Assembly (NCBI GenBank): GCA_025594325.1
Contig: JANHCV010000001.1
Coordinates: forward strand, 2,666,001-2,730,000
Source: Blastocladiella emersonii ATCC 22665
Taxonomy: Eukaryota > Fungi > Blastocladiomycota
DNA: 64,000 bases
Reading direction: 5' to 3'
Part shown: one piece after another, positions 1-64,000 of the stretch
Numbering within the stretch: position 1 is the first letter of the stretch
Layout of the letters: each line of letters starts with the position of its first letter
The notes under the pieces: generated by a model
What the model saw: the letters and a program-made list of their open reading frames with translations, nothing else
What the model was told of the DNA's origin: nothing
The model's database searches: none
Translations under genes and position numbers: made by a program

Positions 1-1
1 C

Positions 2-577
2 GCCGCCGGGTTCCCCATGTCCTCGGCGGTCGCGGCGCTCGACGTGCACCTCGGGTGGACGGCGCGCATGCTGGCGTGCCAGAGCACGTGCCGGTGGTCG
101 ACGCAGGGCGACGCGGCCGCCGAGGCGTTCCGGCGCCACCTGTACCGCGCGCTGCTGCAGCAGTGGATCCACGCCGCCGCGGGCACCTCGCCCGTCGTCG
201 CCGTGCACACGGCCAAGACGCGCCGCGGACATCTCCCGCCCTTCTCCGTGTACGCGCGGGGTGCGGTCGAGGCGCTGGCGCGCGATCACCCGGACGCCGA
301 GTGGACCGCGGCGCTCGTGGAGAAGACGGGGATGGCGACGGATGCGGAGCTCGACGCGTTCCACGACGAGAGTGTGAAGCAGGGCGCGCTCAAGAAGATC
401 GCCCTGGTGTGGACGCTGCGCGCGCTCATGGCCGAGGCAATTGAGAGCTTGATCCTCGTTGACCGGTACCTGTGGATCGTCGAGGACGGCCGCGGCGACG
501 CGGTCCTGTTCCCGCTGTTTGACCACGTCGATAGCCCGCGGAACTGCGTGATTCTCGGGATCAAGCGCGAGGAGTAG
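2..577 (+). CDS. METTL25/RRNAD1-like methyltransferase, C-terminal part (5' truncated by window edge)
   Basis: Frame is open from position 2. It ends ...LRALMAEAIESLILVDRYLWI...VLFPLFDHVDSPRNCVILGIK, matching the METTL25/RRNAD1 C-terminal pattern (E.LILLDR..FL.E...L.P.FD...SPRN). Confidence 0.7.
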   Translation, partial: AAGFPMSSAVAALDVHLGWTARMLACQSTCRWSTQGDAAAEAFRRHLYRALLQQWIHAAAGTSPVVAVHTAKTRRGHLPPFSVYARGAVEALARDHPDAEWTAALVEKTGMATDAELDAFHDESVKQGALKKIALVWTLRALMAEAIESLILVDRYLWIVEDGRGDAVLFPLFDHVDSPRNCVILGIKREE

Positions 578-653
578 AGGAGTGTAGTGTAGTGTAGAGC
601 AACTTTTAGCGTTTATTATGTATTTTTCTCTTGTACGATCAAACTCGGTACTA

Positions 654-3084
654 CTAGCCGCGAGGCGGGCGCGGCGACGCGGTCCCTGCACCTCCACCGA
701 ACCGCGCGGGCGACGCCGTGGCCGAGCCGTGGCCCGCGGGCAGGTCCCAGCGCTGGAGACACGCGGTGAGAAGGGCCGCATGACCGACGCCCGCCGCGGA
801 GGGACTGCCCGACCCCGCGTCAGTGTCGAGCGCAGCACCGAGCTTCTCGAGCGCGCGGGCCTGCTGGCGCGCGTGGTGCATGTTGGTCTCCTGGAGGTAC
901 GTGCGGAACGCGGGGTCCTGGAAAAAGTCGAACATCGAGACGACCTCGGTGACGTTATCGCCTGCGCGCAGGCGGTCGTGGACCGCGGTGAGGTGGTCAA
1001 TGGCAGCGGCGGGGCGGCGCGCGAGGAGGCCGCGGGCGACGATGTACCGCTCCGAGTTGGCGGGCCGCGAGCTGAGCGGCTTGACGAGGGCCACCTCGCG
1101 GAACACGGTGTGCAGAATGTACACGAGGCCGGCCATAAACGGCGACAGCACGTCGTACACCTTGAGGACGAACTGGCCGCCCTCGGCGAGCAGGTGCAGC
1201 GCGGCGAGCACCTCGGCGAGCTTGAGGTGGCGCGTCAGGTGCTCCTGGCGGTCCTCGTTGCCCGCGACCGAGATCCCGCCGTCGGACGTGACGAGGGCGG
1301 CGCCGAGGCCCTCGGACCGCGCGTCGACAAACTCGCGCAGCGCGCGGATGTTGTCGAGGTTCAGCACGTCGCCGTCGCCCTCGCCCACCATGGTATCGTC
1401 GGGCGTGGTCCCGCTCGTGCGCGGCACGCCAAAGTGCGCCGTGAACCGGTCGCGCGCCTGCGCGTCGGGCGTAAAGTCGTCGGCCCAGAACCGCGTGTTG
1501 TGGTGCTGCAGGCCCGAGGCCTCGTCGGGGTTGTACGTGAACCCGACGCTGGTCACGTCGGTGCGGCCGCGCTGGTGCGTGCGCCACAGAATGTACTCGG
1601 AGAAGCCGCCGGGGCCCGAGCACATGTCGACGTGGACCGTCGGGCGGCCGGGGAAGCCGATGAGCTGGTCGACGATGCGGCACTCGGCATCGAGCTCGCC
1701 GAGTTTCACGGCGGCACGGTTGATGAAGATGGACTTGCCGATGCGCTCGTACGGGTTCGACAGGGCGCGCGCGCGCTTGAGGTGGTCCGTTTCGACCGAC
1801 TCGAGCTTGTGCTACACGGAATTGCGTCAGTGAAGGCCTTACGAGGTACGCGGATTCGAGGCAGGGTAGCGTACCTTGCCCTTGAGAACGCGCTCGACGA
1901 GATCGCCGTCCGAGAAGAGGCTGTGGTCGACCGTTTCCTTGCCCTGCAATCGGTCGAATCGTTAGCCTGCGAGCTGGATCAGAGACGCGAATCCTGCGCA
2001 CCTCGGGCTCGACCTCAATGACGGGCGTAAACGCCTTGGGTCCCTCGGCGCTGTCGTTGGCGAGCCACTGGACCCAGGCCATGGTCTCGGGCGCGCTGGG
2101 CGAGCGAGCGCGAGGCGCTGCTGCCGCCGCGGGAGCGAATTCGCGGGACGGGCGCGACGAGTCGGGCGCCGCCTCCTCGTCAAGCAGCGCGTAGCGGTTG
2201 GCCATAGCGCCCGGACCCGTGTTGGAGACCTTGCGCTCGCGGGGCGGGAGATGGTCGTGGTGCGGGCGGTGCTCGCGGTGGTGGTTGGGCGGGGGTGGTG
2301 CACCGCGGCGGTCGCGGTCGTCGGCCCAGCGAGGCCGGTCGTCGCGGGGCGCGTCGTAGCCGGGTCGGCCGCCGCCGTAGCCAGGGCGCCCGCCATCGTA
2401 GCCACCACCACTGCTGCGGCCAGCGTCGCGGTGCGCGTCGTATCCGCCGCGTCCCCCGTCGTAACCGCCACCACGACCTCCGTCGTACGCGCTGCGGCCG
2501 GGATCGTGGGCGCCACGTCCGCCGTCGTAGCCCCCACGACCACCGTCGTAGGCCCGACCGCCGCTGTAGCCGCCAGAGCGTCCACCGTCGTAACCACGAG
2601 GCTGCTGCTGCTGGTGGTGCTGCTGGTGGTGATGGTGCCCGTGGCCCGGCGCAGGAATCCACCCACCGTCGTCCTCGCGGCGCCGCTGCTGCTGCTGGTG
2701 GTGGGGCGGCGGTGGTCCAGCCGACCGCCACGACTGCGCGTCGGCGGCGCGGCTTGGTCCGTCGCGGCGGTACGGGTCGTGCGGCGGGCCACCGTGGTGG
2801 AACCCGTGCTGCTCACGGCGACCGTAATCGCCGCCGGCGTGGTGGTGCGGGGGCGGGCGCGAGGCACCGCCGTCGTAGTGATTGCCGCCGCCGCGACCAC
2901 CGCCGCTGGCGTAGGGATCGTCGCGGCGGCGATCGTCGGGCGCGCCGTACCGCCCACCTCCACCGTGATGCGGCGGCGGCGGCGGCGGCGGCGCATCGCG
3001 TCGAGGCCCATCGCCGCGGCCGCCACCGCCACCTCGACCGCCGCCGCCGCCGCCCAGGAGAGCTTCAATGTCGCGCGGGGCCAT
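654..3084 (-). CDS. CMTR1: Cap-specific mRNA (nucleoside-2'-O)-methyltransferase, CMTR1-like (FtsJ/RrmJ fold) with long G/Y/R/H/Q-rich N-terminus
   Basis: Spliced model with introns ~1944-2003 and ~1812-1874. Motifs RARALSNPYERIGKSIFINRAAVKL, DMCSGPGGFSEYILWR, SDGGISVAGNEDRQE, GGQFVLKVYD and KPLSSRPANSERYIV all match CMTR1. Confidence 0.88.
2350..2598 (-). repeat. Imperfect coding repeat of (G/A)YDGGR units in the CMTR1 N-terminus
   Basis: Translation GYDGGRSGGYSGGRAYDGGRGGYDGGRGAHDPGRSAYDGGRGGGYDGGRGGYD...GYDGGRPGYGGGRPGYD. Confidence 0.85.
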
Positions 3085-3472
3085 GCTGGGAGGCGGAATG
3101 GAGTCGGTCCCGGCAGTCGCAAAGTCGGAGTCCGCTACGGTTGGCGGGCGTGTCAGCGGGCGTCGCAGTTGCGTGGTCTAGCGCGCCCCGGGCGGCGCAT
3201 ACATGAGTAAATGTCCATTGCAGGAGGGTGGAGGGTGCGACCGCCGCGATCGGACTCGGACACAGAGGTCGGAAGGGAGGGAGAGGGAGAAGCGTCAACT
3301 CTGCCCAAGACAGCACAACGCGAAGAGAACGCGGCGAGTCGCCGTGTGACGACGAGTCAGGTGAGGCCGGCATCGACGCGTTCCGTCCTCGCCCTCGTCG
3401 CCATCGACCCGCTGTCCTCTTTCAGCAGATCGACACCAACTACGGGCCTCGCACACGCCCCACGCTAAGCTC

Positions 3473-4959
3473 ATGCAAACCCGATCCCGCACGCGCGGCG
3501 CCGATCCGCCCGCGACCCGCCGTGCCGCCGCCCCCGCCCCCGCCGCGGCCGCCCAGGACTCGGACTCGCCGCTCTCCGACGCTTCGAGCGCCTCGCTCAG
3601 CGAATTTGACGGTGACGACAGCGACCACGAGGCCGCCGCCTCCAAGAAGAAGAAGCCGGCGACCAAGAAGAAGGCGCCGGCCAAGAAGACCGCCGCGAAG
3701 CCCACCGCCGCCGCCGCCGCGAAGAAGGCTCCGGCCAAGACGAAGCGCAAGCGCGCCGCGTCGCCTGTCCCCGCCGCGGCCGCCGCTGACGCCGACGAGA
3801 GCGGGTGCGAGAGCTGCCGCGAGGCGCCCGCCCCGAAGCCCGCGTCCAAGCGCCAGCGCAAGACCAAGGCCGAGGCCGCCGCCGAGCTCGACCCCGCGAT
3901 GCTCCCGCCGCGCATGGTCCACGCCGCCAAGCGCATCGGGGCGCACATCTCGGCCGCCGGAGGGCCCGAGAACGCGATCCCGAACGCGCTCAAGATCGGC
4001 GCCGACGCCATGTCCTTCTTCCTCAAGTCGTCGCGCACCTGGGCCTCCAAGCCCTTGTCGGACGCGTCGATTAAGGCGTTCAAGGCCAACTGCGAGAAGC
4101 ACGGCTACGATCCTGCGGCTTCCATGATCCCGCACGGCAGCTACCTCTGCAATCTCGGCAATCCCGATGCTGGTGCGTTGCTGACTTTAGACGGCTTATG
4201 CAAGCGCGTGGTCGTTCACCTTTCCCCGCTATGCCGTGTAGAGAAGCGCGAAAAGAGCTACCAGTTCGTCCTCGACGAGCTCAAGCGGTGCGAGGCGCTC
4301 GGCATCAAGCTGTACAACTTCCACCCGGGCTCGACCGTTGGCGAGTGCACCGAGGCCGAGTGCATCGCCCACATTGCCGACAACATCAACCGCGCCCTCC
4401 GCGAGACCTCGACCGTCGTCGCCGTCATCGAGAACACGGCCGGCCAGGGCAACGTCGTCGGCTACTCGTTTGAGCACCTGCGCGACATCATCGCCCTCGT
4501 CGAGGACAAGTCGCGTGTCGCCGTTTGCCTCGACACGTGCCACCTGTTCGCCGCCGGCTACGACATCCGCGACCGCGAGTCCTTCACCAAGACGTTCGCC
4601 GACTTTGACCGTATCGTCGGGAACAAGTACCTCGTCGCGTTCCACGTCAACGACTCGCTCGGCGGGCTCAGTACGCGGTGCTCCGCTTGGCTGATTTCAT
4701 GGTCGCGGTGCTCACTCTCCCTTGCGCTCGTGTAGACTCGCGCAAGGACCGCCACGCCCCGCTTGGCAAGGGTCTCATCGGACACGCGCCGTTTGAATGG
4801 CTGATGCAGGAGCCCGCGTTTGATGACAAGTTGTTCATCCTCGAGACGCCCGAAGAGAACCTGTGGGTCGACGAGGTCAAGCTGCTCCGCTCCTACTTCC
4901 CCGACACCGCCGCTGCCGCGGACGAGTCGCTCGCCATCAAGGAGGAGGAGGCCAAGTAA
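3473..4959 (+). CDS. APN1: AP endonuclease 1 (endonuclease IV family) with K/A-rich N-terminal extension
   Basis: Motifs IGAHISAAGG, PHGSYLCNLG, LYNFHPGS, IENTAGQGN, VCLDTCHLFAAGYD, HVNDS, KDRHAPLGKG and FILETP. Two introns (~4173-4241, ~4672-4735). Confidence 0.95.
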
Positions 4960-4985
4960 TCAATAGACATCGCTGTTCTGCACTA

Positions 4986-7091
4986 TCACATCTCGCTCTC
5001 ATACCGCATCCGCGTCACCTCGCGCGCGCGATCCGCAAACGCGGCCGGCTGCGACGCCGACGCGGCGCCGCTCGCCGCGAGCGTCTCGCTCGACACGGCG
5101 AACCCGGCCCCGATCCCAGCACCCGGCGTGTACGTAGTGGCGACGATGGGCGCGACGATCCCCTCGCCCTGCTTGCCGAGCCCGCCGCCGCTCCACCCCA
5201 TCTTGGCCAGCAGCTTGCCGCCGATCCCGTCCGCGAGCGTTTTGGGCTTGGGCGGCGCTTTCGGCGCGGCGCGGCGCACCGGGTGCCGGTACCGGTACTT
5301 GAGCACCATGGCCAGCTGCTGCGCGAGCAGGTCGTCGAGGCGCCGCGCCGCGTGCATCTCGGACGTCGCCGCGTGCCGGTCGAGGTGCCGCACGGTGCGG
5401 AACTGCCGCCGGCACAGCAGGCACAGGCGGCGCCGGCGGTCGAGAAAGTCCTCGTCGGCTGGAATCACGGCCATGTCGAACGACGGGATCGACGGACCGC
5501 GCGGCTCGACGGCGGCGGCCGCCGCGTCCTTGGGTGTGTCCGACGCGGACAACGACGCCGGCTTGTCGTCGCCGAGCTCGGCGTAGAACTCGGCGAGCGG
5601 GTCGTCGTCGTGCGCAGGTTGCGCGCTCGCAGCGCCAAACTGCGTCTCGGCGACGGGGAAGACGGTCGCGTAGGCCTCGGGGTGGTGGTACGCGAGGATC
5701 CGCTCGCCGTCGGCCGCGACGAACGTGTGTCGCGAGAGCGCGTAGGTCGAGACAAACGTCGACGGGCGGCCGAACGTTACCGTCGCCGGCTGGGTCCCCA
5801 CGAAGAAGCCGGACGCGTAGAGCTCCTTGTCGGTGACGATGCGAAGCACGCTCGCGGCGCTTTCGGCCGAGGAAAACTCGACGAACGCGAACGCGAGGCT
5901 GCCGTTCGAGTGCTTGGCGCGGATCAGGTGCGTCTGCACGGGCGCAATCGACGACTGGCCCAGCGCCTCGCTGAGCTCGGCGAAGGTCGCGTGGATGCTG
6001 CGCTCGGTGACGGTGCGGTCCAGGTTGCGCAGCAGGAGGAGCGGCGTCGGCGTGCCCGACACGTCGTCGGCCGCGTCGACGAGACCCGTGCCGCGCGAGC
6101 TTGCCTCGAGGTCTGGACGTACGCGATGACGCGGTGAGCATATCATCAGACTCGCGATAGGGAAGCAAACGTACCACACGGGTGCCCGCACCGCGAACAC
6201 TCGAACGTGTTGGCCGCGTTTTCAGTGGCGCACTCGGCACACGGCCACTTGGACTCGGGCGCGCACGGGTAGCGCACCGAGACGACCGCGGTCCCAATGT
6301 GGAAGCCGTCCGAGGCCTGCTCGTAGAAATTTGCGCAGTCGTCAAAGGACCGAAACCGCAGCAGCGCGATGCGTTTCGACTTGCCCGAGTGCTTTTCGCG
6401 GAGCAGCTTGACGCTCGATGGAGAAATCAGGCGCATCGCGTCGAGGGTATCCCAAATCTACGTTCAAATGAGTGAGTGGAGGTCGGCTTTGGGCGATGTG
6501 GGCGGTCCGTACCTCGGTCTGCGTCGTGTCAGAGTCTAGGCGGCGAAGCACGAGATACTCTGACGGTGGGCCTTCATCCAGGTTACCCGTTGACGTTGAA
6601 GCGGCCGCCCGGCGTTCGACATCGCGAATCGCGCCGTCAATGGCTCGCTCCAGCGCGGCAGACGGTGCAGCTCGGCGCCGGCGATCACGCGGGGAGCGAG
6701 ACCCGGAATCGGATCGCGAGCGAGACCGGTATTTGCGCCGAGACCGCGATGAGGAGCGGTCGCGCCGAGAAGAGTGCTGGTGGCGACGGTCGCGGCGCTC
6801 GTAGTCGGCACCCGTATACTGGTACTTCGTCTCGTCAAGAACTAGGTCGTCGTCGACGCGGCTCCGCTCGTTTTTCCGAGCACGCCGTGTACGAGAGCGG
6901 GAGCGGGAGCGGGAATGAGAGCGGGAACGGGTCCGAGTGCGCGTACGGGACCTCGAGCGGGAGCGCGACCGACCGCTCCGACGGCGACGGCTGCTCCGCT
7001 CGTCGGGACTGCGGTTTCGGGAACGACTGCGACTACGGCGAGATCCGCTGCGCTTTTTCGGGCTCGTTGCATCAAGTTTCTTACGCTCCAT
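4986..7091 (-). CDS. RBM5/RBM10-like splicing factor (RS region, RRM, RanBP2 Zn finger, RRM, C2H2 Zn finger, G-patch)
   Basis: RS-rich N-terminus; RRM (YLVLRRL...IALLRFRS); WPCAECATENAANTFECSRC; second RRM (LLLRNL...AFAFVEFSS); CLLCRRQF...H..TSEMH; G-patch GIGGKLLAKMGWSGGGLGKQGEGI. Introns near 6.15-6.5 kb. Confidence 0.85.
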
Positions 7092-8222
7092 GGTGTCTGG
7101 GGTTGCAGACGAGAGGGGAAACGCGCGCGGCGGCGGTCACGTCCTGTGCCGATCCTGATCACATGATAAATCAACGCGTCTCGCGGGTCGGTCTCGCCGG
7201 CCGTTGCGGCCGCCTGCAGGATGCTCTCAAGCGTGGAGCAGCAGCTAAGCATCAAAAATGGCTTGGAGACTATGCAAACGCTTCGGGGACTTGATTGCCC
7301 AGAGTATAGTCACCCGTGAAAGCAACTCACTCGTCGTGCTTCCTTGGCCTCAACGGCCGTCCGCGTAGCGCTCCCAGGCGGACCACAACATCTGTTCGGA
7401 AGGTAAAACTTGAAGGGGTATCTGAAATCATCACGGAACCGCATGTCTAGTCGGATACAAAGCTCAGTCTCACTTGGAGCCTTGTGCTGCTGCGTGTCGA
7501 AAGGAATGTCAATCGAACAGTGCTTGTAGTCGAGGGTGTGCATTTGCGCTTGCTTAGCTCCAACTGAGCGCGTGCTGGCCACTATCGATCAAGGTTCGTC
7601 GACTCCTGCTCAAGCATCAGCTCCGCTAACATCGCCGCTGGGTTGAGGTCCGGCTCAAGGGCAACACCAAGTTGCTCGGCGATTTTCAACGGAAAGCGTG
7701 GTCGGTGCCCCGGGCCTGCGTTCTCCGATCACATCAAACATCGAGCGAGTTCGTACAGAATCGCGAAGAGCAGGTGAGCGTCACGCCAACGATGACTCAA
7801 GGCCGGCGCGCCTCGATGGCGGCTGCGGAAGGTAAATTTGGTCTCCTATTGCACGCCTTGGTGAGCAGGCTTGCAAGATGGGAGTCCGCGATCGCGGGCC
7901 CTTGCCAACGAGATGGTCGAGCGGCCGCTGGGACGGCTGAGGGAGCGAGCGCGAGGCGCCACACGCGCCATTGGCTGACCACTTAAGCGCCAAGCGTGCG
8001 GGAGAACGGCTTCCACGTGACCTTCCGACCGACGCGCTTCACTCCGGTCGATTCGAGCGACCGCGGACGCTGCGTCCTCGTTCCGCACCTCCCCCAAACC
8101 CGCTCCAACGGAAGAATCTGGCCGCTGTATAAGAAGCCTGGCCCTCCCCGAGCACCCGCTGACGGATCTTCGTGCCCTCGCTCACCGGCAACCAACTTCC
8201 ACGAATCAACTCCATCCTCGCC

Positions 8223-10663
8223 ATGGTCAGCTCGCTGCTCCACCCGCTCACGCTCGGCTTCGACCTGCCCGAGTACTGGGCCCGCACCGAGGCCGACATC
8301 TTCACCCAGGACCCGGCCGTCTCGCACGCGCCTAAGCGCGTCCACAACCTGACGGCCGACGAGACCAAGCAGGCCATCCGCAACGCCCTCCGCTACTTTG
8401 ACCCCAAGCACCATGCCCGCCTCGCGCCCGAGTTCCTCAAGGAGCTCAACGTCTTCGGCCACATCTACATGTACCGCTTCCGCCCGACCAGGTACGCTCG
8501 GATCGTCGCGTCGATCGCTTGACCGTGACCGTAGCCGCTCACGACCTCATTGCTCGGCTCTCTAGCTACGAGATGAAGGCCTACCCCATCGAGGACTACC
8601 CGGGCAAGTCGGTCCAGGCCAAGTCCATCATGCTCATGATCATGAACAACCTGGACAAGGAGGTGCGTTGATTCTCGCCCGCTTGCTCGTTGGCTCTCAC
8701 CGTTGATCATGGACCTGATCTCTGACGCACTACCCCCTCCCGCGCCTCCAGGTCGCCCAGTACCCGCACGAGCTCATCACCTACGGCGGCACCGGCTCCG
8801 TCTTCTCCAACTGGGCCCAGTACCACCTCACTATGAAGTACCTCTCGACCATGACCGACGAGCAGACCCTCGTCATGTACTCGGGCCACCCGCACGGCCT
8901 GTTCCCGTCGCATCCCGACGCGCCGCGCGCCGTCGTCACCAACGGCATGGTCATCCCCAACTACTCGTCGCGCGCCGACTACGACCGCATGTACGCCATG
9001 GGTGTCTCGCAGTACGGCCAGATGACCGCCGGCTCCTACTGCTACATCGGCCCGCAGGGCATCGTCCACGGCACCACGCTCGTCTGCCTCAACGCCGGCC
9101 GCAAGTACACGGGCTCGTCGGACCTGCGCGGCAAGCTGTTCGTCACCGCGGGTCTCGGCGGCATGTCGGGTGCCCAGCCCAAGGCCGGCTACATCTGCAA
9201 GCTGATCGCCGTCGTCGCCGAGGTCGATCCCGCTGCCCTCAACAAGCGCTACGCCCAGGGCTGGGTCACCGAGAAGTGCGACAACCTTGACGACCTCGTT
9301 GTCCGCATCAAGCGCGCGCGCGTGGAGAAGAAGCCCGTGTCGATCGGCTACCTCGGCAACGTCGTGGACATCTGGGAGCGCCTCGCCAAGGAGTCCGAGA
9401 CCGATCCCGACCTGCTGCCCGAGCTCGGCAGTGACCAGACCTCGCTGCACATCCCCTTCACCGGCGGCTACTACCCCGTCGGCCTGAGCTTCGAGGAGGG
9501 CAAGAAGATGATCGCCGACAACCCCGCCAAGTTCAAGGAGCTCGTCGAGGCCTCGCTCCGCCGCCACGTCGCCGCCGTCAACAAGCTCACCGCCCGCGGT
9601 ATGGCCTTCTTCGACTACGGCAACGCCTTGTACGTTTTCCCGTCGCACAACCGGTATCCTTTAATCATGGTGACTGACGTTGACCACCCACGTCGCCACG
9701 CCATAGCTTGCTCGAGGCCAGCCGCGCCAAGGCCGACATCCTCAACGACAAGGGCGAGTTCAAGTACCCGTCCTACGTCCAGGATATCATGGGCGACATC
9801 TTCTCGCTCGGCTTCGGTCCCTTCCGCTGTACGTTTCACGTTCGTGGCCGTGGCTTCTCCGAGTTGCCTCTAACCCACCGCCCCCGCTCGTCATCCAGGG
9901 GTCTGCACGTCGGGTCTCGAGAGCGACCTCGAGACGAGTGACCGGATCGCCGAGGAGGTGCTCACGCAGCAGCTGGCCGAGGCCAAGGCCAACCCGAACA
10001 AGACGCTCGGCATCCGCCAGGAGCAGCAGGTCTCCGACAACCACGTCTGGATCCGCGAGTGCGGTGAGCACAAGATGGTCGTCGGCTCGCAGGCCCGCAT
10101 CCTGTACGCCAACGCCGCGGGCCGCTCGCGCATCGCTCTCGCGCTCAACAAGGCCATTGCCGACGGTCGCCTCAAGGGCCCCGTCATGCTGTCGCGCGAC
10201 CACCACGACGTCTCGGGCACCGACTCGCCGTACCGTGAGACCTCGAACGTCACGGACGGCTCCAAGTTCACGGCCGACATGGCGGTCCACAACTTCATCG
10301 GCGATGCCTTCCGCGGCGCTACCTCAGTGTCAGCGCACAACGGCGGGGGCGTAGGCTGGGGTGAGGTTTTTAACGGTGGGTTCCTCCTGCTTCTCGACGG
10401 GAGCGACGCCGCGGCCCGCCGCGCCAAGAACATGCTCTTCTGGGGTACGCCGATCTCTGCGGCCGTTTCCGGCGCCCGGATCGCTCACTGATCGCCCTCT
10501 CTTCGCTACGCTAGACGTCAACAACGGCATCACGCGCCGCAGCTGGGCCGGCAACGAGAACGCCAACCTGCAGATCCAGGAGGCCGAGGAGCACGAGCCG
10601 CTGCTCAAGGTGACGCTCCCCGCCAAGTGCGACGACGACATCATCAGCTCGCTCAAGATCTAG
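8223..10663 (+). CDS. UROC1: Urocanate hydratase, eukaryotic long form
   Basis: Motifs AIRNALRYF...FGHIYMYRFRP, YPHELITYGGTG, QYGQMTAGSYCYIGPQGIVHGT, AGLGGMSGAQPKA, SDQTSLH, VVGSQARILY, LSRDHHDVSGTDSPYRETSN and HNGGGVGWGEVFNGGF. Five short GT-AG introns. Confidence 0.95.
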
Positions 10664-11271
10664 GTCTTCGGTGTCGTGCGCACGCCCTGAAGCGCGTGGC
10701 CGCGTACGGTCGGCCACCGAGTGCAAGAAGTCGCGGAGGTCGCCCGCCGTCGTAGTTTGGCTGGTGCTCTCGTTCTGCTTGTTTGCAAACATGATACTCT
10801 TTTGATCCAATTACCTTCATGGAGTGCTCGCTGAACTAGGAGACCATCAAGTGAACTTCGCGAAGGTCGCCTCGCGTCGTGACTAGTTCCGGGCCCCGAT
10901 AGCGCTCGGGTGATGTGGCGCAACGCGTCCTGACTCGACCGACTTCGGCCCGCGGCCGCGTGCGCGAGCCGCCTTGCTACCTCTCCATACACTCGCAGCA
11001 CTCACTTACCCACGGCGCAGCCTCGCAAGTGTGAGCTCGAATGGCAGAATGAGGAACAAACCGATCATGCATTTATAGAGTGTAGCGCCTGCACCGCTGA
11101 CCGTGGCAACCGCCTCTCCGAGTCAGACTCGCCTGTTTGAAAGCGCTTCTCGTGACCCGGATGTCGAATGCGTCCTGCTAGCAAGTTTTAGTGTATTGGT
11201 ATAGTCCATGTGTGTAGTCCACGCGTCGTGCGCGGCGCCGTCATCCACTCGCTCAGGCCATGCCTCCCCTG

Positions 11272-12193
11272 TCACTGCTCAGACTCGGGTGGCGCCGCAA
11301 AGTTGGCCGCGGTGTTGACCACGAACTGGACCTGCGACGAATGCCCCGCGGCCGGCGGTGACTCCGCGCCGGTGACGACCTGCGGGACCGAGAAGGGGTA
11401 CATGCGCATCCACTCGCGCACGTCGTCGGGGCGCGCGTGCGACAGGTACTCGAAGTAGAACGTGAGTCTTCGGAGCGCCGTGTCGTCCATGGGCGGGCGC
11501 GCGGCGTCGCACAGGCCCCACTGCGGAATCACGAGCGCGTTGGCGGGGTTGAGCCGGCTCTTGCGTAGCGAGTCGTCGACGATGATGGTGCGCTCGGGCC
11601 CGTACTCGGGGAACGCGGCGAACACCTTGGACAGGTCCTTGAGCGTCGCCCACGTGTCGACCGAGTCACTCTGGTCGCTCGTGCACTTCTCGCGGGCCCA
11701 CACGAAGCGCAGACGCGACGCGAACTCTTTGCCGAGGACGGCGAGGATGAGCTGCTCTGCGTTGTACGAGGTCGCCGACGTCCACACGGCCACGTCCACG
11801 TCGGGGTTGGTGGACAGGACCGCCCAGAACAGCTCGAACAGCGGGCGCCGGAACGTGTGCTTGAAGCCGACGATGCCGCACGAATGCGGAAGCGGGTGGT
11901 GCAGCTGCTGCGCCGCGGCGTACTCCACCTCGTGGAGACGGGCCAGGAGACAGCCGTTCAGATCTACGGAATCGGTGGAGGGTTGTAGTTAGTGGGGAGA
12001 ACCGTTTGGCAGTGCTTCGTCGGTGGAGAGCGCACGTACCAAACACGGCGAGGTAACGCTTGGGCGGCGGTCTAATTGACGGTGCAGCTCTTGAAGCGCT
12101 CGCTGCTCCGTTCCCTGCGACCACGGTCACCGACCCGTCGAGCGTCACCGCGGCGATGAGTGCCGCCTCGAGCACGGCCGATAGAAGCGTCAT
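11272..12193 (-). CDS. NIF/FCP1-homology HAD phosphatase-like protein (DLNG variant)
   Basis: Splicing out intron 11964-12039 gives RYLAVFDLNGCLL. Further motifs FRRP, VAVWTSA, LKDLSKVF, TIIVDDSLRKSRLNPAN and D.ALRRL..YFE.L. Confidence 0.75.
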
Positions 12194-12326
12194 CCCCAGC
12201 CATGTGAGCCGGATGCGGGAGCGGGGAGAATGAGCTCGTCCACGGTCGCTCTCCTGGTCGCACTCTCCTCCTCTCGCTTGTCCATCACTTGTTTCTTTCA
12301 CCCGAGCGGAACCACTACACGCTGCA

Positions 12327-13027
12327 ATGGATCAAGACTTCGACGACATGGAGCTTCTGTGGGATCTGCAGACCAGTCTCACCATGCTGCTCGAACTGCT
12401 GCGCACCCTGGACGCTCTGGAGGACTTAGACGATGACGATGACGATGAAGAGGAGGAGCCGGTTTCCACCGACGACGAAGACGACGAAGACGAGGAGGAT
12501 GAGGAGGACGAGGAAGACGAAGGGGAGGAATCTGACGATGAAGATGACGAGGACGACGACAGAGAGCTACTGGACGGCGACGTCATCACCGAACCCGAGC
12601 CAGAGCACGCGGTCATGTCTCCGCTCGAGCGGGACGACCTCAACCAGCTTCCCAATTCGACCATGATGCTCTCGTCATCGAGCGGCCGCGGCACGGTGTA
12701 CGACCAGCTCACCAGTCGCAAAAGAATGAAGCCATCGGAGATCAACAGACTCCACGCCGAGGCCGAAGCAGCCGCGCGCAAGATCACCGACACTTGCCAG
12801 GCCCGCATGCAGTATTACGAAGCGGCTCTGGCGCAGGAGCAGCTGGCCCTCGATTGGCCCTTGAGCGTGAGCAATTGGCCCTCGAACGCGAGCGACTGGC
12901 CGTCGAGCGTGCGAGGCTCGAGCAGGAAGACGCCAAGGCTCGCCAGGACCATGGTCGCGATCACCTTCACGGCAAGGGGAACAAGCGGCCGCGCGAGACG
13001 TATGAGCTCGGCAGCGACGACGAGTAG
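12327..13027 (+). pseudogene. Acidic/coiled-coil protein with an apparent frameshift at 12853/12854 (pseudogene, allele or assembly error)
   Basis: The ORF has a D/E tract, then EQLAL. The heptad repeat continues in another frame as LALEREQLALERERLAVERARLEQE...ELGSDDE*. No GT-AG intron bridges the shift. Confidence 0.55.
12837..12911 (+). repeat. 21-nt tandem repeat (EQLALER units) with a ~10-nt deletion in the first unit
   Basis: gagcagctggccctcga|ttggcccttgagcgt|gagcaattggccctcgaacgc|gagcgactggccgtcgagcgt. Confidence 0.75.
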
Positions 13028-13505
13028 GAGACAATTTGTACATAAAAACAAGCAGTGGTTTCATTCACTCGCCTTGCCCACGACTTCCTGACCGCGGCTC
13101 CCTTGCAGCGCAAGTGACCTTGGAGCGTGTGCTTCAGGCGCACGTGGTGGCGCAACGCGATAGATGCGTCGACGACCTGCCGCCGCGGCAATGTGAAGAC
13201 CTCCGGCTCTGCTTGTCGGCGTGAATGAGCTTGAGGTTGATCACGGAACTATAACCTGAGAAAACTCGCGACCATCCATATCGCCGCCGCACGTTCGAGC
13301 GACGACTTGCTGAGCCGCAAGTTGCCCATCTCGAGGCCTCGTTTCGAGTCGGGGCCTCCGTCTTCGACGGATTTGGACGCGAACGGGCCGCTGCTGTCCG
13401 TGGATCACCGCGTTATCAAGACATTTTTCAACTGACGTCTTGACGAGGCGCGCGGGAAGACAGGAGAAACGACGCCGATGAGCAATTCCGAGCGGGATAT
13501 ATATT

Positions 13506-15185
13506 TCATTGCGACCCTGGCGGCCGATACATTGCAACGGCGGGCGACGGCGCGCCAGACGACATCCCACCATGCGTCCCGCCATAAGCCGAAGTGGCCG
13601 CCGCTGCCGCCGCTGCCTCTGCCTCCGCCGCGGCCGTCTTGGCCTCAAAGTCGGCCGTGCGGTTCCGCGCGGCCGAGATCTCGTTCTTGAGCGCGGTCAG
13701 GTCCTTGGTCGCCTTGCCGTGCTCCTTGGTCAGCAGGCGCACGTACGTGTCGACCTGCGACAGCTTGGCCTCGGCGCGGCGCACGAGAAGGTCGGCGGTG
13801 CCGAGCATGAGCTTGTCGTAGTAGACCTGCTCGGTCTCGGCGAGTTCGCGCGCGAGGGTGCCCGTCGCGGTGAGCGCCGCCGCGAGATCGTCGTTCGAGA
13901 GCGCGAGAGCAGGCTGATCCGCGTCGTCGTCGCCGTAATCGTGGTGCTGCGGAAGCATTTCGACGGCGACAGCGAGGCGGCCGAGTGCTTCGCGGGCGAA
14001 CCGCGCCGCGAGTCCGGGATTGACGTGGGCGGTGAGAAGCGTGACGATCGACATGACCGGGTTCGGCGCGTCGGCAAAGGGCGGCGTCCGGTCGGCCGTA
14101 TTCGCGCCGGGGAGGTCTGCGGTCTGCGCTTGAAGTGAGAGGAACTGCAGCAGGCACGCGGTGGCGGACCGACCGTGTCCGACGTAGCGCGCGACGGGTT
14201 CCCAGTCGTCGAGTGCAGACGACGGGTTGAAGTGGTTGATGCCGTCGAGCAGGTGCAGCACCTCGTCGTCGGTCCACGGGACGTGGTCGGCCGGGTCGGG
14301 CAGCGAGTCGAGCAGGACGGTCGTATCGAAAGCGCTGTCCAATGTCTCGGCAGGCGAGCCCGTTGGCGCAGCAACGGACGGAACAGCAACGTGCGGGATA
14401 AACGTGAAGGTGCCCGAAAAGCTGCCCGCGAAGCGGCCGGCGATGAAGCAAGCGGTGCACAGCGCCGTGTCGGGCTCGAGGATTGACGCGTAGAAGCCCT
14501 CGCACTGCGATTCGGACAGGTCGGCGGCGCAGCTACCACAGAACAGGTGCGGAAGCTGGTCGAAATTGTCTGTGACAGCGTCGAGCGTCGAGTTTGGCGG
14601 CCAGATTCCGGTCGGAAGCGTAGCGAGATCGGGCTTGGCCTTGGAGCGCGACAGGTGCGGGGCGAGGAGGCGGTGGTGTTCGAGAAAGTCCACGATGGCG
14701 ACGAGCACAAAGGAGGGCGTCGCGTCGGCCACGGTATCGTGAAGTGCGGTGGCAAGCTGTGCGACACTCGAGGACTGCGCCGAGAGGCAAGCGTTGCGGA
14801 TCGAAATGTACGCGCCGTCGCTCGGGCACCAGCTGTTGGGCAGCGAGAAGAGGAACTCGCGCTCGACGTTCGACACGACCTGCGGCGCGAGCCAGTCGGG
14901 CGCGGGGATCGGCAGCGCCTCCGTGTCTAAAGGCGGGATAGTCGACTCGGCGGTACCGTTATCGTCGGGCAGAGGGATGGCAGGCAGGTGGAGCAGGGCG
15001 AGCGAGGCCAGGGGCGTGACGCTCTCGGCCAAGTCGGTGGTGACGTCCGAGCGGCGGCTGATCTTCTTCTTCTCGGCGAGGGACTCGGCGGCGAGCACGC
15101 GCAGTTCGTCGTGGTCGCGTGGGACGGTGATGCCGGCGCCGCTGACCACGCCGTAGCCGCTGCCGGAGAAGGTGGTTGAGTCCAT
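13506..15185 (-). CDS. SWI3/Rsc8/SMARCC-family chromatin-remodelling subunit (SWIRM, ZZ finger, SANT)
   Basis: SWIRM-like WLAPQVVSNVERE...YISIRN; ZZ-like CGSC...LCTACFIAGRF; SANT WTDDEVLHLLDGI...DDWEPVARYVG.GRSATACLLQFL; PFADAPNPVMSIV; C-terminal coiled coil. Confidence 0.85.
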   Translation of the reverse strand: MDSTTFSGSGYGVVSGAGITVPRDHDELRVLAAESLAEKKKISRRSDVTTDLAESVTPLASLALLHLPAIPLPDDNGTAESTIPPLDTEALPIPAPDWLAPQVVSNVEREFLFSLPNSWCPSDGAYISIRNACLSAQSSSVAQLATALHDTVADATPSFVLVAIVDFLEHHRLLAPHLSRSKAKPDLATLPTGIWPPNSTLDAVTDNFDQLPHLFCGSCAADLSESQCEGFYASILEPDTALCTACFIAGRFAGSFSGTFTFIPHVAVPSVAAPTGSPAETLDSAFDTTVLLDSLPDPADHVPWTDDEVLHLLDGINHFNPSSALDDWEPVARYVGHGRSATACLLQFLSLQAQTADLPGANTADRTPPFADAPNPVMSIVTLLTAHVNPGLAARFAREALGRLAVAVEMLPQHHDYGDDDADQPALALSNDDLAAALTATGTLARELAETEQVYYDKLMLGTADLLVRRAEAKLSQVDTYVRLLTKEHGKATKDLTALKNEISAARNRTADFEAKTAAAEAEAAAAAAATSAYGGTHGGMSSGAPSPAVAMYRPPGSQ

Positions 15186-15433
15186 TTGACGATTATTTCA
15201 GCAAGATTTCAAAAGCTGCATGTGTTTCCCGACGCGTTGCATAGAGTGCGCGGTTCGAGCGAGCGAGAGAGGGAGGAGGAAAGCGGCGCGCCGTTGGGCG
15301 AAGTGGTGGTCGACGGCTGCGGCGGGAGTCACAGCACTCCGCCCGTCCCGCACAGCTCCTCTGCGTCGTCGTCCCGCCTCGCTGAATGCACAAAGCGCTG
15401 TCGTAACGCCGCTGCACCTGCACTGTAACCAAA

Positions 15434-19955
<4,522 letters not shown>

Positions 19956-20347
19956 GAGGACCAGTAAAACTTGCGGTGGCGGTGGCGAACGACTCGATTA
20001 CCAAGACGACGTAGTCATATGTATTTCCTTTGTTGCGCTTCTCTTCACTGTCTGCTCTTCTCGAAGCTCTTGAGTGAGGCCATGGCCACGAACGATGGCC
20101 AAGCGCGTGCGCGACGCGGGGTGCGGTGCGAGGGGACTTGGCGTCGGCGCGCTCCACGCCAAGGGACCAGCGCGGCCCACATGAACTCTGCACGCTTCCT
20201 CTCTCCCCAAGAGCACATACAAACCGCAACGTAACTTATTCTTCTCGACTGAGAGCACTCAGTCAGTCCCCACGACGACGGCCTAGACGAGAGCGCGAGC
20301 GCAACCCACCACCTTCAGCGATACCACACACCACCACCACCACCACC

Positions 20348-21510
20348 ATGTCGCGCGCGCACGGCAACGGATACCAGCCCATGTCGACGTCGAACGTGGA
20401 GCTCGACGAGGTCCGCGTCGACGCGGCCGGCAGCGCGACGCGGAGTCGCGGCGGGACCTACACGCACATTGACCAGTTCCTGCAAGGCGTACGTGCGCTA
20501 GTGTGCCTCGCTTCGGGCGCTGGACCCTGACGCTGCGTCGTTCCTCTAGATTATGCGCGTCGACGGCCAGCTCGCGCTGGTGCGCCGCGGGATGCAGGAG
20601 CTCGACGGCATCCACAAGCGGTTGCTGCAGCCCATCTCCGAGGCCGACGCGCACGCGCTCAACCAGAGCGTCACGCGCAAGTACGACGAGGTCAAGGGGA
20701 CGCTGGACGATGTCGGGATGCGTATCAAGGGTCCGTTCTGCTGCCTTGCATGCCGCACTCGACGAGAGATGACGCTGACCCGCACCACTCGTAGAGCTCG
20801 AAAAGGACGCGGGCAACGCGACGGCCGAGGGCACGGGCGACCGGCCCATGGCGCGGAACCAGCTGCGCAACGTGGGGCGCAAGTACCGCGACGCGGTGGC
20901 CGAGTTCCGCCAGGCCGAGATGGAGCACCAGCGGCGCGCGCGCGAGCACATGGCGCGGCAGCTGCGCGTGGTGCGTCCCGAGGCGACGGCGGCCGAGATC
21001 GACGCGCTGCTCGACAGCCCGCCCGACGGGCAGCCCGTGCGCATCTTCGCCGACAACGTGATGCAGAGCGGGCGGTACGCGAACGCGCGCAACGCGCTGC
21101 GCGAGGTCGAGGACCGCCACATTGCCCTGGTCCAGCTCAACCAGCAGGTCGAGGAGCTCGCGCAGCTGTTCATGGACGTGGCCACCATGGTCGAGGACCA
21201 GGACGCCCGCATCGACGCCATCTTCGCCAACGCCGACAGTATCGCCAAGGATATCACGACGGGCGCCGATGAGGTCGAGAAGGCCAAGGAGCACCGCAAG
21301 AACCAGATCAAGCTCCTGTGGAAGCTCAGCTGCCTGCTCGTCGTCATCGTCATCGCCGCCGTCCTCTACTTCCTCTTCGGCACCTCCGCGGGCCAGACCA
21401 TCATCGGCTCGGGCAGCAGTAGCAGCAGCTCGCCCACGCCGACGCCGACCACCGTCACCGTGACCGCGACCCCGACGGCCACGGCGCCCAACGCCCCCAA
21501 GCCGACGTAG
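20348..21510 (+). CDS. Syntaxin (Sso/Stx1-like Qa-SNARE) with S/T/P-rich tail after the TM anchor
   Basis: Habc helices, RQLRVVRPEAT..EID, SNARE motif ALREVEDRHIALVQLNQQVEELAQLFMDVATMVEDQ, TM segment LLVVIVIAAVLYFLF. Two introns near 20488-20549 and 20731-20795. Confidence 0.88.
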
Positions 21511-21636
21511 CGTTCTCGCTCCTTTTCGTGTCCTGAAAAACCGTTCCCACCACGCACTCGACCCCTCACCTTCCCTTCCTTCACTCTCAGCTTGAACAAG
21601 ATTTGTGTACTCAATGATTCTCTGCGCTGCGCGCCG

Positions 21637-23193
21637 TCAGATCATGCCCATGGTCATCGCCGCGACCTGGTCCTGGTCCACGGGCTTGCTCTCCTCGACG
21701 GGCTCGCTGTCAACGACGGCCGTGCTCTCGGCGGCCGACGTGGCCGCCACGAGGTCCGCGAGCCAGTCATCGGCAGCGGTGCGCAGGGCGGACCGGAGCA
21801 CCATGCGGTCCCACTCGGGGTCGGCGTGCGGGCCGTCCGTGTACACGGACTGCGAGACCGTGAACACGGCGGGGGCGGCGCCAGCGCCGTGGACGCGGAC
21901 GAGGTACGTGAGGAGCGCGGGGAGGTGTTCGGGGGCGGGGCGCGCCGGGTGAATGGCGACGACGATCGCGTCGTCGGCGCGCGGGCCGTCCGCGAGCGCC
22001 GACGTCACGGCGACGGCGCGGTCGACAGTCGCCGTGGCGAGCTCCTCGGGGATGTACGGGCGCAGGTCCACGGCGTCGGTGGCCTGGACGATCAGGCGCA
22101 TGTCGCGCGACTGAAACACGGCGGTCAGCACGTCGGCGGCGTCGCGCGCGGCCTCGGCCACGTTGCACACGCCGGCGACGCGCAGCGACACGGTCAGCTC
22201 CTGGGTCTCGGGCGCCACGGCGTCGAGGACCGACGTCACGCTGCGCGACACGAGACCGAGGAGCTTCTCGCCCGCGGCGGCGACCGACTTGGGGTCGGCG
22301 GCGGTCGGCACGACGCCGGCAGCGCGCGCGTTGGCGAGGACGCGCGCGGCGCGCTCGCCCGCGTCGTGGCGCAGTCCGTCGCCCACCTTGGCGGCCGTCG
22401 TCGCGACCTTGGTCACGAGCTGCGTCGCGGTCGCCGTCTCGGAGAGGACCGTCGCCGTGACGGACGAAAACCACGAGCCCCAGCCACCGCCGGTGCTCGG
22501 GCTCGCGGCGGCTGCCTTGGGCGGGGACCCGGCGGCCGGCGCAGCGGGCGTGTACGGGTTCAGCGACGGGGTGGTGGGGCGCGGCGACGCAGCCGTGGCG
22601 CCGGTCGCAGCGGCAGCAGCGGCGGCGGCAGGGTGCATGGGCGACGCGGTGCGCGACGGGAGCATGCTGCCCGCGGCGGCCAGCGAGGCATTGCTACCGC
22701 GCAGCGACGACGTGGACCCGGTGCGCGCGTGGCCGGGGGCAGCGGCCGAGCGCGGCGGGACCGCCGACGCGACGGGGGCCGGCGCAGGCGCGGGCACAGG
22801 GCTCGGAGCCGCCGCAGCAGTGGGGGAGGGAACCGGCGCAGTCGGGAATGCGCCGACGGCCGGGGCGAACGGCGAGGGCGCGAGGACGGGCGCGGGCGAG
22901 CCCGCCGCGACGGGCGGGACGACGACAGGCGCAAACGGCGAGCCGGTGGCCGGTGACGAGCCCGAGCTCGGCAGGAACGGGTTGGCGCCGACGGGCGGGG
23001 CGACGGCGGGCGCGAACGGGTTCGGAGCGCCCGTGGCGGCACCGAGCTGGACGCCCGCGAGCTGCGCCGTCATGCCGGCGACGGGCGGCGCCTGCTGCTG
23101 CTGCGCCTGGTCCTGCGGCGGCGGCGCGTTGAGCGCGTCAAGCGAGTCGAGGAAGTCGAGCACGTCGTTGCCCGTGGACGGCTGCGCGGACAT
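21637..23193 (-). CDS. MTC1: Maintenance of telomere capping protein 1-like
   Basis: N-terminal NDVLDFLDSL, P/A-rich linker, GGGWGSWFSS motif, VTSVLDAVAP, and C-terminal VFTVSQS...EWDRMVLRSALRTAADDW. This resembles the fungal Mtc1 architecture. Confidence 0.55.
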   Translation of the reverse strand: MSAQPSTGNDVLDFLDSLDALNAPPPQDQAQQQQAPPVAGMTAQLAGVQLGAATGAPNPFAPAVAPPVGANPFLPSSGSSPATGSPFAPVVVPPVAAGSPAPVLAPSPFAPAVGAFPTAPVPSPTAAAAPSPVPAPAPAPVASAVPPRSAAAPGHARTGSTSSLRGSNASLAAAGSMLPSRTASPMHPAAAAAAAATGATAASPRPTTPSLNPYTPAAPAAGSPPKAAAASPSTGGGWGSWFSSVTATVLSETATATQLVTKVATTAAKVGDGLRHDAGERAARVLANARAAGVVPTAADPKSVAAAGEKLLGLVSRSVTSVLDAVAPETQELTVSLRVAGVCNVAEAARDAADVLTAVFQSRDMRLIVQATDAVDLRPYIPEELATATVDRAVAVTSALADGPRADDAIVVAIHPARPAPEHLPALLTYLVRVHGAGAAPAVFTVSQSVYTDGPHADPEWDRMVLRSALRTAADDWLADLVAATSAAESTAVVDSEPVEESKPVDQDQVAAMTMGMI

Positions 23194-23425
23194 GGTTGGG
23201 TCGGTTGGTGCGTTCAGGTTACGTTGCAGCGCGCTCGATGGCGGGTGCGGATGGGGGAGAGCGGAGGGAGAGAGCGATGGCGTTCGCGTCGAGGGCGGCG
23301 GCGGCGGCGGCGAAGCGAAGACGACGTGCTGCAGATCGTCAACGTGATGCTTCCCGCGCTGCCGCACCACGCGAATGCAAACGAGTCAACGGCGACGAGC
23401 ACGCTCGCAACTTGGCGCAACCATC

Positions 23426-24434
23426 ATGGACGACATCATGGATCTGAACGAGGAGGGCATCATCGTCGACCCTGCGCACCTCAAGCCCGTGGCCGAGGTG
23501 CCCGTCGAAGCCCCCGTCGCGGCCATGTCGGCGCTGCCCATCGACAACGTCCTGTCCGGCAGCGCGTCCCAGCCGACCGTCCTGCCGCCCGCGCAGCCCA
23601 ATGATTCGCGCCCGAAACCAAGGTAGTTCACGGTCGCACCTTGCAGGACGGATGGACGCGCGACTAACGACGGCGCACTCATGTTGTAGCATCTACGATC
23701 GTCTCGCCGCTCCAGGACCCGCCGTGCCACTGAAGCGTGAGCACGACGCCGCGGACGCCACGCCCGTAGTGGACCCACCGCGCCGCGCGCCGCGCCGGCC
23801 CATGGGCCCGCTGAGCTCGCGTCTGTTCGGCGTGATTAACAACACGCTGCAGCAGGCGGACCGCGAGCGGGCGCGGCACGCGCCGCAGGACGCCAAGTTC
23901 AACGCGATCCAGGAGCGGATCCGGCGCGAGAAGCTCGAGCTCGAGGCCAAGCTGCGCGCCGAGGCGACGCACCGCCGCGAGCGCTCGCGCCTCGAGCGCG
24001 ACGTGACCGAGACGCGCGCCGAGCTCGACCGCCTGCACGCGCTCGAGGGCCGCGCCGAGCTGCCAACGTGTCTCGAGACGGCGGCCGCCCCGGGCGGCAT
24101 GCGCATCTTCTGGCGCCCGTCCAAGCACACGCCCGAGACCCGCGCGTTGCTCGAGGCCCAGGTCGCGTCGCGCGCCGAGGACGCCGTGCAGCGGATCGCG
24201 ACGCTCGAGCACGAGCTCGCTGCCGCCATCTACGCACTCGACCGGTTCCTCGCTGGCGAGCCCGCGGGCGACGCGGGCATGGACGTAGACGGGGAAGCGG
24301 GCGTGGACCGGTCGCGCACGCCCGAGCCGCCGAAACTCGAGCCGTCGCCCGCGGTCGACCACGCCCACGCGAGGACAGTCACGACGGCGAGCGAGGCCGA
24401 GGATATCTACGCCATGGCCGTGGACGAGCCATGA
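23426..24434 (+). CDS. Pinin/SDK/MemA-domain protein
   Basis: SRLFGVINNTLQQ followed by a coiled coil, then CLETAAAPGGMRIFWRPSKH (cf. pinin RRMFG.L.GTL...FI.T...P.IFY.P..H). One intron ~23623-23689. Confidence 0.6.
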
Positions 24435-24653
24435 CGTGACGGATCGGTGGAACGATATATACGCGAAATTTTGGCATCCCGCGCGTGTGTTAGTCGGATC
24501 TGAGACGCTCGAGGTGCGGGCAAGGAAGGAGTGAGACCATGGCCAAGTGCGCGTCACTCATCTCACTTGCGGTCCGCCGCCGCGCTCCCTCCCTCTCTCG
24601 AGCGCCGCCGTCGTTGCACACACGTATCCGAGACCACCATCGCCACCATCACC

Positions 24654-25640
24654 ATGCAGTCGCAGCAGCACCCGCAGCAGCAGTACCACCACCGACAGGG
24701 CCACCCGTCGGGCCCGACCATGGGCCACCACCCGGGCGACGGCCGTGAGCCCGAGCACCAGCACCAGCACGCGCGCGGGCACCCGCAGCACCCGCTGGCC
24801 GAGCGCCTGGCCATCGTCAACGCCATCGACAACCGCGAGATCAACCCGGCAACGGGCCGCGTGTGGACGCGCACCGAGCTCGCTCGCCGCTACGGGTACG
24901 CGGACCACAGCATCGCCAACATTTACGCGCACGCCGACGACATCCGCACGGCCGCACGCGAGATGGGGCTCGCGCACCGCGACCCTGCGTCCGTGTCGCG
25001 GCTCGGGCACTCGAAGCTGGGCCCGCGCACCGAGGGCGCGCTCGCCGAGTGGGTCACGTCGATGCTGGCGGACCGCGACCGCGTCGTGACGAACCGCGAG
25101 CTGCGCACCGCCGCGGCGATCCTGTACGACGCGATCCGCCGCGGCGACTCGGCCGGGCCCAACTTTGCCGACGAGGTGCTGCAGTGCGCGCAGCTGTCGG
25201 ACCACGACCTGACCGCGCGGTTCCCGTGGGTCCCGAGCTCGACGTGGGCCACCAAGTTCCGCGCCTCGCACGGCCTGCCCGCGTCGCCCGGCACCAATGC
25301 CCACCACGCGCAGACCCAGGCCGAGGACGACCGCCGCATCGTCGAGGAGGGCATGCAGCACGCGCCCGCCGTCGCTCGCGCCCTGCGCCGCGCCGGGTAC
25401 GCGGACGCGGCCCGCCACATGGACATGTCGATCGACGCGTTCCACCGCCAGTTCCAGCTCCAGACCGAGCACCACGCGCGCGGGTGAGTATGGGGAGTCG
25501 TGGCCGTGTGGGCCGAGAGTTTTGTCTCATTCGCATCCGATCCCGTTTTGTTGATCAGTCTCGCCATCACCGCGAAGCGACGCGACGCGGCACAGGCGTA
25601 CGCGTTTCGCGGTGGCGACGTGCCACGTGAGTCGGTGTGA
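24654..25640 (+). CDS. CENP-B/Tc5-type tandem HTH DNA-binding protein without a DDE domain
   Basis: ERLAIVNAI...TRTELARRYGYADHSIANIY (psq-like HTH); EGALAEWV...VTNRELRTAA...PSSTWATKFRASHGL (Tc5 HTH). Probable intron 25484-25558 (GTGAGT...CAG) adds a short last exon; otherwise the CDS ends at 25487. Confidence 0.7.
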
Positions 25641-25747
25641 CGACGCCGCGTTTTCGCGTTTCTCAGCTTCTCGCGCCGCAACGGTACGTTGCCGATCCTC
25701 TTGCTGCCCACCCGCAAACACGACGAAACCCCCTACGAATCGACACC

Positions 25748-28099
25748 ATGAGTGACGGCGAGGGCTCCGACTACGACGTTGACTCGTTCTTCGGCTACAA
25801 GGCCCCAAAGCCCGCCCTCGCGCCGGCGCCGGCTGCCCGCGCTGCCCCGGCCAAGGCCGCGCCGCGCCCCTCCAAGCAGCGCCCAACACGGCCTGCTGGG
25901 AGTGACGATGAGGACGCTGCCGACGGCGACGTGGAGATGGCCGAGGCCGCCGCCAGCTACGACGACGACGCTGAGCACGAGGAGGAGGAGGAGGTGGAGC
26001 TCAAGCGCACGCGCCGCAGCAACAAGAAAAAGTCGGCCGCCGCCGCTGCCGCCACTCCCACCGAGCCCGAGCCCGAGATTGAGGCGATCCCCGAGACCTC
26101 GGAGCCCGGCTTCGCGCCCGTCGGCGTCAACGCGACGCTCGCGTGGCACCTCGAGACGCGCATGAACCTGGCCAACCCGACGCCCATCCAGCGCGCCGTC
26201 TACTCGTCGCTGCTCGGCCCAGGCGCCGCCAAGAACCGCGGCCGCGACGTGGCCATCCAGTCCGAGACCGGGTCCGGCAAGACGCTCAGTTTCCTCGTCC
26301 CCATCATCCAGTCGATCCTGTTCCCGACGCCCGCTCCCGAGGAGCCCATGTCGCGCGAGCTCGGCCCGCTGTGCCTCGTCCTCTCGCCCACCCGAGAGCT
26401 CGCGCTCCAGATCCACGGCGTGCTCGAGAACCTGACCAACATCTCGCGCAACACGCGCGGCGCCGCGGCCGCTTCGGCCGACGCCGAGGGCGAAGAGATC
26501 GAGGACGCGCCCGCTGCCGCCGACCAGGAGCAGGAGCAGATCCAGCTCCCGGACGGCGTCAAGATCCCGCGCCGCTGGCTCGTGTCGAGCACCATTGTCG
26601 GAGGCGAAAAGAAGAAGGCCGAGAAGGCGCGCATCCGCAAGGGCCTCAACATCATCGTGTCGACGCCCGGCCGGTTCCTCGACCACCTGCGCACCACGCG
26701 CAACCTCGACGTGTCGCGCGTGCGGTGGGTCGTGCTCGACGAGGCCGACCGCCTGCTCGACCTCGGGTTCGAGCGCGACCTCAAGGCCATCTTCGCGTAC
26801 CTCAAGGGCGAGCCCGACCCGGGCGCCAAGACGGGCATGGCGCAGGCGCGCGACCAGCCGCCCAAGGGCACGTCGCGCCCGCTCCCGCCGCCGCCGACGC
26901 CCGCGTGGCCCAAGCGCCGCCAGGTGTTCCTGTGCTCGGCGACCATGCACAAGGTCGCGCACCTCGCCGCGTGGGTCCTCGAGAACCCGCTGCACGTGTC
27001 GGCCGCGGGTATCTCGGAGGGCGGCGCCGCCACGCTCGCCGGCGGCGCCGGCCCGTCGCTGCTCAAGCACCAGTACATTATCGCGCCGCTCAAGACCAAG
27101 CTGCTCGTGCTCGCGTCGTACCTCGCCGAGATGGCGCGCGGCGGGTCTAGCGCCCCGCGCAAGCTCATCGTTTTCTTCTCGACGCGCGGCGCCGTCGACT
27201 TCTACCACCTGCTCCTCGCGCGCTTCTTCTCCGAGGACCGCACCGACCGCACGCTCGGGTACCTGTCGGGGCTCGACGTCATGAAGCTGCACGGGTCCAT
27301 GGACGCCAACGAGCGCAAGTCGGCCATTGGCGCCTTCTCGGGCGGCGCCATCGGTGGCAAGGCCGCTGCGCAGCGCAAAACGGGCGGCGCGGGCAAGGGC
27401 CAGGTGCTCATCACCACGGACGTGGCGGCGCGCGGGCTCGACCTGCAGGGCGTCGACATGATCATCCAGTTCGACGCGCCGACCGAGGTCGCCGAGTACG
27501 TGCACCGCGTGGGCCGTACGGCGCGCGCCGGGCGCAAGGGTGCGGCAGTCCTGCTCCTGGCACCGCACGAGGAGGAGTTTGCCACGGTGAACCTCAAAGA
27601 GAAGCTCGAGACGCTGGCGCCCGTGGACGTGAACAAGCGCATGGCCAAGCTGCTGCGTCTCCCGCCCGACGTGGCCGGGTCGTCGGACGAGTGGGAGAAG
27701 GCGGCGGTGCGGCTGTGGCAGATGCCCATGGAGGACTGGGTCGCGCGCGACCGCACGGCGCGCAACCTCGCCACGCTCGGGTTCCAGGCCCAGGTCAAGG
27801 GGTACGCGACGTACCCGTCCAACCTCAAGACCATCTTCCACGTCCGCAAGCTGCACCTAGGCCACCTCGCCACTACCTTCTGCCTGCGCGACGCGCCCAC
27901 GGACCTCAAGTCGCTCATGGGCCAGGGCGCCGCCAAGAACAAGGACGCGGCGGCTGGCGGTGCGGGCGCCGACGGCAAAAAGCGCAAGTTTGCCGATGGC
28001 GTCGAGTCGTACGCCAAGACGGCGGCCGACCGCGCGCAGCGCAGCATGGCGTCCGAGTTCAACACGGCCATGCCGATGCGCAAGAAGCAGCGCAAGTAG
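25748..28099 (+). CDS. DBP7: DEAD-box RNA helicase Dbp7/DDX31
   Basis: Motifs QSETGSGKT, SPTRELALQI, GGEKKKAEKARIRKGLNIIVSTPGRFLDHL (Dbp7 signature), DEAD, SAT, KLHGSM, TDVAARGLD and YVHRVGRTARAG. Confidence 0.93.
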   Translation: MSDGEGSDYDVDSFFGYKAPKPALAPAPAARAAPAKAAPRPSKQRPTRPAGSDDEDAADGDVEMAEAAASYDDDAEHEEEEEVELKRTRRSNKKKSAAAAAATPTEPEPEIEAIPETSEPGFAPVGVNATLAWHLETRMNLANPTPIQRAVYSSLLGPGAAKNRGRDVAIQSETGSGKTLSFLVPIIQSILFPTPAPEEPMSRELGPLCLVLSPTRELALQIHGVLENLTNISRNTRGAAAASADAEGEEIEDAPAAADQEQEQIQLPDGVKIPRRWLVSSTIVGGEKKKAEKARIRKGLNIIVSTPGRFLDHLRTTRNLDVSRVRWVVLDEADRLLDLGFERDLKAIFAYLKGEPDPGAKTGMAQARDQPPKGTSRPLPPPPTPAWPKRRQVFLCSATMHKVAHLAAWVLENPLHVSAAGISEGGAATLAGGAGPSLLKHQYIIAPLKTKLLVLASYLAEMARGGSSAPRKLIVFFSTRGAVDFYHLLLARFFSEDRTDRTLGYLSGLDVMKLHGSMDANERKSAIGAFSGGAIGGKAAAQRKTGGAGKGQVLITTDVAARGLDLQGVDMIIQFDAPTEVAEYVHRVGRTARAGRKGAAVLLLAPHEEEFATVNLKEKLETLAPVDVNKRMAKLLRLPPDVAGSSDEWEKAAVRLWQMPMEDWVARDRTARNLATLGFQAQVKGYATYPSNLKTIFHVRKLHLGHLATTFCLRDAPTDLKSLMGQGAAKNKDAAAGGAGADGKKRKFADGVESYAKTAADRAQRSMASEFNTAMPMRKKQRK

Positions 28100-28144
28100 G
28101 CGGTTTTGGGGGTAAGAGAGAAGACATATAGATTCACATTTAGT

Positions 28145-29183
28145 CTACTCTACCCAACGTGCTGGCGCTCGGTCTCCCCCGGCTCGCGGCTCGGCCAGCG
28201 GCGGCAGCTTGAGTAGCGGCGAGACCTCGGTCAGCACAGCCGACCACGTCCACACCGAGTCCTTTTCGGCCATGACGGTCGCGCACCCGCTGAGCGCGGC
28301 GCCCGCAAGGAGCTGGAGGTCGACGGCCTCGGTCGCGATGGCGTTGCGGCGCATCGACCCGGTCCCGCCGCCCGACCCGCTGCTGCCCGTGGACCCGAGC
28401 GACCCGTTGCTGCCGAGCTGGCTGCCGCTCCCGTCGGCGCCGGCCCACAGGTCCTGCGAGGTGCCGATGGGCACGTCGACGGCGAGGTCCGCGTCGCTGT
28501 CGGGCTCCTCGAAGGCCTGCAGGGCCTGGAGCGCGGGGCGGGCGAGCGCGCTCGCGACCGAGCTCGAGGTGCGGTCCGTCAGGCCGTCGGACGACGTCGA
28601 CCCGCCGAACCCGCCGCGCCGCGTACTGCTCCCGCTCGACCGCGAGCTGTGGATCGTGCTCGAGGACGCGGCTTGCTCGACGGCCGACTCGACGCCGTCT
28701 AGCGCGTCGTGTGATTTGGCGGAGGAGTTTTCTATGAGCAGATCAGTGGTTAGAGATGGTAGGGCGACCAGAGTGCTGCCGGGCCGTACTGCTCGAGTCC
28801 GTGTCGTTGGACCGGCTGCGGGTCAGGGCCTTGGGTGACTTTGGCTGCGACTCGAGCGTGCGCGCGTTGAACCAGCCATTACCCGCATCCCCACGCTTGC
28901 GCGCGCGGCCCGCGACGGCCGAGATGGCGCGCCCGTTGATCTTCTGGCTCTGCGTCGTCGAGCTGGCGGCGGCATCGGCGGGGTTCGGCGTGAGGGGCGT
29001 CGGTGTGGACGGCGTGGGGGCCTCCTTGAGGACCGTCTCCTCGACGTCGGCAGCATCGGTGAAGGCGGCGTGCAGCTGCGTGAACGACGCGGTGCGCGTC
29101 TCGAGGTCGCGCGCCACGTCGTCGCCCGTCGACTTGATAAACTTTTTGGCCCGGCGGCCGAATTGCGCGAGCTTGTCGCTCAT
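28145..29183 (-). CDS. IFT43: Intraflagellar transport protein 43-like (IFT-A subunit), divergent
   Basis: Intron 28732-28789 (GTACGG...CTAAC...TAG) joins two ORFs. N-terminal GRRA, a GW motif, and C-terminal VDLQLL...EKDSVWTWSAVLTEVS (cf. IFT43 IDLKLL...EDDVGWDWDHLFTEVS). Confidence 0.7.
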
Positions 29184-29685
29184 GGTTGCTTCATGGGATG
29201 GTGGTGCTTGCCCATTGACCGCGGCGGCGCGACGGAGACTTGAGATGGAAGACGCGAGACGCGTCGCGCGACGCGACGCGACGCGATCGGATGGGCGGGA
29301 AACGTGACCGGCGTGACTCATGCATTGATGGTTGCAGGATATCCGGCCGCCCACTCCCAATAAAAATCCGCGAGCACGCGCGCGCTGATTTTAAATATTC
29401 GCATTCATAAGCGACAAGGTCGGCGGCCGCCGCTCACGTCACCGCACGCGAGGTGACGGAGCGGAGGAGCGGTCGGGGCGGCCGGGCCGAGCCGGCGGAG
29501 GCCGCTGACGTCGGGACATGATCCGTCGCGTCCTCAACAGCAGGCGCGCGCGATAGGCGACCGACCACCCCAACCCCCAAGCCTTCAAGTGCACGCCCGC
29601 TCCCCGCGACCCATCCTCTCTCTCGCCCACCTCAACGCGCGCGTCTCCGTTGCCCGACCCACCCCCACCCATCCCACGATCCACC

Positions 29686-31476
29686 ATGACTGAGGCTGTG
29701 TACGTGGGAGCCTCTCCGCTCGCACCTCGCCCGCGCGGCACGCGCGACGGATGAAGACGACGACGACACCATGTATCGACAACACTGTCAGCGACGCGAC
29801 GCAGGCGAGCTGCCGCGAGCGAGCGCCACCGTCGACAACGTCGTCATCAGATTCGTCGCGCCGCGACCGCCACGCGCGAGCGTGTGAAGCAGCGCTGCCG
29901 CCGCCGTGTTCCCGCCGAGCTCACACGCGCCACCACGCGCCCGTTCCCCCCGTAGTGCTGACATTGGTCTTATCGGTCTGGCCGTCATGGTACGATCTCG
30001 TCGACGACGCGACGTAAGCAAGCCGCGGTACTGACGCGCCTCCTCTTCGCACGAACGCAGGGCCAGAACCTGATCCTCAACATGGACGACCACGGCTTCG
30101 TCGTGTGCGCGTACAACCGCACGGTCGCCAAGGTCGACCAGTTCCTCGAGAACGAGGCCAAGGGCACCAAGATCGTGGGCGCGCACTCGATCGAGGAGCT
30201 GTGCGCCAAGCTCAAGCGCCCGCGCAAGGTGATGCTGCTGGTCAAGGCGGGCCAGGCCGTCGACGACTTCATCGCGCAGCTGCTGCCGTACCTTGAGAAG
30301 GGCGACATCATCATCGACGGCGGCAACTCGCACTTCCCCGACTCGATCCGCCGCACGCGCCAGCTCGAGGGCATGGGCATCCATTTCGTCGGCGCCGGCG
30401 TGTCGGGCGGCGAGGAGGGCGCGCGCTACGGGCCCTCGATCATGCCCGGCGGCTCGCCCGCGGCGTGGCCCCACCTCAAGCCCATTTTCCAGGCCATCAC
30501 GGCCAAGGCGGACGGCGACCCGTGCTGCGACTGGGTCGGCGAGACGGGCTCGGGCCACTACGTCAAGATGGTGCACAACGGCATCGAGTACGGCGACATG
30601 CAGCTCATCTGCGAGGGCTACCACATCATGAAGTCGATGCTCGGCATGAAGCCCGACGAGATTGGCGAGGTGTTCACCAACTGGAACCGCGGCGACCTCG
30701 ACTCGTTCCTCATGGAGATCACCTCCGAGATTGTCAAGTTCAAGGACGAGGACGGCGCCCCGCTCGTCGAGAAGATCCGCGATACCGCCGGCCAGAAGGG
30801 CACGGGCAAGTGGACCGCCATCTCGGCGCTCGACCTCGGCATGCCCGTGACGCTGATCGGCGAGGCCGTGTTCGCGCGGTGCCTGTCGGCGCTCAAGGAC
30901 GAGCGCGCGCGCGCCTCGACGATCCTGGCCGGCCCCAAGCCGGGCATCGACGCCAACTTCACGGGCGACAAGGCGCTGTTCCTCAAGGACCTCGAGAACG
31001 CGCTGTACGCGGCCAAGCTCATCTCGTACGCGCAGGGCTTCATGCTGCTGCGCGAGGCGGCCAAGGAGCAGGGCTGGCACCTCAACAACGGCGGTATCGC
31101 GCTCATGTGGCGCGGCGGGTGCATCATCCGGTCCCGCTTCCTCGGCGACATCAAGAAGGCCTTCGACCGCAACCCGGACCTCGAGAACCTGCTGTTCGAC
31201 CCCTTCTTCAAGACGGTGCTCGACCGCACGCAGTCGTCGTGGCGCCGCGTCGTCGCCCAGGCCACGCTGCTCGGCGTCCCCGTGCCGGCCCTGTCGTCGG
31301 CGCTCGCCTTCTACGACGGGTACCGCACCGAGTACCTGCCCGCCAACCTGCTCCAGGCGCAGCGCGACTACTTTGGCGCCCACACGTACGAGCGCACCAA
31401 CGCCCCCGGCAAGTGGGAGCACACCAACTGGACGGGCCGCGGCGGCCGCGTCGCCTCGTCGACGTACAACGCCTAA
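29686..31476 (+). CDS. GND1: 6-phosphogluconate dehydrogenase, decarboxylating
   Basis: Spliced start MTEAVADIGLIGLAVMGQNLILNM (introns 29700-29955, 29990-30060). Motifs IIIDGGNSHF, VSGGEEGARYGPSIMPGG, VKMVHNGIEYGDMQLI and QAQRDYFGAHTY. Confidence 0.98.
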
Positions 31477-31779
31477 GGAGCGCGGCCGGCTGGTTCCCGC
31501 CCTCGTCGCTTGTCGCCGTCGTTGTCTAGCCTCTCTGTGAATACATGGTCTTCTCCCTGCAGCACACTTGGAGTCCTCGCCGTGGGTTGAGCGACGTGGC
31601 GACACGACGCGATAAGACTCGCCCGCTCGCACGTGTGGGCTGCAGCACGCGTTTGCCCAGCGCGTCGCTAATCGTTCGTTCTCACGCCCGCCGATCCCCG
31701 CTCCCCAACAACGAACACCCACCCACGCGCTCTGCAACGCAACGTAACACAACGCATCAAACCCAACCTCATCATCACC

Positions 31780-32442
31780 ATGGCCGTCGACTACTCGCAG
31801 CACCTGGACGAGCTGACGTCGCACCTGGCGGCGGCGGGTCTCGAAACGTCGCCCATGACGCAGGCCGCGCTAGCGGCGGACCCGACCGTCGCGCCGCTGT
31901 CGGGCCGCCTCCTCGCGCGCACCGTGTGCGACGCGGCGTGGGTCGCGGCCGGCCGTGCGCTGCCGTCGTCGCCCGAGCTGCAGGCCCAGATCGCCGACGC
32001 GGTCGTTGGGTTCCTCACCGACTGTCTCACGACGCTCCCGCCACCGCTCCCAAACAAGACGGAGGGCGAGGCCCCGGCGGCAGTGCCCGCGCTCCTCCCG
32101 TACCACGCGCTGCCGCTGTACTACGTGGTGCGCAACGCGCTGGTGCGCGCCATGTGGCCGCGCGACGCGGTGGTGGCGCTCGTCGAGGCGCGGCCGAGCG
32201 CCGAGGTCGAGGTGCGCGGCGAGGTCGAGACGGTTCTCGGCCAGGTGTACGCGACGGTCTCGGTCCAGACCCAGCTCCTCGCACTGTACGGCGGGTCGGC
32301 TACGCTGCTTCGCTGGCTCACCGACGAGGAGGACGAGGATGAGGTCGGCGAGGATGACGTCGAGGCGGTTGCCGAGGGCGTGGCCAAGGTCCAGATCGAC
32401 GGCGTCGAGGGCGATGAGCACGAGGTGCACGCGAGCGCCTGA
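31780..32442 (+). CDS. Hypothetical helical protein (220 aa)
   Basis: ccATG context and high-GC3 codon pattern; no motif recognised. Confidence 0.6.
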   Translation: MAVDYSQHLDELTSHLAAAGLETSPMTQAALAADPTVAPLSGRLLARTVCDAAWVAAGRALPSSPELQAQIADAVVGFLTDCLTTLPPPLPNKTEGEAPAAVPALLPYHALPLYYVVRNALVRAMWPRDAVVALVEARPSAEVEVRGEVETVLGQVYATVSVQTQLLALYGGSATLLRWLTDEEDEDEVGEDDVEAVAEGVAKVQIDGVEGDEHEVHASA

Positions 32443-32521
32443 GCATGAGAGCATCACACAAAGAGGAATGGAATGGAATACACATCTTGTACATATGGAA
32501 ACAAAACTGGGTTGGACACGA

Positions 32522-33274
32522 TCAGTAGGCCGTCGGCGTCGGCGCTGCGGTCATGGGCGCGTCCTCAAGCTCCGTGTCGACCGAGCTCGTTTCGGCCAGC
32601 TCGTCGGCGAGCACCGGCGGGTCGACGACGGTCAGGTCCTCGGCGAACCGGACCGCCTTGGCCGACATGCTCCGGCGGCGGGATCCCGGCGTCGCCGTAG
32701 ACGTCTCGGGGAGCGGCGGGATCGGCGGCGCACGCTCGGCCTCGAGGCGCTGGACGAGCCGCTCCTTCTCGTCGACGACGCGGTCGAGCGTGACCTTGAC
32801 CATGGCGAGCTCCTCGATGACCTTTCTGCGCCGCGCGTGGCTCGAGTTGTAGAGCTCGGCGAGCGACGCGTTCTTGGAGATCTCGGCCATGTACGCGTCG
32901 CGCAGGCTCTCGAGCTCGCGCCGCGTCGAGTCGAGCGCCGACTCGCGGTCGCGCAGCATGGCCTCGAGCCGCTCCTCCTCGGCGTTCTTGACCGCCAGCA
33001 GCGCCGCGCTCTGCGCGCCCAGCAGGTCGCCGCGCATGTACGCCGACGTCAGCGCCTGCGTCGTCTCGGCAATGTCGTCGCGCAGCTTGATCAGCGGCGC
33101 CTCGAGCGACGGCGGCAGCACCGTGTGCACGACCCGCGCGACGAGGCGGGCGAGTGAGCGCAGCGCGAGGGGGGATTTGGACCGCGACGCGCTGCTCGAG
33201 TCGCCGCTCATGTCCGTGTCCGAGGGGCCGGAACGCTCCGAGCGCCGGCCGCGCGGCTGGTCGTCGTCGGACAT
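32522..33274 (-). CDS. Hypothetical coiled-coil protein
   Basis: accATG start MSDDDQPRG; heptad-rich middle (LEAMLRDRESALDSTRRELESLR...); high GC3. Confidence 0.6.
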   Translation of the reverse strand: MSDDDQPRGRRSERSGPSDTDMSGDSSSASRSKSPLALRSLARLVARVVHTVLPPSLEAPLIKLRDDIAETTQALTSAYMRGDLLGAQSAALLAVKNAEEERLEAMLRDRESALDSTRRELESLRDAYMAEISKNASLAELYNSSHARRRKVIEELAMVKVTLDRVVDEKERLVQRLEAERAPPIPPLPETSTATPGSRRRSMSAKAVRFAEDLTVVDPPVLADELAETSSVDTELEDAPMTAAPTPTAY

Positions 33275-33572
33275 GGTGTAGTGGTGGTGCGGGTAGTGGT
33301 GGACGGGGTCTTCGTGGCGCTGGGGCCTCGGCAGAATCGGCAAGTGCAGGAGTCGCTGCTGCAGCAAGTGATGCGTTGCGTTGCACGGCGGCGCGTTTGA
33401 TACGTTGCAAAGAGTCGGCGTTGCTCACGGCGATGATGTTGCTTCGCACGGGTGAGAGAGGGGGAGAGGAAGCTCAAGACGAAACCCCCGAGGAGCGAGC
33501 GGCCCCACGCTGGCCAGCGGGCACGCACCCGGTCCCTGGCTGCAGCCTGGGTTGAAAGCGGACCCGTCTATT

Positions 33573-34674
33573 CTATGACCTCATCATCGCACGATCAGTC
33601 GACCAGCTCAGGACCGTAGGCCCGGCGACGGCCGAGTGCTGGCGCGCGACGAGCCCGACGCGGTCGAACAGCTCGGCCACGACGCGGGCGTCGCCGCCGC
33701 CGGCCGTGTAGGCGTGGCCGAAGACGACCTCGCGGACGCCGCACTGGACGAGTTTCTTGGCGCACCCGAGGCACGGGAACGTGGTGCAGTACAGGGTAGC
33801 GCCGGCGGCGGCGCGGCCAACCTCGAGCAGCGCGTTCTCCTCGGCGTGCATGCACAGGCACGCGTCAAGCCCGTCGCCCGCGCGCGCCGTGGCCGCGTTG
33901 CACCGCGCGCACCCGCCGTGGTTGCAGTTGACGAGCCCGCGCGGCGTCCCGTTGTAGCCCGTCGACAGCACCCGGCACTGCGCGTTCACCAGCAGGCACC
34001 CGACGCGACGCTTCATGCAGTTGGACCGCCGCGCGGCGAGGTCGCACAGCGACATGAAGTACGAGTCCCACCCGGGACGTAGCCGGTCGGACGAGAGCAG
34101 GTTCGAGGCGCGCAGCATTGCGTGCAGGTCGGCCACGGTCGGCGCGTCGTTGCAGATGGCCACGTCGGCGCGGATCGTCGACGCGTAGTGCGCGCCGCAC
34201 GTCAGGCGGTCTTGCTCGGCGATCATGTCCGGGAGAGCCGTCCTACACGCAGCAGCAACGGATGAGATTGGGTCGGGTACGACCGAGCAGCGAGAGATCA
34301 TACAGCGGCAGACCCGACCGCGCAAACTTGACCATGGCCGGCGCGTCGACGGCCACGACGAGGACAAATGGCCGCTTGCGCAGTGCGGCCATGGCGCTCG
34401 CATCGTGCAGGCCGAGGACGACCCAGTTGCTGCGCCACCGGTCCTCGCTCAGGACGTGGCTCTCGATCTACGTCACGACGCGTCAGTCCATGGACTCGTC
34501 ATGCTCGTGGTAAGAGCGCACCTCGTCGACGGAGGAGAAGGTGACGGCGCCGTCGTAGACGGACTCGGTCGCCGGAGTGGCAAGCTGGAGGGCCGAGAAG
34601 CCCCACTCGTCGGCGAGGAAGCGCGCGATGGTGCGCTTGCCGGCGTAGCGCGGGCCGGCGAGGATGATGAGCAT
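33573..34674 (-). CDS. DCD1: dCMP deaminase with N-terminal P-loop-like region (fungal type)
   Basis: Motifs GPRYAGK; RPGWDSYFM.L..LAARRSNCMKRRVG; STGYNGTPRG; HAEENAL; FPCLGCAK. Two introns. Confidence 0.93.
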
Positions 34675-35518
34675 GGTGCGCAAGGTCTAGTCGCGATACA
34701 TGTGTGGTGGAGCCGTCTCCGTGGCCGGATCAACGCGACAGAGCCGAGAGAGACAACGCGCGAGACAGATGGGTCATACCGCACGTGGTGGCCGTGACTC
34801 GGCTTGGCGGCTATTCCGAGGACTCGGCGAACAGCGGAGGCGGCCAGCCCGCCGAACGGGCCGCGGCGCCTCTCTCTCCCCCAGCCTGCCCGTTGGAAAT
34901 CGCCGCCGCGTATTACGTCCACGCCCGCTGCCCTCTCCCTCGCCCGCGACTGGCTGCACTCGTCTCGCCCGACTGCCGCCCGCCGTCCTTCGCTTCCGTC
35001 GAAACTCGTCTCCTTCGGCCGAACCGAACGACTGCCTCCGACACGCTCCACCAGGCGCTGCCCGCCGACCTCGCCCGCGCCGCCCGCCGCCGCCCCCGAC
35101 GCACTCCCCTCCCCTGCTAGCCGCACCCAGCTCGCCCGCCTCTCCCCCCGCGCAGCTACCTCCCGCCAGTCTATGCACTCGCACCCCCAGTAGTCTCCCC
35201 GCCTACGCCCAGCTCTCTCAGCTACCCTCGCTTCTCACCCAAGCGTTTCCGCCAGAGGACCATGAACTATTTCTTCTTCTCCTCGGGAAACCACGTTGGC
35301 CGCGACGTCGATTAGTCCAGAAATCGCTCTGTCTCGTCCTTTGAACCACACACTACTCCATCATCCTCTGCTCGCTTCGTTCTTCCGTCCCTTCCAGTTG
35401 TTACTCTATCCGCCCCTCCTCCTCGCGCTCTCCTCCTCCCTCCTTGCACCCTCTCCCCCTTCCTCACCATCACTAAGCTCTTTCGCCTGAGCTCTTCCAC
35501 GCCCTCGACTCGATTTTG

Positions 35519-35619
35519 GTACGGCCGCTTTCCGCTGCTGCCCGCTTGGCTCCCGTTCGTTCGTCCATCATGCTCATGCGCGCCGCCCGCCCTTTTCACG
35601 CGCACCTTCCCTCCCGCAG
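35519..35619 (+). promoter_or_regulatory. Probable 5'-UTR intron of the GATA gene, within a long pyrimidine-rich leader
   Basis: GTACGG donor, GCTCAT branch-like site and CCCGCAG acceptor, 45 nt upstream of the ATG. Confidence 0.5.
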
Positions 35620-35664
35620 CGTCCGATCCTCCGACCGCCATCCACCGCCCCTCCACGACCGACC

Positions 35665-37797
35665 ATGACGACCTCCGGCTTCGCCAACCTCTTCGCCGAC
35701 GACTCGTTCGACCTCAACGCCTTTGGCATGGCCATGTTCAACTCGGGCTCCGCCGCCGCTGCCGCCGCCCCGGGCTCCATCTCGCCGCTCGGCCCCGCCG
35801 CCGCCATGTCGCTTGGCGACTTTGCCGCGCTCGCGTCGCCGCCGCCCATGCCGGCCCTGCCGACGGCCCAGTTCCAGGCCGCCGCCGCCCCCGCGCCGCA
35901 GCAGCCCCTCGCGCAGCCCGCTCAGTTCGTCGCCGTCTCGCAGCCCAACGGCCAGCAGACGTTCTACGCCACGGCTGCCGCCCCTGCTCCTGCTGCCCCC
36001 GCCGCCTCGTCGCCCGCCTACTACCTGTCGAGCCAGCCCGGCCAGACCATGTTCGTGCTCCAGCAGCAGCCCGGCACCGCCGCCGCACCCGCCATGCAGG
36101 CCATGCCCGCCGCCGCCCAGCCCTCGTACCAGATGGTCACGCTCCCCAACGGCACCCTCGGCCTCCTCTCGACGCCCGCCCCGCAGCAGCAGCAGCTCCA
36201 GCAGCAGCCGATGCAGACCATGGGCTACGGCATGAACATGAACATGAACTTTGGCGCCATGCCTAGCTTCATCGGCTCCATCGACCAGCAGCAGCAGCCC
36301 GCCGCCCCCGCTCCCGCCCAGTCGGCCCCCGTGCACGTCGCCCAGCCCGCCACCATCCAGCCCGTGCCCGTCGCCGCCCCGGTCCAGCAGCAGCAGCAGC
36401 AGCATCAGCAGCAGATCGTCTACTCGCAGGCCCCCGCCATGCCCATGACCATGGCTGCCGCCGCCGCCCCGCAGCAGCCCCTCGCGCAGCCAGCCCAGTT
36501 CGCCCCGCAGCAGCAGCACCTCGGCTACATGACGATCCCCACCACCACCTCGTCGTCGCCCGTGTCGTCGGTCCCCGCCTCGGCTGCCCAGTCCCGCATG
36601 CCGTCGCCCGCCCCCATGGTCGCCATCTCCTCGCCGTCGTCGGTCTCGCCCGCCCCCATGGCTGCCCTCCCGTCGGCCTCGCCGGTCCCCTCGGCGTCGC
36701 CGTCGCCCGCCATGGCCGCGGCCCCCGCCCCGGCCTCGCCCGCGGCGCTCCCCACCCCCTCGGCGAGCGAGGTCTCCTCGGCCTCGTCGTCCCGTTCCTC
36801 TTCGGTTGGCCCTGCGGCCGGCACGTCGTCGTCGATGATGGCGCCGCCGGCGGTGAGCCCCAGTGGCTCTCTGGACACCGCCGCGTCCGCGCCCGCGTCG
36901 ACGTCGACGCCGTCGCTGCCGCAGGCCGCCAAGGCCGACTCTAACAACGTGTGCTTCAACTGTGGCACCACCTCGACGCCGCTGTGGCGCCGTACCCCCG
37001 ACCGGTACGTCTTTTTGTGAAGTCGGTCTCTCGGACTTTGCTGACACCCACATTGCGCGTATAGCGCCCAGGTCCTGTGCAACGCGTGCGGTCTGTACTT
37101 CAAGACGTACGGCGAGCACCGCCCGCTCCGCCTGCGCTCGCGCAAGGGCCGCGGCTCCATGGCCCCCGGCTCGCACGACCTCGCCCAGCAGAGCCGCACC
37201 GCCGCCGTGACGGCCTCGTCGCGCCCCGCCGGTGACGCCCGCGGTGCCTCGGTCTCGCCCACCACGTCGCCCGCCCGCAAGCGCCCGGCCTCGACCGTCG
37301 ACTGGGACGAGTCGTCCGACTCGGACCTCACTCCCGCCGTGGTCCCGGCCCGCGTCACCAAGCGCCTGCGCGCCTCGGCCCCCGTGTGCGTGCAGTGCCA
37401 GGGCACGTGCTCCTCGCAGTGGCACCCGGTGCCGTCGCTGCGCCGCCGCGCGTCCACGTCGACGTCCACGTCGGGCTCCCTGACGCCGCCGCCGTCCGAC
37501 TCGGACTCGGGCGTCGAGGACGTCGAGGTGCACGTCGACCTCGTCTGCCACGCCTGCTCGCTGTTCCGCGCCCTCCAGGGCCAGGACGACCCGATGCGCG
37601 CCACGTCACCCGTTCCCTCGGCCTCGGCGTCGGCGGGTGCCCCCGCGGCGGCGGCTGCCCCCTCGTTCATGTCGGCCCTCACCGAGCTCATGAACGAGAA
37701 GAACGGCCGCGACCGCGTCGCCATGTGGCTCCAGACCTGGGAGCGCCGCGTCGCCATGGTCCGCGACCTCGTCGTCATGGCGCCCGCTGCCAAGTAA
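35665..37797 (+). CDS. GATA-type zinc-finger transcription factor with Q/P/A-rich N-terminus
   Basis: Splicing intron 37005-37064 gives [31 protein letters not shown] (C-X2-C-X18-C-X2-C). A second CxxC...CxxC pair follows. Confidence 0.9.
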
Positions 37798-38226
37798 GCA
37801 GCATCCCCTTCCCACCCTCCCTTTGCCTTTGTTCGTTGCTCGTTTCCCTCCCCCCTCTGTCGCCGCTCGCTCGCTGATGCTCTTGATCCTGGCGGGCCAC
37901 CCTGCACCACGCGAGCGACGCGCGGCGCCGCCGAGTCTCCGTTTTGTCTCTCTCGTTCTTGTTCTTCCTTGCTCTTGTCCATCATCGTCGTCCACTATAA
38001 AACTTTCAAAAACACCATATGAACGCTCCGGGCTCGATTTCAGATGACTGTCCAGCACTGGGCGCCACATGGGACGTCGCAGGGTGTGCGTCAGCGGCAC
38101 GGAACGAGCCTGCAACGGACGTGGCGGCGGCCACGGTCAGCGCCCAGAGGGCCGCCCATCGCCCTCCCTCGCTCCCTTCGTCAACACACCACCCACGATT
38201 TGCTCATGTACACTATTTACTAGACC

Positions 38227-41200
38227 ATGAACAACGAGGACAGCATCCTGTACCGCGCCAAGCGGGCGCGGCAGGCCGCGGCGTCGGGCCAGCAGCCCGT
38301 CCGCAAACCCGATCCGCCGCTGAGCCCCGTCGAGACCAAGCCCAAGGCGATCCTGGCGGCGCTCCCGCGGCTCGTGAATGCGCGCTTCGTCCAGCTCAAC
38401 CTGCTCTTCATCGCGCTTGTCTTCGCCGCGACCACGGCGCTCGGCGGCCTCCTCCACGCCGTCACCCTGCGCGTCGTCCCTGCGGCCGCGAAACACTGGA
38501 TCTGGGCGCTCTGGGCCGCTGACCTCGCGGTCCTTGCGCGCACGGCCTGGACGCTCGGGAACGGGCTGCGCGAGTGTGGCCGGATGGGCGCCGCGGCGCT
38601 CACGGCCGCCGAGGAGGACGCGCTCAACCTGCCCAAGGTGTCGTCCAAGAACGGCGCTCAGTGGCCATCCTCATCATCTTCGCCATCGCAGGAACCCGCG
38701 TCGCCGCGCGAGGAAGACCTGCCCGCGGACCCCGCGGCGCGCGCTGCGCACGAGGCGTACGTGTATGCGTATCCAAAATCGACGCGCAGCGAGTCCATGT
38801 TCGAGCGCGCCGTCAAGTCGCAGTGCGCGGCCGCCGTCGTGTACGGGATCGTCGCGTCCATGCTCATCTCGACGCTCGTGCGTCTGCCCATCATCTACCT
38901 GCTGGCCTCGCCCGCGTCGCTGCCCGTGCTCGTGCTCGGCGGCGACGGACGCGATAAGCTCACCAGCATGTTTGCCGAGCTCACCACGCCGCTCGCCGTC
39001 ACCGCGGTCCGCGCGATCCCGCTCGTCGCGATGGCTGGGTCGCGCATGGTGCTCGACTCGGCGACCAAGCCGCTGTTCAACCTCCATCTCGCGAGCATCC
39101 AGTACAGCTATTTCGTGGACATGGTCGACGCGGTCGCCATGTTCGAGTCCTTCCAGCGCGGGGCGCGGTACTCGGTGGCGGTGGCCGCGGGCGCGCTCGG
39201 GTTCGCCGGCAGCCAGTCGGACGACGGCGACGGGATCATCACGTCGACAACGCTGCTGGTGCTCGTCCTGGTCGTCGCCATTGCGCAGCTCGCGCTCGCG
39301 CAGTACCACCTCGCCACGGCCACGGCGCACCGGCACGGGTACTACGTGTTCCCGGACATGCTGTCGCAGCACATCACGGGCAGCTACATGCGCGAGCGCA
39401 TGGGCCGGCCGATCCTCATCGCGCTCAACACGGCGACGCTGGCGCTGCGCATCGTGCTGTGGACCAAGTTCAACGTGGTCTCGACCCTGCTCGCCGTCAA
39501 GAACGTGTTCGTCATCGGCCAGAACCTGTTCCGCCTGCGCAAGGTCGCGCAGCTGCGCGACGCGTACCGGCTCGGGTCCGCGAGCGAGCGCCGCGTGTGC
39601 GCCATGGCCGAGGAGCTGCTGGACCTCATGCGCTGCGATATTGCCGTCGAGCCGGCCGACTGGAAACGGCCGTACCAGTGCGACTGGATCGGCGTGTACC
39701 GCGGACCCGCCGCGTGTCCGCTCTCCGACGCGCACATCTACTTCCGCATCCACTTCCCGCCGCTCTACCCGGCGCAGCGACCGCAGCTCTTCCTCATCTC
39801 GGTGCCGCCGTTCCCCGTCCTCGGCGTCGCCGCCGACGGCGAGATGCTGTTCCGCAAGCCGTCGGAGCGTAGCGGTAAGTTCGCGTCCAAGCGCAAGCAG
39901 CCGGCGCGCCGCGGAGGGGTCCCGATGGTGGCGGCCAAGCCGACTACCGCGGTCCCGGTGCTCGCACCGGCCGCCGAGGTCGAGCTCAACTCGGACCAGC
40001 CGCTGTTCCCGCCACGAAACGTCCGCCCGCCGCGCTTCTCGTCGTCGCGGTACAGCGACGAACACGGCGGCAACACCAACCCCGCTGCACCACCGCCGCC
40101 GCGCCGGTCGGCCTTCCCGCCGTCGCGGGACCAGTTCGACGCGCGGCACAACCTGCTGCCGCTCGACGAGACCAGTGTCTCGCTCGCCGACCTCGTCCAG
40201 CAGCACAGGACCGCCGACGCCGCCAGCACCGACGCAACGACGCTGCCGCCCCCGCCGCCGCGCACGCAGTCACGGTTCCACCTGACCGTCGACCACGACC
40301 GGATTCCGGGCATCGCGCGGATGCCGTCCGTCTCGGCGCGCGTCATGGGCCCGCGCCGTCGCGTGCCGACTCGCCCCGACGCGGACGAGATCGAGCCCGC
40401 TGCTGGGATGCGCGACCAGTCGTTCGCCTCGCTCTCGAGCATCTCGTCCGACTCGTCCATGTCCTCGTCGTCCTCGGAAGACGAGAGCGACACGGACAGC
40501 GTCGTGACGCTCGAGGCCGGCCTCTCCGCGCCTGCGGCTGCTTCGCCCACCGTGATCCCCGACTACGACGACGGCCACCTCGACCCGGACACGACAATCG
40601 CGGACCCGCGCGACCTCGCCCCGCCGGTCGCCGCGGCGCTCGAGTCGCTCGCCGTGTCGCGGCTCCAGCGCGCCGCGGCGTTCATTGCGCCGCTGCAGCG
40701 GCAGTGGATCGCGGCGTCGATGCACGCGCGGCTGCGAATCCGCACGCGCCCGCGGTCCGTCGTCGGCCTGTACGAGGCGCTCGGCGACCGGCTCGAGGCC
40801 GCGATGCTCATGGCCGCGGTCGCCGAGGCCGAGGGACAGGGCAAGCTGGCCGACGACGGGTCGCTCGTCGATCACGCACACGACGACGACGTGTCGGTGC
40901 ACTCGGGCTCGACCGACTCGGCCGCGCACCACGCCGCGACCGTGGCGCGGCTGCAGTCCATGACGCACCGCATGGCCGGCCAGATGCGCCGGTGGATGGT
41001 GTTCCGCGGCCACCCGCGCGCGCAGCTCGCACCGACGTGCTACGCGTGGGCGACGACGGCGGCCGCACGGTACGCCGAGGAGCGCGACCAGTTCGACGCC
41101 GAGTGGGACGCGTACCTCGACCGCGTCGCGCGGTACCGCGAGGTCAAGGAGGCATTGCGCCGCGCCAAGGCTGAGAAGCGCGCGCGCAAGGCGGCGCGGG

Positions 41201-41241
41201 CCGAGCGGTGGGCTGCGCAGAAGCGGCGGATCCGTGGGTAG
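38227..41241 (+). CDS. Multi-pass membrane protein fused to a UBC-like (UEV) domain and a C-terminal helical/basic tail
   Basis: About 6-8 hydrophobic segments to ~39530. Then AEELLDL...DWIGVYRGPAACPLSDAHIYFRIHFPPLYPAQRPQLFL, an E2 fold signature lacking HPN and the catalytic Cys. Confidence 0.7.
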   Translation: MNNEDSILYRAKRARQAAASGQQPVRKPDPPLSPVETKPKAILAALPRLVNARFVQLNLLFIALVFAATTALGGLLHAVTLRVVPAAAKHWIWALWAADLAVLARTAWTLGNGLRECGRMGAAALTAAEEDALNLPKVSSKNGAQWPSSSSSPSQEPASPREEDLPADPAARAAHEAYVYAYPKSTRSESMFERAVKSQCAAAVVYGIVASMLISTLVRLPIIYLLASPASLPVLVLGGDGRDKLTSMFAELTTPLAVTAVRAIPLVAMAGSRMVLDSATKPLFNLHLASIQYSYFVDMVDAVAMFESFQRGARYSVAVAAGALGFAGSQSDDGDGIITSTTLLVLVLVVAIAQLALAQYHLATATAHRHGYYVFPDMLSQHITGSYMRERMGRPILIALNTATLALRIVLWTKFNVVSTLLAVKNVFVIGQNLFRLRKVAQLRDAYRLGSASERRVCAMAEELLDLMRCDIAVEPADWKRPYQCDWIGVYRGPAACPLSDAHIYFRIHFPPLYPAQRPQLFLISVPPFPVLGVAADGEMLFRKPSERSGKFASKRKQPARRGGVPMVAAKPTTAVPVLAPAAEVELNSDQPLFPPRNVRPPRFSSSRYSDEHGGNTNPAAPPPPRRSAFPPSRDQFDARHNLLPLDETSVSLADLVQQHRTADAASTDATTLPPPPPRTQSRFHLTVDHDRIPGIARMPSVSARVMGPRRRVPTRPDADEIEPAAGMRDQSFASLSSISSDSSMSSSSSEDESDTDSVVTLEAGLSAPAAASPTVIPDYDDGHLDPDTTIADPRDLAPPVAAALESLAVSRLQRAAAFIAPLQRQWIAASMHARLRIRTRPRSVVGLYEALGDRLEAAMLMAAVAEAEGQGKLADDGSLVDHAHDDDVSVHSGSTDSAAHHAATVARLQSMTHRMAGQMRRWMVFRGHPRAQLAPTCYAWATTAAARYAEERDQFDAEWDAYLDRVARYREVKEALRRAKAEKRARKAARAERWAAQKRRIRG

Positions 41242-41294
41242 AGTGGGGCGGTTTTTGATTATTGAATAGACGGTGTGGTGTGTATTTCGTATCG

Positions 41295-42185
41295 CTAGAG
41301 CTTGGTGAAGCGCGCCTGCACGAAGATCCGGTCCATGCGAGCGCCCTCCTTGCGGTTCACGGTCTCCTTGACCACGTACTGATTGCTCGACACGGCGAAC
41401 CCGTGGCGCGTGAAGAGCGAGGCGAGGATCTCTGCAGCGGAGGTCAGCGTCAGCGGTGGTCGCGCGATCCGATGTCAAGGTTAATACGTACCCGTCGTGA
41501 AGTAATACGCCATCGTCCCGTCTTGCCGCACGTAGAGCCCGTCCTCGAGCCGGTGGCCCGGCTTGAAGCGCAGCTGCGCCTGGTCGTAGAGAGCGTAGTC
41601 GCGGAACAGCACGATGCCGCCGGGCTTCACGACGCGCGCAATGTTCGCGACGGCCGCGTCCATGTGCTCGGGCGCGATGGCGGACAGCACGAAGATGAAG
41701 GACAGAATGTCGACGCCGGCCGGCGGGATCGTCTTCGTCAGGTCATCGACGGTCAAGTCCGCGACGAACGCGCAGATCCGGCTCGCGTCGTACTCGGGGT
41801 GCGTCTGGACGAGCGCCACGGCGTTCTTGGAGAAATCGCACATGTACGCGAACATGTTGGGCCGCGACCGCAGCAGCGGCCACACAAAGTTGCCGACGGC
41901 GCAGCCGACCTCGCACACGACGACCTTGGCGTCGCCGAACTGCAGCTCCTCGAACTCGCGGTCCGTCCAGTGCCGGTCCTTGTAGAAGTTGCGCTCGTTG
42001 CGCTTGTAGAAGAGGTCCCAGCTCTTGGCGGCCTCGGCCTTGTACTTTTTCACCCAAAAGTCGGGCACGGGCTTCGTGTCTTTGGCGAGGATCTGCTCGG
42101 CGCGAGCGACGAAGGCCGGGTCGAGCGCGTCGAGCACCGCGGTCCCGATCTCGGGCAGGTCCGTCGACGAAGTTGGCGGGTCCAT
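41295..42185 (-). CDS. METTL6: tRNA N3-methylcytidine methyltransferase, METTL6/METTL2 family
   Basis: Motifs EAAKSWDLFYKRNERNFYKDRHWTDREFEEL, EVGCAVGN, CDFSKNAV, FVLSAI, GGIVLFRDYALYDQAQLRF and YVRQDGTMAYYF. One intron near 41433-41490. Confidence 0.92.
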
Positions 42186-42398
42186 TGCAGCAAGTGTGTG
42201 TTCCGTCTTCATTGCAGGTTTGCTGTTCTATGATGTGATGGGGAGGAGCGTTGGTTGCTGCACCTCGACTAAGTCACCCCTTCACTCAGAACAGCTCCTG
42301 AGAGCTGGCAGGACGACAATAACACCGGCTTCGCCGTTGCTAACCGGCAGCCAGGAGGGCGAGCGAGTTGATCGGCACAAAAGTGCTGCATCAAAGTG

Positions 42399-42476
42399 TC
42401 TCGCGATCAGGGCATGACTTCCACGTGATGCCTCACGCGTGGCGTGCGTCTCGCGCCTGATGCTACGCGTGATCAG
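42399..42476 (+). promoter_or_regulatory. Conserved upstream element of orphan gene A
   Basis: tctcgcga..tgacttccacgtgatg..tctcgcgcctgatgc..cgcgtgatcag aligns with 44237-44296. Confidence 0.6.
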
Positions 42477-42610
42477 CCGCGCATGCGGGAAAGTGCGAGC
42501 AAATTGGACCCCGGGACGCGCATATATCGAATGGCGATCGATAAGAGCGTGCCACAGCCAGGCTACAAAAGTCGTTCAACTTCTCGCGCGCGTTCGCAGC
42601 TCGGCACATC

Positions 42611-43170
42611 ATGTTCCTCCCCTACAGTACGTCGAGCTGATGCCCGCGTGTCTAGTCCGTCTATTTGACAGCGTGCTTACTGGCCATCGCTCCTCAGCTC
42701 ATACACCAAAGGAAATCCACGCGAATGCCCGCCCGCTGCGTACGGTGCGAACCGACCACGGCCTCCAGCGCGCGAACCTCGCGCCAGAAGCGTTCACGAT
42801 ACTCCAGTCCGGGCAACTTCGCCGAAACCACGAAATCCTCCGGAACATTATTTCGTACGCGCGAAACTCCTGGCGGTCCACACCACGCATGCTTGAACTC
42901 GTGCGCCAGTTGGAAAACAACCTGTTGGCGCCTGCGCGGCCCAAGGCTACTCATCCTTTGCACGGGTTGCTCGCTGCTCAAAAGAAAGCCCGACCCAAGC
43001 CCACACAGCGGGCACCAACGGCAGTGTTCCCGTCGCCATTATCAACATTGCCGCCCAACGCAGCCGTCAAGTCGCGGAGTGTTGACCCGGCGCAGCTCAC
43101 GGCGGCCCTTCATCAGGTCCAAATCTCTCAGATGTTGGCGAAGCTCAACTCTCAAGGAATAGGAAAGTAA
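42611..43170 (+). CDS. Orphan tandem family member A (~162 aa)
   Basis: 16-nt exon 1 (MFLPY), phase-1 intron 42627-42697, exon 2 in frame. About 42% identical to member C over 66 aa (hand alignment). Confidence 0.72.
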
Positions 43171-43381
43171 ACTTTTGTGCTCGAATATATCCTACTGTTT
43201 TTGTTGTCACAATGGCTTTGGCGGAAGGCTCAGAGCCAGCGCGGGGGAATGATTTACGTGAAAGAATGCTGGTCGTTTGAGACGAGCAGTTGCGTGAGCA
43301 TAGCTTTGCCTCGAATCTGCTCGGTGATGGACCAAATGCTTGGACAGGTCGAGCCTCTGAGCGCGCCAACATGGAGCAGGT

Positions 43382-43410
43382 GTTCGAGTCCGCGCTTGAC
43401 GCGTGATGCC
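43382..43410 (+). promoter_or_regulatory. Conserved upstream element of orphan gene B
   Basis: gttcgagtccgcgcttgac resembles gttcgagtcctgcgttgac upstream of gene C. It is followed by cgcgtgatg. Confidence 0.5.
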
Positions 43411-43572
43411 TGGTTTGATGCATGGGCGAGCGGACTTCACGTCCACATCGTGAGCTGATCTTGTTGTCAGATGACGCGCATACGTACAGTGCCGGTGTAC
43501 AAGGGCAAAGGAAGACCCCGCGCTCCCGCTCCTCTCTCCCGCGAATGAAACGAAGTCCACAAAAAGTCTCAA

Positions 43573-44136
43573 ATGTCCCCCAGTACGTCGGGCACGCGTG
43601 TCACCGCTACCTCGTCGTGTTGCTTTGGCGCTCTCTAAGTTCGTTCTCCAGCTCATTCATCGCAGGAATCCCTGAGCAAATCTCATTCATTGGAGGCACT
43701 GCATACTTCTTCTACCCCTGGTCCCGCAAATATCCAGTCCAACGCGTTCACAGTTGTCAGAACGGCGCAACTCCACAAGCTTGAGGAGATTGCCAAACAC
43801 GTAGTGCGTGAAGCTCGGTTTAACCCGCTGCCCGACCCATATATGCTCGACCTCGTGCGACTGTTGGAGCAGCACACGCTGACGCCGGTTCAGTGCGAAG
43901 TTTCGTTGCCCACGCATATTGCCCCGCTAACAACAACGCGTTCTGCGAACAGCAAGCGGTCATCCGTGCCGTCGCCGTCGGTCCCAGCTTCGCCAAGCTC
44001 TGGCTCATCTCCGGGTAGTAGCGCTGGTTCTCGCCGTGCAAGCACTTCCAAACAGCTTTTGGACCAGGAAAAGCAGATGCTGTTGGACCTTCAGTTGATA
44101 CTTAAGCGTTTGTCTCTTCAGGGAAGTAATAAATGA
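43573..44136 (+). CDS. Orphan tandem family member B (~164 aa)
   Basis: 10-nt exon 1, phase-1 intron 43583-43651. 20/51 identical to member C, ungapped (hand alignment). Confidence 0.72.
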
Positions 44137-44236
44137 TGAGACTTCCGAGTGTTGAAAACCTGTCTTGCCCATCGGAAGTATCCTGAATGCGCGTGAGTTT
44201 GAGCGTTCGAGTCCTGCGTTGACTGGTCCTGAAACG

Positions 44237-44296
44237 TCTCGCGAGAAAGTCGTGACTTTCGCGTGATGTCTCGCGCGTGATGCGTCGAGTGATCAG
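44237..44296 (+). promoter_or_regulatory. Conserved upstream element of orphan gene C
   Basis: tctcgcga..tgactttcgcgtgatgtctcgcgcgtgatgc..agtgatcag, a counterpart of 42399-42476. Confidence 0.6.
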
Positions 44297-44444
44297 TCAC
44301 GGAGGTGGCTCGCTGCGGCCATATGAGCCCAACCCGCATTGCACCGAGCGCCTGACAGCATACATGACTTGCGACAGGAGCCGCGCAACGTTGAAGAGCG
44401 TAACACGGGCTTTCCTCCTTTGGCGCTCTCGAACACACAGCACA

Positions 44445-45160
44445 ATGACGACTTGTACGTCGAGTCGCCGCACCGCGTGCTCCACACTCCGCTAACTTCT
44501 TGCGCGTTGCCATTCCTTCCTTTCACAGCCCTTCGTTCACAAGGAGTACATGGCCATGCTCGGCCGCTGCGAGCGTTCCACGCTGACGTTCGCCCCCAAC
44601 TTGCTGGTCTCGCACCAAGCGACTTCACGCTCGTCAGGACGGGACAGCTTCGCCGACTCAAGGACGTCCTCAACAACGTTATGTACTGTGCTCAGTCTGC
44701 GCCGTATATCGACCCGCGGATGCTCGACGCACTGAAGCAGCTGGAGCAAACCATGCAGACGCCCTTGGAGGTCGCACCAACCTCTCAACGCGTCCCACCA
44801 GCGCCGCGCGTGCCCGTCCCGCAAGGGACGGGTACCACTCGGGCCGGAACTGTGGCTGCCCCTTCCTCTCCATCGGCTCAAGTGTTGGGAAGCACCGCCG
44901 CCCCCGTACCTGTCCCAGCTCCAGTTCAAGGGCAGCACCCGGGCAGTGCGCGACCTGCATACGTAACAAGAGTTCAACCGCAGTACCCAGGCAGTGCGCG
45001 ACCTGGACACGCAACAGGAGCAGCGACGACAAGTGTTCGCACTCAACCCGCCACCGACTTGATAAGCCTGTCTCAACAATTACTTGAGATGAACCGTGTC
45101 ACTCAAGTTCATACGGAACGGTTACGCCGTCAGCGCTCCACCTCTTCCTCGCGCTCGTAG
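44445..45160 (+). CDS. Orphan tandem family member C (~213 aa)
   Basis: 10-nt exon 1, phase-1 intron 44455-44528 (GTACGT, GCTAAC, CAG). Shares the helical domain with A and B. Confidence 0.72.
44923..45005 (+). repeat. 48-nt-period internal duplication in orphan gene C (VQxQxPGSARP)
   Basis: agttcaagggcagcacccgggcagtgcgcgacctg at 44923 and agttcaaccgcagtacccaggcagtgcgcgacctg at 44971. Confidence 0.8.
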
Positions 45161-45245
45161 TATATCACACATTTCTCTGGTCCTCTGGGTTCTCTGGAAA
45201 AGTTGTTTGCAACGAGGCGATATGTTCAACAGTCAGCGATGAGGG

Positions 45246-45901
45246 CTACAAGGTTCGGTAGAGCGTGAACTCGAACTCAGTCCCCGTCGCCTTGTCAGTC
45301 TGCACGCCCGCGGGGACATCGATGCCCGCGACCCGCTCGACCTCGGTGTGGTCCGCGACGCGCTTGAAGCGCGCATCGGCCTCGAGATCTGGAAAGTGGG
45401 TGTCGCACGCCAGATCGTCGCGATGGACGCGCGTGAGGAAGACGTTGGCACACTGCGGGTGGGCGAGCGACTCGCGATAGACCTGGCCGCCGCCGATGAT
45501 GAAGACGTGGGCCACGTCGCTGCGCGCGGACAGCGTCGTGAGTGCCGCGTCAAGAGAAGCTGCGACAAGGACACCCTCCGGCGCATTAGCCCTACCACAT
45601 GCTTCCAGAGTAAGCGGGCAATTCATAGCCGATTCCGACCGCAAACGCACATGCTGCGCGACAGAATGACGTTGATGCGCCCAGGAAGCGGGCGGAACTT
45701 GGTCGGGATCGAGTCCCACGTCTTGCGGCCCATGATAACGGCGTTTACAGATCCCTCGTGAGCACCCTGGCGCAAGCCGTCGGTGGTCAAGCGGCGGAAG
45801 AAGGCCATGTCCTTGGGCAGGCGCCACGGCAGGTCGCCGTTCACGCCGATGCCGCCGTCGCGGGTAGCCGCCACCACAAGCGAAAAACGAGGCAGTTGCA
45901 T
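45246..45901 (-). CDS. DFR1: Dihydrofolate reductase
   Basis: Motifs [59 protein letters not shown] and CDTHFP. Intron 45592-45650. Confidence 0.97.
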
Positions 45902-46589
45902 GGAGTCAGATTGTTGATTCGTGGGGGGTCGCTCAAGGGTTCCGAGAGCGCGCGGTTCCGAGCGGCGGCGATCGGCGCGACCTCGGCTCATGCAATGTGA
46001 GGGCCCTGTCACCTCTATCGGTGTGGCGCAGCGCGTCCTCGGGACACCGAGTCGCCTCCCGGCGAGAGCTCAGCCCCAGAGCATCCAATAGCGAAGTTGA
46101 ACCATCAGCTGAACTCATGGCAGCTGGATCCTGAGGCTCCCCCGGCTCACGAGCCCTGCCCCGCGAACCTCGCCGGCAACGGCGAGCGCAAGGCGGGCTG
46201 TCCACTATGTGGCTGAGCCTGTACAGACGAGATGGCGAGCGATCGGTGGACTGAGCAAACGATCGAGAAGCGACGCGAACAAGAGCGATCTGCGTTCGCC
46301 CAGTAGCAAGGTCACGGGATCCCACATGACCGCGACGCAACTCGCGCGCCTTCTGCATTTTTCGCCGCCCTTCGAGGGGCCGTGGCCCTGCCAGCGGATC
46401 GGGTCATGTGACCGCGCCGTTCCGCAGGTTTCCAACGTTTTCGGGCGCGGCAGGGAGCGTGCGCCCATACAAGGGCGGGGTGGCCCGGGCCGCCGCTGGC
46501 CGAGCCGCCTGCCCGCACGCCTCCCTCCCCTCCTCCTCTTCCCTCGAAGAACTAGTCGGTTCCTGTTGCCCACGCCGATACACCCCACC

Positions 46590-49028
46590 ATGTCCGTCGT
46601 TGGTATTGATTTCGGTAACCTGCAGACGTGCATTGCCGTCGCCCGCAACCGCGGCATCGACATCATCTGCAATGAGGTGTCGAACCGCTTCACCCCGTAC
46701 GCTCTCGCCGCCGCCGTCCGAGCGCCGATCCGGTCCGCCCGCTGACCTTGCTCCACGCACGTCACGTCTAGCTCGCTCGTCGGCTTCGGCCCCAAGTCGC
46801 GCCACCTCGGCGAGGGCGCCGCGACGCTGCACGTGTCGAACCTGAAGAACACGGTCAGCTCGCTCAAGCGCCTGGTCGGCCGCCCCGCGACGGACGCGAC
46901 GCTCGCCAAGGAGCGCGAGTACACGACGGCCAACATGGTCGCGTCGGACCCGTCCGTGTCGCCGTCGGGCGAGATCGGCGTGCAGGTGCAGTACCTCGGC
47001 GAGGAGCGCACCTTCTCGGCGACCCAGTGCGCCGCCATGTACCTCGGCAAGATCAAGCAGATCACCGAGCACGAGCTCAAGGCGCCCGTCTCGGACGTGG
47101 TCGTGTCGGTCCCCGTGTGGTTCTCGCCCGCCCAGCGCCAGGCCATGATCGAGTCGTGCGAGATTGCCGGCCTCAACCCGCTGCGCATCATCAACGACAC
47201 CACCGCCGCGGCCCTCGCCTACGGCATCACCAAGACGGACCTGCCCGAGGAGACCCCGCGCAAGGTCGTCTTCGTCGACGTCGGCCACTCGTCGACCTCG
47301 ATCGCCGCCGTCGCCTTCGTCAAGGGCAAGCTGCAGGTCAAGGCCACCACCGCCGACCCCTTCCTCGGCGGCCGCGACCTCGACCAGCTCCTCGTCAACC
47401 ACTTTGTGGCCGAGTTCAAGGAGAAGTACAAGTTCGACCTCGCCCAGCACCCCAAGCCCCTCTTCCGCCTGCGCGCCGCCATCGACAAGCTCAAGAAGGT
47501 GCTGTCGTCCAACTCGCAGGCCCCGCTCAACATCGAGGCGCTGTTCGAGGACCGCGACGTGTCGTCCATGATCACCCGCGACGAGTTCGAGAAGTACGCC
47601 GAGCCCTTCACCTCGCGCATCGCGCCCATGATCCGCAACGTGCTCGACCAGGCCGGCTGGACCAAGGAGGAGGTGTTCTGCGTCGAGACGGTGGGCGGAA
47701 CCACCCGCGTCCCCGCGATCCGCGAGGCCATCACCAAGTACTTTGAGCGCGACCTGCTCTCGTTCACCATCAACCAGGACGAGGCCGTGGCCCGCGGGTG
47801 CGCCCTCATGTGCGCCATCATCTCGCCCGCGTTCCGCGTGCGCGAGTTTGAGATCAAGGACGTGTCGGCGTACAACGCGACCGTGTCGTGGATGCAGCAC
47901 GCCGAGTCGGGCGCCGGCGACGAGGCCAAGCAGCTCACCGTGTTCGAGAAGGGCGCCGTGGTGCCCGCGACCAAGGTGCTGACCTTCTACCGCAAGCCCG
48001 AGCAGCCGTTCGAGTTCGAGGCCAACCTCGACGCCAAGGCGACGCCGCCCGCGACGCAGGGCGCCACCTTCCTCGGCCGCCACACCATCACCAAGGTGCC
48101 CGTCGGGTCGACCGAGAACCCCGAGGAGCTCACCACGCTCAAGGTGCGCGTGCGCATGAACCCCAACCACATGGTGTCGGTCGAGTCGGCCCACGCCCTG
48201 GTCGAGGACAACACCCCCGAGGAGCCCGCGGCCGAGGGCGACGCGCCCGCCGCGTCCGAGGAGCCGCCCAAGAAGAAGCACAAGAAGGTCGAGGTGACCG
48301 TGGTGTCGTCGGAGCCCGGCCTCGCCAAGTCGGTGGTGCAGGACCTCAAGGAGGTGGAGAACTCGATGGCGTCGTCGGACCGCCTGGTGTTCGACACGGA
48401 GGTGGCCAAGAACGCGCTCGAGGAGTACATCTACGACGCGCGCGACAAGAAGGACTACCAGTGGGCCGAGTTCCTGTCCGAGTCGGACAAGGAGACGCTG
48501 GGCAACCTGCTCAACGCGGCCGAGGACTGGCTGTACTCTGACGAGGGCGAGGACGCGGCCAAGTCCGTGTACCAGGCCAAGCTCGGCGAGCTCAAGGCGA
48601 TCGGGCAGCCGGCGCACGAGCGGTACCGCGAGGCCGAGGAGCGCCCGCGCGCGCAGCAGGCCTTCTTCGACCTGGTCAACAAGTTTCTGGCCATGGCGGA
48701 GAACCCCGAGTTCGCGTGGCTCCCGGCTGCGGACCTCCAGCAGGTCAAGGACAAGCTGACGGCCAAGAAGGAGTGGGCCATGAACCTGGTCAAGAAGCAG
48801 GCGCAGCAGCCCAAGCACGCCGAGCTCCTCATCACGGCGGCGCAGCTGCAGCGCGAGAAGGACGAGGCCGAGCGCATCGCCGTGGTCGTGTTCAACCGCC
48901 CCAAGCCCGCGCCCAAGGTCGAGGAGCCCGCGGCCCCCGCCGAGGGCGAGGCTGCCGCCGCCGCCCCCGAGGCCGAGAAGAAGGCCGAGGAGCCCGCCAA
49001 GGAGGAGGACGCCATGAACGTCGACTAA
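46590..49028 (+). CDS. SSE1: Hsp110 (Sse1/HSPA4) nucleotide-exchange chaperone
   Basis: Motifs MSVVGIDFG...[55 protein letters not shown] and KNALEEYIYDAR. Intron 46697-46771. Confidence 0.96.
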
Positions 49029-49125
49029 GCCAGCTCGCCGCTAATCCCACTTGTACCCCTGAGACCCTTTTCTTAGCTCAATGAACACAGTTTGTTTTTG
49101 TTTTGCTCATCATCGATCGGCTCGG

Positions 49126-49821
49126 CTAGCGGTCCACGTCCATGGACGCCGAGTCCTCGTCGTCCTCGTCCTGGTCGCCGTCGTCGGCCTGAGTCGCGTC
49201 GTCGTCGACGGCGAGATCGGATCGTGGTGGTGGTGGCGGGAGCAGCGAGAGCCGTGCGTCCAGGTCCATGCGGTCGTCGGCTCTGCTGAAGCCTACGGCG
49301 GGCGTCGAGGGGACGGTCGCATCGGGGTCCGCGTCCGTGTCGTCCGAGTCGTTGCCGTCCATGGCCGTCGAGCCCTGCTGCGTGAAGCTCTCGTCCGCAT
49401 CCTCTTCATCGTCGTCGTCGTCGGCCTCGCCGTCCAGATCTCCATCTTCATCGTCGTCGTCCTCGTCCGAGCCAGCGGCGAGCTCGGGGCGCACGTCGAC
49501 CAGGACGCCGAGGATCGCACTACCTTACGGCGCGAGTCAGGTCCAGCAGGGCCGCGGCGGCGACCGCAAGGCAACGCACCGAATGTCCATCTGCAGCTCG
49601 CGCAGCTCGGCCTCGGCGCCGGCAATGTCGGTGTCGAGCTCGACGTGCTTCTCCTGGGCGCGCGAGTATTGAGCCTGCAGGCCGGCGTAGGCGGCGCGCA
49701 GGTACGGGCGGTCGGGGACGAGCCCGCTGGCCGCCGACGCCGCGTCGAACGCGACCGCACTCGCTGCTGGTGGCGCCGGCGCAGAGACAGAGACGGGGGA
49801 TGAAGGCGCGGTCGAGTCCAT
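49126..49821 (-). CDS. Small coiled-coil plus acidic protein, possibly INO80 subunit Iec3/INO80F-like
   Basis: Two exons (intron ~49520-49579). AYAGLQAQYSRAQEKHVELDTDIAGAEAELRELQMDIRAILGVLV resembles the Iec3 heptad pattern; D/E-rich tail. The family call is weak. Confidence 0.4.
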
Positions 49822-50383
49822 GAGCTACGTGGTGCGGTCGGCGCGGTGCGCGTTGGGCGGGCGCGTTGAAAGCGAGGGGAGGGAGAGGAGAGGAGCGGCG
49901 GCAGCCAGGGCGGCGGCAACGCGCGACGGCGGCGGCGGCGCCCGGCTCTCTCCACCTCCTCCTCCTCCCCCCCTCTCGCGATTGATTCATCAATAGGGCA
50001 CCACAGCGTGCCAAGCGACGAAGCTTCTCTCTACGCAACGCGACCAACCCATCGAGCCCGGCGCTCCTCCACCACCGCGGTCCCCGTTCTCGCACCGCCA
50101 CCAACCTCCACCTCGACGGCGAGGGCTCCAGCAGCCCGCCCCTGCCCTTGCCGCCATCTTGCGGGCCCCTGTCCCCCGCCCGCCCATCAGCATCCGTGTG
50201 CTGCGGCACGCCGCGCCGCCGTCTCCCACGCCCACGGCCGCCACCATCGCCGCGGCCATCGCGCGACCAGCATCTGGTGCTCGCGATCATCAAGCGTGAG
50301 TCTCCGGTGCGCCCGCCTGCTTCGCGGCTGCCTGCCTCCGTTTGCGCGACTGACACCCGGCAGTCTTCCCTCTAGCCACCTCC

Positions 50384-53275
50384 ATGGCGACTCTGTCCGT
50401 CTCCTCGGCGGCCACCGCAGCAAACGGCCGCCCCGCCTTCTCGTCCACGGGCCTGCTCCCGGAGCCGCCCGCAAGCATGGCGTCGCTGCGCAGCAGCACC
50501 GGCAGCGGTGGCGGCTCGACGCCCGCGCTGTCGCCCGCGGCCGCGCCGGGGTCCTCGCGCGCGACGCCCGGCAGCAGCGCGACGAGTCTCGGGACCGGCA
50601 GCGGCGCGAGCCTGACGTCGACGCCGTCCGCGTCGCTGCTGCCGACCGACCGCCTCGACAGCTACCCGAGCCGGTCCGGGTCGCCCGCACCCGGGAACGG
50701 GAGTGTCGGCGCGGACTCGGGCGTCGGGTCGACGTCGTCGGGCACCCGCACGCCGTCGTTCCCGCACAAGCGGCGGCTGTCGGCGACCAAGGACACGTTT
50801 GCGCCCGTGCGCGAGTCCAAGGTCATCGACATGGCCGAGAGCGACAGCGGCACCACCCGCATCAACCAGTACGTCTTCACCAAGTTCCTCGGCAAGGGCG
50901 CCTACGGCACCGTGTACCAGGCCACCGACGAGCGTACCGGCAAGGAGGTGTCCATCAAGGAGCTGTCCAAGTCCAAGATCCGCAAGGCCCAGTGGGCCAT
51001 CAACTCGCGCAACCGCATGGCCGCCATGCGCGCCGGCATGCGCGGCGGGATGCGCGGTGGGATGCGGGGCGGCATGCGCGGCGGCGGGTCCAGCGGCGGC
51101 TCGAGTGGTAGTGGCGGGAGCCGCGGGTCGTCGCAGGACGCCGTCAAGTCGGACGAGGACATTATCCAGCGCGAGGTGGCCATCCTCAAGAAGCTGCAGC
51201 ACCCGCACTGCGTCAAGCTCATCGAGTTCCTCGACGTCGAGGACGGCGACCAGGTGTACATGGTCTTCGAGCTGTGCCAGGGCGGCGCCATCATGGCCCT
51301 CGACGACCACGGCCGCTCCGTGCACGAGCCCTTCTCGGCCGACCGCGCCCGCGACTACTTCCAGCAGATGGTCCTCGGGTTCGAGTACCTGCACGCCCAC
51401 CACATCATCCACCGCGACATCAAGCCCGACAACCTGCTGCTCTCGGCCGACAACGAGCTCAAGATCGTCGATTTCGGCGTGTCCGAGATGTTCGAGTCGC
51501 ACGACTCGGTCTCGCAGACGGCCGGCTCGCCCGCCTTCCTCGCCCCGGAGCTGTGCTGCATGAGCTCGGCCGTCACGGCGGGCAGCGACGGCGCCCCGCC
51601 GTCCAAGCTGTCGGGCCGCGCCACCGACGTGTGGTCCATGGGCGTGACGCTGTACTGCATGGTGTTCGGCCAGCTGCCCTTCAACGGGCCGAGCGTCGTC
51701 GACCTGTACAACGCCATCTGCAACGAGCCGCCCAACTGGACGCTGCCCGCAACCGCCGGCAAGGGTCTGTCTGCGCCCGGCGGGCCCGCGACCGCGCTCG
51801 ACCCGGACCTGCACGACCTCCTGTCGCGCATGCTCGACAAGAACCCGGCGACACGCATCACGCTCGACGAGGTCCGCAGCCACGCGTGGGTCACGGACCA
51901 CGACGACTTTATCCTGCCGACCAAGGCCGAGAACGTGGCCGTCGTCATCACGGCCGACCAGCTCACGCCCGCCGACCTCGCCTCCGCCATCGTCAAGGTC
52001 AACCCGACCTGGGCCGTCATCCGGTTCGTCTCCAACCTCAAGCGCCGCGCCTCGCAGTCGTCCGCGTCGCAGGCCTCGTCGCGCCGATCGTCCATGGTCT
52101 CGGATTCGGGCGCCGGCCTCGCCGGGAGCGGGATCAGCATGGCGGCGGCAGCTGCCGCCGCAGTCCGCGCCGTCGCCGCGCGCCAGGCCGCGGCCGCAGC
52201 CGCCGGCGGCAGCGTCGGGTCCGCGACCTCGATCGACTCGTCCGCGACAACCTCGACGCCGGACCTGACCCCGCCGGCCGAGGAAAAGGCCAGCGACGAC
52301 TCGCTCATCGGCGACTCGCAGGCCCAGGTCCTGATCGTGCCACCCATCGCGTCCAAGCTCCCCGACCCCGCCGAGCTGCAGACCCCCTACCCGCCCGACC
52401 AGCCGTACCTCGGCACCGCGTCCGTCCAGGTCATGTCGCCGCAACAGGTCGCCATGCCGTCCCCGCCCCTCGCTGCGTCTGCGCCGCCGCTCACGCTCCC
52501 GCCCGCGGCTGTGCAGGAAACGCCGGCGGCACCGGCACCGCACGCGCGGGTCATGTTCGACTCCCCGCCGTCGTCGCCGGTCCTGGTCGCGGCGGCTGCG
52601 CCGGGGACTGGGCTCGTCGCCTCGCCCGAACGCGTGGTCACCGCCTCGCCGACGGCGGGACCCGAGCGCGTCATGTTTGACTCGCCGCCGTCCTCGCCGC
52701 AGCAGCGCGTCATGGTTGAGTCGCCCTCGTCCTCGCCACAGCGGGCCGTGGTCGAGTCCCCCTCGTCCTCGCCGCCCTCCTCGCCCGTGCGCGATGTCGC
52801 TGCGGCGCTGAGTTTGAGCCCACCACCGCCCGCCGCGCGCCCCGTCTCACCCGCCGCCGTCACTCGCCCCGCGGGCTCCGCGCCCGTCCTCGCCGCGACG
52901 CGGACCGGCGTCGCCGCGAGCCTGACGTCCGTCGACGGCGACCACGCGTGGCAGTCGCAGCCGCAGCTTTCGGGCACGGCCACCACGCCGGCCGCTGTTC
53001 CCGTCCCCGCGCCGTCCGCGTCCGTCCCGACCCCCGCCCCGGTGGCGGCGCGGCACTCGGTCCCGCGCCTGACCCCGCCGACCTCGTCGTCGCTTGCGCC
53101 GTCGCCTGCCGCGTCGTCGGCGTCCGTCGCGCTCCCGCCTCCGCCGCCGCCCAAACAGCACCACGGGTTCTTTGCTAAGCTGTCGGCCAAGCTGTCGGGC
53201 AAGTTGCTCGGGAAGCCGCTCCCGCCGTTGCCCAAGACGGGGGGCGGGGGTGGGAGTAGTAGCGGGAAGAAATAG
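50384..53275 (+). CDS. CaMKK/Ssp1/Sak1-family Ser/Thr kinase
   Basis: Motifs INQYVFTKFLGKGAYGTV, IKELSK, REVAILKKLQHP, HRDIKPDNLLL, DFGVS, AGSPAFLAPE and DVWSMGVTLYCMVFGQLPF; long S/P/A-rich tail. Probable 5'-UTR intron 50296-50363. Confidence 0.92.
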   Translation: MATLSVSSAATAANGRPAFSSTGLLPEPPASMASLRSSTGSGGGSTPALSPAAAPGSSRATPGSSATSLGTGSGASLTSTPSASLLPTDRLDSYPSRSGSPAPGNGSVGADSGVGSTSSGTRTPSFPHKRRLSATKDTFAPVRESKVIDMAESDSGTTRINQYVFTKFLGKGAYGTVYQATDERTGKEVSIKELSKSKIRKAQWAINSRNRMAAMRAGMRGGMRGGMRGGMRGGGSSGGSSGSGGSRGSSQDAVKSDEDIIQREVAILKKLQHPHCVKLIEFLDVEDGDQVYMVFELCQGGAIMALDDHGRSVHEPFSADRARDYFQQMVLGFEYLHAHHIIHRDIKPDNLLLSADNELKIVDFGVSEMFESHDSVSQTAGSPAFLAPELCCMSSAVTAGSDGAPPSKLSGRATDVWSMGVTLYCMVFGQLPFNGPSVVDLYNAICNEPPNWTLPATAGKGLSAPGGPATALDPDLHDLLSRMLDKNPATRITLDEVRSHAWVTDHDDFILPTKAENVAVVITADQLTPADLASAIVKVNPTWAVIRFVSNLKRRASQSSASQASSRRSSMVSDSGAGLAGSGISMAAAAAAAVRAVAARQAAAAAAGGSVGSATSIDSSATTSTPDLTPPAEEKASDDSLIGDSQAQVLIVPPIASKLPDPAELQTPYPPDQPYLGTASVQVMSPQQVAMPSPPLAASAPPLTLPPAAVQETPAAPAPHARVMFDSPPSSPVLVAAAAPGTGLVASPERVVTASPTAGPERVMFDSPPSSPQQRVMVESPSSSPQRAVVESPSSSPPSSPVRDVAAALSLSPPPPAARPVSPAAVTRPAGSAPVLAATRTGVAASLTSVDGDHAWQSQPQLSGTATTPAAVPVPAPSASVPTPAPVAARHSVPRLTPPTSSSLAPSPAASSASVALPPPPPPKQHHGFFAKLSAKLSGKLLGKPLPPLPKTGGGGGSSSGKK

Positions 53276-53541
53276 GGCGTGGGCGGTCGCACAGAGTATT
53301 TTATAGTCCCTTCTGTATAATAGAGCCTGCCTTCGTGCTGGCCTTCGTGTAACTCCTCCCGTGTCTTGCGAAGTTCGCCGCGGCCCGCGTCGCGGCCACC
53401 AAGAGAACGACCACGGCCGCCCTGGCGCCGACCTTCGAAGCCGCTCCTCTCACGTCGGCCATGGCCACGGTCACCACCAAGAATGAAGAAAACCGATCTC
53501 GATCCGAATAAATTAACCATGCTCACCACTCTCCTCCCGTG

Positions 53542-55497
53542 CTAGATCCGGTCGCACGTGTACGTCCCGCCGAAACACCGCTCGCAGATGACGTGCCCAT
53601 CGTCGACCACGTTCTCGGCGGGGACGAACCAGCACGCCGTGCACCGGACGCCGTGGCGGCGGAACAGGTCGGCGCACACCTCGCACAGCGACGTCGCGCT
53701 CGTACTCCCGCCGGCACTGTGCGCGCGCGGGGATGTTGGCGCGGACCTGGACGATGCGCCGGCGCCGCCGGGCGTCGATGCGCGGGACGACCGCCCGCCG
53801 CCGCCATGTGCCCCGTCGTGCATGCCCGCGGCGACGACGGCCGCGCTGGCGGCAGCGCTCGCGACGGCAGCGGCGCGGCGGCGCGTCGACGAGCGCGCCG
53901 TGGACGTGGTGGCCGGCGGGCGGACGGCCGACAGGAACGGGTTCTGGCACGAGTCGCACGTCGCGGTCCACATGGGCTTGCTGGTGGTGGTGTCGTCGCT
54001 GGCAGTCGGCGGGCTGGCGAGGGCGAGGGCGGCGACTGCGCTGGACGATGCGGGCGACCGGCGCGGGGACGTCGGCGCCGAGGCGGCGGGCGTCGGGTGC
54101 GCGTATTTCCGACGCTTCTTGGCGCGCTTCGCGGCGGCGGCGGCGGCCTTGGCGTCGTCGGCGTTGGGCGAAAAGTAGGCCGAAGCGGCAGTGGCGGTGG
54201 TCGACGCGGCGGATGCGGCGGGCCAGAAGCCGTCGGGGCTGCTGGGGCCCGACTCGTTGGCGTCAGCGGCGTCCTCGTCCTCGGCAACCTCGTCGACGGA
54301 CGAGAGCGACGACGCGGCCGAGAGCGCCGACGAGGCCGAGGTCGGGCGCGCGGCAGCGACGCCGTGGCCCGCCGGCGGCGGGGCGGGCATGGTACCGACG
54401 GACCCGGGTGCGCCGAGGGCCGGGGTAATGGTGGCGCCGCCCTGCGGGGTGAGCGGGGGCGTGGCGAGGAGGGACAGCGGGGAGGCGGCCTTGGCAAGGG
54501 CGACGACGAGGGCCGAGGGCGCAGCGGCTGACGCGGAAGTCGGGGGCGGGGTGACCTGGGCCGGGGCGGGCACGGGCTCGATGGTCTCGGACAGGCGACG
54601 CGTCAGGGTGACGGGGGCCGTCGCATCAGCGGCGGAGGAGAAGCACGGGTCGGCGATCATGAGCTCGGCAGCGGTCGGCTTGGGCAGGCGGATGCGGCGG
54701 AGGACCGGGTTGGCGGCGATGCGCTCCGACTCGGGCGAGATGGCCATCACGTCCTCCTGGTCGCTCGCGTCCTCGTCCTCGTCGTCCTCGTCCTCATCGT
54801 CGTCGCTCGAGTCGGCCTTGCGCTTCTTCTCGGCAACCGCGGTCTCTGCCGCCGCATTGACGGCGCCGGCGCCGGCGGGCCGCTTGAGCTGCTGCTGGTA
54901 CAGCTTCCGGTGCTCGAGAGCCTTGGACAGGACCCAGTGGCGGGCGATCGATACGAGGAGCTCGCGGCCGGCCTCGGATCCAGCGGAGCCCTGCGCAGCA
55001 GCTGCAGCAGCGGCGGCAGCAATCGCCGTGGACGTGGATGTCGCCGAGGGCGGGCGGCCGCGGCGCCGTGGGACTTTGGGCGCCGCGGCGGTAGCGGCGG
55101 CGGGCGCGCTGTTCTCTTCATCTCCACCTTCAGCAGCAGGGGGTTCCGCGTCGCTCGCGGGGGCGGCAGCGGCCGGGGTCCCCGTCGCGTTGGGCGCGTC
55201 GTCGTCATCATCATCGTCGTTATCAGCCTCGTTCCCGCCGCTCGCGCAGCCAGCGGTCCGCGCCGATGCAGACGCCGCGGCGGCGCCGGGCGGGAGCCAC
55301 GGGTCGAGGGTGAAGGTGAGTCCGGGCGACGCGGCGACGGCCGACGCGGACCGCGGGTGGCGGGTCTTGCGCGCGCGGCGCGGCGGTGGTGCGGATGGCG
55401 CGGGTTTGGAGGAGACGGCAGCGGCGACGCCGAGGGCAGGGCCGGGCACCTGGCCGGCGGCGTAGCTGAGCGTCGATGGCATGGGGGTCGAGTACAT
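53542..55497 (-). CDS. Low-complexity protein with a C-terminal Ash1-like/atypical GATA multi-Cys module
   Basis: CDSC...(long insert)...LCEVCADLFRRHGVRCTACWFVP...ICERC. Start placed at MYSTPMPS (uncertain). Confidence 0.55.
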   Translation of the reverse strand: MYSTPMPSTLSYAAGQVPGPALGVAAAVSSKPAPSAPPPRRARKTRHPRSASAVAASPGLTFTLDPWLPPGAAAASASARTAGCASGGNEADNDDDDDDDAPNATGTPAAAAPASDAEPPAAEGGDEENSAPAAATAAAPKVPRRRGRPPSATSTSTAIAAAAAAAAAQGSAGSEAGRELLVSIARHWVLSKALEHRKLYQQQLKRPAGAGAVNAAAETAVAEKKRKADSSDDDEDEDDEDEDASDQEDVMAISPESERIAANPVLRRIRLPKPTAAELMIADPCFSSAADATAPVTLTRRLSETIEPVPAPAQVTPPPTSASAAAPSALVVALAKAASPLSLLATPPLTPQGGATITPALGAPGSVGTMPAPPPAGHGVAAARPTSASSALSAASSLSSVDEVAEDEDAADANESGPSSPDGFWPAASAASTTATAASAYFSPNADDAKAAAAAAKRAKKRRKYAHPTPAASAPTSPRRSPASSSAVAALALASPPTASDDTTTSKPMWTATCDSCQNPFLSAVRPPATTSTARSSTRRRAAAVASAAASAAVVAAGMHDGAHGGGGRSSRASTPGGAGASSRSAPTSPRAHSAGGSTSATSLCEVCADLFRRHGVRCTACWFVPAENVVDDGHVICERCFGGTYTCDRI

Positions 55498-55940
55498 GGC
55501 GCGCGTCGTCGTCCGCAGCAGCAGGCGGCCGGGAGAGCGGACGAGCGGGCGGGCGGGCGGACAGCGTGTGTGCGCGGGGCGAGTGCGGGCAGTGCGCGGT
55601 GCGTTGGGCGGCGGGACGGCGTTGCCGGAGGCATCAGCGTCGGCAGCGGTGACGAGGATGGGGGCCTCGGCCGAGCCGCGGAGGAGGGGCAGCGTTGGGA
55701 ATGGAGCGGCCACGTGCCGCGAACACGCAACGCTTGCCCGCGCGCATCTGTGCGTCGTCGTCCATCATCATCACATAAACCAGCAACTGGTCGCATTGGC
55801 ATCTCCGCGCGCGAATACGCGGGCCTCGTGTGCTGGCATGGGTCCTTATGCTGCGGCCCGCACCTTACGCGCGCGTGTCTCGATGGGAGAGAGAGAGGAC
55901 GCAAACAGCGGGCACCGCGACCATTTTATTCACCCCCACC

Positions 55941-57587
55941 CTATGCGAGCGCCACACTCGTCCCGTCCGCGACATTGTAGTAGGTCAGGAACTTGGCGTC
56001 GTCGGCGAGCTCCTCGACGCGGCCCGTGTCGGGGTCGGTGACGCGCAGCTTGAGCTTGCGCGGCGGGACGCGGAAGGCGCGCGCGACCACCGCCTTGAAC
56101 GCGAGCACCGTCGTCGACGCCAGCGCCACCGCAAACTCCTTGCTGCTGGCGCCGCCGTTGCGCACCACGGTCACGCGCGCCGCGGAAATCTTCTCCGTCT
56201 CGGGCGGCGCCGCCCACGGCAGCTCGTACCCGCGCCGCACGAGGTCGGCCGCGGGAGCGAACTCGGCGCGGACCGCGGGCGGCATCGCCGCGAGGAGCGC
56301 GTCGGCGGTCGTGTCGGTGGGCAGCGCGGTGCTGGTGGCCGCGAGGATCGCGTCGGCGGCGAGCTTGAGGAAGTAGAGCTCGGCGCCCTCGCGCTCCTTG
56401 GGCAGGATCTGCGACTGGTTGAGCCGCTGGAGGCCAGGCAGCCGCGCGATGGCGTGCACGCGCGCGAGGTCGTTGCTGCCCGACGTGCCCGTCGCGCCCT
56501 CGTACACGGGGTTGCGCGCGAGGCGAAGGTCCGCCAGCGCCGTCCACCGCGCGAGGCAGTCGACGGCGCGCCACGCCGCGAGCGCGTTGTGGTTGAGCCA
56601 CAGCACCTCGACTTGCGGCAGCACCGGGTCGGAGCCCGAAATCTCGGCGATCCCGTTCCACTGCAGGTTGAGGTGCCGCAGCCCCGCCAGCGGGACGAGC
56701 GGCGCGAGCGCGGCCATCGTGAGCGCGTTGTTCTGCACGTTGAGGTGCGCGAGCCCCGCGGCGCGCGCCGGGTCGAGTTTGGGGAGCTCGGTCAGGTCGT
56801 TGAACCCAATGTGCAGCTCCTCGAGCCCCGTAAAGTGGTGCAGCACGCGCGCGTACATCGCAGCGCTCGGGTACCGCGTCAGGTTGAGCGTGAGCAGCCG
56901 CACGTTCGCAAACGCGCCGCCGCCGAGCACCGCCTCGTCGTCCGCGGGGGACTCGGGCAGCGCGAGCCGCGTGCGGTTGAGGTGCAGCGACTGCAGCGTC
57001 GGCAGCGCGCCGCACAGCACCGCCATCTCGGCCCACGTCGCGAACAGCGTGCCCGACAGGTCCATGATGGCGACGCGCGCGAGCGACTCGGACAGCGTTC
57101 CCGGGAGCTCGGGCAGGCGGCCGACGGGCGCGCTGGCGAGGTTGACTTCGACGAGCTTGTCCACGGTCTGCTTCAGCGCCACCTTGTTGAACCCGACGAG
57201 CTCGACGTCGATGCCCGTGAACCCGAGCTTGGCGCGCGTCACGTCCACGGCGCCGCCGACCGACGCGTTGAGGGTCGGGTCGACCGTGTACTTTGTGCGG
57301 ATCGCCGACAGCATGTCGCCGGCCTCGGTGATCTTGCTCGCGACGGGCCGGATGAACGACCCGCTCGTGGCCGTGGTCGCGGCAAAGTAGCGCGTGCCCT
57401 TGAGCGACCCGTCGTGCTTGCCCTCGCCGTCGTCCCAGTCGACGCCGTACCACACGCCCGCGGTCCCCGCCACGCCGCCCGCGTACTTGATGGTCGCCGG
57501 GCGGCCCGTAACGAGCACACGCCGCGGGACGCGCGCGTCAAAGCCGTCTACTGCTGCATCTGCGGTGCTGCTGGTCATGGTTTGCAT
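55941..57587 (-). CDS. TBCE: Tubulin-folding cofactor E (CAP-Gly, LRR, UBL)
   Basis: CAP-Gly ATIKYAG...GVWYGVDWDDGEGKHDGS..GTRYF; multiple LRRs (LQSLHLNRT, LEELHIGFN, LRHLNLQWN, LADLRLARNP); UBL-like C-terminus. Confidence 0.92.
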   Translation of the reverse strand: MQTMTSSTADAAVDGFDARVPRRVLVTGRPATIKYAGGVAGTAGVWYGVDWDDGEGKHDGSLKGTRYFAATTATSGSFIRPVASKITEAGDMLSAIRTKYTVDPTLNASVGGAVDVTRAKLGFTGIDVELVGFNKVALKQTVDKLVEVNLASAPVGRLPELPGTLSESLARVAIMDLSGTLFATWAEMAVLCGALPTLQSLHLNRTRLALPESPADDEAVLGGGAFANVRLLTLNLTRYPSAAMYARVLHHFTGLEELHIGFNDLTELPKLDPARAAGLAHLNVQNNALTMAALAPLVPLAGLRHLNLQWNGIAEISGSDPVLPQVEVLWLNHNALAAWRAVDCLARWTALADLRLARNPVYEGATGTSGSNDLARVHAIARLPGLQRLNQSQILPKEREGAELYFLKLAADAILAATSTALPTDTTADALLAAMPPAVRAEFAPAADLVRRGYELPWAAPPETEKISAARVTVVRNGGASSKEFAVALASTTVLAFKAVVARAFRVPPRKLKLRVTDPDTGRVEELADDAKFLTYYNVADGTSVALA

Positions 57588-57832
57588 CGTGTTGCGTGTG
57601 CCGATCCTTGCAGCGTGCGCCCACGCGGGAGAGCAAGGGGGGCGGGAGACGTCGGTGCGCGTCGGTCTTCTCGAGTGGCGGCCGCTCACGCTGTGGCGCG
57701 CCCCACCGCTCCTGCTCCCGCTCGCTCTCCTCTCTCCCCGCCATCGACTCCCCGCCCGAATTCGGTGCACTGCCCGGCCTCCCGATACCCCCGCACTTGC
57801 TGCAACGCACCGGCGCACGCACGGCGGAAACC

Positions 57833-59772
57833 ATGAAAACCATTGCCGTCATGCACCACCCGCAGCCCATGATTGCGCCGGCCCCGCGCCAGGCGCTCGC
57901 GCCAATACGCGGCCGCGCACTCAACTCGCAGGCCCCGGCAAACGCCAACTTCCACGCGCCCATCCAGCACCGCGCTACGGCTGCGGGTAAGGCGACCGCG
58001 TCGCAGCCGCCAACGGTACTCTTGCCGGGATGCGAGCACAGGGGGCCGAATTCTGACCCGATAGAGTTGCTTGGTCGTAGAAACTGCGCCGCGTGACGCG
58101 CTCGTCGTCCATCTCGGGCGCGACGGTGCCGCTCGCCATGGGCGCCGTGCAGAAACGCGCGCCCGTGCCCGCCGTGCCGCCGCCGATTGTACGGCAACCG
58201 ACCCCACCCGGCGTCCTGCGCTCGCTGTCGGTCCCGCGCCAACCTCAACCGGCTCCCGCACCAACCGCCGTGACGCCGGGGTACGACACGACGGGCATGA
58301 CGACGTACTCGAGCCGCGCGCGGAGCGTCGGGCCCGCGACGACACGGACGTCGCGCACGGGGCGGCCGTCGGAGCGCGCGCTGCTGGATGACACGGCGTC
58401 GTTTGTCCAGCGCGCGCGTCGCTCGCTGTCGCGCCACCAGCAGGAGAAGCGCCGCCGGCTATCGGCCTCGGTTTCGTTTAACGGGAGCGGCAGCGAGAAC
58501 CACGCGCCCAAGCCGCACGAGCTCGAGATCGAGGCCGCGGGCCTGCTCCTGGCGCGCCCCGCGTCGCGCGGGCGAGACTCGCTCGAGGACGCCGCGGACC
58601 TCGAACAACCCGCGGCGAAACGCGCGCGCGACGCGCAGCTGGCCGACGCGCGGCAGGCGATCGTGCACCGGCTCTCGGTCTCGCGCAACGCCGTGCACCC
58701 GGACCCGGCGCCCGCCCCGACGCCCGACGTGGACCCGGCAGTACGGCTCGCGGCCTTCGACTACGTGTGGGCGGACCAGGCGGCGTCGCTGGCGTTCCAG
58801 CAATCGTCGCGCGACATGGCGGCCATGTACGCGCGCGAGGCCTCGCTCGCGCCGATCCACGACTACACGTGCGGCGGCAGCGGACCGCAGGCGTGGGCGT
58901 GGGCGATGCGGTCGCGCATGGTCGACTGGGCCGCGCAGGCCGCGCGGTACATGGGCGCCGACCACGGCGACGCGCCGGGCGCGGGCGACGCGCTGCACGT
59001 CGCGGTGCGGCTCGTCGACGAGCACCTCGCGCGCGAATCCGTCGCCGCACCGCTCCTCCCGCTCGTCGCCGCCGCCGCGCTGTGGATCGCCGCCAAGATG
59101 TACGCCCCGCGCGCACCCTCGGCCGCGTTCCTCGCCGACGACATGCTGGCGGGCTCCGGATGGACTGCCGCCGACGTGGCCGCCGCCGAGCGGCACCTCC
59201 TGCGCCGCGTGCGGTTCCACGCCGCACGGCCGGCGCCCGGCGCGTTCCTCGCGCACATTGCGACCGTCGACCGCCGCTCGCACGAGTCGGGGAGCGGGAT
59301 GACGGCCGCGGCGCGGATCGCCCTCGCGCGCTTCTTCCTCGACGCGGCGCTCGTCGAGCCCGGGTTCATCAACGTGCCCGCCTCGGCGCGCGCGTTCGCC
59401 GCGTACCTCGCGGCCGCCTTTGCCATCTCGGGCCGCCAGGTCGACAGCGGCAGCGGCGACGCCTCCACGCCGCCCGGACCCGACAGCCCTGCGTGGGCCA
59501 AGCTGTGGACCGCGCACCACGTCCGGTTCGCCAACGGGGCCACGGTCGAGGACCTCGTCCCGCTCGCCACGGAAATGTACCGCGCGGCGGCCGAGCGCGT
59601 CGTCAGCGAAGCCCCCGCGGTCGTTGCGCGGCACTCGGCCGTGGTCGTGGTGGGCGACGAGGAGGATGATTTGGATGAGGACGCGCGGAGGACCAGCGCC
59701 GAGATGCGCGCGCGCACGCAGGACGTGAGCGGGTGGTTTGCCCGGTGGGCGCAGATTCACCGGTACTGGTGA
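57833..59772 (+). CDS. Divergent A/B-type cyclin
   Basis: Intron 58016-58080. RQAL D-box-like motif. Cyclin box WAMRSRMVDW...ALHVAVRLVDEHL...LVAAAALWIAAKM...AAAERHLLRRVRF...PAPGAFL, and a second repeat ARFFLDAALVE. Confidence 0.8.
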
Positions 59773-60067
59773 AACGATGCGCTCGAAGACTACAGTATAA
59801 GCCGTTTGACTTTTTTCATACTCGCGTGGTCGTGGTCGCAGGGGGAAGCGGTGAGCAGCTATGGGTGGCGCAGCCGCAAGGTTGGGTAGGTGATGGCCCG
59901 CGTGATCGAGGTCGCGAGGGGCGACGAGCATGCCCACGCGGCCAAGTCTCGATTCAAAAGAGGGGCAAGGTGGGCCACATCAAGATGAGCAACGCGCTCG
60001 TTCGGTGCGAGTACAAGAAGCCGGAGCGCCCGCCTCTGCTCCGTGGCCCTGAACCTCAACAACAACC

Positions 60068-60599
60068 ATGACCGACCCCGCCCTGCTCACAGCGCCCGGC
60101 GTGGTCGGCGCGTCGGTCGAGTTCTTTCCCGTGGCGCAGCTGCAGCCGTTCGTCATCCGCCGCGGTCCAACGGTCCCGTAACGGCCAAGGGCGCACCGAC
60201 AGAGTGCACGCGTCCGATCAGCGCAACGCCGTCTGTGGCCATCGCGAACCAGACACAGGCCGAGTGCAGCGCGGCGTGCTACTCACAGCCGACGTGCATC
60301 GCGCTCACGCACTTCCCGACCACGCGGCGGTGCGAGCTGATCACAGTCGACCCGGAGCTAGCGCGCGCGGCGGGTTCCGCGCGCCCGGGATCGTCGCGTG
60401 GCGGACCAACGCAACGATTGATTCCGGCGGCGGGGCCGGGTCCGAGTCCAAACTGCTGGCGATGCAAAAGGATGCGCGCGAAGCGGCGCGCCGCCGAAGC
60501 GAGTCGGGAGACGCGGGAGCGAGCGCCGCCCGGTCCGAGGCGCAGATCGGGACCGCGGCCCTCGTCCTCGCGCCCATGATCGGAGGGATGGCGGTCTGA
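60068..60599 (+). pseudogene. Possible PAN/apple-domain protein disrupted by two frameshifts
   Basis: ECSAACYSQPTCIALTHFPTTRRCEL matches PAN Cys spacing. Flanking coding-like segments lie in the two other frames. Confidence 0.35.
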
Positions 60600-60884
60600 A
60601 TGCATGGGTTTCTTGTTGTCCACGTTGCGCCGAGTCGCGGCAGCACAATCGTACAGCGAATTCGCAGAGGGGGAGAGAGAAAGCAAAGTGCGAGGGGGGT
60701 CGGCGGCCGCAGCGGGCGGAACGAACGGCGCAACGGCAGCTCAGCTCAGGGTCGGAACCTTCATCTCTGTGCGCCCTCCTCGCGCTCTCTCTCCCCACCA
60801 TCTTCCTCGCGCCCTCCGATCCCACTCCTCCCCTCCAATCTTCCCCCGCGCGCGTCGCCGTCGCTTGCCATCGCCACCGCCAAG

Positions 60885-62897
60885 ATGTACCTCCCGCATC
60901 GCCATACCTACTACGAGCCGCACCACCCGCACGCCCACGCCCACGCCCACGCGCACCACGAGCCTGCGGCGACGTCGGTCCCGCCGCCGCCGCCTCCGTC
61001 CTACGCTGCGCCAGCAACCGCTGTGTGGTCGCCCGCTGCGCCGCACCCGGGTCCTGCCCCAGCGGCCCCGTCGGCGGCCGACTACTACGCCCCGCCGCCC
61101 GCGTCCGACCCCTACCACGCGCATCATCACCATCTGTACCAGCCGCCGCCGCCGCAGCAGCAGACGGCGTACCAGGACACGCACCACCAGCACCAGCAGC
61201 ACGCCGGGTACGGGTACGCGCCGGCCGCCTACTCGTCGACCTACCCAGCACCAGCTCCGAGTGTTAGCGCCGCGGCTGCGCCCTCCTCCTCGTCCTACGC
61301 GTACCCGGCGACGACCTCGTCGAGCGCCGCTGCTCCGCCGCCTTCGGGCTACTACGCCGCGGATCCCGTCGATCGGACGCCGGCGCCCTACTACGCGCCC
61401 CCGCCCCCGCCCCCGCCCCCGCAGCACCAGTACGCGCCCACGCCCGCACCGCAGCCGCAGCCGCCGCAAGACCACCAGTACTACCAGCTCGCGCCGCCGA
61501 CGCAGGCGCCCGTGTCTCAGCACCACCAGCACTACGAGCCAGCGGCGGCGCACGAGGTGGCCGCGGCGTCGGTGGTGGTGGCACCCCATGCGGCGGCCAC
61601 GCAGTCGTCGTTGAGTTCCGGTCCCGGTCCCAAGATCGCCGCTGCGCCATCTCCGCCGCCGCATGGACCCCTCCTGCCGCCCGTCGTGTCGTCCCTGAGG
61701 AACGCGCCCGCCGCCGTCCCCGCCACCATCTTCTACCCGACCGACGACGACGACCACGACCACGACCACGACCACGACGCGCCGTCACGCAAACGTCCGC
61801 GGCGCCGCACGCGTTCGCCCTCGCCCCTCCCTGCGCTGGCGACAGACCTGGAGCGCGTGCTGCACCGGGCGCACATTCCGCCGCACGCGGTGCTGCCGCT
61901 GCTCGCCGCCTTCTTCGAGCACCACCCGGACGCGTACGCGCGCGTGGCGCCGTCGCCCGCGGCACTCGCGCACGCCGACGCGGCGGCTGCGGCCTCGGGC
62001 CTCCCGACCCCGCCCGCATCGGCCCTCATCGACGACGCGATCCACCTGCTCGCCGTCCAGCGCGTGCGCGCCGCCGCGCTCTCCCTGATCCCGGACCGGT
62101 TCGACGCGATGCGCCGCGCGTCGCTCGCGGCGTCGCCGACTCCGCCGCTGAGTCCCGTTATCACGGCGGCGGCGGCGGGTGGTGGCCCGCACGAGGATGG
62201 GGATGATGAGGCCGACGAGGACGACGAGGAGGACAGCGAGGTCGATCTCGAGGGGCCGGGTACTGGCAACCAGCACGAGTATGGATACGGGTTCGAGTAC
62301 AGCACGACCCCGTACGGCTACGGCCACGGCGGGTACGCGTTCGGCCGCGACGGCAACGAGACGGTCCCGGCGTCCCCGGCGCTCAGCAGCGACGACGACC
62401 CGTACACGCGCCACTACGCGCGCCCCGCCACGGTGATCCGCACCACGGGCCGTATCGAGCCGACCCCGCCGCCCGTGTCGCCGCCCGTGCCCAAGTCGTC
62501 CAAGTCGTCGAGCACCACTGCGTCCGATCCGGCCGACAAAGACGGCGGCCCGATGCAGATCTCAAAGTACTGCCTGGCGCTGCGCGACCTGGCGCGCGAG
62601 CACGGGCCCGACATCTTCTACTCGTGCCTGCAGGTCGGCGAGTACCTGGCGAGCTTCGGGCCAGTGGTCGCGGGCGACGCGGCCGTCGCCGACGCGGGCC
62701 GCCGCGCCAAGGCCGTCCGCAAGCAGCTCGAGCGGCTCGTCGACCGCCCCGTCCCGCTCATCGAGAAGCGCAAGGAGTCGGGCAAGGTCGGGTACCGGTT
62801 CATTGGACCGCTCGACGACGCCGTGTTCGGCGAGTCGCTCGCTGCCCTCGCGGCCGCTGCGGCGGTGGACGGCGCGGCTGTCTCGGACGGCATGTAG
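60885..62897 (+). CDS. P/H/Y/Q-rich hypothetical protein with a compact C-terminal domain (possibly winged-helix)
   Basis: aagATG start MYLPHRH and a long low-complexity region. Globular segments at LERVLHRAHIPPHAVLPLLAAFF and ISKYCLALRDL...LERLV...GKVGYRFIG. Confidence 0.6.
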   Translation: MYLPHRHTYYEPHHPHAHAHAHAHHEPAATSVPPPPPPSYAAPATAVWSPAAPHPGPAPAAPSAADYYAPPPASDPYHAHHHHLYQPPPPQQQTAYQDTHHQHQQHAGYGYAPAAYSSTYPAPAPSVSAAAAPSSSSYAYPATTSSSAAAPPPSGYYAADPVDRTPAPYYAPPPPPPPPQHQYAPTPAPQPQPPQDHQYYQLAPPTQAPVSQHHQHYEPAAAHEVAAASVVVAPHAAATQSSLSSGPGPKIAAAPSPPPHGPLLPPVVSSLRNAPAAVPATIFYPTDDDDHDHDHDHDAPSRKRPRRRTRSPSPLPALATDLERVLHRAHIPPHAVLPLLAAFFEHHPDAYARVAPSPAALAHADAAAAASGLPTPPASALIDDAIHLLAVQRVRAAALSLIPDRFDAMRRASLAASPTPPLSPVITAAAAGGGPHEDGDDEADEDDEEDSEVDLEGPGTGNQHEYGYGFEYSTTPYGYGHGGYAFGRDGNETVPASPALSSDDDPYTRHYARPATVIRTTGRIEPTPPPVSPPVPKSSKSSSTTASDPADKDGGPMQISKYCLALRDLAREHGPDIFYSCLQVGEYLASFGPVVAGDAAVADAGRRAKAVRKQLERLVDRPVPLIEKRKESGKVGYRFIGPLDDAVFGESLAALAAAAAVDGAAVSDGM

Positions 62898-63105
62898 CGT
62901 GGTGTATCACGGATTAGTTTGCTCGATCATAAACCCATCAGCAGAGTTAGACTCGGAACTTGAAGCGCGCATGTGTCTCCCGCCCGCCACGCCTGCTGGC
63001 GCTGTGACGCGCTTCGCTTCAGCCGGGACGCGTCGTTCATCGCTCTCCCACCGCCGTATCGCAATGTATTAAACTCTCGCACACTGGCACACTACGCAAC
63101 ACTCA

Positions 63106-64000
63106 ATGCATCCAAAGACTCCACCCGTCGACGCCGACGACACGGACAACGCATCCGCGCCGCTGCTCGGGCCCCCGGCGCCCGCCCGCCCGCGCCATGG
63201 CACCGTGTCGACCATCGGCACCACGGCCACGGGCGCCACCTCCACCGCCGCGCCCACGGTCGCAACAACAGCCGCAGCGTCGAGCACGCTGCCCCGCAGC
63301 TCTACCGCCGCCTCCTCCTCCAAGAAGCTCGACACCGTCGCAGGCGTGTTCCTACCCGTCTTTCTCTCAATCTGGGGCCTGCAGTTCTATCTGCGCTTCG
63401 GCGTGATCCTCGGGTACGCGGGCGTGCTGGGCACGCTCGCGATGCTGGGCGCCGGGTACGCCGTGACGACGCTGACGACGCTGAGCGTGTCGGCCATCTC
63501 GACCAACGGCCGCGTGCGCGCCGGCGGCGCCTACTACATGATCTCGCGGTGCCTCGGTGCCGAGTTTGGCGGGTCGATTGGCGCCGTCTACTACGTCGGC
63601 AGCGTGCTGGGCGGCGCCATGAGCGCCGTCGGGTTCGTCGAGCCGCTGCTCGACACGTTTGGGGACGTCCTCCCCGACGACGGCTGGGCGCAGACGGGAT
63701 ACGCTACAGCCCTGCTCGCCGTCGCCACGCTGCTCAGTTTCGGCGGCGCGGCGTGGTTCGCGAAACTCAACAAGGCGCTGTTCGTCGTGCTCAACCTGAC
63801 GACGATCTCGGCGCTCGGCTCGCTGTTCCTGATCCCGCACGCCGCGGGCGGCGGCGGTACGGGTCCGTCGTGGGCCGTGCTCCGCGAGAACCTGTTCCCG
63901 ACCTTCACGGCGCCGCACACGGCGCACGCGCTGTTCGGCCTGCTGTTCCCGGCGTGCGCGGGGATCCTCGCGGGCGCGTCCATGTCGGGCGAGCTGCGCA
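63106..64000 (+). CDS. SLC12 cation-chloride cotransporter (Vhc1/SLC12A9-like), 3' truncated by window edge
   Basis: Absent from the ORF track because it runs off the end. Motifs KKLDTVAGVFLP..LSIWG...YLRFG.ILG.AG, SVSAISTNGRVRAGGAYYMISRCLGAEFGGSIG and FPACAGILAGASMSGEL. Confidence 0.92.
   Translation, partial: MHPKTPPVDADDTDNASAPLLGPPAPARPRHGTVSTIGTTATGATSTAAPTVATTAAASSTLPRSSTAASSSKKLDTVAGVFLPVFLSIWGLQFYLRFGVILGYAGVLGTLAMLGAGYAVTTLTTLSVSAISTNGRVRAGGAYYMISRCLGAEFGGSIGAVYYVGSVLGGAMSAVGFVEPLLDTFGDVLPDDGWAQTGYATALLAVATLLSFGGAAWFAKLNKALFVVLNLTTISALGSLFLIPHAAGGGGTGPSWAVLRENLFPTFTAPHTAHALFGLLFPACAGILAGASMSGELR

Follow-up and report, generated by a model that had tools for sequence, protein, structure and literature searches.

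Gene families confined to a single lineage are common. Among described systems, the closest to the locus reported here are fungal orphan gene families arranged in tandem, whose members are small, disordered, and rapidly diverging, have no detectable homologue outside the lineage, use codons atypically, and escape ab initio annotation. Three genes of Blastocladiella emersonii ATCC 22665 (A, B, and C), which lie in tandem on the same strand with METTL6 and DHFR on either side, resemble such families in these respects but differ in keeping a folded, selected hairpin (predicted) and a start-proximal intron, in having copies that are old rather than recent, and in carrying one promoter element that has changed less than the coding sequence. 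A further likeness is regulatory. MluI cell-cycle box (MCB; ACGCGT) promoters are bound by MBF/SBF-type KilA-N factors, and DHFR is a classical G1/S gene; the upstream element of the trio, CGCGTGAT, includes the CGCG(T) core, perfect ACGCGT sites are present in A and B, and DHFR adjoins. The conserved part of the trio element, however, runs into GTGATG/GTGATCAG, outside the MCB, and the C promoter has no perfect ACGCGT. At the protein level, the trio recalls the A-domain of GINS Psf2 (PF05916, Sld5 family) in its helix-loop-helix with a Pro-capped second helix, and CENP-H (PF05837), whose short D-P-x-L ... L-Q-L-E-x-N helix resembles helix 2 of the trio. The explanation that we favor overall, with the origin, predicted protein, and mechanism set out below, is that A, B, and C are probably three real protein-coding genes absent from the annotation.

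All features described here are on the plus strand of the window, by which we mean the whole 64-kb stretch of DNA analyzed. Gene A (42611..43170) has coding exon 1 at 42611-42626, a 71-nt intron at 42627-42697, and exon 2 at 42698-43170 (predicted spliced length, 489 nt; 162 aa); gene B (43573..44136) has coding exon 1 at 43573-43582, a 69-nt intron at 43583-43651, and exon 2 at 43652-44136 (495 nt; 164 aa); and gene C (44445..45160) has coding exon 1 at 44445-44454, a 74-nt intron at 44455-44528, and exon 2 at 44529-45160 (642 nt; 213 aa). The greater length of C is partly due to a tandem repeat of 2 × 48 nt (44923..45018; 16 aa each, 83% identical) inside its disordered linker. These models reproduce exactly the junctions, intron phase, and spliced lengths in multiples of 3 of the original prediction, which had also placed the genes between METTL6 and DHFR; both flanking genes were identified, METTL6 as a 100% match to H9P43_001005. 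The "micro-exon" described there does correspond to a short coding part, though the term covers only the coding portion of the first exon. Genomic contigs (four DNA runs, one sample) confirm the DNA sequence of the locus; a search for RNA runs listed none, and the literature search turned up no RNA-seq study of B. emersonii, for which 23,370 ESTs are on record in dbEST (Ribichich et al. 2006). A search of the island for ncRNA, tRNA, and transposon hallmarks found none.

All three predicted introns begin 10 to 16 nt after the ATG, are in phase 1, and take the form GTACGTCG[AG]G...CAG (GTACGT...CAG); ATG, donor, phase, and acceptor are kept in every copy. METTL6 and Hsp110 have proven introns of 60 to 75 nt (GTACGT/GTACGC...AG), and judged against these the putative trio introns are host-style. 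Read unspliced from their ATGs, the frames meet a stop after 9 codons in A (from 42611), 21 codons in B, and 16 codons in C. Gene A has a second in-frame ATG at 42641, within the putative intron, from which the exon-2 frame can be reached unspliced; in B, an in-frame ATG precedes the core only after splicing. As predicted from these frames, splicing is strictly required for an ATG-initiated full-length frame in B and C only.

The similarity among the predicted proteins is far beyond chance. BLASTP aligned A with C at 30/75 identical residues (E = 7e-18), B with C at 30/89 (E = 2e-10), and A with B at 27/88 (E = 1e-11), and the ungapped core that had been proposed for all three genes spans 82 columns, 13 of them invariant, with pairwise identities of 31 to 40%. 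This similarity is specific to the reading frame: BLOSUM62 scores for the three core pairs are 108 to 140 in frame and 2 to 57 off frame (108 to 113 versus 2 to 36 for the pairs that include B). Pooled identity is highest at codon position 2 (148/246), followed by position 1 (122/246) and position 3 (111/246), and the difference between positions 2 and 3 is significant (Fisher P = 0.001). All other frames of the trio are interrupted by stops, and the open frames themselves are improbable in shuffled sequence (P = 0.009 for A, 0.0017 for B, and 0.0024 for C; joint probability, about 4e-8). The proportion of nonsynonymous differences is below that of synonymous differences in all pairs (pN, 0.41 to 0.46; pS, 0.61 to 0.66; z, 2.7 to 2.9; one-sided P = 0.002 to 0.004 per pair). 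Core dN/dS is about 0.45, rather than near 1, an estimate read from three paralogues only, since no orthologue is known, and at saturated synonymous sites (dS, 1.2 to 1.6). Purifying selection on the core is thus supported at the sequence level. For want of an orthologue, the age of the family can be dated by paralogue divergence only; saturated dS and low identity support the view that the three are old paralogues, and intron position and phase are retained. The array likewise shows, as reconstructed from the DNA, that the trio originated when a unit of about 0.9 kb was twice duplicated in tandem; spacing is 962/872 nt from ATG to ATG and 954/877 nt from acceptor to acceptor.

The predicted proteins are 18 to 23 kDa, strongly basic (pI of 11.7, 9.7, and 11.5 for A, B, and C), soluble, and mostly disordered, and no hydrophobic or membrane segment or secretion signal was found in them. 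AlphaFold2 predicts no strands; it gives two core helices, a disordered P/S/T-rich linker, and a single C-terminal helix. Just one conserved part is predicted to fold, an antiparallel two-helix hairpin that spans 42784..42927 in A (AlphaFold2 and ungapped alignment), 43738..43881 in B (ungapped alignment and in-frame BLOSUM62), and 44615..44758 in C (ungapped alignment and the BLASTP match to A). In A it comprises a helix 1 of 28 residues (H29-56, exon-2 numbering), a 5-residue loop ending in an invariant proline, and a helix 2 of 15 residues (H62-76), with pLDDT of 73 to 88. Its pattern, F-T-[ILV]-[LV]-x-x-x-Q-L ... A ... P-x-M-L-[DE] ... L-E, includes the invariant residues F32, T33, Q39, L40, A54, P62, M64, L65, L71, and E72. 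Confidence in the model is moderate (mean pLDDT, 67 for the core and 57 for the full length, from a 3-sequence alignment). The amphipathic C-terminal helix put forward in the original prediction stands only in part: AlphaFold2 also places a helix there, but the C-terminal tails are not significantly alike in sequence (shuffle P = 0.08 to 0.22).

Upstream of the start codons, the three genes share sequence that has diverged less than their coding regions. The promoter block of A (42398..42488) contains CACGTGATG at 42422, CGCGTGATC at 42466, and GTGATCAG at 42469, 142 to 189 nt upstream of the ATG, along with two ACGCGT sites at 42435 and 42465; the promoter motif of B, ACGCGTGATGC (43399..43419), lies 173 nt upstream of the ATG; and the promoter block of C (44236..44308) contains CGCGTGATG at 44260 and 44274 and GTGATCAG at 44289, 156 to 185 nt upstream. 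Two 8-mers, CGCGTGAT and CGTGATGC, are common to all three upstream regions, about 145 to 190 nt before the start codons (shuffle mean, 0.007), and of five CRCGTGATG sites in the window, four fall within the three promoters. Identity to the C promoter is 80% for A segment 42398-42441 and 78% for A segment 42448-42488, compared with 54% for the nucleotides of the coding core. The shared motif points to common regulation of the trio, in line with the proposal that these are coregulated duplicates. By analogy with the MCB, regulation of an MBF type may be considered; ACGCGT itself is common in this GC-rich DNA, with 42 sites in 64 kb.

Searches for relatives returned no family match. A profile search of 1.84 billion representative proteins found no homologue; its single match (P0001), a repetitive protein whose score came from four stretches, was judged spurious. 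A word-based search with the gene C protein gave no match, nor did searches for the family in prokaryote, metagenome, and viral contigs, and hmmscan against Pfam was negative at E ≤ 10 for whole proteins and for cores. No homologue was found in the PDB and fold libraries, where fold and language-model matches to SpoIIIAH, a heavy-metal sensor, RasGAP, and a VWA C-terminal region were set aside as generic helical hairpins or mutually inconsistent. The initial observation that no known domain is recognizable is borne out by these searches, which also found no transposon ORF or viral relative. Within the species, no further copy was found in the window and no member of the family among the annotated proteins of the genome. 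The loci that hold METTL6 in B. britannica, Allomyces macrogynus, Allomyces javanicus, and Sorochytrium have nothing else in common with the window and gave no six-frame match to a hidden Markov model of the trio. The family, a selected protein lacking homologues in every outside set searched, thus appears to be restricted to the Blastocladiella lineage.

We weighed several other readings of the locus against this one. One is that the trio are highly diverged relatives of the Psf2 alpha1-alpha2 hairpin of GINS or of the C-terminal hairpin of CENP-H. Of the three, only gene B matches human PSF2 (residues 67-103; 14/37 identical; E = 0.002), the top PDB match of the 3-sequence profile is CENP-H 213-244 (E = 0.14), both matches span the loop and helix 2, and a tie to replication or the kinetochore would suit both the MCB-like ACGCGT sites and the presence of DHFR next to the trio. 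Yet neither A and C nor the 3-sequence profile matches PSF2 even at E = 10, and by inspection most residues common to B and PSF2 (F-x-P-x-P-x-P-Y, H) are not kept in A and C, so that the matching residues are not those conserved in the trio. Pfam gives no Sld5/GINS or CENP-H match at E = 10, Foldseek finds neither GINS nor CENP-H, and the convergence of two unrelated families on one short amphipathic helix points to chance. The architectures also differ: with only two core helices, the trio lacks the GINS B-domain and the remaining A-domain helices, and its hairpin is N-terminal with no long coiled coil before it, whereas that of CENP-H is C-terminal and preceded by one. We judged both leads to be chance matches and such kinship to be highly improbable. 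A selfish or conflict element (e.g., a toxin-antidote or spore-killer-like cluster, or mobile-element cargo) seems just as remote. The trio is tandemly duplicated, fast evolving, lineage restricted, and compositionally atypical, as such an element might be, but the borders of the island carry neither terminal inverted repeats nor long direct repeats, searches of Pfam, PHROGs, and viral contigs gave no match or domain of a transposase, an integrase, or a virus, and the proteins have no membrane or secretion signal; the predicted introns are host-style, and the three copies in the window have no counterpart among the annotated proteins of the genome.

The remaining readings turn on annotation and base composition. 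The public annotation, produced for B. emersonii by ab initio funannotate without RNA-seq (PMC9730499), calls no gene between DHFR and METTL6. The trio occupies the lowest-GC part of the window, and its GC3 (0.57 to 0.67) is close to intergenic GC (0.54 to 0.58) and below that of neighboring genes (0.82 to 0.99), which is probably why the genes were missed. Intergenic-like GC3 suggests weak or narrowly timed expression, and is also expected of noncoding DNA. The lack of a gene call and the GC3 would accordingly fit ORFs that arose by chance or are decaying within a duplicated stretch of intergenic DNA, and spurious long ORFs are frequent in GC-rich DNA. We nevertheless hold this to be very unlikely, given three open frames of negligible joint shuffle probability, frame-specific similarity with codon position 2 most conserved, pN significantly below pS in all pairs, start and splice signals kept in all three copies, and the expectation that ab initio annotation would miss atypical codon usage. 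A different proposal concerns the origin of the trio and not whether the genes are real, namely, that an ancestral ORF arose de novo from intergenic-like DNA in the low-GC island, was duplicated twice, and is young and weakly integrated in cell function. The same GC3 values, the low-GC setting, and short, mostly disordered proteins for which searches returned no homologue are in its favor, and we regard it as possible though rather unlikely. Against it, the paralogues are old and still keep frame, intron, and promoter, and the predicted hairpin is well packed and amphipathic with its 13 invariant residues. Codon usage has also had ample time to adjust, and the low GC3 would therefore be a stable property of the trio rather than a sign of youth.

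Under the favored explanation of three real genes, the duplicated unit comprised the promoter element, start codon, predicted start-proximal phase-1 intron, and ORF, and the copies then diverged to their present identity while purifying selection held the core. The hairpin, possibly with the C-terminal helix, may form a helical-bundle interaction module that joins the paralogues to each other or to a common partner, and the basic disordered arms may touch an acidic partner, for which nucleic acid or chromatin is the most plausible candidate; we infer both roles from composition and architecture alone. Production of the full-length protein would depend on splicing in B, in C, and in A when initiated at ATG 42611. 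The three genes could be switched together through the common CGCGTGAT(G/C) element, and their expression would be weak or narrowly timed if the intergenic-like GC3 is a guide. The fullest version of this scenario, which we put forward speculatively and think unlikely to hold in every part, has the trio as Blastocladiella-specific, splicing-gated, coregulated, strongly basic helical proteins that have nucleic acid or chromatin as their target during a single short life-cycle stage and that were born de novo in the low-GC island and then tandemly expanded. Examples of roles at such a stage are packaging of the zoospore nucleus or of the ribosome-filled nuclear cap, or a step linked to nuclear division.

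If real, the trio extends the annotation of a model zoosporic fungus by three genes and illustrates a systematic blind spot of ab initio predictors trained at GC3 near 0.9, which pass over genes whose codon usage is intergenic-like. Owing to this bias, the published count of 10,031 B. emersonii genes may be too low. Nothing about the trio suggests an unusual kind of biology. With old copies, a selected fold, a kept promoter element, and unadapted codons, it is a clean test case for the persistence of orphan genes, and it offers CGCGTGAT(G/C) as a candidate cis-element in Blastocladiella. Because the protein family has no known relatives, any function found for it would be new.

Re-derivation of the gene structures exactly reproduced the three models of the original prediction, which had placed small same-strand paralogs (A, B, and C, here the trio) between METTL6 and DHFR. 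All three lie on the plus strand. Gene A comprises coding exon 1 at 42611 to 42626, a 71-nt intron, and exon 2 at 42698 to 43170 (CDS, 489 nt; 162 aa); gene B, coding exon 1 at 43573 to 43582, a 69-nt intron, and exon 2 at 43652 to 44136 (CDS, 495 nt; 164 aa); and gene C, coding exon 1 at 44445 to 44454, a 74-nt intron, and exon 2 at 44529 to 45160 (CDS, 642 nt; 213 aa). The first exon had been called a micro-exon, a term that holds for its coding part but not for the exon as a whole. The predicted introns share position and phase across the trio: all three are phase 1, start with GTACGTCG[AG]G, and end in CAG, and they match in form and length the proven introns of the neighboring METTL6 and Hsp110 genes (GTACGT/GTACGC...AG, 60 to 75 nt), and are therefore of host style. 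Unspliced read-through from the ATG meets a stop after 9 (A), 21 (B), or 16 (C) codons. B and C contain no other in-frame ATG before the core (exon-2 residues 1 to 82); gene A has an extra one within its intron, at 42641.

Four independent signals, all at the sequence level, show that A, B, and C are coding. The three are genuine paralogs, and purifying selection acts on their coding sequence. Translated alignments of the DNA score 108 to 140 (BLOSUM62) in the predicted frame versus 2 to 57 in the two remaining frames. Identity is highest at codon position 2, followed by positions 1 and 3 (pooled, 148/246, 122/246, and 111/246; position 2 versus 3, Fisher P = 0.001). The reading frames are open (probability under shuffling, 0.009 for A, 0.0017 for B, and 0.0024 for C), and the five other frames of each gene contain 1 to 10 stops. 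Finally, selection had been claimed from the outset, and Nei-Gojobori estimates bear it out, with pN (0.41 to 0.46) below pS (0.61 to 0.66; z = 2.7 to 2.9) and dN/dS of ∼0.45; dS (1.2 to 1.6) is already saturated, making this test conservative.

Pairwise BLASTP identities are 40% for A/C (E = 7e-18), 34% for B/C (E = 2e-10), and 31% for A/B (E = 1e-11), and residues 1 to 82 of exon 2 align without gaps in all three, with 13 invariant positions. Matching features are spaced 954 to 962 nt apart from A to B and 872 to 877 nt from B to C, which fits two tandem duplications of a ∼0.9-kb unit; no fourth copy was found in the 64-kb window. Two copies of a 48-nt repeat in the linker of C partly explain its greater length. 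A 16-mer (CTTTGGCGCTCTCTAA or ...CGAA, 15/16 identical) occurs both in the intron of B (43623 to 43638) and just upstream of the C ATG (44418 to 44433) and may be a trace of a duplication breakpoint or a chance match.

A putative promoter element is also conserved across the trio. Each of the three 300-nt upstream regions contains the 8-mers CGCGTGAT and CGTGATGC, 142 to 189 nt before the ATG (mean number of shared 8-mers under shuffling, 0.007). Of the five CRCGTGATG sites in the 64 kb, four fall within these regions. The A and C promoters have two blocks in common (44 nt at 80% and 41 nt at 78% identity) against just 54% nucleotide identity in the coding core, so the element is either more constrained than the protein or homogenized. 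It contains an MCB-like CGCGT core, and ACGCGT by itself is frequent in the window (42 sites). METTL6 (−) and gene A (+) diverge from a 398-nt spacer (42213 to 42610) with CGCGTGAT-type elements, which could therefore act on METTL6 too. In Allomyces macrogynus, the annotation places a 190-aa protein with a KilA-N domain near METTL6 (497 to 1103, locus numbering). MBF/SBF factors bind DNA through a domain of this type, which shows that such factors are present in the phylum.

In the databases searched, the trio has no detectable relatives, in keeping with the earlier statement that no known domain was recognized. No usable match came from Pfam (E of 10, whole proteins and cores), PHROGs, a word-based search of 5.8 billion proteins, or metagenome, viral, and prokaryotic contigs. 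When 1.84 billion representative proteins were searched exhaustively with the profile, one match only was returned, a spurious repetitive protein; the library covers annotated proteomes from B. emersonii, B. britannica, Allomyces, Sorochytrium, and Paraphysoderma. Foldseek against PDB, AlphaFold DB clusters, and ESM Atlas found generic helical hairpins only, language-model look-alikes disagreed among the three paralogs, and around METTL6 in four relatives there was neither synteny nor a match in a six-frame HMM search. Human PSF2 (residues 67 to 103) was matched by B (E = 0.002) but not by A, C, or the trio profile, whose top PDB match was the CENP-H C terminus (E of only 0.14). We treat both as chance: neither is accompanied by a Pfam family match, both differ in architecture, and the residues common to B and PSF2 are mostly not conserved in the trio. 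The low-GC island that holds the trio yielded no Rfam family, no tRNA, no terminal repeat, and no transposon domain.

An AlphaFold2 model from the three-sequence alignment (gene A exon-2 numbering) predicts disorder at residues 1 to 28, helices at 29 to 56 and 62 to 76 joined by a short loop (pLDDT, 73 to 88), a P/S/T-rich disordered linker, and a helix at 130 to 151 (pLDDT, 61 to 72). The proposed C-terminal helix is thus predicted, but the tails lack significant sequence similarity. The proteins are basic (pI of 11.7, 9.7, and 11.5 for A, B, and C), consist of 45 to 56% P, S, T, A, G, or Q, and have no hydrophobic segment.

The ORF at 41481 to 42212 (−) is 100% identical to METTL6-like H9P43_001005 of B. 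emersonii ATCC 22665 (5.14-Mb contig), and the other flank carries DHFR followed by an Hsp110-type HSP70. In the 45246 to 46012 region (−), the public 118-aa DHFR model looks truncated, beginning at an internal Met (MGRKTWDS...); an ORF at 45623 to 46012 encodes a canonical DHFR N terminus missing from the deposited protein. The Hsp110 gene (46531 to 47900) has roughly double depth in genomic contigs (three DNA runs), with a second contig set ∼5% different from the reference. Relative to the reference, the 25 listed differences are without exception C>T or G>A; the finding could reflect a second allele, a collapsed paralog, or a deamination-like process. The 1,004-aa neighbor (38227 to 41241) has no Pfam match at E ≤ 0.001 (default).

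Codon usage in the predicted trio genes is atypical. GC3 is 0.67 (A), 0.57 (B), and 0.57 (C), compared with 0.82 to 0.99 in METTL6, DHFR, Hsp110, and the 1,004-aa neighbor and 0.71 to 0.99 in the window's coding-like ORFs of at least 150 codons; nearby intergenic GC is 0.54 to 0.58, and the 42- to 45-kb stretch has the lowest GC of the window. This composition probably accounts for the lack of any gene call in the ∼3 kb between METTL6 and DHFR in the public annotation of GCA_025594325.1, which was made by funannotate with ab initio predictors and without RNA-seq; the ∼23,000 existing ESTs served solely to check assembly completeness (PMC9730499). Since the duplicates are old, low GC3 is a stable trait and no sign of recent arrival. 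The composition also suggests weak or narrowly timed expression.

Overall, the original observation is sound and its interpretation reasonable. The predicted hairpin, perhaps with the C-terminal helix, would form a helical-bundle interaction module, and the basic disordered regions would bind an acidic partner, e.g., nucleic acid. A, B, and C are predicted to be coregulated and splicing dependent, and their expression is probably stage limited.
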